Source: an uncultured Actinomycetes bacterium
GTDB lineage: Bacteria > Actinomycetota > Thermoleophilia > Gaiellales > Gaiellaceae
Assembly (NCBI GenBank): GCA_963826585.1
Contig: CAWGXP010000006.1
Coordinates: 11,299-75,298 of the forward strand
DNA: 64,000 nucleotides
Reading direction: 5' to 3'
Shown: positions 1 to 64,000 of the stretch, in pieces
How positions within the stretch are numbered: the stretch's first letter is position 1
How the letters are laid out: every line of letters begins with the position of its first letter
The notes under the pieces: model-generated
The model's input: only the letters and a program-made list of their open reading frames with translations
Database searches by the model: none
Told to the model about the DNA's origin: nothing
Program-made: the position numbers and the translations under genes

Positions 1-2216
<2,216 letters not shown>

Positions 2217-2234
2217 GCGCTTAGGGTACCGGCG

Positions 2235-2660
2235 CTACAGAGGGGTGATGCGCACGTCCCAGTACAGGCCGTCGAGCCGTTCCGCGTGCGCGACGTAGGC
2301 CTCGTAGCGATCTCCGGCGAGCCGCTCGAGCGGCGCCACGCCTCCGAACGTCGGCATCCCATCGATGACGAGCGACCGCTCGCCGTCCCTCACTGTCAGG
2401 TCGATCACGTCGCCGTCGACGTCCGGCGAGAGCTCCGCCACCTCGATCGTGCGCCCTGCAACCGCCCACTGCGATCCGTCCTTCCGGATCGCCCAGGCGC
2501 GATACGGAGGCGGCAGCTGTGTCTCGAGCGCATCCGCGAGCGCGGCGCAGTCGGCGTCGCCGTCGACGATCAGGGTGCCGTCGGGAAGCGTCGCAAACGT
2601 CACCTCGTCCTCCTCGATCCCGGGAGCCTCGGAAACGGCGGTCGCGTCCCACTCCCGCAT
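2235..2660 (-). CDS. hypothetical acidic protein (141 aa)
   Basis: Internal ATG (2660) of track ORF 2235..3149. The region MREWDATAVSEAPGIEEDEVTF...LYWDVRITPL has protein-like composition, unlike the Arg/Pro-rich upstream extension. No family recognised. Confidence 0.5.
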   Translation of the reverse strand: MREWDATAVSEAPGIEEDEVTFATLPDGTLIVDGDADCAALADALETQLPPPYRAWAIRKDGSQWAVAGRTIEVAELSPDVDGDVIDLTVRDGERSLVIDGMPTFGGVAPLERLAGDRYEAYVAHAERLDGLYWDVRITPL

Positions 2661-2788
2661 GCGTGGGATGCCGTGGATGCCCGGCCCGCCCCAACGCGGG
2701 GTCGTATCGACCGGAGGTGGCTCGTCGACGAGGATCTCCGCCTCGCGGGCGAGCCGCCGGTGCAGCGGCTCCTTTCGGAAGAAGCGCA

Positions 2789-3325
2789 CTACGCGGGCTC
2801 GATCAGGCCGTAGTCGCCGTCGTTTCGGCGGTAGAGGACGTTGATCTCGCCTGATTCGAGGTTGCGGAAGACGAAGAACGCATGGCCGATCAACTCGAGC
2901 TGGAGGATCGCTTCCTCTGGCGTTAGCGGGTTGAGCGCGAACTGCTTCTTCTTCACGATCACGGCGTCCTCCTCGGCGGGAACGGATGACTGATCGACGC
3001 GCAGGCTCTCGTGGTGCCGCTCGTGCTCGTGGCGCGCCTTCTGCCGGTAGCGCACCACCTGCCGCTCGAGCTTGGCGACGAGCTGGTCGATCGAGGCGCG
3101 CATGTCCGGCGACGCCTCCCGGGCGCGTAGGACAGGACCCTTCGTCCATACGGTCGCCTCGGCGACGTGGTTGTCGGCGATAGACGGGTTCTTCTCGACG
3201 GCGAGCTCGACCTCCACGTGCGTCGGATCCGCGAGCTGCTTTGCCAACTTCCCCATCTTTCGCTCCGCGTAGTCCCGCATCTCCGGCGTCACGCTGACGT
3301 TCCTGCCCTTCACGTCAAGCCGCAT
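2789..3325 (-). CDS. hpf: ribosome hibernation promoting factor, long form
   Basis: MRLDVKGRNVSVTPEMRDYAERKMGKLAKQL...; C-terminal dimerisation domain IVKKKQFALNPLTPEEAILQLELIGHAFFVFRN; sits in conserved comF-hpf-secA synteny. Confidence 0.93.
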   Translation of the reverse strand: MRLDVKGRNVSVTPEMRDYAERKMGKLAKQLADPTHVEVELAVEKNPSIADNHVAEATVWTKGPVLRAREASPDMRASIDQLVAKLERQVVRYRQKARHEHERHHESLRVDQSSVPAEEDAVIVKKKQFALNPLTPEEAILQLELIGHAFFVFRNLESGEINVLYRRNDGDYGLIEPA

Positions 3326-3360
3326 CGCGCCTCCTCGATTGGATCGGGACTGGGCTGAAT

Positions 3361-4017
3361 CTACCGAACGGCCCGCGCGAACGTCACCACCGAGACGGTG
3401 CGCGCGCCGCCTTTGCGCAGCGCTGACGCGGCCGCGTGCGCCGTGCCGCCGCTCGTATAGACGTCGTCCACGAGACAGATGCGCCCCGGGACGTCTTTCG
3501 TCGCGGCGAATGCGCCGCGAAGGTTCGTTCGCCGCGCCGCGAGCGGGAGCTCCGCCTGGCGCGCCGCCTCCCTCGTACGCCGCAGCACGGAGACGGCCGG
3601 GAGCTCCCAGCGTCTGCCGAGCGCAACCGCGAGCGCTGCCGCCGGGTGATGGCCGCGAACGAGGCTCCTGTCACCGTCGGGTGGAACGAACGCGATCGCA
3701 TCTACGTCGGGCCGCGCGACAGTGCCGACGACGACGTCGGCCGCGACGCTCGAGAGCCCGCGCACGCCGCGCTCCTTCCACGAACGGATCAGAAGCTTCG
3801 CCTGCGCGTCGTAGATCACCGCCGCCCTCGCCGATGCGAAGGCGAGTCGGCGGCCGGCGCACTCGCCGCACCTGCGAACGGGCCATGCCGTCGGCGCGCC
3901 ACAGCGCTCACACCACGGCGGCGGGATCCTTCGGAGCGCCTCCTCGCATGCGCCGCAGAGCTGTGCGCCCAGGCGTCGGCAGATCGCGCAGCGCTGCGGA
4001 AAGAGCAGCTCGAGCAT
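3361..4017 (-). CDS. comF: ComF family protein (phosphoribosyltransferase fold with N-terminal Cys-rich zinc ribbon)
   Basis: N-terminal CxxC...CxxC...CxxC...CxxC, and the PRT motif ICLVDDVYTSGGT near the C-terminus. Confidence 0.85.
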   Translation of the reverse strand: MLELLFPQRCAICRRLGAQLCGACEEALRRIPPPWCERCGAPTAWPVRRCGECAGRRLAFASARAAVIYDAQAKLLIRSWKERGVRGLSSVAADVVVGTVARPDVDAIAFVPPDGDRSLVRGHHPAAALAVALGRRWELPAVSVLRRTREAARQAELPLAARRTNLRGAFAATKDVPGRICLVDDVYTSGGTAHAAASALRKGGARTVSVVTFARAVR

Positions 4018-4056
4018 CTCCGCGCACCGTAGGCGGGCGACGGCGACGGGTCTGTG

Positions 4057-4781
4057 TCAGCTCGGTGCCGAGAAGATCCGGTCCGCTTCCTCGAGCTGCT
4101 CGCGCGAGCCGATGTCGTACCAGCGGCCGGGCACCTGCCATGTGAAGACGTCGACGCGCGGGTAGAGCCACTGGACGAGGCGTCCGGGCTGATCGGGGTT
4201 CTCGCCGGCTCCGAGGTATTCGGCGATCAGCGGCAACGTGTGGCGTGGGTAGAAATAGAGCGCGATCCCGGAGAGCGTCGAGCGCGGCTCCTGCGGCTTC
4301 TCCTCGAAGTAGGTCACGCGACCGGCCTCGTCGATCTCGATCGAGTTGTAGCGGCCGCGGATCAGCTCGAGATCGCCGATGTCGTGGACGGCGAGCAGCG
4401 GTGTGTTCCGTTCGCGGGCGAGGCGACCGAAGTCACCTAGCGTCTCCGAGAAGAGGTTGTCGCCGGCGACCACGACGAGGTCGTCGTCGATCTCCTCGCG
4501 ATCGATCACGTGGCCGATGTCGCCGATCGCCCCGAGCCGGTCCTCCTCGCTCGTCGTGCCGTCGTTGATGACGGTCACGTCGCGCCCCTCCGCCCACTCG
4601 CGGAACTGGCCCGCGAACTTCGCGTTCGTGACCACGTAGCGCTCGTCGAAGCCGATCGGATCGAGGCTATCGAGCAGCCGATCGACCATCGGGCGGCCGC
4701 CGATCGGGAGCAGCGGCTTCGCGCGGTCGAGCGTCAACGGGTAGAGCCGCGTCGCGTAGCCCGCGCCGAGTACGAGCAGCC

Positions 4782-4785
<4 letters not shown>
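4057..4785 (-). CDS. sugar-1-phosphate nucleotidyltransferase family protein (NTP_transferase fold)
   Basis: N-terminal [32 protein letters not shown] matches the G-x-G-x-R-L/KPLLP signature. The GTG start overlaps the mtnA stop (GTGA, 4782-4785). Confidence 0.85.
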
Positions 4786-5750
<965 letters not shown>

Positions 5751-5790
5751 TGCGACTGTCCCCTGTGCAGCGAAGCCTTGTCCGAGCGGG

Positions 5791-7086
<1,296 letters not shown>

Positions 7087-7413
7087 CTAGGCGGCGAGCA
7101 GCCGCTCGTGCTTTCGCTGCTCCCACTCGAGCGCTTCGAGATCCATCCCGGCGAGCCAGCTGTCCAGCGATGCCCGCAGCGCTGCATCGCGGCGGAGCCG
7201 TGACGCGAACGCGACATCCGAGATGTCGATGTCGAACCGTTGGAGGAGCTCCCGCAGCGAGCGAAGCTGGTTCAGCTCGCGGAGGCCGTAGCGCCGGTAA
7301 CCGGTTGCCGTGCGCTCGGGAACGACAAGCCCCGCGCGCTCGAGATACCTGAGCATGCGCGGCGACCAGCCGGTTTGCGCAGCGGCGCGGCCGACGGTGT
7401 GTCCCCCATCCAT
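7087..7413 (-). CDS. MerR family transcriptional regulator
   Basis: HTH region TVGRAAAQTGWSPRMLRYLERAGLVVPERTATGYRRYGLRELNQLR. It lies 21 nt upstream of ahcY on the same strand. Confidence 0.85.
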   Translation of the reverse strand: MDGGHTVGRAAAQTGWSPRMLRYLERAGLVVPERTATGYRRYGLRELNQLRSLRELLQRFDIDISDVAFASRLRRDAALRASLDSWLAGMDLEALEWEQRKHERLLAA

Positions 7414-7437
7414 GACGCTAACCTTAGCACAAGCTTG

Positions 7438-7818
7438 TCAAGGTTCTGACGTCCCGGCCCGCCCGTAGACGTCCTCGAGGCGGACGACGTCGTCGAGATG
7501 AGCGGTGGAGACCTCGACGATCAACGTGTCCTCGAGCGCGCGAAGACGGTGCACCGTGCGGGACGGAAAGCGAAAGCAGTCCTCGGGGCCGATCTCGACG
7601 AGCGTCCGCTCGCCGTCGTCGAGCGCGCCGAGCTCGAGCTCTGCACGCCCCCGCTCTACGTACCACGATTCGTCCTTGACCTCGTGGTACTGCAGCGAGA
7701 GCGCCTCGCCCGCCTTCACGAACAGGAGCTTCCCGCAGTAGTCGTCCGTGAGCGCCCAGATCAGCTCCCAGCCCCACGGCTTCTCGACCCGTCGCGGCTC
7801 GACGGCGTACTCGCTCAT
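7438..7818 (-). CDS. cupin domain protein (ManC C-terminal / type II PMI-like)
   Basis: Internal ATG of track ORF 7438..8022. Contains KPWGWELIW...LSLQYHEVKDESWYV...FRFPSRTVHRL. ATGA overlap with the upstream nucleotidyltransferase. Confidence 0.75.
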   Translation of the reverse strand: MSEYAVEPRRVEKPWGWELIWALTDDYCGKLLFVKAGEALSLQYHEVKDESWYVERGRAELELGALDDGERTLVEIGPEDCFRFPSRTVHRLRALEDTLIVEVSTAHLDDVVRLEDVYGRAGTSEP

Positions 7819-8510
7819 GCTGCGAGCCACTCGGGGTTCGCGGCGACGTGCTCCTCCGCGCGGCGAAGCTCTTTCGGCGTGTTCACGGTCAACCACAGAC
7901 CCTCGTGCCGGAACGCCCGCAGCCGACCCTCGGCGGCCAGCTCCGGGAAGGCAGTCGACTCGTGATCGCCACGGTCGGGGAAGCGCTCGATCGCCTCGGC
8001 CGAGAGCACGTAGATGCCGCAATTCACCCAGTACGGATCGTGGCCGGTCTCCGTGAACCCCGAGATGACATCGTCGTCTCCGACCTCGACCACGGCGAAC
8101 CGCGATCGTGGCCGCGCGATCGCAACCGTTGCCGCCGCTCCGCTCTCACGGTGCCGGCGGAGCAGGGCGGTGAAATCGACGTCGATCAGCTCGTCGCTGT
8201 TCAATGCGTAGACGTCGCCTGTCTCCGCGCGCTCTCGAGCCGCGAACTTGATCCCGCCGCCGCGACCGAGACGTTCGGGCTCCTCGGCGCAGACGATCTC
8301 CGCACCGAAGCCGGCGAGCGCGCCGAAGAACTCTGCTCCCTGACCGGCAGCGCACGAGACGATGACGCGGTCTACGCCCGCCGCGACGAGCCGCGCGATC
8401 TGGTACGTGACGAGCGGCCTCCCCGCCACTGGGACAAGCGCCTTCGGCCGGCCACCGGCGGCGTCCCCCAGCCGCTCGGCCCTGCCGCCGGCGAGGATGA
8501 TCGCCTCCAT
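7815..8510 (-). CDS. sugar-1-phosphate nucleotidyltransferase (mannose-1-P guanylyltransferase-like)
   Basis: MEAIILAGGRAERLGDAAGGRPKALVPVAGRPLV... Together with the downstream cupin it looks like a split ManC. Confidence 0.85.
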   Translation of the reverse strand: MEAIILAGGRAERLGDAAGGRPKALVPVAGRPLVTYQIARLVAAGVDRVIVSCAAGQGAEFFGALAGFGAEIVCAEEPERLGRGGGIKFAARERAETGDVYALNSDELIDVDFTALLRRHRESGAAATVAIARPRSRFAVVEVGDDDVISGFTETGHDPYWVNCGIYVLSAEAIERFPDRGDHESTAFPELAAEGRLRAFRHEGLWLTVNTPKELRRAEEHVAANPEWLAA

Positions 8511-9806
8511 TAGCGGGCGAGCTCAGTGTCGGGCACAGGCCGCCCGATGCCCTCGTAGACGAACCCTGCAGCGCGTGCCGCCGCGGGGTCGAGCAGGTTC
8601 CGCCCGTCGACGATCACCGGCGTCCGCATCGCCTCGAAGACCTGCGGCGTCGCGAGCATCGCGAGCTCGGGCCACTCGGTGACGATCACCGCCGCGTCGG
8701 CGCCGGTGACGGCCGCGAGCACGTCGTCGTACATCTCGACCTCTGGCAGCAGGTGGCGCGCATCGGCGACGGGGTCCCAGCCACGCACCTCCGCGCCCTC
8801 CGCGATCAGCCGCGCGGCGATGACGAGACTCGGGCGCCTCCCGCAGGTCATCGGTGCCCGGCTTGAACGCGAGGCCGAGCAGCACCACGCGCTTGTCGTG
8901 CAGGTCGCCGAGATGCGTCTGAAGCTTCTGGATCACGCGCCGCTTCTGGAGCTCGTTCACCTCGATCACCGCCGAGAGCAGCTGGAAGTGGTAGCCGGAG
9001 TTCCCGGCGAGCTGCTTGAGCGCGGAGACGTCCTTCGGGAAGCAGCTGCCGCCGAAGCCGAGACCGGCCTTGAGGAAGTGGGGCCCGAGACGCTCGTCGA
9101 GCCCGATCCCGTGCGCGACGTCCACGACGTCGGCTCCGATGAGCTCACACACGCTCGCGATCTCGTTGATGAAGCTAATGCGCGTGGAGAGGAATGCGTT
9201 CGACGCGAGCTTGATCATCTCCGCGGAGGCGACGTCCGTCTGCACGATCGTCGCCTCGAGCGGCGCGTAGAGCTCGGCAACCAGCTCGGCGTCTGCAGGC
9301 TCGAACGCCCCGATGACGACGCGGCTCGGGTGCATGAAGTCGCGCACGGCCGTCCCCTCGGCGAGGAACTCCGGGTTCGAGACGTAGCCGACCCCACCCA
9401 GCCCCCGGGCGTCGAGCGTCCGGCGCACCTTCTCGCCGGTCCCAGGCGGCACGGTGCTCTTCATCACGAGCGTCGTCGACGCGTCATCCGGCAGCTCGTC
9501 GACAACCGTCCAGATCGCGGACAGGTCGGCGTCGCCGGAATAGGTCGGCGGAGTACCGACGGCTACGAACGCGAGCTCGGCGCCGTCGAGCGCCTCTCCC
9601 ACGTCGAGCGTGTAGCGAAGCCGGTCTCCCGCGCGCGCGATCACCTCGTCGAGCCCGGGCTCGTGGATCGGGATCCGACCGGCGCGCAGCCCTTCGATCC
9701 GCTCGGGCACGATGTCGCGCACGACGACCTCGTGCCCGAGATCGGCGAAGCACGCGCCCGAGACGAGCCCGACGTACCCCGCTCCGAAGACCGCGATCCT
9801 CGCCAC
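8510..9806 (-). pseudogene. ugd: UDP-glucose 6-dehydrogenase, one 1-nt frame disruption near 8830 as sequenced
   Basis: Track ORF 8523..9806 is UGD-like (MARIAVFGAGYVGLVSG...GGSCFPKD...LGLAFKPGTDDLREAP) and then goes out of frame. It continues as SLVIAARLIAEGAEVRGWDPVA... in ORF 8510..8851. Removing one G restores the protein. Confidence 0.85.
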
Positions 9807-11818
9807 TATCGTCCTTTCTGCTTCTTCGCCGCGTGCTTCTTCGCGTGCTTCTTCGGGTTGAGCGGCTGAAGACCCTTCGCGATCGCGATCATCGTCTCGT
9901 TCGAGAGCGAGTCGAGCAGGGTGTTCACGACCCAGTACGTCGCGCCGTCCTTGCGCAGGACGATCATGTGGAGCTTCTGACCGCGGTAGTAGAAGTCGTA
10001 TCCCCGGCCATTGATCACCCGGTGGAAGTTCCGGTTCGCTAGTACCGGCGCGTCCTCCCAGTTCGTCTCCTGGACGCCCCAGTACTCGAGGCCACGCCGG
10101 AACACGAGGCGAACAGCGCCGTAGTCGTCGCCGATGCGATACGTCCGTACCGGCACGTCCGAATCAGGCGACGAGGCACGCTCGAGGACGGATGGGACCA
10201 TGAGCGGGAACGAGACCTTGCGCTGCTGTGCGCGCACCAGCCCGACCGTTGCAGGACGATCCGTGCGCACGTACGGAAGCTGGCGCGTCAACGTGGTGCG
10301 CGCAGGGGCCGGAGGCAGGGTGTTGTGGAACGTCTGCCCCGTGACGACGGTGAGCATGGCGTCGTCGGCGAGCGGTCGCACGAGGCACCCCTTCGGCTGC
10401 CCGACGGCCGGGCCGACGCACTTCTTCGGCTTCGCGTACGCGATCGCCTCCGCGGCGCCGAACAGCTTCGCGAGCTGACGCGCGGCGGCCGCCGCGCCCT
10501 TGCGCTGGGCGTCGTAGTAGATCGCCGTGTGGAAGTAGTCGAACGTCGGCGCGTTGCCAGTCGCGCCGTTCGCGGGCTCGACCATGTCGTAGCCGCGCTG
10601 ACCGAGGAGATACGTGGCCTCGCCGCCCGACCCCGCGACGCCGTTGCCGTTCAGCACCGTCACTGTCGTCTCCGATGGCTTCGGCGCCTTGGTCTTCAGC
10701 TTGCGGTTGAGCGCGACGGCCGTGGCCACTGCGGGGGCCTCGACGTCCGGGTTCGAGAACTCTGCGACGGCGTTCTGGACGTTCGTGCTGTCCGTCGTCA
10801 GCTCGGAGTAGCCCGTAAGACCGTCGATCTTCGCCTGGAAGAAGTGGCCGGGCGGAAGGCCGTATGCGAACAGCGCGTAGCGGAGGATCGTGCGCGGTGA
10901 CAGCTCCTTGCCGCCGCCGACCCCGACCTCGACGTTCTTGGTCACCGCCCCGACGAGCTTCGGGACCTTCGTCACCGAGAAGCTGTTCTTGAACTGCTCC
11001 TTCATCGCGGTCACGAACAGCTGCTGGCGCGCGACGCGGTGGAAGTCCGAATCGGTGTGGCGAAAGCGCACGAAGTCGAGCGCCGAGCCCCCGGTGAGCC
11101 TCTGATAGCCGGGCTGGAGGTTGATCTTCGCGTAGCCATACCCTGGGCTGACGCCGGCGTTGTTGTTGTAGTACCGGCGGTCGATGTCCACCCAGACGCC
11201 GCCGAGCGTGTTGACGATCTTCTTGAACCCGCGGAAGTTGACGGCGATCAGATAGTTGATCGGAAGGCCGGTGAGGCCACGGATCGTCTCGAGCGACCCC
11301 TTCGCGCCGCAGGTGGCGTAGGCCGCGTTGATCTTCGAGCGGAACTCGTTTCCGGGACAGCGGATGTCAACGATCATGTCTCGCGGGAACGAGAGCATCG
11401 AGATCGACTTCGTCTGCGGATCGGCCCGGAGGAGCATGAGCGTGTCTGAGCGCGAGGGCGTTCCCTCCGACTCACCGTGCCGGCGGTCGTAGCCGATCAC
11501 GAGCGCGATCGCGGCCTTGTCCGCAGGCGGTACCGAGTCGAGGCGCGCCTGTGCTTCCTTCACGTCGGCCGAGTGCGCGCTGACCGCGGCGACGCTCTCG
11601 TGGACGAACAGATAGACGCCGCCGACGAGCGAGAATGCGAGCATGAGCAGGCCGGCGCCGACGATCGCGAGGATGCGGCCGACGATCCCGAGCCCGGTTC
11701 TCGAACGCGGGTCTGGAGCCTGATACCGGTTGACCGGCGTCAGCGCGTCGGGCGGGAGGCTGATGCGCCCGTCTCCGTTGGCGCTACGGCCGTATCCCCT
11801 TTTCAACGTCGTCCGCAC
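9806..11818 (-). CDS. LCP (LytR-CpsA-Psr) family glycopolymer ligase with LytR_C domain and an extra C-terminal domain
   Basis: TM anchor, then SRSDTLMLLRADPQTKSISMLSFPRDMIV...KINAAY...INYLIAVNFRGFKKIVNTLGGVWVDI. LytR_C-like VTVLNGNGVAGSGGEA. About 190 further residues end in a PKKHAKKHAAKKQKGR tail. Confidence 0.85.
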   Translation of the reverse strand: MRTTLKRGYGRSANGDGRISLPPDALTPVNRYQAPDPRSRTGLGIVGRILAIVGAGLLMLAFSLVGGVYLFVHESVAAVSAHSADVKEAQARLDSVPPADKAAIALVIGYDRRHGESEGTPSRSDTLMLLRADPQTKSISMLSFPRDMIVDIRCPGNEFRSKINAAYATCGAKGSLETIRGLTGLPINYLIAVNFRGFKKIVNTLGGVWVDIDRRYYNNNAGVSPGYGYAKINLQPGYQRLTGGSALDFVRFRHTDSDFHRVARQQLFVTAMKEQFKNSFSVTKVPKLVGAVTKNVEVGVGGGKELSPRTILRYALFAYGLPPGHFFQAKIDGLTGYSELTTDSTNVQNAVAEFSNPDVEAPAVATAVALNRKLKTKAPKPSETTVTVLNGNGVAGSGGEATYLLGQRGYDMVEPANGATGNAPTFDYFHTAIYYDAQRKGAAAAARQLAKLFGAAEAIAYAKPKKCVGPAVGQPKGCLVRPLADDAMLTVVTGQTFHNTLPPAPARTTLTRQLPYVRTDRPATVGLVRAQQRKVSFPLMVPSVLERASSPDSDVPVRTYRIGDDYGAVRLVFRRGLEYWGVQETNWEDAPVLANRNFHRVINGRGYDFYYRGQKLHMIVLRKDGATYWVVNTLLDSLSNETMIAIAKGLQPLNPKKHAKKHAAKKQKGR

Positions 11819-11903
11819 GAGGTCTCACACGTCCCGTCTCGCCTCCGGGGCGTGCGGGTCGCGCAGGGGTCAAGATACCGGACGGCGCGGGCAGCCCTGA
11901 CGG

Positions 11904-15503
<3,600 letters not shown>

Positions 15504-15547
15504 CCGGCCTCTATAGCAGTCAGGACCCCCGTCGCAGGGGTGGTTTC

Positions 15548-15970
15548 CTAGACCCCACCGGAGACGGAGAGCTGGTTCTCCGCGTGCCGAACACGCTGCT
15601 CGAGCTGCCAGCGGTCGGCATCCGAGCTCCCTGCCTCCACCTTCTCGAGCTCGGCCGTCGCCTGCTCGAGCTGCGCCTGCGCGCGCTCGCGGTCGATGTC
15701 GCGGGCGTCGACGGCGTCGTCGACGACCGCGAGCGCACGGTCCTGCTCGACCTTGAAGAAGCCGGGACCGGTGGCGAACTCGATGATCTCACCGGCGCCG
15801 ACGTGCACGCGTGTCGAGCCCGCCTTCAGCATCGCGACGAGCGGTGCATGCCGTGCCAGCACGCCGATCTCCCCGGCCGCGCCGGGCACGACGAGCATCT
15901 CGGCAAGGCCCTCGTACGCCATGCCCTCCGGCGTGACGAGCGAGACCTCGAACGTCTTGCGGTCGGCCAA
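15548..15970 (-). CDS. atpC: F1 ATP synthase epsilon subunit
   Basis: [10 protein letters not shown]...[24 protein letters not shown]; lies immediately downstream of atpD. Confidence 0.9.
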
Positions 15971-15981
15971 CGCGCCTCGCC

Positions 15982-17488
<1,507 letters not shown>

Positions 17489-17619
17489 ACGACTCCTGGC
17501 GTTTACGGGAAGGGAATCCGGCGTCTTCACACGGTGGATCCGGCCGGCGGAGGAAGTCTATCGGAGGCGTACGGTAGGTCCTCCGGCTTCCTGCGGCACG
17601 CGGCTACTCTGTTTGCGCG

Positions 17620-18081
17620 ATGCGTCTCGCAGCCATTCCCGCCTTCGCGTTCGTCGCGCTCGCCATGCTCCTCGGCGGCTGCGGCGGCACGCCGACGTTG
17701 ACGAAGCCGGAGTTCCAGGAGTCCGTCACGAAGGCGCGCAACAGGACCGATTACGCGCTCACCCAGATCACGCAACAGACGACGAAGAAGGGGTTTCTCG
17801 ACCAGATGGCGGCATCCGCGGACCTCGTCGACGACGCAGCCAACGACTTCGCCGACGGCGGATCCGCCAAGGGTTTCGGTGACGAGTCGAAGCAGCTCAC
17901 GGAACAGCTTCACCAGCTCGCAGCCGATCTGAGAGGAACGGCCGAGCAAGTTCAGATACCGGGCTACGAGGACCTGCTCAACTCGAAAGGGCTGAGCTTC
18001 GGCAGCTGGGTGAAGATCAACGCGATCCTCGCGAGCCTGACCAAGCACGGCATCGCGGTCGAACCGCTCGGCCGCCACTAG
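17620..18081 (+). CDS. hypothetical lipoprotein
   Basis: Signal peptide with lipobox (AMLLGGC), followed by a Lys/Gln/Thr-containing helical protein. No family recognised. Confidence 0.6.
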   Translation: MRLAAIPAFAFVALAMLLGGCGGTPTLTKPEFQESVTKARNRTDYALTQITQQTTKKGFLDQMAASADLVDDAANDFADGGSAKGFGDESKQLTEQLHQLAADLRGTAEQVQIPGYEDLLNSKGLSFGSWVKINAILASLTKHGIAVEPLGRH

Positions 18082-18204
18082 ATGTCGGCGGGTAATCTGA
18101 CAATTTCCTGCCGCAAGATGGTCTCCGAGAGCGGAGGTGGAGCCGCGCCCGCGCATGTCGGCCGCGGCGGGGACTCATCGGAGGCGATGGACATCAGCTC
18201 TTTC

Positions 18205-18247
18205 CCGCCGGAAAGTCGAACGCGTAAGCGAACTCGACTTTCGGCGG
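18205..18247. terminator. strong hairpin between convergent genes (possible bidirectional terminator)
   Basis: CCGCCGGAAAGTCGA / TCGACTTTCGGCGG forms a ~14 bp stem with one bulged G and a ~14 nt loop. No clear U-tract on either strand. Confidence 0.4.
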
Positions 18248-18251
18248 CTAA

Positions 18252-18712
18252 CTAAAGGGCGCGGCCCAGGAGCTGGACGGGATGTCCGACCCGTGCCCGC
18301 TCGAGGATCGCCTGCTCACGCTGCTCCTGCCGCTGGGTCGGGAACTTGATCTGCGTCTTTCCGGCCGGCACGAACACCGGGCGGATCTCCAGGTCCTTGC
18401 CCCGCATGAGCTCAGCGGCGCCGAAGAGAGCGGCAACTGCGAGAGCGGCTGCGGCCCCGACCTGACGACGGTTCATGACGCAGCCGGCGGCGTGGGCTGA
18501 CGATGACGGGTCTGCTCAGCGACTCGGGCGGGGCCTCCCGCAGGGCGTGCGTGAACGCCGTCACGTCCGCCTCGTAGGCGTGGCAGTCCGTGCAGCGCGC
18601 GAGGTGCGACGACGAGCATGGCCTGTTCGAGCTGGGACAGCTCTCCGTCGAGCGCGTCCGAGATCTGCGCTCGTACGCGGTCACACACGAGCGAGTGTCG
18701 CGCGGGCTCCAT
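18252..18712 (-). pseudogene. zf-HC2 anti-sigma factor, two frame disruptions as sequenced, with no sigma factor gene adjacent
   Basis: MEPARHSLVCDRVRAQISDALDGELSQLEQAML (ORF 18473..18712), then SHLARCTDCHAYEADVTAFTHALREAPPE (ORF 18412..18684; H-x3-C-x2-C motif). The TM segment VGAAAALAVAALFGAA follows in ORF 18252..18476. Confidence 0.55.
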
Positions 18713-18742
18713 ACCCGTTCAGACGAGCCATGAGCGCCAGAG

Positions 18743-19840
18743 TTAGTAGCGAAGCCCGGTCAGCCCGATGTTCGCGCCGTCGACGTCCGGTCGGCGAGCT
18801 CGAGCGGCTTCATGATCTCGGCGAAGTGGCAGGCGACCGGCTGGCCGGCGTACCCCGCGTTCGACGAGCGGCGGCTCCTCCTGCGCGCAGATCTCCTGCG
18901 CCTTCCAGCAGCGCGTGCGGAAGCGGCAGCCGGACGGAGGGTTCGCCGGGCTCGGCACGTCGCCCTCGAGCACGATCCGCTGCGCGCTTTCCGCGCTGGA
19001 CCGGGTCGACTCGATCGGCACGGCGGAGAGGAGCGCCTGCGTGTACGGGTGCATCGGCGCGCCGTAGACCTGTCGCGCGTGCCGATCTCGACGATCTTGC
19101 CGAGGTACATGACGGCGATGCGGTCGGAGATGTGGCGGACGACCGAGAGGTCGTGCGCGATGAAGAGGTACGTCAGCCCGAACTCCTTCTGCAGCTCGCT
19201 CGAGCAGGTTGACGACCTGCGCTTGGATCGAGACGTCGAGCGCCGACACGGGCTCGTCGAGCACGATCAGCTCGGGATTGAGCGCGAGCGCGCGGGCGAC
19301 GCCGATGCGCTGCCGCTGACCGCCGGAGAACTCGTGCGGGAACCGGTTCGCGTGCTCGGGGCTGAGGCCGACCGTCCGCAGCAGCTCCTCCACGCGCAGC
19401 CGGCCCTCGCGGCCCTGTCGAGGCCGTGGATCCGCAGCGGCTCGGCGACGATCTCGCGCACCGTCATCCGCGGGTTGAGCGACGCGTACGGATCCTGGAA
19501 GACGATCTGGATGTCGCGCCGCGACGGGCCGCATCTGCCGGCGCTTGAACTTCGTGATGTCCGTGCCCTTGAAGATGATGTCGCCGCTCGTCGGCTCGAC
19601 GAGCTTGATGATCGTCCGGCCGAGCGTCGTCTTGCCGCACCCGGACTCGCCGACGATCCCGAGCGTCTCGCCGGTGGAGCGTCGAGGTCGACCCCGTCGA
19701 CGGCGCGCACGCTGCCGACGGTGTTCTTGCAGGACGCCGGCCTTGATCGGGAAGTGCTTGACGAGATGCTCGATCCGGAGGATCTCGTTCGGGTCGGCCG
19801 CCTCGGACGCCGCAGCTGGCGTCGGCGGCCGCCAGCTCAC
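18743..19840 (-). pseudogene. oppF: oligopeptide/dipeptide ABC transporter ATP-binding protein (OppF/DppF-like), many frame disruptions
   Basis: [19 protein letters not shown]..., [57 protein letters not shown] and the C-terminal Cys-rich oligopeptide tail. The pieces are scattered over three frames. Confidence 0.8.
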
Positions 19841-20883
19841 TCATCACGCTCGCTCCCGAGGGCGCGCCGCGGTGCACCACCCGGTCGAGCTCCTCGGCGA
19901 AGTGGCACGCCGAGTCGTGCGTCGCGCCGCCGCCGATCTGCCGCAGCTCGGGCACCTCGTCGCGGCACCGCGTCCGACCTGGCGACTGCACGCAGCGCGG
20001 ATGGAACGCGCAGCCCGGCGGCGGCGTGATCAGGCTCGGCGGCTGCCCGGGGATCGGCTCGAGCCACTCCTGCTCGCCGCTCGAGCCGGGCGAGCGCGTT
20101 CATCAGCCCGACGGTGTACGGATGCCGACGGGCGAGTTGAAGATCGTGTAGACGTCACCGAGCTCGACGACACGGCCGCCGTACATGACCACCACGCGAT
20201 CGGCGAGCTCCGCGATGACGCCGAGGTCGTGCGTGATCAGGATCGTCGCGGCGTTGCGTCTCGCGCTGGAGCCGTCTCGCAGCACCTCGATGATCTGCGC
20301 CTGGATCGTTACGTCGAGCGCAGTCGTCGGCTCGTCGGCGATCAGCACCGACGGCGAGTTGGCGATCGCCATCGCGATCATGCCGCGCTGTCGCATGCCG
20401 CCGGAGAACTCGTGCGGGTACTGGTCGAAGCGCTGCTCCGGCGTTGCGGGACGCCGACGAGCGCGAGGAGCTCGATCGCGCGTCGCTTGCGCCTCGCTCG
20501 CGTCGACTCGCCGGTTGTGGGCCGTGATCGCCTCGGCGATCTGGTAGCCCACGCTCAGCACGGGGTTCAGCGACGGTCATCGGGTCCTGGAAGATCATCG
20601 CGATCTCGCCCCCGCGGATCGTCCTGGAGCTCCTCCTTCGACAGCTCAGCAGATCGCGGCCCCTTGTAGAGCGCCTGCTGCCGCTCGCGATCTGCCGGGG
20701 ACTCGGGATCAGACCGAGGACCGACATCGACGATGACGCTCTTGCCCGAGCCGGACTCGCCGATCACGCCGAGCATCTCGCCGGGGAAGAGGTCGTAGCT
20801 GACGTCGGTGACGGCGTGCGACGACTCCGTCCTCGGTCGAACTCGACCGTGAGGTCCGTGATGGAGAGGATCGGCTCGGTCAT
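19837..20883 (-). pseudogene. oppD: oligopeptide/dipeptide ABC transporter ATP-binding protein (OppD/DppD-like), multiple frame disruptions
   Basis: MTEPILSITDLTVEF (ATG 20883), [54 protein letters not shown] and [27 protein letters not shown], spread over different frames. Confidence 0.8.
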
Positions 20884-20954
20884 GACAAGAGGCTAGCGGG
20901 ATGGACTGCGCGCTGGATCGAGAGCTAGATCGTAGCGGCGCCGAACGCCCCAGC

Positions 20955-22024
20955 TCAGGCACGCACCCTCCGCTGCGTCGGATCGAGCGCGTCGCGCAGC
21001 CCGTCGCCGACGAAGTTGACGCAGAGCGACGATGGCGACGATCGCGAGCCCCGGGAACGTGCACGAGCCACCACAGGTGAAGCCCTCCCCTCGTCCGTCG
21101 GCGATCAGCTTGCCGAGCGCCGGCCTGCGGCGGCTGGATGCCGAAGCCGAGGAACGAGAGCGCCGCCTCGGTGAGGATCGCCGCCGCGATGACGAGCGTC
21201 ATGTTGACGACGATCGGCCCGACACAGTTCGGGAGGATGTGGCGCACGATGATCCGAGGTCGCTCGCGCCGGCGGCCTTCGCCGCCTCGACGAACTCCTT
21301 CTCGCGGAGCGAGAGGAAGAGGCCGCGGACGATCCGCGCGAGGCCCGTCCAGAAGAGGAAGGCGAGGATCAGACCGATGATGAGCGGCTGGGGGATCGTC
21401 ACTGTCGTGACGCCGAGGTCTGAGGGTGCTTGTCCGACTGCCCGAAGAACGCGGCGGCGTGAGCAGCACCGCGAGGCCCGGCAGCGTGAGGATCAGGTCG
21501 GTGAAGCGCATCAGCAGGTTGTCCGTCTTGCCGCCGTAGTACCCGGCGATCGAACCGACGACCGTGCCGATGAACGTCGACAGGAGCGCGACGAGGATCG
21601 CGACCCAGAGCGACGTCCGGATGCCGTAGATGACGCGGCTCAGGTAGTCGCGACCGAGCTGGTCGGTGCCGAACAGGTGCAAGCCACTGAGCGTCGGCGA
21701 GGCCGTTGAGGTTGTAGAGGTCGAGCTCGTCGAAGCCGTAGGGCGCGATCTGCGGAGCGAAGACGCCGACGAAGCCGAATGCCGATCAGGATGCACGAGG
21801 CTGACGACCGCGAGCTTGTGGCGGAAAAAGCGCATGCGGGCGTAGGCCCACTGGCTCCGCGCCTTGACCTCGACGCCGTGCTCGTAGGTGAGCTCCGTGG
21901 CGTCGATGCCCGGCGCTGCCTGCGGAACTGCCACGCCACCGCCCGTCGACGGGTTGATACCGGTCGCCTGGAGCACGTACTCCGGCTTCCCCTGAGGGCG
22001 GATGGGGGGCCGCGGATCAGTCAT
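20955..22024 (-). pseudogene. oppC: ABC transporter permease (OppC/DppC-like), multiple frame disruptions
   Basis: LFGTDQLGRDYLSRVIYGIRTSLWV..., FLSLREKEFVEAAKAAGAS, IVRHILPNCVGPIVVNMTLVIAAAILTEAALSFLGFG. The C-terminus GDGLRDALDPTQRRVRA ends at TGA 20955. Confidence 0.75.
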
Positions 22025-22995
22025 AGCGCACGCGCGGGTCGAGCACGCCGTAGGTGATGTCAGCGATCAGGTTGAAGACGATGACCATCGTCGCGGTGAT
22101 CATCAGCCACGCCATCACCGGGTACGGATCGGCAGTGCCGAGGGCGTTGACGAAGTAGAGGCCCATGCCGTCGAGCGAGAACACCGTCTCCGTGATCACG
22201 GCGCCGCCGATCAGCGCGCCGAAGTTGAGCGCGATCACCGTGACGAGCGGGATCAGAGCGTTCCGGAACGCGTGCCGCATCTGCACCTTGCGCTCCGGCA
22301 GGCCCTTTGCCCGCGCAGTGCGGACATAGTCGGTGTTTACGACCTCGAGCATCGACGCGCGCATGTATCGCGAGTACGTGGCGATGCTCGCCACCATGAG
22401 CACGATCACGGGCAGCACGAGGTGGTGCGCCCGATCGACCCAGAAGTGCCAGCCCGACCCCGGATCGACGGAGTTCAGGCTCGTGGTCGGGAAGATGTTA
22501 TGCCCCGTCTGCTGGTAGATGCAGTACGACGCCGACCTGGAGCATCAGCGCCAGCCAGAAGACCGGTGTCGCTAACCCGAGGAAGCTGAACGTCGTCGCC
22601 GTGTAGTCGAAGACGGAGTACTGCCGTAGGGCCGACAGGACGCCGATCCCGATGGCGATCAGGATCGCGAGGAACTCGGCGACGAACACGAGCTGCAGGG
22701 TGTTCCTCATCACCCGCCAGAGGTCGGGCAGGATCGGCTTGTTCGTGAGGAGCGTCGTTCCGAACTCGTTCGTGAAGGCATCCTGCACCCAGTACCAGTA
22801 GCGCACGGGGATCGAGTCGTTGAGGTGCTTCTCCCTCTCGATGCGTTCCACGGTCTCGTGGCTCACGTTCGGCGTGACCCGCAGCGACGCAAGCGGGTCG
22901 CCTGCGCCCTTCACGACGAAGGAGAAGACGAGAAAGCTGGCGAGGATGAGGACGACGATGCTGTAGAGAAGCCGGCGGATGATGTACGTGAGCAT
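22017..22995 (-). pseudogene. oppB: ABC transporter permease (OppB/DppB-like), frame disruption near 22500
   Basis: The N-terminal ORF 22498..22995 (MLTYIIRRLLYSIVVLILASFLVF...) and the C-terminal ORF 22017..22418 (YVRTARAKGLPERKVQMRHAFRNALIPLVTV...) are two halves of one permease. Confidence 0.8.
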
Positions 22996-23074
22996 CGCTT
23001 CGTTTCCTTACCCGATCTTCGGAGTGTAGAGACCTCGACCCGCTCCCGCCTAGGCGGCGGGAGCGGGTCTTGGT

Positions 23075-24752
23075 CTATGGTTCGCGTCTACAGCCGAACT
23101 GGTCTCCTACGCAGTCCAGGTGCGAGACGTTCCAGGGGCTGCCTTCCGTCGTCGGGTTGACGACCGGCCCCTTGAGGCTTGCTGCGTGGATCACGAACAC
23201 CGGGCGTGCGTAGACGGGGATGGACGGAATGTCCTTCACCATGTACTTCGCCTCGGCGGCGTTGAGCATCTTCGCCCGGTCGGACGCCGAGAGGGTGTTC
23301 GCAACGGCGTCGAGAACCTTCGTGAACTTCACGTTGCAGTAGTTCATGTAGTTCTGTTCGCCCTTGCACGCGTACAGGTCCTTGACCGTGATCTGCGTGC
23401 CCGGGCTGCCGACCCACGTGAACAGCAGCAGTGTCCCAGTCACCGGACGGAAGCGTCGTGCCGAACAGCGTGCCCGCCACCTGGAAGCGCGGGACGAGCT
23501 CGATGCCGACGCTCTTGAGCTGCCGCTGCATGATCTCGAACGTCAGTGCCCGGAGCTGGTTACCGGTCGTCGTTCCGAAGCGGAACGACAGCTTGCCGAC
23601 GTTCGGGCAACTGAAGATGTCGCTGTTGTTCGCAGCGGGCTTGTCAGGACCACCGGTGCAGCCGTGGGCCTTGAGGATGGCGATCACCTTCGCCTGGCTG
23701 AACTTGTAGACAGCCCAGTTCTTCTTGTACGTGCTCTGGAACGGAACGAACATGTGGCTGTAGAGAGCGGGCAGGCCCGGTGCAATCGTCGCGTAGAGCG
23801 CGTTCGCGATCTGCTGCTGGTTGATACCGGTGATGAGCGCCTGCCGGACATACGGCTGCTTGAGCGCCGGCAGCGCCCTGCGGGCCGAACTGAATGTCCA
23901 GGTGCTCCCATGCGAAGCCGATCTGGCGATCGACGACGAACTTCTTGTCCTTCAGGAAGTCAGCGATCTGGAGCTGCGGCTGCGGCTCCATGACCTGACC
24001 CTCGCCGGCCTTCATGGCCTGGAAGCGAGCGTTCGTGTCGAGGATGTAGCGGAACACGAGCTTGCCGATCTTCATCGGCGTGCCGGCCTTGAACTTCGGG
24101 TTCTTGACGACCGTGATCTGGACGCCCTTCTGCCAGCTCGAGAACTTCCACGGACCACTCGACATCGGCACCGAGTTCAGGAACATCTGGTTCATGTCCT
24201 GACCGTCGACGATGCTTGCCTCGTAGACGCCGCCGGAAACCAGCGACTCCCAGTCGGCGTACGTGCCCTTGAAGACGACCGTGAAGGTCTTGCCACCCTT
24301 ACCGCTGACCTTGACGGACTTGATGTCCTCCCAACCCGTTCGGCTGATGACGTTGTTCTGCGGGGTTGACGAACACCTTCCACGTGGCAACGAAGTCCTT
24401 GCCCGTGACCTGCTTGCCGTCTGGACCACACCGCGTCGGGGCGGAAGGTGGCCTGCACGGTGAGAGGCTTTGTCTTGAGGATCTTCGGCGCGGCCGTAAA
24501 CAACCGAGGAGTGAAGTCACCCTGGGCGTTGCGGATCTGGCCGCCGTACCAGATGTTGTTCAGCACCAGCTGCGTGGCGTAGAGGTTGTTCCCTACCCAC
24601 GGTCCCTGGAGGTTGGGCGGCTCCTGGTCGTGAATGAAGACCACGGTCGCGGCGTTCGCCCGCTCGGACTTCGCGGACGCCGCCGGCCCGATGATGAGGC
24701 TCGCGCAAACCACGAGAGCCCCAACAAGGAGCGCAATGGACGTCTTACGCAT
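23075..24752 (-). pseudogene. oppA: ABC transporter substrate-binding protein, family 5 (OppA/DppA-like), at least four frame disruptions
   Basis: Signal peptide MRKTSIALLVGALVVCASLIIGPAASA (ATG 24752, GGAGGAG Shine-Dalgarno). The body continues through track ORFs 24299..24520, 23644..24429, 23088..23753 and 23075..23443. Confidence 0.8.
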
Positions 24753-24940
24753 GTATCTCCTCCATACGAGTAGATGCTCCTGCTGCTGTTCGAACGCCAT
24801 GCTCCAAAACACGACCCGGTCGTGCCCCGACACAGGCAGCCGATCCCGGCCGGAAGCCCGTCAAATTTCGTGTCCTCGGCATGGTCAAGTGCAGGATCGT
24901 AGTCTATGACGTACAGACTGCGGTTCAGTTAGGAGACAGA

Positions 24941-25330
24941 ATGTCCAGTTCGTTTTACTCTGGTTCGCTCTTTCCCAAAAAGGGCCAGAAGCAGCGGCCT
25001 GCAAATGACTTCGTCGCCGCCGAGGACGCCCAGTGGCTGGCCGAGAACGCCGTCACGCGCGTCGAGGATGCGCTCGGCTCGAGCTGGTACGAGCAGCACG
25101 GCACCGCCGCCGACCTCGCCGCCCTGACGCTCTGTCGCCTACGCCGCGCGCGGGCAGGCGAGCGCGGCGGGCCACAGGCAGGCGACGAAGCCGTGCGCGC
25201 GGTGCTCAAGGCGGCCGACCCGAAGGCGCTCCTGTGGATCGCGAGCCGCGCGTTCTCGTACATGGACGAGAACGGCTTCCCCGAGGCCGTCGAGCCCTGG
25301 TTCGGCGAAGAGACCGCGCTAGACGACTAG
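24941..25330 (+). CDS. hypothetical protein (129 aa)
   Basis: Internal ATG of ORF 24881..25330, preceded by AGGAGA. Begins MSSSFYSGSLFPKKGQKQRPANDFVAAEDAQW... No family recognised. Confidence 0.5.
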   Translation: MSSSFYSGSLFPKKGQKQRPANDFVAAEDAQWLAENAVTRVEDALGSSWYEQHGTAADLAALTLCRLRRARAGERGGPQAGDEAVRAVLKAADPKALLWIASRAFSYMDENGFPEAVEPWFGEETALDD

Positions 25331-25333
25331 CGG

Positions 25334-26314
25334 CTAGCGGTCGCGGCGCCAGAGGAGAAGCGTCAGCGGTAGGAAGGCGGCGAGAGCGAGGTAGGGCGCA
25401 AGCGCGTGGCGGCTCGTCCGCGTCCCGCGGACGACCGTCGGTCCCGTGCCGAGCAGCGCGCGTGCCTTCCCGGCGACCTTCGCGACTTCGCCTTCCGAGT
25501 AGACGGTCCCTCGGGTCGCGGCCGCGAGCTTGTCGAGGTTCGCCCGCGCGGCCGGGTCGGGACGGTACTGCGACTCCGGTACGCCGCGCGTGTAGACCCG
25601 CTCGTTCCCGTGCCAGAACTGGACGTAGATCGCCTTGACGGTAGGTGGGATGTTGAACACGCGCGCGATCCGGGCGATGTTGATCGACTGGCTCTCGCCG
25701 TCCGTCAGCACGATCAGCAGCCGCTTCTTCGCCGTCGGGCTGAAGAATCGCTCGACCGGCATCGCCGCGAGCGAGTCGATGCTCGTCGCGTTCGTGAGAA
25801 AGCTCGACCTGGGCGGCGGCCGCTCGATCCCGATCGCGCGCTCGACCGTCGCGCGGAAGACCGTCTCGTCCGGGCTCGGAAAGAGATGGGGCAGCACGCG
25901 GTCGGTGTACGACGCGATCCCGATCGGCGTGGTCGGAAGCTTCGCGCGCAGCGCGTCCGCGAACACCTTCGCCCGGGTGAGCCGCGACTGGCCGCTCTCG
26001 CTTCCCTTCGCGAGCATCGAGCGGGTGACGTCGAAGACAACGTACGCTTCGGCGTCCGTGCGCGTACGGCGGTCCACCGTCTGCTCGACGACCGGCTGCG
26101 CGGCGGCGAGGCCGACGAGCAGGGCCGCCGCGATCGCCGCTAGCACCGGCACGAGCAGCGACAGGCGCCGGAGCGAGCGGAGCCCGAGGAGCTGTCGCAC
26201 CCGTGCCCCCCTCCGTGTGATCGCGTAGAGCGCGCAGAGCGGGAGGACGACGCCGAGTGCGAGCAGCACGCCGATCGGCGAGAGGAACACGACGCCGATC
26301 GCGAGCAGGCCCAT
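25334..26314 (-). CDS. VWA domain-containing membrane protein (BatA/BatB-like)
   Basis: Two N-terminal TM helices, the MIDAS-like segment YVVFDVTRSM and LIVLTDGES, plus a C-terminal TM helix. Confidence 0.8.
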   Translation of the reverse strand: MGLLAIGVVFLSPIGVLLALGVVLPLCALYAITRRGARVRQLLGLRSLRRLSLLVPVLAAIAAALLVGLAAAQPVVEQTVDRRTRTDAEAYVVFDVTRSMLAKGSESGQSRLTRAKVFADALRAKLPTTPIGIASYTDRVLPHLFPSPDETVFRATVERAIGIERPPPRSSFLTNATSIDSLAAMPVERFFSPTAKKRLLIVLTDGESQSINIARIARVFNIPPTVKAIYVQFWHGNERVYTRGVPESQYRPDPAARANLDKLAAATRGTVYSEGEVAKVAGKARALLGTGPTVVRGTRTSRHALAPYLALAAFLPLTLLLWRRDR

Positions 26315-26950
26315 CTAGTAGCCGCTGCCGGCTTCGCCCGCTCCGGCGCCCTTCGCGCCCGCGCCGCCCGGCGACGGATTCTGCCCGCCGGCGCTCTCGG
26401 TCGGCTGGATCGCGCGACCCCGCTGGAGGGCGAGCTCGAGGTTCGCCTTCGGCTCGGCGTGCGTCGGGTCGAGCGCGATCGCGCCCGTCAGCGCCGCGAT
26501 CGCGTCCTGGATGTGGAGCAGTTGGTCGTTCGGCTCGTGGAGCGCGCTCGCCAGGCTGAGGACGCCGACGAGACCCATGGCACGGGCGCGCAGCCGCCGG
26601 TCGCCGCCCTTCGAGCCGGCGATCTCCTGGAGACGCGCACGGGCCTCACCGCGCTGGAGCGCAAGACTCGGGTCGGACGTGACGCCGAGGTCGAGCCGGC
26701 TGAGCCGGAACGCCCGCAGTGCCTCGCGGAAGCGGACGTCGTCCGAGACTCCGAGCAAGTGCCCGGCGAGGTCTCCGGGCAGATGCGTCGTCGGCTGCCA
26801 GAGATCCTCCGCTTCGGGCGACGTGCGGTAGCGGACGTCGTCGGCGCGGAACACCTGCCTCCAGCTGCCCGCGTCCGACGCGAGCGCGAACGAGGCGGCA
26901 GCGAGCGCGAGGCAGAAGACGGCGCCCAGCGCGTAGAGCACGCGCCTCAT
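26315..26950 (-). CDS. membrane-anchored helical-repeat protein (BatC-like position), Gly/Ala/Pro-rich tail
   Basis: N-terminal TM helix followed by a helical region. It abuts the neighbouring VWA gene with no gap. Confidence 0.6.
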   Translation of the reverse strand: MRRVLYALGAVFCLALAAASFALASDAGSWRQVFRADDVRYRTSPEAEDLWQPTTHLPGDLAGHLLGVSDDVRFREALRAFRLSRLDLGVTSDPSLALQRGEARARLQEIAGSKGGDRRLRARAMGLVGVLSLASALHEPNDQLLHIQDAIAALTGAIALDPTHAEPKANLELALQRGRAIQPTESAGGQNPSPGGAGAKGAGAGEAGSGY

Positions 26951-27741
26951 GCGGCCACCTTCTCCGGACGGCTGGCAGGCAGCGCGAGCCGTCCGGCGAG
27001 GCCCTCGTGGAGGGCGAGGACGAGGAACAGCAGACCGCCGAGCACGAGCAGCGCCGTCGGCACCGGGCTCGTCGCCTTCGCCGACAGCGCCTGCTCGACC
27101 TGCGACTGCACCTCGGGCAGGCCGACGAAGGCGTGCTTGCCGAGAATGCCTTGGAACAGCTCGATGCCGTCGGACGAGGCGGCAAGTGGATCAGGCGCAC
27201 GTCGACGTGCTCCTGCTGGAGACGCCTGAGCGATCGCGAGACGACCTCGACGTCCTCGGGCGCCGTCTCGAGGTCCGAGACGAGGACGATGTAGCCGTCC
27301 TTGACCTTGTCCCTGATCAGCATGCCGCGGGCGAGGTCGAGAGCCGACGAGATGCGTGTGCCGGCGCGGAACGACTGCCACCACGGGTTCTGTGGGGTGC
27401 CCGTGCCCGTCGGCGCGAGCACGCGCAGAAGCGGCTTGAGCTCGGAGGCCGGGGTCCCCGGGGGCAGCAGCTCGTACGGCACATCCGAGAAGACGACGAG
27501 CCCGACCGGCGCGTCGACCTTCAGCAGCCGTCGGATCGCGCGCTGCACGTCCGGGTAGCTCTTCTCCTCGATCGAGAGCGAGAGGTCGAGAACGACGACG
27601 CCCGTCGAGCCGCGCGGGAGAAAGCCGCGCTCGCGAACGTCGAGGTCGACGAGCCGAGGCGGCAGCCGCCGCGAGCAGCGCGAGCGCCGCGCCGGCGAGG
27701 ACGATCCGCAGCGCGAACGTGCGCCGCCGTGCGAACGTCAT
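26947..27741 (-). pseudogene. VWA-like membrane protein, two frame disruptions as sequenced (about 27190 and 27650)
   Basis: MTFARRRTFALRIVLAGAALALLAAAAA, then VVVLDLSLSI..., then MQRAIRRLLKVDAPVGLVVFSDVPYELLPPG...YIVLVSDLET (ORF 26646..27548). The C-terminal TM segment lies in the frame of ORF 26947..28668. Confidence 0.65.
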
Positions 27742-27778
27742 CGTCACGGCGTCGCCGCTCTCGACGGCTCGACGACGT

Positions 27779-28781
27779 CTAGGCCAGAGGCGCATTGCCC
27801 TCCGACGGTTCGTCCCTGTCGGCCTCGGCCCGTGGACGACGATCGCCGCCCGGACCTGGGTCGCCAGGACCCGCGTCTTCGACACGGGCGGCACGTCCTC
27901 GGACCAGGCGAGATCGCGCGCACGCCGTGCCAGCAGCGGGTCGAAGTCCCGAGCCTCGAGCTCCTCGGCGACGAGCTCGAGCGCACGGCGCTGATCGGCG
28001 CCGCCGTTCGAGCGCACGTCGGCTTCGAGCAGGACGAGCGCGTGCTCGAGTGGCGCGAGCCATTCCTCCGGCTCCTGGGGCTCCGGCTCGGGCTCCGGTT
28101 CGGGCGGCGGCCGCGACGGGATCGCGAGCACCGCGAGCAAGATGCCGACGACGGCAAGCAACGCGCCCAACCCGAAGGCGACCGCCCGGACGACCTGCGG
28201 GCTGATGCGATAGGACACGCCTGGCAGCGTGACGGCGTCCGCTCGCCACGGGCTCTTGACCGCGGCCGGGTTGTCGTAGTCGTCGGTGACGATCTGCGAG
28301 TGCGAGACGAGCACGGGCCAGTGGGTCTGGACCTGTCCGCTTCGTCCCTTCCCCGACGCGGCTTGAAGGTGACGTGGACGGGATCGAACTCGAGCGACGA
28401 GGTGTCTCGCTTGCGGCACACACGCGCCGATCACGCAGCGGAGCACGTACGTCGTTCGTATGTACGACGGGCTCGGCGTGTCACCGCGTACGCAGCACGG
28501 GCGGGGCGACGACACCCAGGGTGCGAACTGCGGCTTGACCTGGATCGAGTCGCCGTTCGACCCGTCGTCGGTCGAGCGTGACGTCGATCCAGGCATTGAT
28601 CGTGTCGCCGAAAGGGCGACGCGCGGGGAGAACGTCGACCGGATTGCGATCGGGCCGAATTGGAACACCGGCGCGGCCGGTCGCTCCCGCTGCGCCGCCG
28701 CGGTCGCGGATACGAGGAGGGTGATCCCGACGGCGGCGGCGACACAGGGCTAGCGCGACGAGGAGCGCCTGTGCGGGTCAC
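27779..28781 (-). pseudogene. hypothetical membrane protein of the Bat-like cluster, several frame disruptions; boundaries approximate
   Basis: Readable pieces are FQFGPIAIRSTFSPRVAL, YIRTTYVLRCVIGACVP, WPVLVSHSQIVTDDYDNPAAVKSPWRADAVTLPGVSY, a TM helix VAFGLGALLAVVGILLAVLAI, a PEPEPEPEP linker and a helical tail. Confidence 0.4.
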
Positions 28782-29684
28782 GCGGCCCTCCTAGCACGTC
28801 GCACGTCTGACCATTCGAGGAACGAGGTCAGGATCTCGACGGGCTCGTTGGACGAGAGCGACCAGCGGGGTCGAGGTCCATCGCCCCGAACATCGAGGAG
28901 CAACTGCTCTAGCCGCGCTTCGTTCGCCGCGCGCCTGTCTGCCGCCTCACGCCGAGTCAGCCGGAGGTCGGAGAGGCGACCCGTGCGCGGGTCACGAAAG
29001 GGCACGACGATCCCGCGCACGTCGGGAAAGCTCTGCTCCCAGGTTGGGTCCTGGATGATCGACCGGGACGATGTCCCATCGATGCTCGAGCGCCGTCAGC
29101 CAGCTCTCGTCGCCCGGCGGCTCGAGGAAATCCGAGAGACAGAAGACGAAGCTACCGGGCGTCACGGCGCGCGGATGCTGGGCGAGATACGCGAGCGAGC
29201 TCGCGAGCGTGTCCTCGGGTGCGCCGAAGACGTCGGAGGTCAGACGCTCTTCGCGGAGCTCACCGAGGCGCCTCCCACCCTGCGGCGGCAGCCACCACGC
29301 CTCGCCGTCTGCAAAGTCGAGGTAGCCGGCGAAGCCGCCGACGAGCGCGGTGCTCTGCAGGAGGAGCTCGACGGTGTTGCGCATCGCCTGCGCCTTGTCG
29401 AGCCACGGGAGCACTGGTCCGAGGCCCTGCATCTCGGGCCTCCGGTCGACGACGACGACGACGCGCGGCGCCTCCTCGGCGAAGCGCTCTCGAACGATGA
29501 ACTCGTCGCGCTGACGTGCGAGGGAAAGCCGCGCCGATGCGGCCCAGTCGATCGCGTGGATGTCGTCACCGGTGTGATACGGCCGCGAGCCGGCAACGTC
29601 CGACCCCGAGCCGCGGCGGAGGCTGCGCATCGTTCCGAACGAGAGCCCGACCAGCCTGCCCCGCGGGACAAGGGGAAAAGTCAA
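28778..29684 (-). pseudogene. DUF58 family protein, one frame disruption near 29025
   Basis: SRPYHTGDDIHAIDWAASARL matches the DUF58 R-x-Y-x-x-GD-x-x-x-IDW signature. The C-terminus continues in ORF 28778..29020. A TTG start at 29684 is proposed. Confidence 0.75.
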
Positions 29685-29727
29685 GCGCGCTCCTCGACGG
29701 CTGTGGCTTCCGCCGCCGCAGGGGCCA

Positions 29728-30813
29728 TCATGCTCCTGTGTCGTCGGCGGGCCGAGGCCCCTCGAACAGCGGATCCTCCTCCGAGCCGGGGACGGGTGCG
29801 ACCTCGAGGCACTGGCGGCGAAAGTCCTCGATCGCGTCGGCCCAACCCATCGTGCGTGCGCGGGCAAGGAAGGCGGGACGAAAGACGACGCGGTGGGCGA
29901 TGACGGGGACGAACAGGCGCTCGACGTCCATCGGGATCACGAAGTCTCGCCCGTGGAGAAGCGCCCACGCCCGTACGGCGCGCTCGAGCGCGAGGCTCCC
30001 CCGTACAGACGCCCCCATCGAGACGTCCTCGAGCGTGCGCGTCGCTCTGACGAGATCGACGATCCAGCGGCGGAGGACGTCGTCGACGTAGACGTGCTGG
30101 ACGGCCACGCGGAGCGTATGGGCGTCCTCGAGGGTGACGGCGGCGCCTAGCGTGTCGAGCGGATGGGCGTAGCGCTGCTCCTCGAGGATCGTCAGCTCGT
30201 CCTCGACGCCGGGATAGCCGAGTACCGTCTTGAGGAAGAACCGGTCGAGCTGCGCCTCGGGGAGCGGGAAGGTACCTTCGTACTCGATCGGGTTCTCCGT
30301 GGCGAGCAGGAGGAACGGATCGGGGAGCTTGCGCGTGACGCCGTCGACCGTCACCTGCTGCTCCGCCATCGCCTCGAGCAGCGCCGACTGTGTCTTCGGC
30401 ATCGCGCGGTTGACCTCGTCGACGAGCACGATGTTCGCGAAGATCGGCCCCGGACGGAACTCGAAGTCACGCGTCTTCTGGTCGAAGACCGAGAGCCCGG
30501 TGACGTCCGTCGGCTGGAGGTCCGGTGTGCACTGGATGCGAGTCGTCGTCGCACCGTCGACCGAGCGCGCAATCGAGCGGGCCAGGACGGTCTTCGCCGT
30601 GCCGGGCACGTCCTCGAGCAGCACGTGCCCGCCGCTCGTGAGCGCGGCAAGAACGAGCCTGATCTCTTCGGTCTTGCCATGGACGACCGTCTCGATGTTC
30701 GCGAGGAAGCGCTCGGCGACTTCGACCGCCCGGTCAAAGCTCTGTCCCGGTCTCGAGCGGCGCTATTTCTGATTCCACGCTGTCTCGATCGTCGTGCGCG
30801 TCACTCGCGACAT
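29728..30813 (-). pseudogene. MoxR-type AAA+ ATPase with an in-frame TAG (30763-30765) 16 codons after the proposed ATG
   Basis: GGHVLLEDVPGTAKT (Walker A), IVLVDEVNRA (Walker B), ATENPIEYEGTFPLPEAQLDRF. The only start upstream of Walker A in this frame is ATG 30813, and the TAG separates it from the body. Confidence 0.8.
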
Positions 30814-30854
30814 AAGACTCCGTCACGAGCTGGAATGTTTGCGATCACTCTGGC

Positions 30855-31529
30855 TTACACATTGCGGGCGCGGGTGAAGGCGGCGACAACCGCAGCGCGA
30901 GCCGCCGCCGAGGAGAGGGCTTCCTTGGCGCTGTACGAGCCGACGACGAAGACAGCATTGCCGAGCCGGAAGGCGTGCGTGATCACGACCTCTCCGTTCG
31001 CCTGCCCGGTCGCCGCCCACGACTCGTCGCCGACAGCGGCAGGAGCGAGTTGCGAGAAGCCGAGGTTGATGGAGTCGCCTTTCGACTTACCGAGCCAGCG
31101 ACTCGCGGAGTTGGGATTCCTCATCAGCCACACGCGCTCGGCGACCACGCGGTCCGACTTTGGCGACTTCGCAGCGAAGACGGCGTCGCGGACGCTGCGG
31201 AAGCCATACGAGTGGAGCTCCCTGATCTGGCGCGGCAGGATGAAGCCGAGCTGCTCGAGCGTCCTGTGCCCTGACTCGCTCCTGACGTATCGCATGTCGG
31301 CCGGCGAGTCCTTGGGCTGGAGCACGAGGCGGGCGAGCTCCTTCTTCGTGTAGATGCGCGACGGCTTGGCAGGCGGCGGAGGTGGTGCGGGCGGCGACTG
31401 AGACGTCGCGGCCGGTGGCGGTGGCGCCGTGAAGGTCGTCGTTGGCCCCTGGGCCGAGGACGAGCTGCCGCAGCCCGCAGCGAGGGCGAGCGTGGCAAGC
31501 AGGAGAGCCACCGGGACGAGCGAGCGCAT
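30855..31529 (-). CDS. hypothetical lipoprotein with Pro-rich linker
   Basis: MRSLVPVALLLATLALAAGC lipobox, followed by a PPPPAATSQSPPAPPPPPA linker. Starts 29 nt downstream of the atpG stop. Confidence 0.65.
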   Translation of the reverse strand: MRSLVPVALLLATLALAAGCGSSSSAQGPTTTFTAPPPPAATSQSPPAPPPPPAKPSRIYTKKELARLVLQPKDSPADMRYVRSESGHRTLEQLGFILPRQIRELHSYGFRSVRDAVFAAKSPKSDRVVAERVWLMRNPNSASRWLGKSKGDSINLGFSQLAPAAVGDESWAATGQANGEVVITHAFRLGNAVFVVGSYSAKEALSSAAARAAVVAAFTRARNV

Positions 31530-31558
31530 TGCGTTCGAGTGTAGCCTCGGGTTCTTCG

Positions 31559-32446
31559 CTACTGCGTCAGTGCATCGGCGCCGGCGACGACCTCGAGGAT
31601 CTCCTGCGTGATCTCCGCCTGTCGCGCGCGGTTCATCGCGAGCCGCAGCGTGTCGATCAGCTCGCCTGCGTTCTTCGAGGCGTTGCGCATCGCGGTCATC
31701 CGCGCCCCCTGCTCCGACGCAGCCGACTCGAGCAGCGCACGGTAGATCTCCGTCTCGAGGTAGAAGGGCAGAAGCCGGGTGAGGATCTCCTCCGGCTCGG
31801 GCTCGTAGATGACGTCGCCGAGCAGCGCCGCCTCCCTCTCCGTGTCGCCCGCCTCGAGCATCTCCTCGGGGATCGGCAGGACGTCCTGCTCGACGACCGT
31901 CTGGACGAGCGGCGAGACGAAGTGGTTGTAGACGATCACCGCGCGGTCGATCTCCTCCGCGACGTAGAGCTCGGCGAGCCGGTGCGCGAGCGCCTGGGCG
32001 TCGGTGTACGCCGGCCGGTCCGAGAAGCCCGTCCACGACTGGTCGACCTCGTAGCCGCGGAAGCGGAGCGACGACGCGCCCTTGCGGCCGGCGACGAGCC
32101 AGCGGACCGAAATGCCTTCGGCCCGCAGCTGCCGGTCGAGCGCAAGCGCGTGCCGGAGGACCTGCGCGTTGAACGCGCCGGCAAGGCCCCGGTCGCCGGT
32201 GAGCGGCAGGATCGCCACCGTCTGTACGTCCCGGCGCTGGAGCAACGGCAGTCCGTGGACCGACGTCGCGGCACGGGCCGTTCCCACCATCAGCTCCATC
32301 ATCCGGTCGGCGAACGGACGCATCGACTCGATCCGCAGCTGCGCGCGGCGAAGGCGAGCGCTCGCCACGAGCTCCATCGCCTTGGTGATCTTCCGTGTGT
32401 TAGTGACGGAGCGGATGCGCCGCCGGAGATCCTGGACTGTTGCCAT
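31559..32446 (-). CDS. atpG: F1 ATP synthase gamma subunit
   Basis: MATVQDLRRRIRSVTNTRKITKAMELVASARLRRAQ...MTAMRNASKNAGELIDTLRLAMNRARQAEITQEILE. Confidence 0.93.
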   Translation of the reverse strand: MATVQDLRRRIRSVTNTRKITKAMELVASARLRRAQLRIESMRPFADRMMELMVGTARAATSVHGLPLLQRRDVQTVAILPLTGDRGLAGAFNAQVLRHALALDRQLRAEGISVRWLVAGRKGASSLRFRGYEVDQSWTGFSDRPAYTDAQALAHRLAELYVAEEIDRAVIVYNHFVSPLVQTVVEQDVLPIPEEMLEAGDTEREAALLGDVIYEPEPEEILTRLLPFYLETEIYRALLESAASEQGARMTAMRNASKNAGELIDTLRLAMNRARQAEITQEILEVVAGADALTQ

Positions 32447-32453
32447 CTGCTAG

Positions 32454-33976
<1,523 letters not shown>

Positions 33977-33990
33977 AGGTGTCCTTTCGT

Positions 33991-34521
33991 CTAACGGGTC
34001 AAGAGGTCTTGCTTCATGCGTTCCAGTCGGCCGCGCACGCTCCCGTCTGCGCGCAGCGAGCCGGCCTGGAGGACGATGCCGCCGATCAGCTTCGGGTCGA
34101 CCGTGCGCACGGCCTCGACGCGGCGCCCGGAGGCGCGCTCGATCTGCTGCACGATCTCCTTCGCCTCGTCGTCCGACAGCTCGTGCGCCGTCGTCAGCTC
34201 GACGGTCAGCTGGCCCTCGGCGCGGGCGACGATCCGCTCGTACTCCGTGTTGATGCCCTCGATCGAGCCGGCGCGCCCCTTGTCTGCGAGCAGGCGCAGG
34301 AAGTTCGTCATCAGCCCGCTCGGCTCGCCAACCGCTGCTTCGAGCACGGCGGCCTTCGAGGCGGCGTCGAGCTGCGGGTTGCCGACGACCGACCGCAGGT
34401 GCGGGAGCTCGGCCATCGCTTCTGACACGGAACCGAGCTCGCCCTGGACGTCCTTCACCGAGCCCGCGTCGAGCGCGGCCCCGTAGAGCGCGCGGGCGTA
34501 CACACGGTCGGCTACCGACAT
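33991..34521 (-). CDS. atpH: F1 ATP synthase delta (OSCP) subunit
   Basis: 176 aa between atpF and atpA, with OSCP-like helical composition. Confidence 0.85.
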
Positions 34522-35064
34522 CTAGACGGCCTCTTTCTCCAGAGCAGAGAAGTCGAGCTCGTCGATCGCCTCGTCGATCAGGCGGCGCTGGTCGTCGCCC
34601 GTCAACACCTTCCCCGTCACCTTCTCCGTCGCCTCGAGCGTGAGCGACGCGACCTCGGAGCGGATCTGGCCGATCGCGCGCTGCGTCTCGGCGTCGATCT
34701 CCTTCCGCGTCTCCTCGAGCCGGCGCTGGCGCTCGGCGTCGAGCTCTTCCTTCAGCCGCCGGTTCTGCGCGTCGGCGACGTTCCGCGCTTCGGCGAGCAT
34801 CGCCTCCGCGTCGACGCGCGCCTGCTGGAGCGCCTCGCGCTGCTCGGCCACGAGCTTCTCCGACTCGGTGCGCGCGCGGTCTGCCTCGTCGAGCGCCTCG
34901 CGGATCCGGTCGCGCCGCGTGTCGATCGCCTTCTGGATTCCGCCGAAGATGTACCGCTTGAGCACGTAGAAGGTGATCCCGAACGTGATCAGCGTCCAGA
35001 TCATCAAGCCCGGGACGACCTTGATCAGGCCCGAGTCGGCGACGATGGTGGAGGCGAGCGGCAT
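34522..35064 (-). CDS. atpF: Fo ATP synthase b subunit
   Basis: Internal ATG 35064 ([32 protein letters not shown]), followed by a long charged helix. TGATG overlap with atpE. Confidence 0.85.
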
Positions 35065-35324
35065 CAGATCAGGACGTACGCCAGCAGACCGCCGAGGAGA
35101 CCGTAGAAGACGACCGCCTCGGTGAGCGCGAAGCCGAGCCACTGGATGCCCTGGAGCTCCGAGCGAAGCTCGGGCTGGCGCGCGACCGCCTGGATCATCG
35201 AGCCGAAGATGTTGCCGATGCCGATGCCGGCGCCGAGCGCGCCGAGGCCGATGCCGAGCGCGAGGGCGATCGCCTTGCCGGCGTCGGCGACGTCACCGGT
35301 TGTTGCTGCGAGCAGACCGAGCAT
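35064..35324 (-). CDS. atpE: Fo ATP synthase c subunit
   Basis: 86 aa hairpin: [27 protein letters not shown]...[20 protein letters not shown] lies upstream of the start. Confidence 0.9.
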
Positions 35325-36222
35325 GAAACGCTCCTTTTCCGTAGTGTTCGGGCTCGATGGCCGAGCCGATGTAGATGGCGGACAGGGCGGCGAAGATGTA
35401 CGCCTGGATCGAGACGACGATAACGACTTCGAAGAAGTAGAAGGCAAAGGCCAGTGTCACGGACGCCGGAAATACCAACCAGTTCGTGAGGAAGATCAGG
35501 CCGATCGAGACGAGGATCAGCATGTGGCCCGCGAGCATGTTCGCGTAGAGACGGACGGAAAGGCTGATCAGCCGCATGAACTGCCCGAGGATCTCGAGCG
35601 GGATGATCAGGGGCAGCATCGCCTTCGGCACGTCCGGGATCCAGCTCTGCAGGTAGCGCATGACGCCGTTGTGGCGGATTCCCTCGACGTGCGTGAAGAC
35701 CCACGTCATCAGCGCAAGCGCAAGCGTGACGGAGAGCGTCGAAGTCGCGGCAAAGATCGCGAGCGTCGGCACTTCGACACCAGCGATGTCGACTTTCTCG
35801 TCCGAGAGGGGCAGTGGAATGAACCCGAGCAGGTTGACGACCCAGATGAAGAGCATCAGCGAGGCGACGTACGGGAACCACATGCCGATCGCCTTCGTCG
35901 GCAGCCCCTGCTCGGCGACCTGCGTCTGCGCGAGCTCGTAGAGGATCTCGCCGGCCGTCTGGCGACGTCCGGGGCGCGTTCCCAGACGGACGCGCATGAG
36001 CACGAAGCCGAGAACGATCGTCAGCACCGCGCCGAGCATCAAGTACGCGACCGCCTTGTTGATCGAGAGGTCGATCGGCCCCAGGTGGATCGGCACCCAC
36101 TCGTGCAGCGTCCACTCCGAGGAGGGGTCGAACTCCTCGTCGACCTTCTCCGCTGCGGCGGCGACGGCAGGAAGAGCGAGCGCGAGTGTCGTGACGCCCA
36201 GCAGGGCGCGCCGGAGCTTCAC
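35293..36222 (-). CDS. atpB: Fo ATP synthase a subunit
   Basis: LSVRLYANMLAGHMLI motif. The ORF reads ~14 codons past the usual ...AIEPEH end, across the atpE Shine-Dalgarno and start. Confidence 0.88.
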   Translation of the reverse strand: MKLRRALLGVTTLALALPAVAAAAEKVDEEFDPSSEWTLHEWVPIHLGPIDLSINKAVAYLMLGAVLTIVLGFVLMRVRLGTRPGRRQTAGEILYELAQTQVAEQGLPTKAIGMWFPYVASLMLFIWVVNLLGFIPLPLSDEKVDIAGVEVPTLAIFAATSTLSVTLALALMTWVFTHVEGIRHNGVMRYLQSWIPDVPKAMLPLIIPLEILGQFMRLISLSVRLYANMLAGHMLILVSIGLIFLTNWLVFPASVTLAFAFYFFEVVIVVSIQAYIFAALSAIYIGSAIEPEHYGKGAFHARSARSNNR

Positions 36223-36608
36223 TTCTCGCTCCCGAAGTACGAGGCGAGCGAGAGACCGAGCTCGGCTGTATAGGCAAGCGCGAACAGGAGGATCGCCGGC
36301 AGCGCGAGATCGGAGTCCGTGGCGGCGACGGCGACGAGTACGACGAGTACGACGAGCGCCTTGAAGAAGAGCTCGAACGCCCGCAACGCGGAGGCGGCGG
36401 TCTCGGACGCGCCCTTCCGGACGTGATCGAAGAGGAGCGACGCTCCGCGGACGCCGACCCAGAGGATCGTCCCGAGCGCCCAGCCGCGCACGTTCCAGCC
36501 GGCGACGAGGAAGAGGGGCAGCGCGAGGGCGAGCACGAGCACGGCCGCGATCGCAGGCGCCGTCTTGCTGGGCACCGGCCGCGGCGTCGCGATCAGGCTC
36601 TCGCGCAT
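36219..36608 (-). CDS. atpI: ATP synthase protein I-like membrane protein
   Basis: 129 aa with four predicted TM segments, directly upstream of atpB. Assigned by position and hydrophobicity only. Confidence 0.55.
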   Translation of the reverse strand: MRESLIATPRPVPSKTAPAIAAVLVLALALPLFLVAGWNVRGWALGTILWVGVRGASLLFDHVRKGASETAASALRAFELFFKALVVLVVLVAVAATDSDLALPAILLFALAYTAELGLSLASYFGSEK

Positions 36609-36820
36609 CAGAGGACGTCCCGGTAACGGAGGTAGACGCCGAGCACGCCCGCCGGCACGCCGACGATCACGCCGACGAGGATGCCGTAGCCGATTCCGCC
36701 AGCCGCCCAGCCGATCAGTGCGCCGAGCCCCGCGCAGGCGGCGGTGATCGAGGCGAGGAGCATGCCGGCACCGGCCGGATGGACCGTAGGTCGCTGCGAG
36801 TGCTCCATCGCCGCGAGCAT
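36608..36820 (-). CDS. AtpZ/AtpI family small membrane protein
   Basis: Internal ATG of ORF 36608..36979. Two Gly-rich TM helices (GLGALIGWAAGGIGYGILVGVIVGVPAGVLGVYL). First gene of the atp cluster. Confidence 0.6.
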   Translation of the reverse strand: MLAAMEHSQRPTVHPAGAGMLLASITAACAGLGALIGWAAGGIGYGILVGVIVGVPAGVLGVYLRYRDVL

Positions 36821-36929
36821 ACCAGCCCGAGGGGTCGATCTTGTAACAGTCGAATCCCTTTGGAATAGGAGAAATTCGTGGCGCTTGTGCGGCTGTCGCG
36901 CGGGCCTCGAGATCGACGTGCGTGCGACC

Positions 36930-38045
36930 TCAGCGCTCTCTGGTCCAGACGACGGCGTAGTAGTTGCTCCAGCCGGCAATCAGCCCGCGGTTGTTGATCG
37001 CAGCCGGCGCAGTATCAGACGTGGCCCCGCGAAGAGCTGGAAGAAAGGACTTTTCGCCGCGTTCCCAGAGCCATGCCCCGTCGTTCGCGTAGCCCACGAC
37101 CTGCCCTCGGTCGTTGATGATCACACTCGTCTCCGGATCGCCTCCGGTGAGCGTGGCCGCCCCGAGGTTCACCATTGCCCCCTTATCCCAGAGAAACGCC
37201 ACCTCTCTCGAGCGCTTCGTCTCGGTAAACCCAACAACCTGGCCACGTGCGTTGATCGCAGTAGCTTCACTCGTCTCGCCGCCGAGCGTGCCGAGGTCTG
37301 TCATCTTCCCCCGTTGCCATAGGAATGCGTGGTCGACGCCGAAGCCTGAGCCCGTCCAGCTCCAACCGACGATCTGTCCTCGATCGTTGATGGCGACCGC
37401 CTCACTCTCCTTTCCTCCCAGCGTGCCGAGGTCGATTGCCTTACCGCCTTGCCAGAGGAAGGCGCGGAAGCTCTGCGTCGTTGGGGGCCTGGCCTTCCCT
37501 ACGACCTGTCCTCGATCGTTGACGTCCGAGGCGACCGAGACCCAGCCTGGTGGGAGCAACTTTCCGAGGTCTCTCATCTTGCCGTTCCGATAGACGAACG
37601 CATGCACGACGCCCCGCGCTGTCACACTCCAGCCCGCAACGTGCCCAGTATCGCTGATTGCGCTGGCGAAGCTTCGCCAGCCGCCGAGCGTGCCGAGATC
37701 GGTCGTGCGGCCGCGTCGCCAGAGGAAGGCGTGCTTCTTGGGATTGACGCCCGTCACAGCCCCACTCGCATTGATTGCCGCGACGCGCCCCTGAATCCTC
37801 TCGATGCGCCCGGCCGTCCATACGAAGTCTGGCGGATCGCTGGCGGTCAGTCCCGGAACGCTGACGATGATCTGGCCACGGTCATTGACCCCCACGGCGA
37901 AAGACAAAGCCGGGCGGCTTGGCCCTATCTTCTGAATCGCGTACTCAGCAGGCGAGGCCGTGCTCGCAGAGGCACCGAGCACAGCGAGTATCAGCGCGAG
38001 TGCTGAAGCCGGAAGAAGGCGCCGACATGCGTCCGTGCCGCGCAC
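36930..38045 (-). CDS. secreted HAF-family repeat protein
   Basis: Signal peptide plus about seven ~43-aa repeats of the form HAFLWQRGKMTDLGTLGGETSEATAINARGQVVG. Confidence 0.8.
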   Translation of the reverse strand: MRGTDACRRLLPASALALILAVLGASASTASPAEYAIQKIGPSRPALSFAVGVNDRGQIIVSVPGLTASDPPDFVWTAGRIERIQGRVAAINASGAVTGVNPKKHAFLWRRGRTTDLGTLGGWRSFASAISDTGHVAGWSVTARGVVHAFVYRNGKMRDLGKLLPPGWVSVASDVNDRGQVVGKARPPTTQSFRAFLWQGGKAIDLGTLGGKESEAVAINDRGQIVGWSWTGSGFGVDHAFLWQRGKMTDLGTLGGETSEATAINARGQVVGFTETKRSREVAFLWDKGAMVNLGAATLTGGDPETSVIINDRGQVVGYANDGAWLWERGEKSFLPALRGATSDTAPAAINNRGLIAGWSNYYAVVWTRER

Positions 38046-38099
38046 GGGCGGATTCTCTCAGATCTCCGGGTCGTTTCAGAACGCGCGTATTGCCGCTAG

Positions 38100-39230
38100 T
38101 CAGGCGCTCTTGCGCATATCTGCCTCGCGCTCGCGCGCCTCGCGGCGTCGGACGCGCGGGTTTGCGAGCTTCACGATCTCGAGCAGGTAGACGATCGTCA
38201 GCGAGGCGAGCAAGGCGACGAAGGCGATCGCGACGACGGCGACCGTCGGCCACAGGTGCCACTCGCCTCTCTCGCGAAAGGGGATGAAGCGCGTCGCGAG
38301 CGCGGCGCCGGCGAGCGTCGCGCACCAGAGCCAGATGATGACCGTCGTCCGCCGCTGGGAGAAGCCGACCCGGAGGAAGCGGTAGTGCAGGTGCTCGCGG
38401 TCGGGCGCCGTGATCGGCTGCCGGTACTTGAGCCTGCGGGCGACGACGAAGCCGGTGTCGAGGATCGGCACGGCGAGCACGAGCAGCGGTAGGAACAGCG
38501 CAACGGTCGCGGCCGTCTTCAGGAGGCCCTCGACGGCGACGGTCGCGAGCACGAAACCGAGCAGCATGGCCCCCGAGTCGCCCATGAAGATCCGCGCCGG
38601 ATAGAAGTTGTGGCGGAGGAAGCCGAGGCAGGCGCCGAAGACGATCGCCGAGACGATCGCCGCCTGCGGCTTCCCGAGCGAGAGCGCGATCACGGCGAAC
38701 GTCGCGCCGGAGATCGAGCACACCCCCGCGGCGAGCCCGTCGAGCCCGTCGAGGAAGTTGACCATGTTCATGATCGCGACGATCCAGAGCACGGTCAGCG
38801 GCTTGCCGATCCACGGCGACAGCTCGTGGACGCCGACGAAGGGGAACGTGAAGTGGTCGATCCAGATCCCCGAGGCGACGGGGATCACGGCGGCGCCGAT
38901 CTGCCCGCCGAGCTTCTCCCACCAGCGCAGGCCGCGGAAGTCGTCGATCGCGCCGACGGCCGTCGCCACCGTCGCGCCGAGGATCAGCCCGCGCATCTCC
39001 GGCGAGAAGTGGAGAAACGCAAGCGCGGGAATGAGGATCCCGAAGAAGAGCGCGAGGCCGCCGAGCTTGGGGACGATGCGCTCGTGGACCCGACGACCGC
39101 CCGGCTTGTCGACGACGCCGAGGTACCGGGCCACGTTGCCGACGACGGGCGTCAGGAGGACGACGATGACGAGCGCGAGCAGCGCGCCGTAAACGACCTG
39201 GGGGCTGTCCTTCAGCTCTTGCCAGACCAT
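38100..39230 (-). CDS. wecA: undecaprenyl-phosphate GlcNAc-1-phosphate transferase (MraY/WecA family)
   Basis: Internal ATG 39230 of ORF 38100..39917. Contains AIDDFRGL, NMVNFLDGLDGLAAG and FMGDSGAMLLGF. TAATG overlap with the upp stop. Confidence 0.88.
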   Translation of the reverse strand: MVWQELKDSPQVVYGALLALVIVVLLTPVVGNVARYLGVVDKPGGRRVHERIVPKLGGLALFFGILIPALAFLHFSPEMRGLILGATVATAVGAIDDFRGLRWWEKLGGQIGAAVIPVASGIWIDHFTFPFVGVHELSPWIGKPLTVLWIVAIMNMVNFLDGLDGLAAGVCSISGATFAVIALSLGKPQAAIVSAIVFGACLGFLRHNFYPARIFMGDSGAMLLGFVLATVAVEGLLKTAATVALFLPLLVLAVPILDTGFVVARRLKYRQPITAPDREHLHYRFLRVGFSQRRTTVIIWLWCATLAGAALATRFIPFRERGEWHLWPTVAVVAIAFVALLASLTIVYLLEIVKLANPRVRRREAREREADMRKSA

Positions 39231-39856
39231 TACTTCGTGCCGTACAGCCGGTCGCCGGCGTCGCCGAGGCCGGGAACGATGAACCCTCGCTCGTTGAGGC
39301 CGCGATCGATGGCGGCGACGACGATGCGAACGTCTGGGTGTGCTGTCCGCACCCGCTCGATCCCCTCTGGCGCGGCGATGATCGCGATCAGGCGGATCGA
39401 CGATGCGCCGGCGGCCTTGATCACGTCGATGGCAGCGGTCGTCGAGTTGCCAGTGGCGAGCATCGGGTCGAGCACGATCACGTCGCGCGCGGCGATGTCC
39501 TGCGGGAGTTTCACGTAGTACTCGTGCGGCTGGAGCGTCTCCTCGTCGCGGTAGAGCCCGATGAAGCCCACGCGCGCGCCCGAGATCAGCGAGAGGACCC
39601 CGTCGAGCATGCCGATGCCGGCGCGGAGGATCGGACAGACGGCGACCTTCTTGCCGGAGATGCGCGGCACTGTTGTCCGCTCGAGCGGCGTCGAGACCTC
39701 GACGTCCTCCGTCGCGAGGTCCTTCGTCGCCTCGTACGTGAGCAGGAGCGTCAGCTCGTTGACGAGCCGGCGGAAGTCGGCCGTCGACGTCGACTCGTCG
39801 CGGAGCAGGCCGAGCTTGTGGAGCGCGAGGGGATGGCTGACTTCCGTGACGGTCAT
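39230..39856 (-). CDS. upp: uracil phosphoribosyltransferase
   Basis: [13 protein letters not shown]...PILRAGIGM...[13 protein letters not shown]...[22 protein letters not shown]. Confidence 0.93.
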
Positions 39857-41145
39857 GCGACGTAGGTCGTGTAGCCGCGGAAGCCAGGGTACAGCGGGTT
39901 CGCGTCGCAGAGCGCACGGCTCCGCGCGCGCAGCTCGCCCAGGTCGACGTCGTGTGTCAGGGCGCCGCACATGATCGCGCCGACCTCGCGGAAGTCGGCC
40001 TCGCCGAAGCCGCGCATCGTCGTCGCCGGCGTACCGACGCGGAGGCCAGACGAGACGGTCGGCGGACGCTCGTCGAACGGGATCGTGTTCCGGTTGACCG
40101 TGATCGCGACCTCGGCCAGCCGCTCCTCTGCGTCCTTGCCCGTCCAGTCCGTCTGGCGAAGGTCGACGAGGAGCAGGTGCGTGTCGGTACCGCCAGTGAG
40201 GACGTCGAGGCCGCCCGCCTGGAGCGCCGAGGACAGCGTGTCGGCGTTTGCTCGCACCTGCCGCTGGTAGTCGCGGAACGCGTCGGACGCGGCGACGGCG
40301 AAGCACGTGGCCTTCGCCGCAATCGTGTGGTTGAGCGGCCCTCCCTGCATGCCAGGGAACACCGCGCGGTCGAGTACCTGCGCGTGCTCGGCGCGGCAGA
40401 GCACGAACCCCGCGCGCGGCCCGGCGAGCGTCTTGTGCGTCGTCGAGGTGACGAAGTCGCAGTGGGGCACCGGGCTCGGGTGGAGACCTGCAGCGACGAG
40501 ACCGGCGAAGTGCGCCATGTCGCAGAGGAGATACGCGCCGACCTCGTCGGCGATCGCGCGGAAGCGGTCGGCCTCGACGACTCGCGGGTACGCCGACCCG
40601 CCGCAGACGATCAGCTTCGGCCGGTGCTCCTTCGCGAGCCGGAGGATCTCGTCGAAGTCGAAGAGGCTCGTCTTGCGGTCGACGCCGTAGTGGACGATCG
40701 TGTACAGGCGGCCCGAGAAGTTGACCTTCAGCCCGTGCGTCAGATGGCCACCGTGCGAGAGCTCGAGCGAGAGGATCGTGTCGCCCGGGTCGAGGCAGGC
40801 GAAGTAGACGGCCATGTTCGTCTGCGCGCCCGCGTGCGGCTGGACGTTCGCGTGGTCGGCGCCGAACAGGGACTTCGCGCGGTCGATCGCGAGCTGCTCG
40901 ATCTCGTCGACGACCTCGCAGCCGCCGTAGTAGCGGCGCCCCGGGTAGCCCTCCGAGTACTTGTTCGTCGGCGTCGAGCCGATCGCCTCGAGCACGGCCG
41001 GCCACGTGAAGTTCTCCGATGCGATCAGCTCGATCTCGCCGCGCTGGCGCTCGAGCTCGCGCGTCAGCAGATCGGCGATCTCGGGGTCGACGTCGGTGAG
41101 CGGAGCCGCACGCAGCTGGTCGAGCGAGAGTGCCGTCGCAGCCAT
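39853..41145 (-). CDS. glyA: serine hydroxymethyltransferase
   Basis: Internal ATG 41145 of the chimeric ORF 39853..41754. Contains [24 protein letters not shown] and [14 protein letters not shown] (PLP lysine). Confidence 0.93.
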
Positions 41146-41161
41146 CCGCCCCGGATCGTAC

Positions 41162-41754
41162 TCAGGCGCCCCTGACGGCGGCGACGAGGGCGAGCGCCTC
41201 CGCGGACGGGACGGCGCCTTCGCGGAGGACGACGGGCTCGGCGCCGGAGAGGTCGAGCACGGTCGACGGGCACGCCCGGCAGCTCTCCGCCGTCGACGAC
41301 GGCGCCGCACGCATCGCGCAGCTCTTCGGGGACGTCGTGCGAGCGTGCGCGGATCCGGACCTCCATGCAGGTTCGCGCTCGTCGCCATCACCGCGCCCAT
41401 CTGTGCGAGCACCTCCGCGACGGCGCCGGTAACCGCCGGCACGCGGACGCCGATCGTCTCTGCGCCGAGCCAGGAGTAGCGCCGACCCGTGTTCTCGAAG
41501 ACGAGCGTGACCGGGCCTGGAAGGAGCGCGGACAGAACCGCCGCGGGAAGCTCCGGCACCCTCGCGAGCAACGCGTCGACCGAGCCGCGACGAGCGCCGC
41601 CGGCTGTCCCGCCGGCCGGCCCTTGAGCGCGTAGCGCCACCCGACATGCCGCCTCCGACTCCGCGTCGGCGCAGAGCCCGTAGACGGTGTCCGTGGGCAG
41701 GACGACGGGCCGGCCCGCGCGGAGCGCCGCGAGGGCGGCGGTTACGACGTCCAT
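41162..41754 (-). pseudogene. tsaC: L-threonylcarbamoyladenylate synthase (YrdC/Sua5 domain), at least three frame disruptions
   Basis: RPVVLPTDTVYGLCADA..., LLPGPVTLVF, IGVRVP..., ATSANLHGGPDP, and STVLDLSGAEPVVLREGAV (ORF 41162..41875 tail), spread over three frames. Confidence 0.8.
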
Positions 41755-42579
41755 CTGCCTTCGGCGACCCGGTCGCGCCCCGAGAGATCCGGAGTCGCGC
41801 GCACGTCGGAGAAGCCGAGCGCCTCGAGCAGCGCGCAGACGGTCGACGCCGTTCCTTCGGCGACCTCAAGAACAAGCCTGCCCGTCGGCCTCAGCACGTA
41901 GCGCGCGCCTTCGGCGACGAGCTGCGTAACGCCCTCGCCGACGAGCGCCCCGCGCGGCTCCCAGTCCCGCACCTCGGCCTGGAGATCGTCGACGTCCTCC
42001 GGCTCGACGTAGGGCGGATTCGAGACGACGAGGTCGAACGGCCCGGGAGGAAGCCCGCCGGCGAGGTCGCCCAGGACGAAGGTGACACGATCGCCGAGAC
42101 CGGTGCGCTCCCCGTTCGCGACGGCGAGCGTTAACGCCTCCTCGGAGATGTCGGTCGCCGTCACCGTCGCATCCGGCCGCTCGTCCGCAATCGCGAGCGC
42201 GATCGCGCCCGTCCCCGTGCCGACGTCGAGCACACACGGGCCCTCGACGCCCTCGAGCAGCGCGAGGCAGCGCTCGACGACGGTCTCCGTCTCGGGCCTC
42301 GGGATCAGCGCGCGCTCGTCGACGGCGAGCGTCAGCCGGCGGAAGCCCCATTCGCCGAGGATGTACGCGAGCGGCTCCCGCTTGCCCCGCCGCCGCACGA
42401 GCTCGCGACAGGCCGCGATCTCGTCCTCGGTCAGCTCGCGGTCGTACTGGAGATAGAGGTCGAGCCGTGTGACGCCGAGACCCTTCGCGATCAGGTGCTC
42501 CGCGTCGACGCGCGGGCTCGGAACTCCCTTCGCTTTCAGGAAGTCGGTCGACGCGAACGACGACCTCCGAGACGGTCAC
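41742..42579 (-). pseudogene. prmC: release factor glutamine N5-methyltransferase, one frame disruption near 42545
   Basis: [14 protein letters not shown] and VVSNPPYV motifs in ORF 41742..42398. The N-terminus (GTG 42579, VTVSEVV...) is out of frame with [27 protein letters not shown] overlap with the prfA stop. Confidence 0.85.
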
Positions 42580-43628
42580 CGAGAGGCAGCTTCGAGCGCC
42601 TGCCGCTGATCCTCGGCGGTGAGCGCGTCCGTGAACTCGTCGAGCTGGCCTTCGAGGATCGAGTCCAGACGGTGCACCGTGAGCTTGATTCGGTGGTCGG
42701 TGAGCGCGGTTCTCGGGGAAGTTGTACGTACGGATCTTCTCCGCCCGCTCGCCCGTCCCGATTTGCGCGCGTCGCGCGGCAGACGCCTCGGCCATCTGCC
42801 TCTGGTGCTCGAGCTCGTAGATCCGGGCTCGAAGGACACGCATCGCCTTGTCGCGGTTCTTGAGCTGCGACCGCTCGTCCTGCATGGCGACGACGATGCC
42901 CGGTCGGCACGTGCGTGATGCGGACGGCCGAGTCGGTCGTGTTCACGCTCTGCCCGCCCGGGCCAGTCGAGCGGTAGACGTCGATCTTCAGGTCCTGCGG
43001 GTCGATCTCGACGTCGACCTCCTCCGCCTCGGGCATCACCGCGACGGTGGCGGTCGAGGTGTGGATGCGGCCCTGGGACTCAGTCGTCGGGACGCGCTGC
43101 ACGCGATGCGTCCCGGCCTCCCACTTGAAGACGGAGTACGCGCCGTCGCCCTTCACGGCGAAGACGACACTCCTTCGTCCCGCCGCCGTCGTTCGGGCTC
43201 GCGGAGATCTGCTCCCAGCCGTAGCCACGGTGCTCGGCGTAGCGCGTGAGCATGCGGAAGATGTCCGCCGCCCACAACGCGGCCTCGTCTCCGCCGACTC
43301 CTTGCCGGATCTCGACGATCACGTCCTTGTGGTCGGCCGGGTCCTTCGCGACGAGGGCGAGCTTCAGCTCTTCCTCCACCTCGGCGAGCCGCGACTCGAG
43401 CTCCGGGACGAGCTCGCGGAGATCGCTGTCGTCGCGTGCGGCCTCGAGGTCCGAGCGCGTCGTGCGCCACTCCTGCGCGAGCTTGTTCGGTGCTTCGAGC
43501 TCCTTCAGCCGCCGTCCGGCCTCGGCCGCCTGTTTGTGGTCGTTGTAGACGGCAGGGTCCGACATGCGCGCCTGCGCCTCTGCATGCGAGCGCTCCAGCT
43601 CGTCGACGAGCGGTTCGAGGTCTGCCAC
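42576..43628 (-). pseudogene. prfA: peptide chain release factor 1, three 1-nt frame disruptions (about 42700, 42900, 43168)
   Basis: Pieces are in ORFs 43080..43628, 42536..43228 ([29 protein letters not shown]...[24 protein letters not shown]), 41866..42885 ([19 protein letters not shown]) and 42576..42839 ([14 protein letters not shown]). Confidence 0.9.
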
Positions 43629-43682
43629 CTGTCAAGCGTAACCGCCCCCTAACCCGAGCCGATCGACGCCGTCTACACAGAC

Positions 43683-44775
43683 ATGAGGCTGGTGTTCGCG
43701 AGCCTCTTGGCCGGCGCGGTCGTCGCAACGCCGTCGTCTCCCGGAAGGCTCCATCCGGCGGCGTCGATGAACGTGCCGCGGGCGGTGCAGACGGAGACGG
43801 CGCTCCAGGACGGCCAGGTGCTCGTGGCGGGCGGCTGCACCGTCCCCGGCTGCGATCTCGGAAGCCCCGGCAGCGACACCGCCGAGATCTTCGATCCGAA
43901 GAGCGGCCGCTTCAGGCCGGCGGGGAAGATGCACGGCTCCCGCGACGACCACGTCGCAGTCCTGCTCCGCGACGGCTCCGTGCTGCTCGCGGGCGGCTGG
44001 GGAGATAGACGCCGCCCGTCCGCTCGCGACGACTGAGCTCTACGACCCGCTGACCGCGACGTTCACCGTCGGGCCGCGCATGGACGTCGCACGGGCGGGT
44101 ATGGCCGCCGTTCTCCTGCGCAGCGGCCTCGTCCTGCTCGCGGGCGGGTTCACGGGCAGCAAGTCGACGACGCGGTACGCCGAGCTCTTCGATTCGGCGA
44201 TCAACACGCTGACGCCGACCGGGAAGATGACCGTGCCGCGCGGAGGCCAGTCCGCGGCGCTCCTTCCGGACGGTCGGGTGCTCGTCGCGGGCGGCCTGAG
44301 CAACGGACGTGCGGTCGCGTCCGCAGAGCTCTACGACCCACACACCGGCAAGTTCACAAGAACCGGCTCGATGACGACCGCCCGCTACAAGACTGCCGCG
44401 GTCACGCTACGGAGCGGCCGTGTACTCGTGATCGGCGGCTCAGCGGACATCGATGGCAGCCAGCTGTTCGCGTCGACCGAGCTCTACGACCCGCGCACGC
44501 GCAGCTTCCGCCCCGGGCCGACGATGCGCTTCGCGCGCTACAAGCTCACCGGCTCGACGGTCGTGCTGCCGGACGGGAACGTCCTCGTCGCCGGCGGGGC
44601 GCTCCAGGCAGAGCTCTACGACGCGTGGACGAGGACGTTCCGGCTGGTCCCCGGTCGGCTCGACCACACGCGCCTCTTCCTCACCGCGGCGGCGCTCCCG
44701 GGCGGCCGCGCGCTGCTCGTCGGCGGCTACGACAAGGGCATCACGCCCACGGCCGCCACCTGGATCTACCGCTAG
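43683..44775 (+). pseudogene. secreted Kelch-repeat beta-propeller protein, one frame disruption near 44000
   Basis: Signal-like N-terminus and repeated ...LPDGRVLVAGG...AELYDP...F... blades. ORFs 43683..44036 and 44080..44775 join through IDAARPLATTELYDP. Confidence 0.75.
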
Positions 44776-44803
44776 ATCGGCCGACCGAGCTGCTCTCGAA
44801 GAC

Positions 44804-44832
44804 TTGACAGGCGATCTCTCGCGATATATCGT
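44804..44832 (+). promoter_or_regulatory. sigma-A-like promoter TTGACA-17 nt-TATCGT, with palindrome CGATATATCG overlapping the -10
   Basis: TTGACA at 44804-44809, TAnnnT-type hexamer at 44827-44832, and a perfect 10-bp palindrome at 44822-44831. AAAGGAGAA and ATG 44858 follow. Confidence 0.5.
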
Positions 44833-44857
44833 AACCGATCGCAAGAAAGGAGAAACA

Positions 44858-45484
44858 ATGACTTCAACCACAGTTCCATACCCGTTCCCCCGCGGCAGAC
44901 GCCGCCCGGCGCACGGGATCCTCTTCATGACAGACGACCGGCCCGCGCACCGTCGGCGGCGCAGCGGCCGGGGATGGGGCCCTCGCGGCCACGGCGGACA
45001 ATTCTTTGGAGGACGCCGGGCGCGGCGCGGGAACATCCGTACCGCGATCGTCACCCTCCTCGCGGAGAGGCCGATGCACGGCTACGAGATCATGAGTGAG
45101 CTCGCGGAGCGCAGCGGCGGCGTCTGGCGCCCGAGCCCAGGCTCGGTGTACCCGACGCTCCAGCTGCTCGAGGACGAAGGCCTCGTCGAGCCCGCCGAGT
45201 CCGAGAGCGGGCGCCGCGTGTTCCAGCTCACGGCCACGGGCAAGAAGGAGGCATCAGCGCACACCGGCCCGGCACCGTGGGACGCTGTCGGCGCGGAGGC
45301 CGACGATGCGATCGTCGAGCTTCGCGAGCTCGTCTTGCAGGTGCTCGAGGCGACGCGGCAGGTAGGCCAGGCCGGCACCGCGCGGCAGATCTCCGCAGCG
45401 CAGGACGTCCTCCGGTCGACGCGCAAGAGCCTGTACCGCCTGCTCGCCGAGGACGAGTCGCCCGAGACCGACGAGAGCGCGTAG
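44858..45484 (+). CDS. PadR family transcriptional regulator
   Basis: LLAERPMHGYEIMSELAERSGGVWRPSPGSVYPTLQLLEDEGLVE is a winged-helix PadR signature. An Arg/Gly-rich N-terminal tail precedes it. Confidence 0.85.
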   Translation: MTSTTVPYPFPRGRRRPAHGILFMTDDRPAHRRRRSGRGWGPRGHGGQFFGGRRARRGNIRTAIVTLLAERPMHGYEIMSELAERSGGVWRPSPGSVYPTLQLLEDEGLVEPAESESGRRVFQLTATGKKEASAHTGPAPWDAVGAEADDAIVELRELVLQVLEATRQVGQAGTARQISAAQDVLRSTRKSLYRLLAEDESPETDESA

Positions 45485-45497
45485 CGCTCGCCAGACC

Positions 45498-45526
45498 CGT
45501 GGGCGACGGAGATACTGTCGCCCACG
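45498..45526 (+). promoter_or_regulatory. 10-bp stem-loop with GGAGA in the loop, ending 1 nt before the ATG of the first cyclase-STAND gene
   Basis: CGTGGGCGAC (45498-45507) pairs with GTCGCCCACG (45517-45526). The loop is GGAGATACT. ATG at 45527. Confidence 0.45.
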
Positions 45527-48500
45527 ATGGTCTGTCCTACGTGTGCGACGGAGAACCAGCCCTCCGCGAAGTTCTGCGTGGAGTGCGGCACTGGGCTGGC
45601 GCTCGCGTGTCCCTCGTGTGGCGCGCCGCACACCGCGGGCCAGCGCTTCTGTGCGGAATGCGGAAGTGCGCTCTCCGGTGCACCGGCGGAGGCGCCCGCG
45701 GCAGAGCGCGAGGCGCCCGCTTCCGAGCGGCGTCTCGTCACCGTCCTCTTCGCCGACCTCGTCGGCTTCACCGCAGCCTCGGAGCACCGCGACTCAGAAG
45801 AGACGCGTGAGCTCCTTTCGCGCTACTTCGACGCATGCCGGCGCCTGATCGAGCTCTACGGCGGCACGGTGGAGAAGTTCATCGGCGACGCGGTGATGGC
45901 TGTCTGGGGAACGCCCACGGCAACGGAAGACGACGCGGAGCGCGCCGTCCGCGCGGCACTCGACCTGGTCGCCGCGGTCTCGGCCCTTGGACAGGAGTCC
46001 GGCGCCGAGGAGCTGCGCGCCCGCGCAGGTGTGCTGACCGGCGAAGCTGCGGTCACGATCGGCGCCGAGGGCGAGGGCATGGTCGCGGGCGATCTCGTGA
46101 ACACCGCCTCGCGCGTGCAGTCGGTCGCCGATCCCGGCACGGTCTTCGTCGGAGACTCGACCCGGCGCGCGACCGAGCAGACGATCGTCTACGAGGACGC
46201 GGGCTCGTTCGAGTTCAAGGGCAAGGAAGGACTGACCCCGCTCTGGAAAGCGCAGCGCGTCGTCTCCGGCCTGCGCGGCTCACTCAAGTCGCACGGTCTC
46301 GAGGCGCCGTTCGTCGGCCGTGACCGCGAGCTGCGCCAGATCAAAGACCTCTTCCACGTTTCGGCCGAGGAGCAGAAGGCCCATCTCGTCTCCGTCACGG
46401 GCATCGCCGGCATCGGCAAGTCCCGTCTCGCGTGGGAGTTCTACAAGTACTTCGACGGCATCGCGACGACCGTCTACTGGCATCGCGGACGCTGCCTCTC
46501 CTACGGCGAGGGCGTGACGTACTGGGCGCTCGCGGACATGGTGCGCATGCGCTGCCGCATCGCCGAGGAGGAGGACCCGGAAAGCGCGAGGGGGAAGCTC
46601 CACTCCACGCTCGAGGAGCTGATCCTCGACGCCGAGGAGCGCGAGTTTCTGGAGCCGCGGTTGGCGCACTTGCTCGGACTCGCCGAGCACCAGGCCCGCG
46701 ACCAGCAGGATCTCTTCGCAGCGTGGCGCCTCTTCTTCGAGCGCCTGGCCGAGAGCTATCCGACGGTGCTCGCGTTCGAGGACATGCAATGGGCGGACGA
46801 GAGCCTGCTCGACTTCGTCGAGTCGCTCGTCGACTGGTCGCGAAATCATCCCATCCTCGTGATCACGCTCGCGCGGCCGGAGCTGCTCGAGCGTAGGCCG
46901 ACCTGGGGCGCCGGCCAGCGGAGCTTCACCTCGCTCTACCTCGAGCCGCTCTCGCCGTCTGCGATGGAGGAGCTGCTCGGCGGCCTCGTGCCCGGCCTGC
47001 CGGCGGAGGTACGCGACCGCATCCTCGCGCGCGCCGAGGGCATTCCGCTCTACGCGGTCGAGACCGTCCGCATGCTGCTCGACAGGGGGTTGCTCGTTCA
47101 GGACGGCGCCACCTATCGGCCCACCGGCGAGATCGAAGCCCTCGAGGTGCCGGAGACGCTGCACGCGCTCATCGCCGCCCGACTCGACGGCCTGTCCACC
47201 GAGGAGAGACGGCTGCTCCAGGACGCCGCCGTGCTCGGCAAGACATTCACGCGAGAGGCGGTCGCGGCGCTGACCGGTGCCGACGCCGACATCGAGCCAC
47301 TGCTGGCCGGGCTTGTCCGCAAGGAGGTGCTCGGCATCCAGGCGGATCCGCGCTCGCCCGGAGCACGGCCAGTACGGCTTTCTCCAGGATCTCGTGCGCC
47401 ACGTCGCGTACGAGACGCTCTCGAAGCGCGAGCGCCGTGTCCGGCATCTCGCGGCAGCTGCTTACTTGAGCGCCGCATTCGCAGACGACGAGGACGAGGT
47501 CGTGGAGGTGATCGCGTCCCATTACCTCGCCGCCCACGAGGCCGCTCCGGACGCCGACGACGCCGCCGAGATCAAAGCCAAGGCGCAGGCGATGCTCGTC
47601 CGCGCCGGCGAGCGCGCCGGGTCGCTCGCAGCGGCGTCGGAGGCACGCCGCTACTACGAGCAGGCTGCGGCGCTCGTCGAGGAACTGTCCGAGCAGGCTG
47701 CGCTTCTCGACCGCGCGGGCCAGATGGCCGCACTAACAGGCGATCCCGACTCGGCTCGAACGCTCTTTGAAAAGTCGATCGAGCTCTACGAGAACCTGGA
47801 CGACGCGCACGCCGCCGCTCGCGTCCTGTTCAGGCTCGGGAGGGTCGACGTCCGCACGGGCCGCCGCGACGAGGCGATGACACGGCTCGAGCGTGCCTAC
47901 GAGGTGATCTCGCGCGACGAGCCCGACGAGGACCTCGCGCTCTTGGCAGCGGGTCTTTCGCTCGGCTACTGGTTCGGCGGCGATCTCGAGCGAGCGGCGG
48001 AGCGAGCCGAGCTGGCGCTCGATATCGCCGAGGCTCACGCCTTTCCCAGGGCGCTCGCGATTGCGCTCCGGGCTAAGGGTGCCGTCGTCGGGAGTCGCGG
48101 CCACGGCGTGGAAGCGGGTGCTCTCGCCAAGCAGGCTCTGCAGATCTCGCTCGACCACGACCTGATCGACGACGCGAGCGTCTGCTACTTCATCCTCTCC
48201 GACTGGTGCTTCCATCGCGACGAGTACGCCGCCGCGCTCGAGTACCTCGACGAAGCTCTCGCCCTCTCGCGAAAGGTCGGCAACCGCCCGTATGAATGGG
48301 CCGTCCTCGCGGAGCGAACGCACCCGCTCACGATGCTCGGAAGGTGGGACGAAGCGCTGGCGGAGGAACTCACGCAGGAGCAGGTCGACTCCGGAGGCAT
48401 CGTCTTGAGCCTGCTCCAGTCGGCCGTCGACATCAACGTTCAGCGCGGCGAGCTCGACGAGGCGCGCCGCATTATCGCCATGTTCTCAAAGCTCGAGGAC

Positions 48501-49004
48501 ACGACTGATGTCCAGGATCGCAGCTCCTACCTGGCCTCGCGGGCGGAGTTGCGGCGGGCCGAGGGGCGACTCAAGGAAGCACTCGACGACGGCGAGGCCA
48601 CGATCGCGACCGGTCGCACGCTCGGCATCTCTTCGCAGTCCGTAAAGCAGGCAATCGTCGAGGCGGTCGAGGTGGCAATAGCGCTTGGTGACCAATCGAA
48701 GGTCGAGGAGCTGCTCGCACTCATCGAGAGCATCCCCTCTGGCACACGCCCGCCCTATCTCGACGCCCAGGCGAAGCGCTTCCGGGCGCGGCTGGACGGC
48801 GATGCAGCGGGCTACGACGTTGCCTCTGGTGTCTTCCGGGAGCTCGGCATCCCCTTCTGGCTGGCAGTAACGCTGCTCGAACACGCCGAGCTGACCGGCG
48901 ACGAGGAATCGCTCATCGAGGCGCGGGAGATCTTCGAGGGTCTCAAGGCGACGCCCTGGCTCGAGCGCTCTGAAGCTGTCGCCAAAGCGGAGGTGATGGC
49001 GTGA
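45527..49004 (+). pseudogene. double zinc ribbon / class III nucleotidyl cyclase / STAND (AAA_16) ATPase / TPR protein, copy 1; one extra C near 47358 as sequenced
   Basis: CPTC...CVEC...CPSC...CAEC; cyclase motifs VLFADLVGFT, KFIGDAVMAVWG, GDLVNTASRVQS; Walker A GIAGIGKS; Walker B-like VLAFEDMQWADESLL. The TPR-like C-terminus lies in ORF 47277..49004. Copy 2 has TCGCCGGAG where copy 1 has TCGCCCGGAG. Confidence 0.85.
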
Positions 49005-52000
49005 CCTGTGCGGTCTGCGGTCACGCGAACCGCGAGGAGCAGAAGTTCTGCGGCGAGTGCGGGTCGCCGCTCGAGGCAGGGTGCCCGGCGTGTGGCTTTC
49101 AGAACCCGCCGGGGCAGAAGTTCTGCGGCGAGTGCGGGACGGCGCTCACGTCCGTCCCTGCGGCGTCGCCACCGAAGGCGCCCGCTCCGCAGCCGGCGTC
49201 GGAACGCCGGCTCGTGTCCGTCCTCTTCGCCGATCTCGTCGGCTTCACGACGCTCTCCGAGAGCCGCGACGCCGAAGAAGTGCGTGAGCTCCTGTCGCAG
49301 TACTTCGACCTCGCGCGCACGCTGATCACGCGCTACGGGGGCGAGGTGGAGAAGTTCATCGGCGACGCCGTGATGGCCGTGTGGGGCGCTCCGACTGCCA
49401 CCGAGGACGACGCCGAGCGCGCGGTGCGAGCGGCGCTCGATCTCGTTGCCGGAGTGCCGGAGCTCGATCCAGCGCTTCAGGCGAGGGCCGGCGTCTTGAC
49501 CGGCGAGGCCGCCGTGACGATCGGGGCGCAAGGCCAGGGCATGGTCGCCGGCGACCTCGTCAACAGCGCGTCGCGTGTGCAATCGGCAGCCGACCCCGGA
49601 ACGGTCCTCGTCGGCGAGTCGACCAAACGTGCGTCGGAGCAGGCGATCGCGTACGAGCCCGCCGGGGTGCACGAGCTGAAGGGGAAGGCCGAGCCTGTCG
49701 AGCTCTTTCACGCGCTTCGCGTCGTCTCCGGCCGCCGTGGCGATTTGAAGTCCGCCGGGCTAGAGGCGCCGTTCGTCGGCCGCGACCGCGAGTTGAAGCT
49801 GATCAAGGACCTCTTCCACGCCTCGGCGGAGGACCGGCGCGCGCACCTTGTCTCGGTCACCGGCATCGCGGGCATCGGCAAGAGCCGCCTGGCGTGGGAG
49901 TTCTACAAGTACTTCGACGGCATCGTCGAGAACGTCTGGTGGCACCGCGGCCGCTGCCTCGCATACGGGGAGGGCGTCGCCTACTGGGCGCTGGCCGACA
50001 TGGTGCGGATGCGCTGCCGCATCGCCGAGGACGAGGACGCAGCCTCGGCGCGGACGAAGCTCCGGACGACGCTTTCGGAGCACCTGCTCGACGCGGAGGA
50101 ACGGGACTTCGTCGAGCCTCGCCTCGCACACCTGCTCGCGATCGAAGAGGGGTTGAGCGCCGACCGTCAGGACTTGTTCGCCGCCTGGCGACTGTTCTTC
50201 GAGCGGCTGGCCGATTCCGGACCGGCGGTGCTCGCGTTCGAGGACATGCAGTGGGCCGACACAAGCCTGCTCGACTTCATCGAGTACTTGCTCGAGTGGT
50301 CGCGCGACCACCCATTGTTCGTGATCACGCTTGCGCGTCCTGAGATCCACGACCGACGCCCATCGTGGGGGGCGGGGCAGCGAAACTTCAGCGCGCTCTA
50401 TCTCGATCCGCTCTCCGAGAAGGCAATGCACGACCTGCTGGACGGCCTCGTCCCCGGATTGCCGGCGCGACTCCGCGACCAGATCCTCGCGCGTGCCGAG
50501 GGCGTGCCGCTCTACGCGATGGAGACCGTCCGCATGCTGCTCGACCGCGGCCTGCTCGAACAGGCCGGAGCCGTCTACCGGCCAACGGGCGAGATCGAGA
50601 CGCTCGATGTCCCCGAGACGCTCCACGCGCTCATCGCCGCGCGCCTCGACGGCCTCACGACCGAAGAGCGGCGGCTGCTCCAGGACGGAGCGGTGCTCGG
50701 CAAGACGTTCACGAAGACGGCCATCGGGGCCGTGTCCGGCCTCCGCGAGGCCGAGCTCGAGCCTCTGCTCTCGTCGCTAGTCCGCAAGGAGGTGCTGGGC
50801 GTCCAGGCCGACACCCGGTCGCCGGAGCACGGGCAGTACGGCTTCCTCCAGGATCTCGTACGGCACGTCGCCTACGAGACACTCTCGGCGCGAACGGAAG
50901 GCGCGCCACCTCATGGCCGCCGACTACGTCGAGCAGGCGTTCGGGGACGTCGACGAGGTCGCCGAGGTGCTCGCATCTCATTACGTCGCCGCCTTCGACG
51001 CGATGCCCGACGCCGACGATGCGGCCGAGATCCGGGCGCGAGCAAGGGAGATGCTCACGCAGGCAGGTGATCGTGCCGCGTCGCTCGGAGCTCCGGAGGA
51101 GGGGCAGCGCTACTTCGAGCAGGCCGCCGAGCTCGCCGACGACATCGCCACGGAAGCCGCGCTGGTCGATCGGGCGGGCAGGCTCGCCGCGCCCGCCGGA
51201 CGGCTCGCCGAGGGACGCGAACGCCTCGAGCGGGCAATCGAGCTCTACGAGCAAGCGGGAGATACGAGCTCTGCTGCGCTCGCCAGCGCCGCTCTCGGCG
51301 ACATCGATGTGCTCGAGGGCAAGCTCGAGCAGGCCGCGACCCGCTTCGACGCGACCTTGCCCACGCTCGAGGAGAGGGGGTCAAGCGCCGAGCTCGCAGC
51401 CACCCTCGCGCAGCTCGGACGGGTGCAGGCGCTGAGAGGCGAGCGCGAGCAAGCGCTCGTCACCCTCGACCGCGCACTTCAGCTCGCCGAGCGCCTGGGG
51501 CTCGACGAGGTGCTCGTGCAGGCGCTGACGAGCAGGGCGATTAGCGTCATCTACGAAGGCCGCTTCGTCGAGTCGCGGGTCCTACTCGAGGCCGCGGTCG
51601 AGCTTGCCGACGAGCGCGAGCTAAACGCCGCCTGGTTCCGAGCCGCGGGCAACCTCAGCGTCATGCTCCAGGACTCGGATCGCTACGGCGAGTGCATGGA
51701 GTTCATCGACTCGATCGAGGCACGTGCCCGGCAACTCGGCGACCGGGAGCAGCTCGCGGCGACCCGCTTCGGCTGCGGCTCCGTGCTCATCGCCATGGGT
51801 CGCTGGGACGAGGCGCTCGAGCGCGAGCAGGAGGCAGACCTTTTCGAGGCAAGCGCGTTCTCCCGGTCAGAGCTCGTCGACCTCGTTCGTGTCCGGTGCG
51901 AGCGGGGCGAGCTCGAGGCGGCCGAGGAGATGCTGCGTGCCCACGAATGGATGCGCGAGGCGGAACAGACCGAGATCTCCAGCATGATCCACTCCTGCGA

Positions 52001-52511
52001 GGCACGGCTCCTGCGCGCCCAGGGCCGGGCAGCCGAGGCGTTGGCGGCCGGCGAGCAAGGGCTCGCCCACCTCGACGAGCTGTCGATGACGAGCATCCGT
52101 ATCAAGCTCAGCCTCATCGAAGCGCTCGAGGCTGCGTTCGTGCTCGGCGACCTCGACCGGGTTGGCGTGCATCTCTCGACCATTGAGCAGCTCCTGCCGG
52201 GAGAGGTGACACCGCTCCTCCGTGGGCACGGCGCACGGTTCCGCGCGCTTCTTGACGCGCGGCGCGGACAGGACGAGGCTGTGGAAGGCAGCTTCCTCCT
52301 GGCGGAGGCGACCTTCCTCGAGTTCGACATGCCGTTCTACCTCGCCGTCACACAGCTCGAGCATGCCGAGTGGCTCGCCGGGCAAAATCGTCCGGCCGAA
52401 GCCGAGCAACTCCTCACCGAGGCGCGAGAGACGTTCACGCGGCTCGAGGCAGCGCCCTGGCTCGAGCGGGTCGATGCCGCGGCGCCGAAGCGCGTGGAAG
52501 CGCCTGCCTAG
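49001..52511 (+). pseudogene. double zinc ribbon / class III nucleotidyl cyclase / STAND (AAA_16) ATPase / TPR protein, copy 2; one extra base near 50887 as sequenced
   Basis: Same architecture as copy 1: CAVC...CGEC...CPAC...CGEC, VLFADLVGFT, KFIGDAVMAVWG, GDLVNSASRVQS, GIAGIGKS. The GTG start overlaps the copy 1 stop (GTGA). The C-terminal half is in ORF 50913..52511. Confidence 0.85.
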
Positions 52512-52942
52512 CTCGCGAGTCGCGCTTCGAGCAGGATCTCGACGTTGCCCTTGAGCGCGCCCGAGACGGGGCAGTTGTCGCGGGCGCCCTCGGCCGCCGC
52601 GACGAACGCCGCCTCGTCGATGCCCGGCACGGTGCCCGTCACGTCGAGCTTCATCTGCGTGATGCCTGTACCGGGGACAAACGTCGACGTGGCCGTGACG
52701 TCGAGCTTGTCGGGCGGGTTACCGGCCTGCGCGAGGCCGTGGGAGAGCGCCATGCAGAAGCACGATGCGTGTGCCGCCGCGATCAGCTCCTCCGGGCTCG
52801 TTCGGCCCGACTCGTCGGGCTCGGAGCGCGAGGCCCACGTCACCTCGAGCCCCCCGATCGCGCCGCTCCCCGTCGATTCGATCAACCCGGAGCCCTCCAT
52901 CAGGCTCCCGCTCCATGTCACGTGCGCAGTTCTCTCAGCCAC
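52508..52942 (-). CDS. osmC: OsmC family peroxiredoxin
   Basis: TSPEELIAAAHASCFCMALS...ARDNCPVSGAL, with two conserved Cys. Confidence 0.88.
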   Translation of the reverse strand: MAERTAHVTWSGSLMEGSGLIESTGSGAIGGLEVTWASRSEPDESGRTSPEELIAAAHASCFCMALSHGLAQAGNPPDKLDVTATSTFVPGTGITQMKLDVTGTVPGIDEAAFVAAAEGARDNCPVSGALKGNVEILLEARLAS

Positions 52943-52999
52943 GTTCCCTCCTCCGACGGGATCGGGGACAGGATGAATCCAGTCCCCGATGCAGATTGA

Positions 53000-53911
53000 C
53001 TAGGCCATCACTTCGACGCGTTCCACGCCGACCGCCGTCTTCTCGTGCTCCAGGACTTCCTCGAGCGCCCGGATCGAGACCTCGAGCTGCTCGAGCGTGG
53101 GCTGGCGCGTCGTCAGCCGCTGGAGCCAGAGCCCCGGGGCGAGCAGCGCCATCACCCAGGTGTTGTGCTGGTGCTTCCCTGCGAACCGGATCACCTCGTA
53201 GGCGAGACCGGCGATCACCGGGAGCATGAGGATGCGGCTCGCGATCAGCCAGTACCAGTGCGGCCGGCCGAACGCCGCGAAGACGAAGATCGCGATCACC
53301 ATCACCCACAGGAGAAACGCCGTCCCGCAGCGTGGGTGGATGAGGCTGAAGCGCTGGACGCGCTCGGGCGTCAGCTCCTCGCCGGCCTCGTAGGCGTTGA
53401 TCGCCTTGTGCTCGGCTGCGTGGTACTGGAACAGCCGCCGGAGATCGGGCAGGAGCGAGATCAGGAACAGGTAGAGGATGAAGATGCTGACGCGGATCAG
53501 CCCCTCGACGACGACGAACGCCTGTGTCGAGCCGAGATCGAGCTGGCTCGTGATCAGCGCCGGGCCGACCTTGAACAGCGCGATCGTGAACCCGATCGCG
53601 ATCGCAAACGCGAAGATCAGCTGGCCGCGGCCGAGCTCGAAGTGCTCCGCGTCCTCGTCGTCCGCGTCCTCGGGCTGCGCGGCGTAGTTCGCCGAGATGG
53701 CGAGCGCGCGAAAGCCGATCGCGAGCGACTCTCCAAGGGCAACGATGCCGCGGATCACCGGCAGCCGGTAGATGCGCCGCTTCGCCATCGGCGACGAGAT
53801 CACGCGGCAGACCTGCGCGATCTCCCCGTCGGGCTTGCGCACGGCCACGGCCCAGTTCCCGGGCGTGCGCATCATCACGCCCTCGAGGACTGCTTGCCCT
53901 CCGACTGTCAT
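53000..53911 (-). CDS. DUF1385 domain-containing membrane protein
   Basis: GGQAVLEGVMMR...YHAAEHKAINAYE...IHPRCGT signature. Confidence 0.85.
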   Translation of the reverse strand: MTVGGQAVLEGVMMRTPGNWAVAVRKPDGEIAQVCRVISSPMAKRRIYRLPVIRGIVALGESLAIGFRALAISANYAAQPEDADDEDAEHFELGRGQLIFAFAIAIGFTIALFKVGPALITSQLDLGSTQAFVVVEGLIRVSIFILYLFLISLLPDLRRLFQYHAAEHKAINAYEAGEELTPERVQRFSLIHPRCGTAFLLWVMVIAIFVFAAFGRPHWYWLIASRILMLPVIAGLAYEVIRFAGKHQHNTWVMALLAPGLWLQRLTTRQPTLEQLEVSIRALEEVLEHEKTAVGVERVEVMA

Positions 53912-53920
53912 GTGAAGGGG

Positions 53921-54127
53921 TTAGCGCTGCGCGCGCTCGAGCCGGCGCTGGAAGCGCTCGACCCGCCCGCCGGTGTCGACGAGCTTCTGCTTCCCGGTGT
54001 AGAAGGGGTGGCACGCAGAGCAGATCTCCACGTGGAGGTCCGGCTTCGTCGACCGGGTGACGAACTCGTTCCCGCACGAGCAACGCACGGTTGCGAGGAC
54101 GTAATCGGGGTGAATGTCAGCTTTCAT
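53921..54127 (-). CDS. rpmE: 50S ribosomal protein L31 (Cys-containing, zinc-type)
   Basis: [27 protein letters not shown]...[26 protein letters not shown]. Confidence 0.95.
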
Positions 54128-55067
54128 GGGCCTCGGCGAGGATAGCAGCAGCGACCTTCGGGTCAGCGTTGCCTCCGGACACGATGGCGACCACCGTCTC
54201 GTCCGGGTCGAGCGCGATCTTGCCGGCGAGCAACGCGGCCGTCGACGTCGCGCCGGCTGGCTCGCACGCGAGCTTCGCTCGAGCGTAGAGGAAGCGCATC
54301 GCGTCCTTGATCTCGTCTTCCGTCACGAGCACGACGTCGGAGACGCGGTCACGGACGACCGACAGGGTGTGCTCCCCCGTGAACGGCGCGCCGAGGCCGT
54401 CGGCGATCGAGCGCGGCTGGATCTCGATAGGCCGACCGGCTTCGAGTGCCCGGGCCATCGTCGGCGCGAGCTCGGGCTCGACGCCGACGACACGGCAGCC
54501 CGCCGCCGAGGCGATGCCCGCGATCAGCCCGCCGCCGGCGATCGGGACGACGATCGTCGTCGTCTCCGGTGCGTCCTCGAGGATCTCGAGCGAGATCGCC
54601 CCGTAGCCGGCCTGGAGCACGGGATCGTCGAATGGATGGACGAACGTCGCGCCCGTCTCCTCGACGAACGCGAGCAGACGGTGATGCGCCTCCGCCGGGC
54701 CTTCGGACTCGAGGTCGACGTCGGCCCCGTAGCCGCGGCAGGCGGCGATCTTGATCGGGTTGGCCGTGCGCCACATGAAGACGCGGCAGGCGATCCCCAG
54801 CTCTCGCGCAGAGAACGCGGCGCCGGCCCCCGCGTTGCCCGCCGACCAGGTGACGATGCCGCGCGCCTTCTCGTCGGCCGTGAGCGAGGCAAGCTTCGCG
54901 AGCATGCCGCGGGGCTTGAACGAGCCGGTGCGCTGGAACAGCTCGGCCTTGAGGTAGGCCTCTGCACCGATCCGATCCGCCAGCGCGCGTGACGAGAAGA
55001 GCGGCGTCCGGTGCAGCCGCCCGCCGATCGCCTCGCGCGCGGCGAGGACGTCGTCGTGCGAGATCAC
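54117..55067 (-). CDS. PLP-dependent threonine/serine dehydratase (fold type II)
   Basis: GSFKPRG PLP-lysine motif and GNAGAG. GTG 55067 overlaps the ETF-QO stop (GTGA). The 3' end overlaps rpmE by 11 nt. Confidence 0.85.
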
Positions 55068-56758
55068 GTGAGCGAGTATTCGGGGCCGGCGCCGCCCTCG
55101 GCGGGCGTCAGGCGACCGCCCTTCGCCGTGATCGCGCCGCATTGGACGCAGTTCGACGGCGTCACGATCACCTCGACCTTGCCGGCATCTGCGCGCCCGA
55201 CCTCGTACACCTGCGCCGGGCACATTCGCACCCACATCTCGGCGACCTCCTTCGGCACGCGCGCTGCGATCCGGATGTGGCTCGGGGCGTCGTCTCGTGT
55301 CTTGTTCCCGCTCAGGAAGACCGAGGAGAGCTTGTCGAACGTCAGCGTCCCGTCAGGCGTCGGATAGGACTTCGCACGGTCGGTGCGGATCAGCTCCTGC
55401 TCGGCGTCCGGCTCCGTCTTCAGGCGCTTGCGGGGCACATGGCCGCGCGACATCGTCATCGCGCCGGCGCGCGCGCCGCCGAACCAGAAGCCCTTCGCGA
55501 ACGCCTGGCGCATGTTGCGCACGCGCTCGAGATCCGACGAGACGAAGCTGTCCTTGACCGCGGCGTCGTACGAGGCGAGCGCGCCCGCTCGGCCAACAGC
55601 CTCGCCGGGCTGCAGCGCGCGGACGATCGACTCCGCAGCGAGCATGCCCGTCTCGACGGCGTAGTGGATGCCCTTGAGCGCGGGCACGTTGACGAAGCCC
55701 GCGCCGTCGCCGCAGAGCACTACCCCCGGGGCATGAAGCTGCGCGGGCAAGGAGTAAAAGCCGCCCTCGGGAATCGTCTTCGCGCCCCACGCGATCCGCT
55801 CGCCCCCGGCGAGGATCTTGCGCACGAGCTTGTGCGTCTTCAGCTCCTGGAGCAGATCGTGGACGGACAGCTCGACGTCGCGGTAGTCGAGCCCGACGAC
55901 CATGCCGAGCGTGACCATGTCCTCCCCCATCGGATAGATGAAGGAGCCGCCGAACTCCCGATACTTCGCCCGCCCGCGGAGCGGCCAGCCCATCGTGTGG
56001 ATCACCCGGCGAAGCGGCTTCGGAACCTGCCAGACCTCCTTCACGCCGAGCGCCCACACCTGCGGGTTGACGCCCTCGAGGCCGAAGCGCTCGATCGCGG
56101 CGCCGGTCAGATACCCCTGGGTGCCTTCGGCGAGCACCGTCAACTGCGCCTGGATCTCCGAGCCCGCCTCGAACCGGGGCAGCTGCTCGCCGTCGCGGCC
56201 GCGCCCGCGGTCCGCCGTGCGAACGCCGCTCACCCGTCCGTGGGAGACAAGGAGCTTCTCTGCAGTCGTTTCGGGAAGGACGGCGACACCGAGCCCCTCC
56301 GCCTCCTCCGCGAGCCAGCGCCCGAGCTGCGAGATCGACGCCACGTAGTTGCCGTGGTTCCGCATCGGCGGCGGCGTCGGGATCCGGAGCTTCCGCCTGT
56401 GCGTGAGGTAGTAGACGCGCTCGGAGTCGACGCGCGTAAGAAACGGCATGTCGTCTGTCGTCCTCCGTCCCGCAAACAGGCGCCGCAGCGAGACCGGGTT
56501 GACGACCGCGCCAGAGAGCAGGTGCGCCCCCGGCCGCGAGCCCTTGTCGAGCACCGCCACCGGCACCTCACCGAGCCTCTCGGCGAGCCGCGGCGACTCC
56601 TCGAGCAGCTGGCCGAGGCGAATCGCGCACGCGAGGCCCGCCGGGCCGGCGCCGACGACGAGGACGCCGACGTCGATTCGCTCCTCGGGCGGAGCGGTGG
56701 GCTCGGCGATCGCGTCCGCCGCGCTCAGCGGAGGCGGGTAGTCGGCCGGCCGCGACAT
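55064..56758 (-). CDS. electron-transfer flavoprotein:quinone oxidoreductase (ETF-QO, FixC/FixX-like)
   Basis: VLVVGAGPAGLACA FAD site, and a C-terminal ferredoxin-like CPAQVYE...CVQCG. Confidence 0.9.
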   Translation of the reverse strand: MSRPADYPPPLSAADAIAEPTAPPEERIDVGVLVVGAGPAGLACAIRLGQLLEESPRLAERLGEVPVAVLDKGSRPGAHLLSGAVVNPVSLRRLFAGRRTTDDMPFLTRVDSERVYYLTHRRKLRIPTPPPMRNHGNYVASISQLGRWLAEEAEGLGVAVLPETTAEKLLVSHGRVSGVRTADRGRGRDGEQLPRFEAGSEIQAQLTVLAEGTQGYLTGAAIERFGLEGVNPQVWALGVKEVWQVPKPLRRVIHTMGWPLRGRAKYREFGGSFIYPMGEDMVTLGMVVGLDYRDVELSVHDLLQELKTHKLVRKILAGGERIAWGAKTIPEGGFYSLPAQLHAPGVVLCGDGAGFVNVPALKGIHYAVETGMLAAESIVRALQPGEAVGRAGALASYDAAVKDSFVSSDLERVRNMRQAFAKGFWFGGARAGAMTMSRGHVPRKRLKTEPDAEQELIRTDRAKSYPTPDGTLTFDKLSSVFLSGNKTRDDAPSHIRIAARVPKEVAEMWVRMCPAQVYEVGRADAGKVEVIVTPSNCVQCGAITAKGGRLTPAEGGAGPEYSLT

Positions 56759-57714
56759 CAGCTCTTGCGCGCCCGGACGAGCTCGGTCAGCTTCGGGACG
56801 ATCTGGTTCAGGTCGCCGACGACGCCGATGTCGCAGAACTCGAAGATGGGCGCGTTCGGATCCTTGTTGACGGCGACGATCGTCCCGGACGACTGCATGC
56901 CGACCTTGTGCTGGATCGCGCCCGAGATCCCGCAGGCGACGTAGAGCTTCGGCGAGACCGTCTTCCCCGTCTGGCCGACCTGGGTCGGGTACGGGTACCA
57001 GCCCGCGTCGACGACCGCGCGCGTGGCCGCGACCGCGCCGCCGAGCGCCTTCGCGAGCTCCTCGAGCTGCGCGAAGCCCTCCGGCCCGCCGAGGCCGCGG
57101 CCGCCGGCGACGATCACGTCCGCTTCCTCGATCGACGGCCCGGCCTGCTCCTCGAGATCGTGCCCCGTGAGCGTCGTCGCGGTCGAGAACGGGCGGAGCT
57201 CTGCCGACGCTTCGACGACCTCGCCCGCGGCGCCCGTCTCGGCCGGCTCGAAGCTGCCGGCGCGAAAGAGCGCGATCGCCGGTGACGAGGTCCAGCCGAC
57301 GTCGACGTAGACGCTGTCGCCGAGCGCGGGCCGCACGCCGACGTACGAGCCTCCTTCGTCGCGCACGTCGACGAGGTCCCAGTTGAGCCCCGCGTCGAGC
57401 CGCACGGCGAGGGCCGCAGCGATGTCGGCGGCGAGGACCGACTGCGCAAAGAAGACGGCGTCGTAACCGCCGTCCTTCACGACCGCCTCGATCACGTCGA
57501 CGCGTGGCTGCGGCAGCGGGGCGTCGAGCTCGCCCCCCTCCGCGACGTGAACCCGCGTCGCCCCGTGCTTACCCGCAGCGGCCGCAGCGGCACTGGCGCC
57601 GGCGCCGACGACCACGCCGGCCGCCTCACCGAACGACGCCGCCTTCGCGAGCACGCCGAGCGCGCCCTTCTGCAGCTCGCCGTCATGGTGCTCGAGGAAG
57701 ACCAGGGTTTTCAC
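56758..57714 (-). CDS. etfA: electron transfer flavoprotein alpha subunit
   Basis: 318 aa; VVAGGRGLG...TRAVVDAGW...QVGQTGKTVSPKLYVACGISGAIQH. Confidence 0.93.
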   Translation of the reverse strand: MKTLVFLEHHDGELQKGALGVLAKAASFGEAAGVVVGAGASAAAAAAGKHGATRVHVAEGGELDAPLPQPRVDVIEAVVKDGGYDAVFFAQSVLAADIAAALAVRLDAGLNWDLVDVRDEGGSYVGVRPALGDSVYVDVGWTSSPAIALFRAGSFEPAETGAAGEVVEASAELRPFSTATTLTGHDLEEQAGPSIEEADVIVAGGRGLGGPEGFAQLEELAKALGGAVAATRAVVDAGWYPYPTQVGQTGKTVSPKLYVACGISGAIQHKVGMQSSGTIVAVNKDPNAPIFEFCDIGVVGDLNQIVPKLTELVRARKS

Positions 57715-58490
57715 AGCAGCTTCCTCTCGGCGAGGAACTCGACGATCTTCTCGGCGCCCGAGCCGTCGTCCTCGATCTTCAGCGTGTCGCCGCGGGCGGG
57801 CGGCGCCACGAGGGCGAGCACGGATGTCCGCGCGCCGCCGTCCCCGGCGGCAGCTGCAGTGAGCTCGAGGTCGGTGAGCGCGAGCGTCTCCTGCGGCTTC
57901 GACTTCGCCCCCATGATCCCCTTGAGCGACGGATAGCGCGGCTCGTTGATCGCATCGGAGACGGCGATCACAGCGGGGAGCGGCGCCTCCATGCGGTCGT
58001 AGCCGAACTCAGTCTGGCGCTTCGCCTTCGCGGTGCCGGCGGCGACCGTGAGCTCGGACACCTGTGTGACGAGCGGAAGCTGGAGGCGCTCGGCGACGGC
58101 GGCCGCGAGCACTGCCCCATCGGAGTCGATCGCCTGCTGGCCGAACAACACGAGGTCGGCGCCCTCGCGCTCGAGCGCCTTCGCGAGCACGGCGCTCGTG
58201 CCGACGAGATCGGAGCCCCCGAGCGCGTCGTCGGCGACGAGGACGGCACGGTCGGCGCCCATCGCCAGCCCCTTGCGCAGGGTCTCCGCGGCGCGCTCCG
58301 GGCCCATCGAGACGAGCACGACCTCGGCCTCCTCCCCGCTCTCGCGGATGCGGAGCGCCTCCTCGATCGCGTTCGCGTCGAACGCGTTTAGCCCCGCTTC
58401 GCCGGAGCGGTCGAGCCGCATTGTCTGCGGATCGATCTTCCGCTGGCCCCCGCCCTCCGGCACCTGCTTCACGCACACCGCGATCTTCAT
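57711..58490 (-). CDS. etfB: electron transfer flavoprotein beta subunit
   Basis: MKIAVCVKQVP...NAFDANAIEEALR...DLVLFGQQAID. Confidence 0.93.
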   Translation of the reverse strand: MKIAVCVKQVPEGGGQRKIDPQTMRLDRSGEAGLNAFDANAIEEALRIRESGEEAEVVLVSMGPERAAETLRKGLAMGADRAVLVADDALGGSDLVGTSAVLAKALEREGADLVLFGQQAIDSDGAVLAAAVAERLQLPLVTQVSELTVAAGTAKAKRQTEFGYDRMEAPLPAVIAVSDAINEPRYPSLKGIMGAKSKPQETLALTDLELTAAAAGDGGARTSVLALVAPPARGDTLKIEDDGSGAEKIVEFLAERKLL

Positions 58491-58566
58491 CGGGCAGAGA
58501 CTCTAACGGCGGAGGAAGCGGCAGCCCCTGGTAGGCTGCTGCCCTTCGCGCGTCACACGACGGATC

Positions 58567-59475
58567 GTGGACTACCGCCGGACGACAGCCCGAGGGCTCA
58601 TCATCATCGCCACACTGCTGACCGCAGCAGGTGTCGTGACGTCGACCTCCGCCGCACCGGCCGGCAAGGTGCCGCGTCTGATCTTCCCGATCGTCGGCGC
58701 GGCTGCGTTCTCGAACGACTTCGGCGCCGCGCGCTACAGCGGCACGCACCAGGGCAACGACCTGATGGCGCCGCGACGCACGGTCGCTGTCGCCGCCGAG
58801 CCGGGGAAGATCAAGTTCTGGACGTCGTCCGCACGCGCCGGCTGCATGCTCTATCTCTACGGCGACAGCGGGACGACGTACCTCTACATCCACCTCAACA
58901 ACGACGTCACGAAGGGGAACGACAACCGGGGCAAGTGCGTCTCCGGGATGTCGTACTGGAAGGGCCTGCGAGACGGCGCGCACGTCGAGGCCGGCCAGCC
59001 GGTCGGCTACGTCGGGAACTCCGGCGACGCGGACTCGACCGATCCTCACCTTCACTTCGAGGTGCACCCGGGAGACGGCGGCGCGACCAACCCGTACCCG
59101 TATCTGATGAAGGCGGAGCGGCTGATCTTCGCGACGTCGATGCACACGACCGTGACGCTCACGGTGACGGGGACGGTCACCCACGCGTCGGCCGGAGCGC
59201 TGGTCATCAACGTGACGAACCTCCGCGCCTATCCCGCCGGGACCGTGCTCGACAAGATGCGACGCCCGCTGCAGCTCGCCGTTGCACCGGCAGTCCAGAT
59301 CGACCTTGGTAAGGGCAAGGTCGTAGGTGCGGAGGAGGCGCCGTCGCTGTTCGGCAAGAGCGTCCTCGTGCTCACCGAGCCGACGTTCGCCACGCTCGCC
59401 GCGGCGGCCGTCCGGCCCGGCGCCTACAGCGCCGGCCGCGTCGTCCTGACGAAGACGGCTGTCACCGGCCCCTGA
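58567..59475 (+). CDS. secreted M23 family metallopeptidase with C-terminal beta-rich domain
   Basis: Signal peptide; THQGNDL (HxxxD) and GDADSTDPHLHFEVH (HxH) zinc-site motifs. Confidence 0.85.
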   Translation: MDYRRTTARGLIIIATLLTAAGVVTSTSAAPAGKVPRLIFPIVGAAAFSNDFGAARYSGTHQGNDLMAPRRTVAVAAEPGKIKFWTSSARAGCMLYLYGDSGTTYLYIHLNNDVTKGNDNRGKCVSGMSYWKGLRDGAHVEAGQPVGYVGNSGDADSTDPHLHFEVHPGDGGATNPYPYLMKAERLIFATSMHTTVTLTVTGTVTHASAGALVINVTNLRAYPAGTVLDKMRRPLQLAVAPAVQIDLGKGKVVGAEEAPSLFGKSVLVLTEPTFATLAAAAVRPGAYSAGRVVLTKTAVTGP

Positions 59476-59493
59476 GCCGAAGCTCCGCACAAC

Positions 59494-59559
59494 GAATTCG
59501 GCACTCTTTCGTCACACATTCAGTGCCTGGCACTGAGGTGTTGGAATTCTGTGCCGAAG
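59494..59559. repeat. nested inverted repeats in an AT-richer convergent intergenic region
   Basis: TTCGGCAC (59497-59504) pairs with GTGCCGAA (59551-59558). An inner perfect 7-1-7 palindrome CAGTGCCTGGCACTG lies at 59521-59535. Two GAATTC copies flank it. Confidence 0.45.
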
Positions 59560-59596
59560 CATCCACAGGTCCGGGTGCGGCGGCGAGAGAGAGGCC

Positions 59597-60357
59597 TCAA
59601 CGGCCGGTGAAACGGGGCTCGCGCTTCTCGATGAACGCGCGCATGCCCTCCTGCTGATCCCCGCTCCCGAAGAGCCCGGCGAACGCCTCAGCCTCCGCGC
59701 CGAGGTCGCCGTGGAATGTCCGCGCCATCGTGTCCTTGATCGCCGCGAGCACGAGCGGGCTCTTCGCAGCAAGCGTTCGGGCGAGCTCGAGCGCCTTCTC
59801 CATCAGCTGCTCGGGCGCGAAGACCGCGTTGACGAGCCCGATGCGAAGCGCCTCTTCCGCGCCGACGAGCCGGCCCGTGAGGATCAGCTCCTTCGCGGGG
59901 CCGATGCCGACGACGCGCGGCGAGCCGCTGCGTGCCGCCCCAGCCGGGGATGATCCCGATCGAGACCTCGGGCTGGCCGAGCTTGGCCGTCTCTGCCGCG
60001 TACCGGATGTCGCACGCGAGCGCGAGCTCGCAGCCGCCGCCGAGCGCGAACCCGTTGATCGCCGCGATCGTCGGCTTCGGCATCGTCTCGAGCAGCGACG
60101 CCGTCTCGTGGCCGAGCCGCCCCACGCGAACGGCCTCGTCGCGGCTCATCTCCGCCATCGCCTTGATGTCTGCGCCTGCGACGAACGCCCGCTCGCCGGC
60201 GCCTGTCAGCACGACGACGTGCACGTCTCCGTCCGCGGCGAGCTCCGACGAGCCGGTCGCGAAGCTCCGTCAGCGTCGCCGGTCGAGCGCGTTCATCGCG
60301 TCCGGACGGTCGACCGTGACGACTGCGACGCCGATCGTCGCGCTCGACGCGGATCAC
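59597..60357 (-). pseudogene. enoyl-CoA hydratase (crotonase family), about four frame disruptions
   Basis: [47 protein letters not shown]...[19 protein letters not shown] (ORF 59688..60224), and the C-terminus in ORF 59597..59803. Confidence 0.8.
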
Positions 60358-60752
60358 GCCGTCGGCACGCGCTCGCGGAGGAAGTCGACGATCGCGCCGG
60401 TCGTCGAACCCGGCGTGAAGATCGCCGCCACGCCGAGCTCCTCGAGCTCCTTCGCGTCGTCGCCCGGGATCGTGCCGCCGACGATCACGAGCACGTCGTC
60501 GGCCTCGTTCTCGCGCAGCAGCTCGAGGATCCGCGGCACGAGCGTCATGTGCGCGCCGGAGAGGATCGATATGCCGACCGCGTCCGCGTCCTCCTGGATC
60601 GCCGTCTCGACGATCTGCTCTGGAGTCTGGTGGAGACCCGTGTAGATGACCTCCATGCCCGCGTCGCGCAGCGCGCGCGCGATGATCTTCGCGCCGCGAT
60701 CGTGCCCGTCGAGGCCGGGCTTTGCGATCACTACCCGTATCTTCCGCGTCAC
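60354..60752 (-). CDS. methylmalonyl-CoA mutase B12-binding small subunit
   Basis: GTG 60752. [33 protein letters not shown] contains the DxHxxG cobalamin motif, followed by GISILSGAH. Confidence 0.88.
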
Positions 60753-60773
60753 TCGCCGCGTCAGTATAGGAGC

Positions 60774-61502
60774 ATGAAGTTGACCGTCGTGGGGTCGAGT
60801 CCCGCGTGGCCGAACCCCGGCGGCGCCCAGTCCGGCTACCTCGTCGAGGGGCCGGGACGGCTCCTGCTCGACTGCGGCCCGGGCGTGCTCGCGCGGCTGC
60901 GCGAGCTGAACGGCGGCTGGCCGCGCGTCGACTCGGTCGTGATCACGCACTGGCACCTCGACCACTGGGGCGACCTCGTCCCCTGGGTCTGGGGGAACAT
61001 GGTCGGGCCGGGCAAGGGAACGGACCAGCCCGAGCTCTGGCTGCCGCCGCAGGGGCGCGCGCGAATCCGTGACTTCGGGACGCGACTCGGCTGGGAGGAC
61101 ATGTTCGAGTCGACCTTCGAGGTGCGCGACTACGACGAAGCTGTTCCGTTCACGACGGCCGCCGGGCTCGAGGTCGTCGCCATCCGGCTCCCGCACTACA
61201 CGCTGCGGACGTACGGCCTTCGCGTCTCGAACGGCGACCACACGCTTGCGTACTCCGGCGACTCGGGCCCCGACGCGAAGCTCGCGGAGGTCGCGCGTGA
61301 CGCGGATCTCTTCGTCTGCGAGGCGACGCTGCTCCGCGGTGAGCTCGACGGCAGCCCGCGCGGACACCTGTCCGTCGATGAAGCCGTCGAGGCGTTCGAG
61401 GCGTCCGGCGCCAAGCGGCTCCTGCTCACGCACCGCCCGAACGAGCTGCCGGCGCCAGACGGCTGGGAGCTCGCCTACGACGGCCTCCAGATCAGCCTCT
61501 AG
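60774..61502 (+). CDS. MBL-fold metallo-hydrolase
   Basis: ATG 60774 inside track ORF 59730..61502. Contains [13 protein letters not shown] (HxHxDH) and SGDSG. Confidence 0.8.
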
Positions 61503-61527
61503 TCGCTGGGTGCTCTAGAGTCCCCGC

Positions 61528-61737
61528 ATGGACTGGGGCGCTGCCGCGAAGTTCGCCCTCCTCGCCGCCGGAGTGATCGCGGCGGCGCTCTGCGCGATCT
61601 TCATCTTCGACGCCGTCTGGGCGCGTGCCGGCTTCGGCGCCGCGGCGATCGTGCTCGCGATCGGCATCTACATCCTGAAGAAGTGGAACGACCGCAACGC
61701 CGCACGCCAGCGCGCGAAGTTCGAGTCGTCGCGCTAG
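61528..61737 (+). CDS. small two-TM membrane protein (69 aa)
   Basis: Two hydrophobic helices and a basic tail [19 protein letters not shown]. Confidence 0.5.
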
Positions 61738-61744
61738 CGACGCG

Positions 61745-63355
61745 CTAGAAAACTGGAGTCTCGCGCCACACGCCCCACACCTCTCGGAGCGCGTCGCACA
61801 TCTCGCCCATCGTCACGTAGTCGCGCGCGGCGTCGACGATCAGAGGCATCAGGTTCACGTCCTCGCGCGCAGCGGCGTCCTTGAGAGCCGGCGAGCCGCG
61901 CCTCCACGGCCGCGGAGTCTCGCCGCGCCCGTACCGCCTGCACTCGCTCGATCTGCTGCTGCTCGAGCGCGGGGTCGATGCGGAGGATCTCGAGCGGCTC
62001 TTCGTCCTCGAGCTCGTAGCGGTTGACGCCGACGACGATGCGCTCGCCCGCCTCGACCTCCGACTGGTAGCGGAACGACGCCTCGGCGATCTCGCGCTGC
62101 TGGAAGTTCTCCTTGATCGCAGCGACGACCCCGCCGAGCTGCTCGATGCGCTCGAAGTACTCGTACGCCTCCGCCTCGAGCCGGTTCGTCAGGTCCTCGA
62201 CGAACCACGAGCCGCCCAGCGGGTCGATGGTGTTCGTGACGCCCGACTCGTGGGCGATCACCTGCTGCGTCCGGAGCGCGATCCGCACCGCGTGCTCCGT
62301 CGGCAGCGCGAGCGCCTCGTCGAACGAGTTCGTGTGCAGCGACTGCGTGCCGCCGAGCACCGCCGCCAGCGCCTCGATCGCCGTGCGCACGATGTTCACC
62401 TCCGGCTGCTGCGCGGTCAGCGAGACGCCGGCCGTCTGCGAGTGGAAGCGCATCAGCCACGAGCGCGGGTTCTTCGCGCCGTAGCGCTCGCGCAGCTCGC
62501 GCGCCCAGATCCGCCGCGCGGCGCGGTACTTCGCGATCTCCTCGAAGAAGTCGATGTGGGCGTTGAAGAAGAAGGAGAGGCGCGGTGCGAAGTCGTCGAC
62601 GTCGAGGCCGCGGGCGACGCACGCGTCGACGTACGCGAGGCCATCCGCGAGGGTGAAGGCGAGCTCCTGTGCCGCCGTCGAGCCCGCCTCGCGGATGTGG
62701 TAGCCGGAGATCGAGACCGGGTGCATGCGCGGCAGCTCCTCCGCGCAGAACTCGATCATGTCGACGACGAGCCGCATCGAGGGCTCGGGCGGGAAGATGT
62801 ACTCCTTCTGCGCGATGTACTCCTTGAGGATGTCCGTCTGCACCGTGCCTCGGAGCTCGTCGCGCGGGCACTCCCTGCTGCTCGCCGACACACGACGTAG
62901 AACGCAAGCAGCATCGCCGCAGGTGAGTTGATCGTCATCGACGTCGAGACCTCGCCGAGCGGGATGCCGTCGAACAGCGTCTCCATGTCGTCGAGCGAGT
63001 CGATGGCGACGCCCTCGCGCCCGACCTCGCCGAACGAGCGCGCGTGGTCCGAGTCGTAGCCCATCAGCGTGGGCATGTCGAAGGCCGTCGAAAGCCCTGT
63101 CTGCCCGTGCTCGAGCAGGTAGCGGAAGCGGTCGTTCGTCTCCGCGGCCGTGCCGAACCCCGCGAACTGCCGCATCGTCCAGAGACGCCCGCGGTACATC
63201 GTCGGGTAGACGCCGCGCGTGAACGGGAACTCGCCGGGGTCGCCGAGGTCGCGCTCGTAGTCGACGTCGGTCGTCTCGGGTGTGTAGAGCGGCTCGACCG
63301 GAAGGCCCGAGATCGTCGAGTCGAGCTCGCGTGCGTGGGGCTCCGTCGTCGCCAT
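61745..63355 (-). pseudogene. methylmalonyl-CoA mutase large (catalytic) subunit, two frame disruptions (about 61895 and 62885)
   Basis: [11 protein letters not shown]...[26 protein letters not shown] (ORF 62756..63703), then [22 protein letters not shown]...GYHIREAG...FFFNAH (ORF 61734..62891). The true tail ...[17 protein letters not shown] ends at TAG 61745. Confidence 0.88.
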
Positions 63356-63357
63356 CG

Positions 63358-63645
63358 CTACTCGGACGCCTTCCCGTTGACGCGCGCCAGCACGTCCTCG
63401 ACCCGGCGCAAGGCTGCGTCGAGGCGCTCCTCGCGTGAGCGGAAGGCGACGAGCTCGCGGTCCTTGTCTCGGAGCTCCGTCTCGAGCTCGTGCGAGTGCG
63501 CGCGTAGCTCGTCGAGCGCCGACTCGACGGCGCCGACGGTCTCGACGAGCCGCGACAGCGCCTCCTCGACGTCGTCGCGACGGTAGCCGCCGCCGAACCG
63601 GCGGTAGCGGAGGACGGGCAGCTTCGTGATCAACTCGTTGGTCAT
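63358..63645 (-). CDS. DivIVA-domain coiled-coil protein (95 aa)
   Basis: Internal ATG of ORF 63358..63882. [19 protein letters not shown] resembles the DivIVA N-terminal motif and is followed by a coiled coil. Its stop lies 2 nt from the mutase start. Confidence 0.55.
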
Positions 63646-64000
63646 CGGATGCGCAGGAGATACCACAGCTCGCCCGCGGCGACCGATGCTGCACCGAACG
63701 CAAGCTGGACGCCGATCAGCTGGTCGGGCGTGTCGTGGAACAGCGCGTAGGCCACGAGCTGCGCGCAGAACAGGGCCGCGAGCACGATCCCGAAGCGAGC
63801 ACGGCCGAGAGCGAGGAAGTGGTAGAGGTACACGATCGTCAGGCCATAGAGTGCCATCGCGAGACTGAGCGGCCCGAGCCACGCCTCGGCGTCCGCGTAC
63901 TTCGAGCCGAACGCGACGTCGACGAGCGACCCGGCGAAGACCCAGAGGACGAGCACTGCGAGCGCCGACGCCGCGCCGACGCCGACCAGGCCGGCGAGCA
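63642..64000 (-). CDS. C-terminal part of a polytopic membrane protein (flippase/polysaccharide-biosynthesis-like); N-terminus beyond the window end
   Basis: The open frame continues to nt 64000 and shows several hydrophobic helices ([21 protein letters not shown]..., [17 protein letters not shown]). The family call is tentative. Confidence 0.4.

Follow-up and report, generated by a model that had tools for sequence, protein, structure and literature searches.

Whether two large, adjacent genes on the plus strand of an uncultured Gaiellaceae genome (45527-52511) are intact, what they encode and to what they might respond are the questions addressed here. The window, that is, the whole stretch of DNA analysed, spans 64,000 nucleotides. 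The two genes, A and B, are real and adjacent and encode large signalling enzymes. We consider it probable that their products are cytoplasmic STAND-gated enzymes of cAMP or other cyclic nucleotide (cNMP) signalling, MalT/LAL-like and likely intact, encoded in a PadR-controlled operon.

Layout of the gene pair

As assembled, the region contains four plus-strand open reading frames (45527-47770, 47277-49004, 49001-51070 and 50913-52511), which resolve into two genes of ~1160 aa when one frameshift is repaired in each. Two genes of this size joined by a GTGA overlap had been proposed in the first-pass annotation, and the ORF list with repaired frames bears this out. The genes and their parts are as follows.

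45527-49004, plus strand, gene A, 1158 aa after one base is removed at 47357-47360
45533-45667, plus strand, zinc ribbons of A
45722-46261, plus strand, class III cyclase of A
46307-46864, plus strand, AAA_16 NOD of A
46865-47447, plus strand, putative helical/winged-helix region of A
47448-49001, plus strand, TPR region of A
49001-52511, plus strand, gene B, 1170 aa after 2 nt are restored 3′ of 50887
49007-49138, plus strand, zinc ribbons of B
49208-49693, plus strand, cyclase of B
49769-50326, plus strand, AAA_16 of B
50885-50890, plus strand, frameshift site in B, CTCTCG^GCGCGA against CTCTCGAAGCGCGA in A
about 50946-52508, plus strand, TPR region of B

At the GTGA junction, the GTG start of B (49001) overlaps the TGA stop of A (49002-49004). 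Located 7 nt 5′ of this start, within the last codons of A, is a GGAGG, and B is probably translated by coupling to A. The stop codons of B and of the OsmC gene overlap in CTAG (52508-52511).

Breaks in the reading frames

The frame of A is broken by one extra base in TCGCCCGGAG (47357-47360), as seen against copy B and against the ortholog in the closest relative (L001), in which the extra base is absent. The frame of B lacks 2 nt (or carries 1 extra) after the TCG at 50885-50887; the lesion resembles a 2-nt deletion, a form less typical of homopolymer errors. An indel had been suspected in each gene, and this suspicion is borne out. Both sites lie inside invariant peptide motifs of the family alignment, which comprises 69 sequences and is the basis for all residues called invariant here: the repaired junction of A, ...ADPRSPEHGQYGF..., fits the invariant columns R609, P611, E612, G614 and Q615, and that of B, ...YETLSKRERKARHL..., fits the consensus YETLSKRERRxRHL.

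Frameshifts are also present in other genes of the window, with three in prfA (four frame segments), two in sua5 and one in an enoyl-CoA hydratase gene, and comparison with L001 revealed 8 single-base indels over 4.4 kb of housekeeping genes (~1 per 550 bp). Because the essential prfA is itself broken three times and further single-base indels occur in the same assembly, the breaks in A and B are likely to be assembly errors as well. In homologues of A and B, an ORF of about 1160 aa runs without interruption.

It is unlikely that both genes are true pseudogenes, left over at a locus in decay from a redundant family of paralogues. Decay would fit the presence of exactly one frame-breaking lesion per gene, at homologous positions only about 20 codons apart and deletion-like in B, as well as the loss of one copy in relatives and a family redundancy high enough to make loss tolerable, but the broken prfA and the indel rate in housekeeping genes argue against it. 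Moreover, every invariant family residue is kept in both genes, the single lesions aside; third-position GC remains at the high level typical of real genes throughout the ORFs; the correct frame has no premature stops; and the L001 copy carries its own assembly-type frameshift at another place. A and B are most likely intact genes interrupted by assembly indel errors.

Domain architecture and catalytic motifs

Pfam searches of the frame-repaired proteins place a DZR match at residues 3-46, a class III cyclase domain (PF00211, Guanylate_cyc; 80.7 bits in A and 75.7 bits in B, both above the cut-off of 21.9 and thus within the family), an AAA_16 domain (85.1 and 82.1 bits, cut-off 32.6) and a TPR_12 match, with an additional weak TPR_MalT match in B. 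The N-terminal double zinc ribbon, P-loop STAND module and C-terminal TPR region described earlier are confirmed by these matches and by motifs. Also as described, there is no LuxR HTH: no HTH, GerE or other, was matched by Pfam in A or B, and GerE was found in none of 41 sampled relatives.

Solved class III cyclases in the PDB match the cyclase domain with E about 1e-22, the closest in sequence being Cya2 (2w01), on whose alignment the motif register was verified. Both proteins have the metal aspartates D77 (FADLVGFT) and D121 (IGDAVM), the transition-state pair N192-x3-R196 and the substrate lysine K117, all of them invariant in the 69 sequences. Substrate-specifying pairs are Lys/Asp for ATP and of the Glu/Cys type for GTP; here the canonical Asp is replaced at the partner position by an invariant Met (M185). 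The claim that all cyclase signatures are intact holds for the metal aspartates, K117 and N192/R196, but not for the non-canonical M185.

Both proteins carry the motifs of P-loop NTPases, with Walker A GIAGIGKS (pattern GxxxxGK[ST]) and Walker B VLAFEDMQWAD (pattern hhhhD/E), in which K298, S299, E418 and D419 are invariant in the 69 sequences. Likewise invariant are a GxP-like GIPLY motif, the putative winged-helix His H625 and P507. In the AF2 model, residues 468-630 form helices and a β-hairpin at moderate confidence, and residues 630-1153 form a TPR solenoid with pLDDT above 90; the cyclase domain is mispredicted in this full-length model (pLDDT below 50), which is useful for the TPR region and part of the NOD only.

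When the model was compared with PDB structures by Foldseek, PH0952 of Pyrococcus horikoshii, a STAND-TPR protein, ranked first (6mfv; E 4.8e-8 over 746 columns, albeit with low TM-scores of 0.18 and 0.29). The putative order of NOD, helical domain, winged helix and TPR sensor in A and B would be that of the PH0952/MalT clade, and solved STAND cores have no detectable sequence similarity to A or B. The effector is DNA-binding in the MalT clade and a cyclase in A and B. Among NCBIfam models the best match is the TOMM kinase/cyclase fusion TIGR03903, with residues 59-993 (cyclase, ATPase and TPR) on model positions 276-1210. At 244.6 bits against a cut-off of 705.75, and with the kinase positions 1-275 unmatched, A and B fall outside that family, which has an N-terminal Ser/Thr kinase where A and B have zinc ribbons; no TOMM biosynthesis context is present here.

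Closer in layout are the Mycobacterium tuberculosis proteins Rv0386, Rv1358 and Rv2488c ('mclx'), which, as large cytoplasmic multidomain proteins, share with A and B the N-terminal class III cyclase, the AAA_16/MalT-like NTPase and a TPR-like region, but end in a LuxR/GerE HTH that A, B and the 41 sampled relatives lack. A and B further differ in having a Lys/Met substrate pair (Gln/Asn in Rv0386), translationally coupled arrays and an N-terminal double zinc ribbon, the last of which is not known from the mycobacterial proteins. Published accounts of Rv0386, Rv1358 and Rv2488c describe a class IIIc cyclase, a STAND/LAL ATPase, TPRs and a LuxR HTH (10.1101/2024.03.06.583649; PMC4452763). A literature search returned papers on mycobacterial relatives only and none on the zinc-ribbon subfamily without HTH.

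Nucleotide product

The product would be a cyclic nucleotide, most likely cAMP in view of the retained substrate lysine K117, with the specificity made uncertain by M185 in place of the adenine-reading Asp. That the product is instead cGMP, cCMP or cUMP, that specificity is relaxed, or that the domain is mainly a dimerisation module, seems quite improbable. Pointing in this direction are the invariance of the Met that replaces the Asp reading adenine N6, the proximity to Cya2, a guanylyl cyclase, and the example of Rv0386, which has a non-canonical Gln/Asn pair and both AC and GC activity, but K117, the metal aspartates, N192 and R196 are all invariant, which favours a catalytic domain that recognises a purine (ATP-type) through the lysine. 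The dual AC/GC activity is assigned to Rv2488c instead in a preprint (10.1101/2024.03.06.583649).

Divergence, family and arrays

A and B are 56% identical overall, with 48% identity in the zinc ribbon, 75% in the cyclase, 77% in the NOD, 79% in the HD/WHD and 34% in the TPR region, which is near the by-eye estimate of a core ~75-80% identical and much more diverged TPR halves. The whole family shows this contrast, which is not particular to the pair; TPR solenoids usually evolve faster than enzyme cores. Among close relatives, the TPR half is 56-83% identical, the core 94-100% and neighbouring proteins 95-99%. Values of dN/dS of 0.06 in the core and 0.22 in the TPR half indicate purifying selection on both, and the raised dS of the TPR half (0.82 against 0.30) together with its dN/dS is better explained by recombination than by positive selection.

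A recent tandem duplication was rejected, as A and B fall into different orthogroups; the best homologues are 82-85% identical to A and 74% to B (full length). A and B are best regarded as two ancient paralogues within a very large bacterial family. Its full-length homologues number more than 8000, from Gaiellaceae, Solirubrobacterales, Chloroflexota and Dormibacterota, and the STAND core alone makes up 7,880 clusters at 50% identity (E <= 1e-30). The novelty of the architecture was overstated in the earlier reading: it is extremely common and already annotated, homologues being listed as "class 3 adenylate cyclase/TPR repeat protein". That reading had also allowed for a ubiquitous feature with an assigned role; the family is indeed widespread and syntenically conserved, but it has no assigned function. 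It is an unstudied, ordinary signalling family of soil Thermoleophilia.

In at least 9 of the 80 sampled loci, 2-4 paralogues stand in an array whose members are linked through ATGA or GTGA overlaps, and such start/stop overlaps were recorded at 9 junctions across six arrays of 2-4 paralogues. In all arrays, neighbouring paralogues are 63-83% identical in the NOD/WHD core and 30-40% in the TPR region. Next to two B orthologs is an encoded fusion of a cNMP-binding domain with a pyridine-nucleotide-disulfide oxidoreductase, which links the family to cNMP signalling; a sigma factor likewise neighbours B orthologs. B orthologs are also found alone elsewhere.

The arrays bear on a second reading, in which A and B would assemble only together, as an obligatory hetero-oligomer, coupling would match their amounts, and different sensors would co-assemble through the core to give one cyclase output. 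This is improbable. The overlaps at nine junctions, the core as the best conserved part between neighbours and the dimeric action of class III cyclases are consistent with it, but both copies have the full catalytic residue set and need no complementary partner, unlike C1/C2-type heterodimers; close relatives have a single copy at the same site, B orthologs stand alone elsewhere, and the overlap junction may be mere inheritance through unequal crossing-over. It is very unlikely that the coupled arrays as a whole yield mixed STAND assemblies, in which paralogues with different TPR/zinc-ribbon sensors would co-oligomerise through the cyclase-NOD core and form a recombining NLR-like receptor repertoire with one cNMP output, perhaps with an uncommon nucleotide specificity in view of the invariant Lys/Met pair.

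The chromosomal site

The pair had been placed in a 9.4 kb insertion, a claim that is not supported: a family cyclase lies between prfA and OsmC in L001, where a PadR gene accompanies the single cyclase, and in the more distant lineages L087 and L094. An insertion or variable island was rejected, the site being a conserved chromosomal one among housekeeping genes in four lineages, with the 3′ flank OsmC-DUF1385-rpmE conserved in relatives. One of the three lineages syntenic at this site carries an A/B recombinant, which points to an old A-B tandem. That the single L001 gene is an A/B recombinant at its extreme 3′ end was considered and dropped, the tails being too short and variable.

Relative to L001, the only extra genes are copy B and a Kelch gene that sits between prfA and the PadR gene.

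43683-44775, plus strand, Kelch-repeat protein gene with a signal-peptide-like N-terminus (Pfam Kelch_6, Kelch_1 and Kelch_4)

The Kelch gene is in two pieces (43683-44036 and 44080-44775) owing to a change of frame, gave no tblastn match in L001 or the 80 genome loci, and probably lies outside the A/B system.

Relation to defence systems

An analogy with NLR/Avs-type sensors drawn in the first-pass annotation is without specific support. PADLOC returned only PycC (cyclase domain) and generic TPR matches, with no Avs, NLR or other STAND defence model, and found no effector in the two neighbours scanned (PadR and Kelch). The best of these matches, to the Pycsar PycC model PDLC00734 (67.6 bits, residues 39-197), reflects a shared class III cyclase fold; the likeness is at domain level only, A and B being ~1160 aa proteins with STAND and TPR modules in a housekeeping context. 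Neither do the neighbours (Kelch, PadR, OsmC and DUF1385) include the cNMP-activated TIR or TM effector of a Pycsar system or any other defence gene. As had been stated, no cNMP receptor is detected nearby: tblastn and phmmer searches with three cNMP-binding domains, of limited sensitivity, found none in the window. The MBL-fold gene at 60780-61499, considered as an Apyc1-like cNMP phosphodiesterase, scored 17 bits against a cut-off of 50 and was set aside as a generic MBL fold.

There is only a slim chance that A and B are NLR/Avs-like conflict sensors, whose TPR regions would read phage or competitor proteins and whose cyclase would emit a cNMP alarm to effectors in trans. The STAND and repeat-sensor layout, the faster divergence of the TPR region than of the core even in close relatives, the paralogue expansion with recombinational turnover and the PycC matches could be read in this way, but no STAND defence model or adjoining effector was found, the site is conserved among housekeeping genes and is not a defence island, the TPR substitution rates point to recombination and not positive selection, and the sigma factor and cNMP-binding oxidoreductase beside B orthologs form a regulatory context.

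A proposed model for STAND-gated signalling

From the domain logic and the known behaviour of STAND proteins and class III cyclases, we infer the following mechanism for A and B as signalling enzymes. In the resting state, the NTPase would keep the protein closed. A ligand or partner protein would bind the fast-evolving TPR region, and possibly the zinc ribbons, so that nucleotides could be exchanged and the conserved core could oligomerise. Because class III cyclases need to dimerise for catalysis, oligomerisation would join two cyclase domains into a catalytic dimer. The cyclic nucleotide would act in trans on cNMP-binding proteins whose genes lie elsewhere, and the two copies would have a common output and different sensed inputs.

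In soil Actinomycetota, which are abundant and mostly uncultured, the A/B family is one of the signalling architectures that have expanded most. Were the model true, A/B-type proteins would be the main regulated source of cAMP or another cNMP in these bacteria and would offer a simple system for a STAND switch gating an enzyme that must dimerise. The arrays with 4-nt overlaps and the A/B recombinant at the same site show expansion and collapse of sensor repertoires.

The PadR gene and putative upstream control elements

Upstream of A are the following elements.

44804-44832, plus strand, promoter-like TTGACA-17-TATCGT upstream of the PadR gene (consensus scan: 1 site against 0.4 expected)
44858-45484, plus strand, PadR-family transcriptional regulator, 208 aa (Pfam PadR, 76.9 bits)
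45491-45534, plus strand, predicted stable RNA hairpin between the PadR gene and gene A (fold -33.9 kcal/mol)

The Pfam score confirms the earlier assignment of a PadR regulator directly 5′ of the pair; NCBIfam PadR models score below their cut-offs. The protein has an Arg/Gly-rich N-terminal extension and shares 86% identity with the PadR encoded 5′ of the L001 cyclase ortholog and 78-81% with that of L002. Overlapping the promoter-like site is a conserved palindrome, CGATATATCG (44822-44831, from an inverted-repeat search), a candidate PadR operator; L001 shares TTGACA, CGATATATCG and AAGGAGA, and so does L002, where the genomic context differs. The PadR gene is the first of a putative PadR-A-B operon, and one autoregulated promoter probably drives transcription of this repressor gene together with A and B. 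The view of PadR as a partner of the family in general was rejected: the window, L001 and L002 were the only places where it was found, with none at the 80 genome loci or in L087, L089 and L091. Across the loci compared, PadR linkage is limited to the closest A orthologs.

The hairpin between PadR and A (z = -5.2; 0 of 200 shuffles equally stable) has a core stem of GTGGGCGAC (45499-45507) with GTCGCCCAC (45517-45525), encloses a GGAG and pairs part of the AUG of A. A search of 43500-53200 against Rfam returned nothing meaningful. The hairpin is identical in L001 and different in L002.

The gene pair and its frame breaks

Four long open reading frames occupy positions 45527–52511 of the forward strand (45527–47770, 47277–49004, 49001–51070 and 50913–52511), and their translations show each consecutive pair to be a single gene split by a +1 frame change. 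The tandem pair proposed in the first-pass annotation is real, and consists of two genes, A (45527–49004) and B (49001–52511), joined by a GTGA overlap.

Junctions and frame breaks of the A–B pair
47357–47360, + strand: frame break in A, TCGCCCGGAG, with one base fewer in copy B and in the ortholog of a close relative (L001)
50885–50890, + strand: frame break in B, CTCTCG^GCGCGA, two bases short relative to CTCTCGAAGCGCGA of copy A
49001–49004, + strand: A/B junction, GTGA, in which the TGA of A overlaps the GTG start of B
52508–52511: convergent stops of B and OsmC, a CTAG palindrome common to both genes

Repaired, A encodes 1158 and B 1170 amino acids with no internal stops in either, and the repaired junctions (...ADPRSPEHGQYGF... 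in A, ...YETLSKRERKARHL... in B) both fall inside motifs with little or no variation across the family. Located 7 nt upstream of the GTG of B, within the last codons of A, is a GGAGG, and the N-termini align (MTCAVCG in B, MVCPTCA in A). The CTAG junction with OsmC is also present in L001, at its single A ortholog, and two further related loci (L087 and L094) have, by coordinates, the same 4-nt gene overlap with OsmC.

The reference for these lesions was L001, a 2.06-Mb metagenomic contig with 93–94% identical DNA and 95–99% identical housekeeping proteins. Relative to it, prfA, an essential gene for a release factor, is frameshifted three times in the window, sua5 twice, and enoyl-CoA hydratase, A and B once each; prfA falls into four frame segments, sua5 into three and the hydratase into two. 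The 4.4-kb upp-to-prfA block has eight single-base indels, and many such indels accumulate in two stretches.

Indel-rich stretches relative to L001
41268–43167, − strand: sua5, prmC and prfA
59922–60756: second stretch

Taken at face value, the frame changes would make A and B pseudogenes, a reading we consider improbable, as the essential prfA is broken three times in the same assembly and every homologue recovered from a short-read assembly has an unbroken reading frame. Because of these homologues and the prfA, sua5 and hydratase frameshifts, the lesions of A and B match the local assembly error rate, and are most likely to be assembly errors rather than signs of gene death; in so indel-prone an assembly, any frameshift within the window is suspect. 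The cyclase gene of L001 itself carries a frameshift at another place. Larger differences from L001 are a 20-bp deletion at 55055, near the PALP/ETF-QO boundary, and an 88-bp deletion at 58553, upstream of an M23 peptidase gene.

Domain architecture and predicted structure

Pfam searches with the repaired proteins bear out the domain reading of the first-pass annotation, and found no helix-turn-helix in A or B.

Pfam domains of A and B
Residues 3–47: DZR/Zn_ribbon, in both
Residues 69–236: Guanylate_cyc, 80.7 bits (A) and 75.7 bits (B), cut-off 21.9
Residues 261–446: AAA_16, 85 bits (A) and 82 bits (B)
C-terminal half: TPR_12 and further TPR families, with a weak TPR_MalT match in B

Among solved structures, class III cyclases match the cyclase domain with E of about 1e-22 (best match, 2w01). 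In an alignment of 69 sequences, the eight zinc-ribbon cysteines are invariant, except for the nearly invariant C31, as are Walker A G295–S299, Walker B E418–D419, P507 of a GxP-like motif and H625 of the predicted winged helix. Of the catalytic signatures, all of which had been described as intact, D77, K117, D121, N192 and R196 are invariant, but the usual adenine-reading Asp position is occupied by an invariant methionine, M185, whose counterpart in Cya2 is glycine. Owing to these residues the cyclase looks catalytically competent, and owing to M185 it is uncertain which nucleotide it prefers.

The same alignment was used for an AlphaFold model with a mean pLDDT of 75; values are above 90 for the TPR solenoid (residues 630–1153), intermediate for the nucleotide-binding part (NOD) and poor for the cyclase domain. 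Among PDB folds the model comes closest to 6mfv, a STAND-TPR protein; its other matches are generic TPR solenoids, and by fold the model would group A and B with the MalT-clade STAND-TPR proteins.

Divergence of the two copies and tandem arrays elsewhere

A and B, which fall into separate orthogroups, are 56% identical overall: 48% in the zinc ribbon, 75% in the cyclase, 77% in the NOD, 79% in the helical/winged-helix region and 34% in the TPR end, as anticipated from a conserved core and diverged TPR halves. Tandem pairs do recur: arrays of two to four adjacent same-strand copies are found at at least 9 of 80 genome loci (L004, L015, L033, L039, L043, L045, L055, L056 and L059), with ATGA or GTGA 4-nt overlaps like that between A and B at nine junctions in six of the arrays. 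The seven neighbour pairs examined all have intact ORFs and repeat the gradient (zinc ribbon 48–64%, core 63–83%, TPR 30–40% identity).

A and its L001 ortholog are 94–100% identical over residues 1–600 and 56–83% identical over residues 700–1100.

Substitution rates, A versus its L001 ortholog
Alignment columns 0–620, N-terminal: dS 0.30, dN/dS 0.06
Alignment columns 620–1178, C-terminal: dS 0.82, dN/dS 0.22

The TPR half is under weaker constraint than the N-terminal half, and has probably been exchanged through recombination; dN/dS in this comparison gives no signal of gene-wide positive selection.

The prfA|OsmC site

The gene order is atp operon, glycosyltransferase, upp, glyA, sua5, prmC, prfA, Kelch, PadR, A, B, OsmC, DUF1385, rpmE, PALP enzyme, ETF-QO and ETF alpha/beta.

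The same site in related loci
L001: prfA, PadR, single A ortholog, OsmC
L087 and L088, more distant: prfA (about 80% identical to that of L001), carbonic anhydrase, A ortholog, OsmC
L094: prfA (about 85% identical), single cyclase, OsmC

Relative to L001, the window has only copy B and a Kelch-repeat gene in addition. The latter (43683–44775, + strand), absent from L001, lies between prfA and PadR and has a signal-peptide-like N-terminus and a frame change near 44036–44080. The pair had been assigned to a 9.4-kb insertion, which is wrong: family cyclases at this site in all four loci rule out an inserted island and make it an old family home.

The L094 cyclase (protein P0132, L094:8001–11495) has an A-like front and a B-like remainder. 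Up to about residue 150 it is 80–90% identical to A and 45–58% to B; from AVPELD-PALQ on, it is 82–96% identical to B and 50–80% to A. Judged by these identities, the gene is an A/B recombinant, the product expected of unequal crossing-over in an A–B tandem. An A–B pair was therefore probably present in the ancestor of these lineages, each of which later resolved it in its own way. Together with the coupled arrays, this same-site recombinant illustrates turnover of the repertoire.

Regulation and a candidate receptor

Upstream of PadR are a promoter-like site and a palindrome, with AAGGAGA and the start codon of PadR after them.

Putative regulatory elements
44804–44832: promoter-like site, TTGACA-17-TATCGT; chance expectation for the region scanned, 0.4 sites
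44822–44831: perfect palindrome CGATATATCG, overlapping the −10 of the promoter-like site
45491–45534: hairpin between PadR and A, enclosing GGAG and part of the AUG of A; −33.9 kcal/mol, z = −5.2

The promoter-like site, the palindrome and AAGGAGA are all kept in L001 and in L002, a locus with PadR and cyclase in a different gene neighbourhood, so that three genomes, L002 with its different context among them, share an unchanged palindrome. The palindrome is a candidate PadR operator, and this conservation would fit an autoregulated operon. The predicted hairpin, identical in sequence in L001 and not in L002, may act as a translational attenuator or as a terminator lacking a U-tract.

B orthologs outside the window are solitary. 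In two related contigs (L085 and L086) a sigma-70 family gene and the gene of a cNMP-binding fusion protein are found a short way upstream of them.

cNMP-binding fusion protein (556–562 amino acids), preceded by the sigma-70 family gene
L085:241–1929: adjoins the B ortholog
L086:2938–4608: separated from it by a BNR-repeat gene

The fusion partner is a pyridine-nucleotide-disulfide (thioredoxin-reductase-like) oxidoreductase, and the protein is a candidate for sensing the cyclase product in trans. Consistent with the first-pass annotation, no cNMP-binding receptor of this type was detected within the window. We infer that A and B are most likely STAND-gated producers of cAMP or another cNMP, encoded in an operon that would be PadR-controlled and translationally coupled.

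Relatives and distribution

The closest characterised relatives are Rv0386, Rv1358 and Rv2488c, mycobacterial cyclase–ATPase–TPR–LuxR proteins according to 10.1101/2024.03.06.583649 and PMC4452763. They share the cyclase–STAND–TPR body, whereas A and B lack the LuxR helix-turn-helix and have an added double zinc ribbon. In NCBIfam, the highest-scoring model is TIGR03903 (TOMM kinase/cyclase fusion; 244.6 bits, below the cut-off of 705.75), whose match spans the same body and leaves its kinase part uncovered. For A and B, PADLOC returned matches of the cyclase domain to PycC (up to 67.6 bits) and a generic TPR match, no match to an Avs or NLR model, and nothing relevant for PadR and Kelch. This result, the conserved position among housekeeping genes and dN/dS values under 1 lend no support to the suggested NLR/Avs-like role, which is unlikely.

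The architecture is very common and has been annotated before. Searches with A and B each returned at least 8,000 candidates, the best 120 per query being full-length proteins from Gaiellaceae and Solirubrobacteraceae MAGs with an identical Pfam set and names including 'adenylate/guanylate cyclase domain-containing protein' and 'AAA family ATPase'. The STAND core alone (residues 246–700) yields 7,880 clusters at 50% identity (E ≤ 1e-30); sampled representatives contain AAA_16 (41/41), Guanylate_cyc (38/41) and DZR (31/41), and GerE/LuxR in 0/41. We found no studies in the literature on members of this large zinc-ribbon subfamily without a helix-turn-helix. Species-representative genomes hold at least 592 confirmed loci, in Gaiellales, Solirubrobacterales, Acidimicrobiia, Dormibacterota and Chloroflexota. 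About 9 kb from its PadR–cyclase pair, L002 has a second cyclase–AAA_16 gene (L002:21279–23486) followed by a separate 515-residue TPR gene, which may represent either a split architecture or another assembly frameshift.
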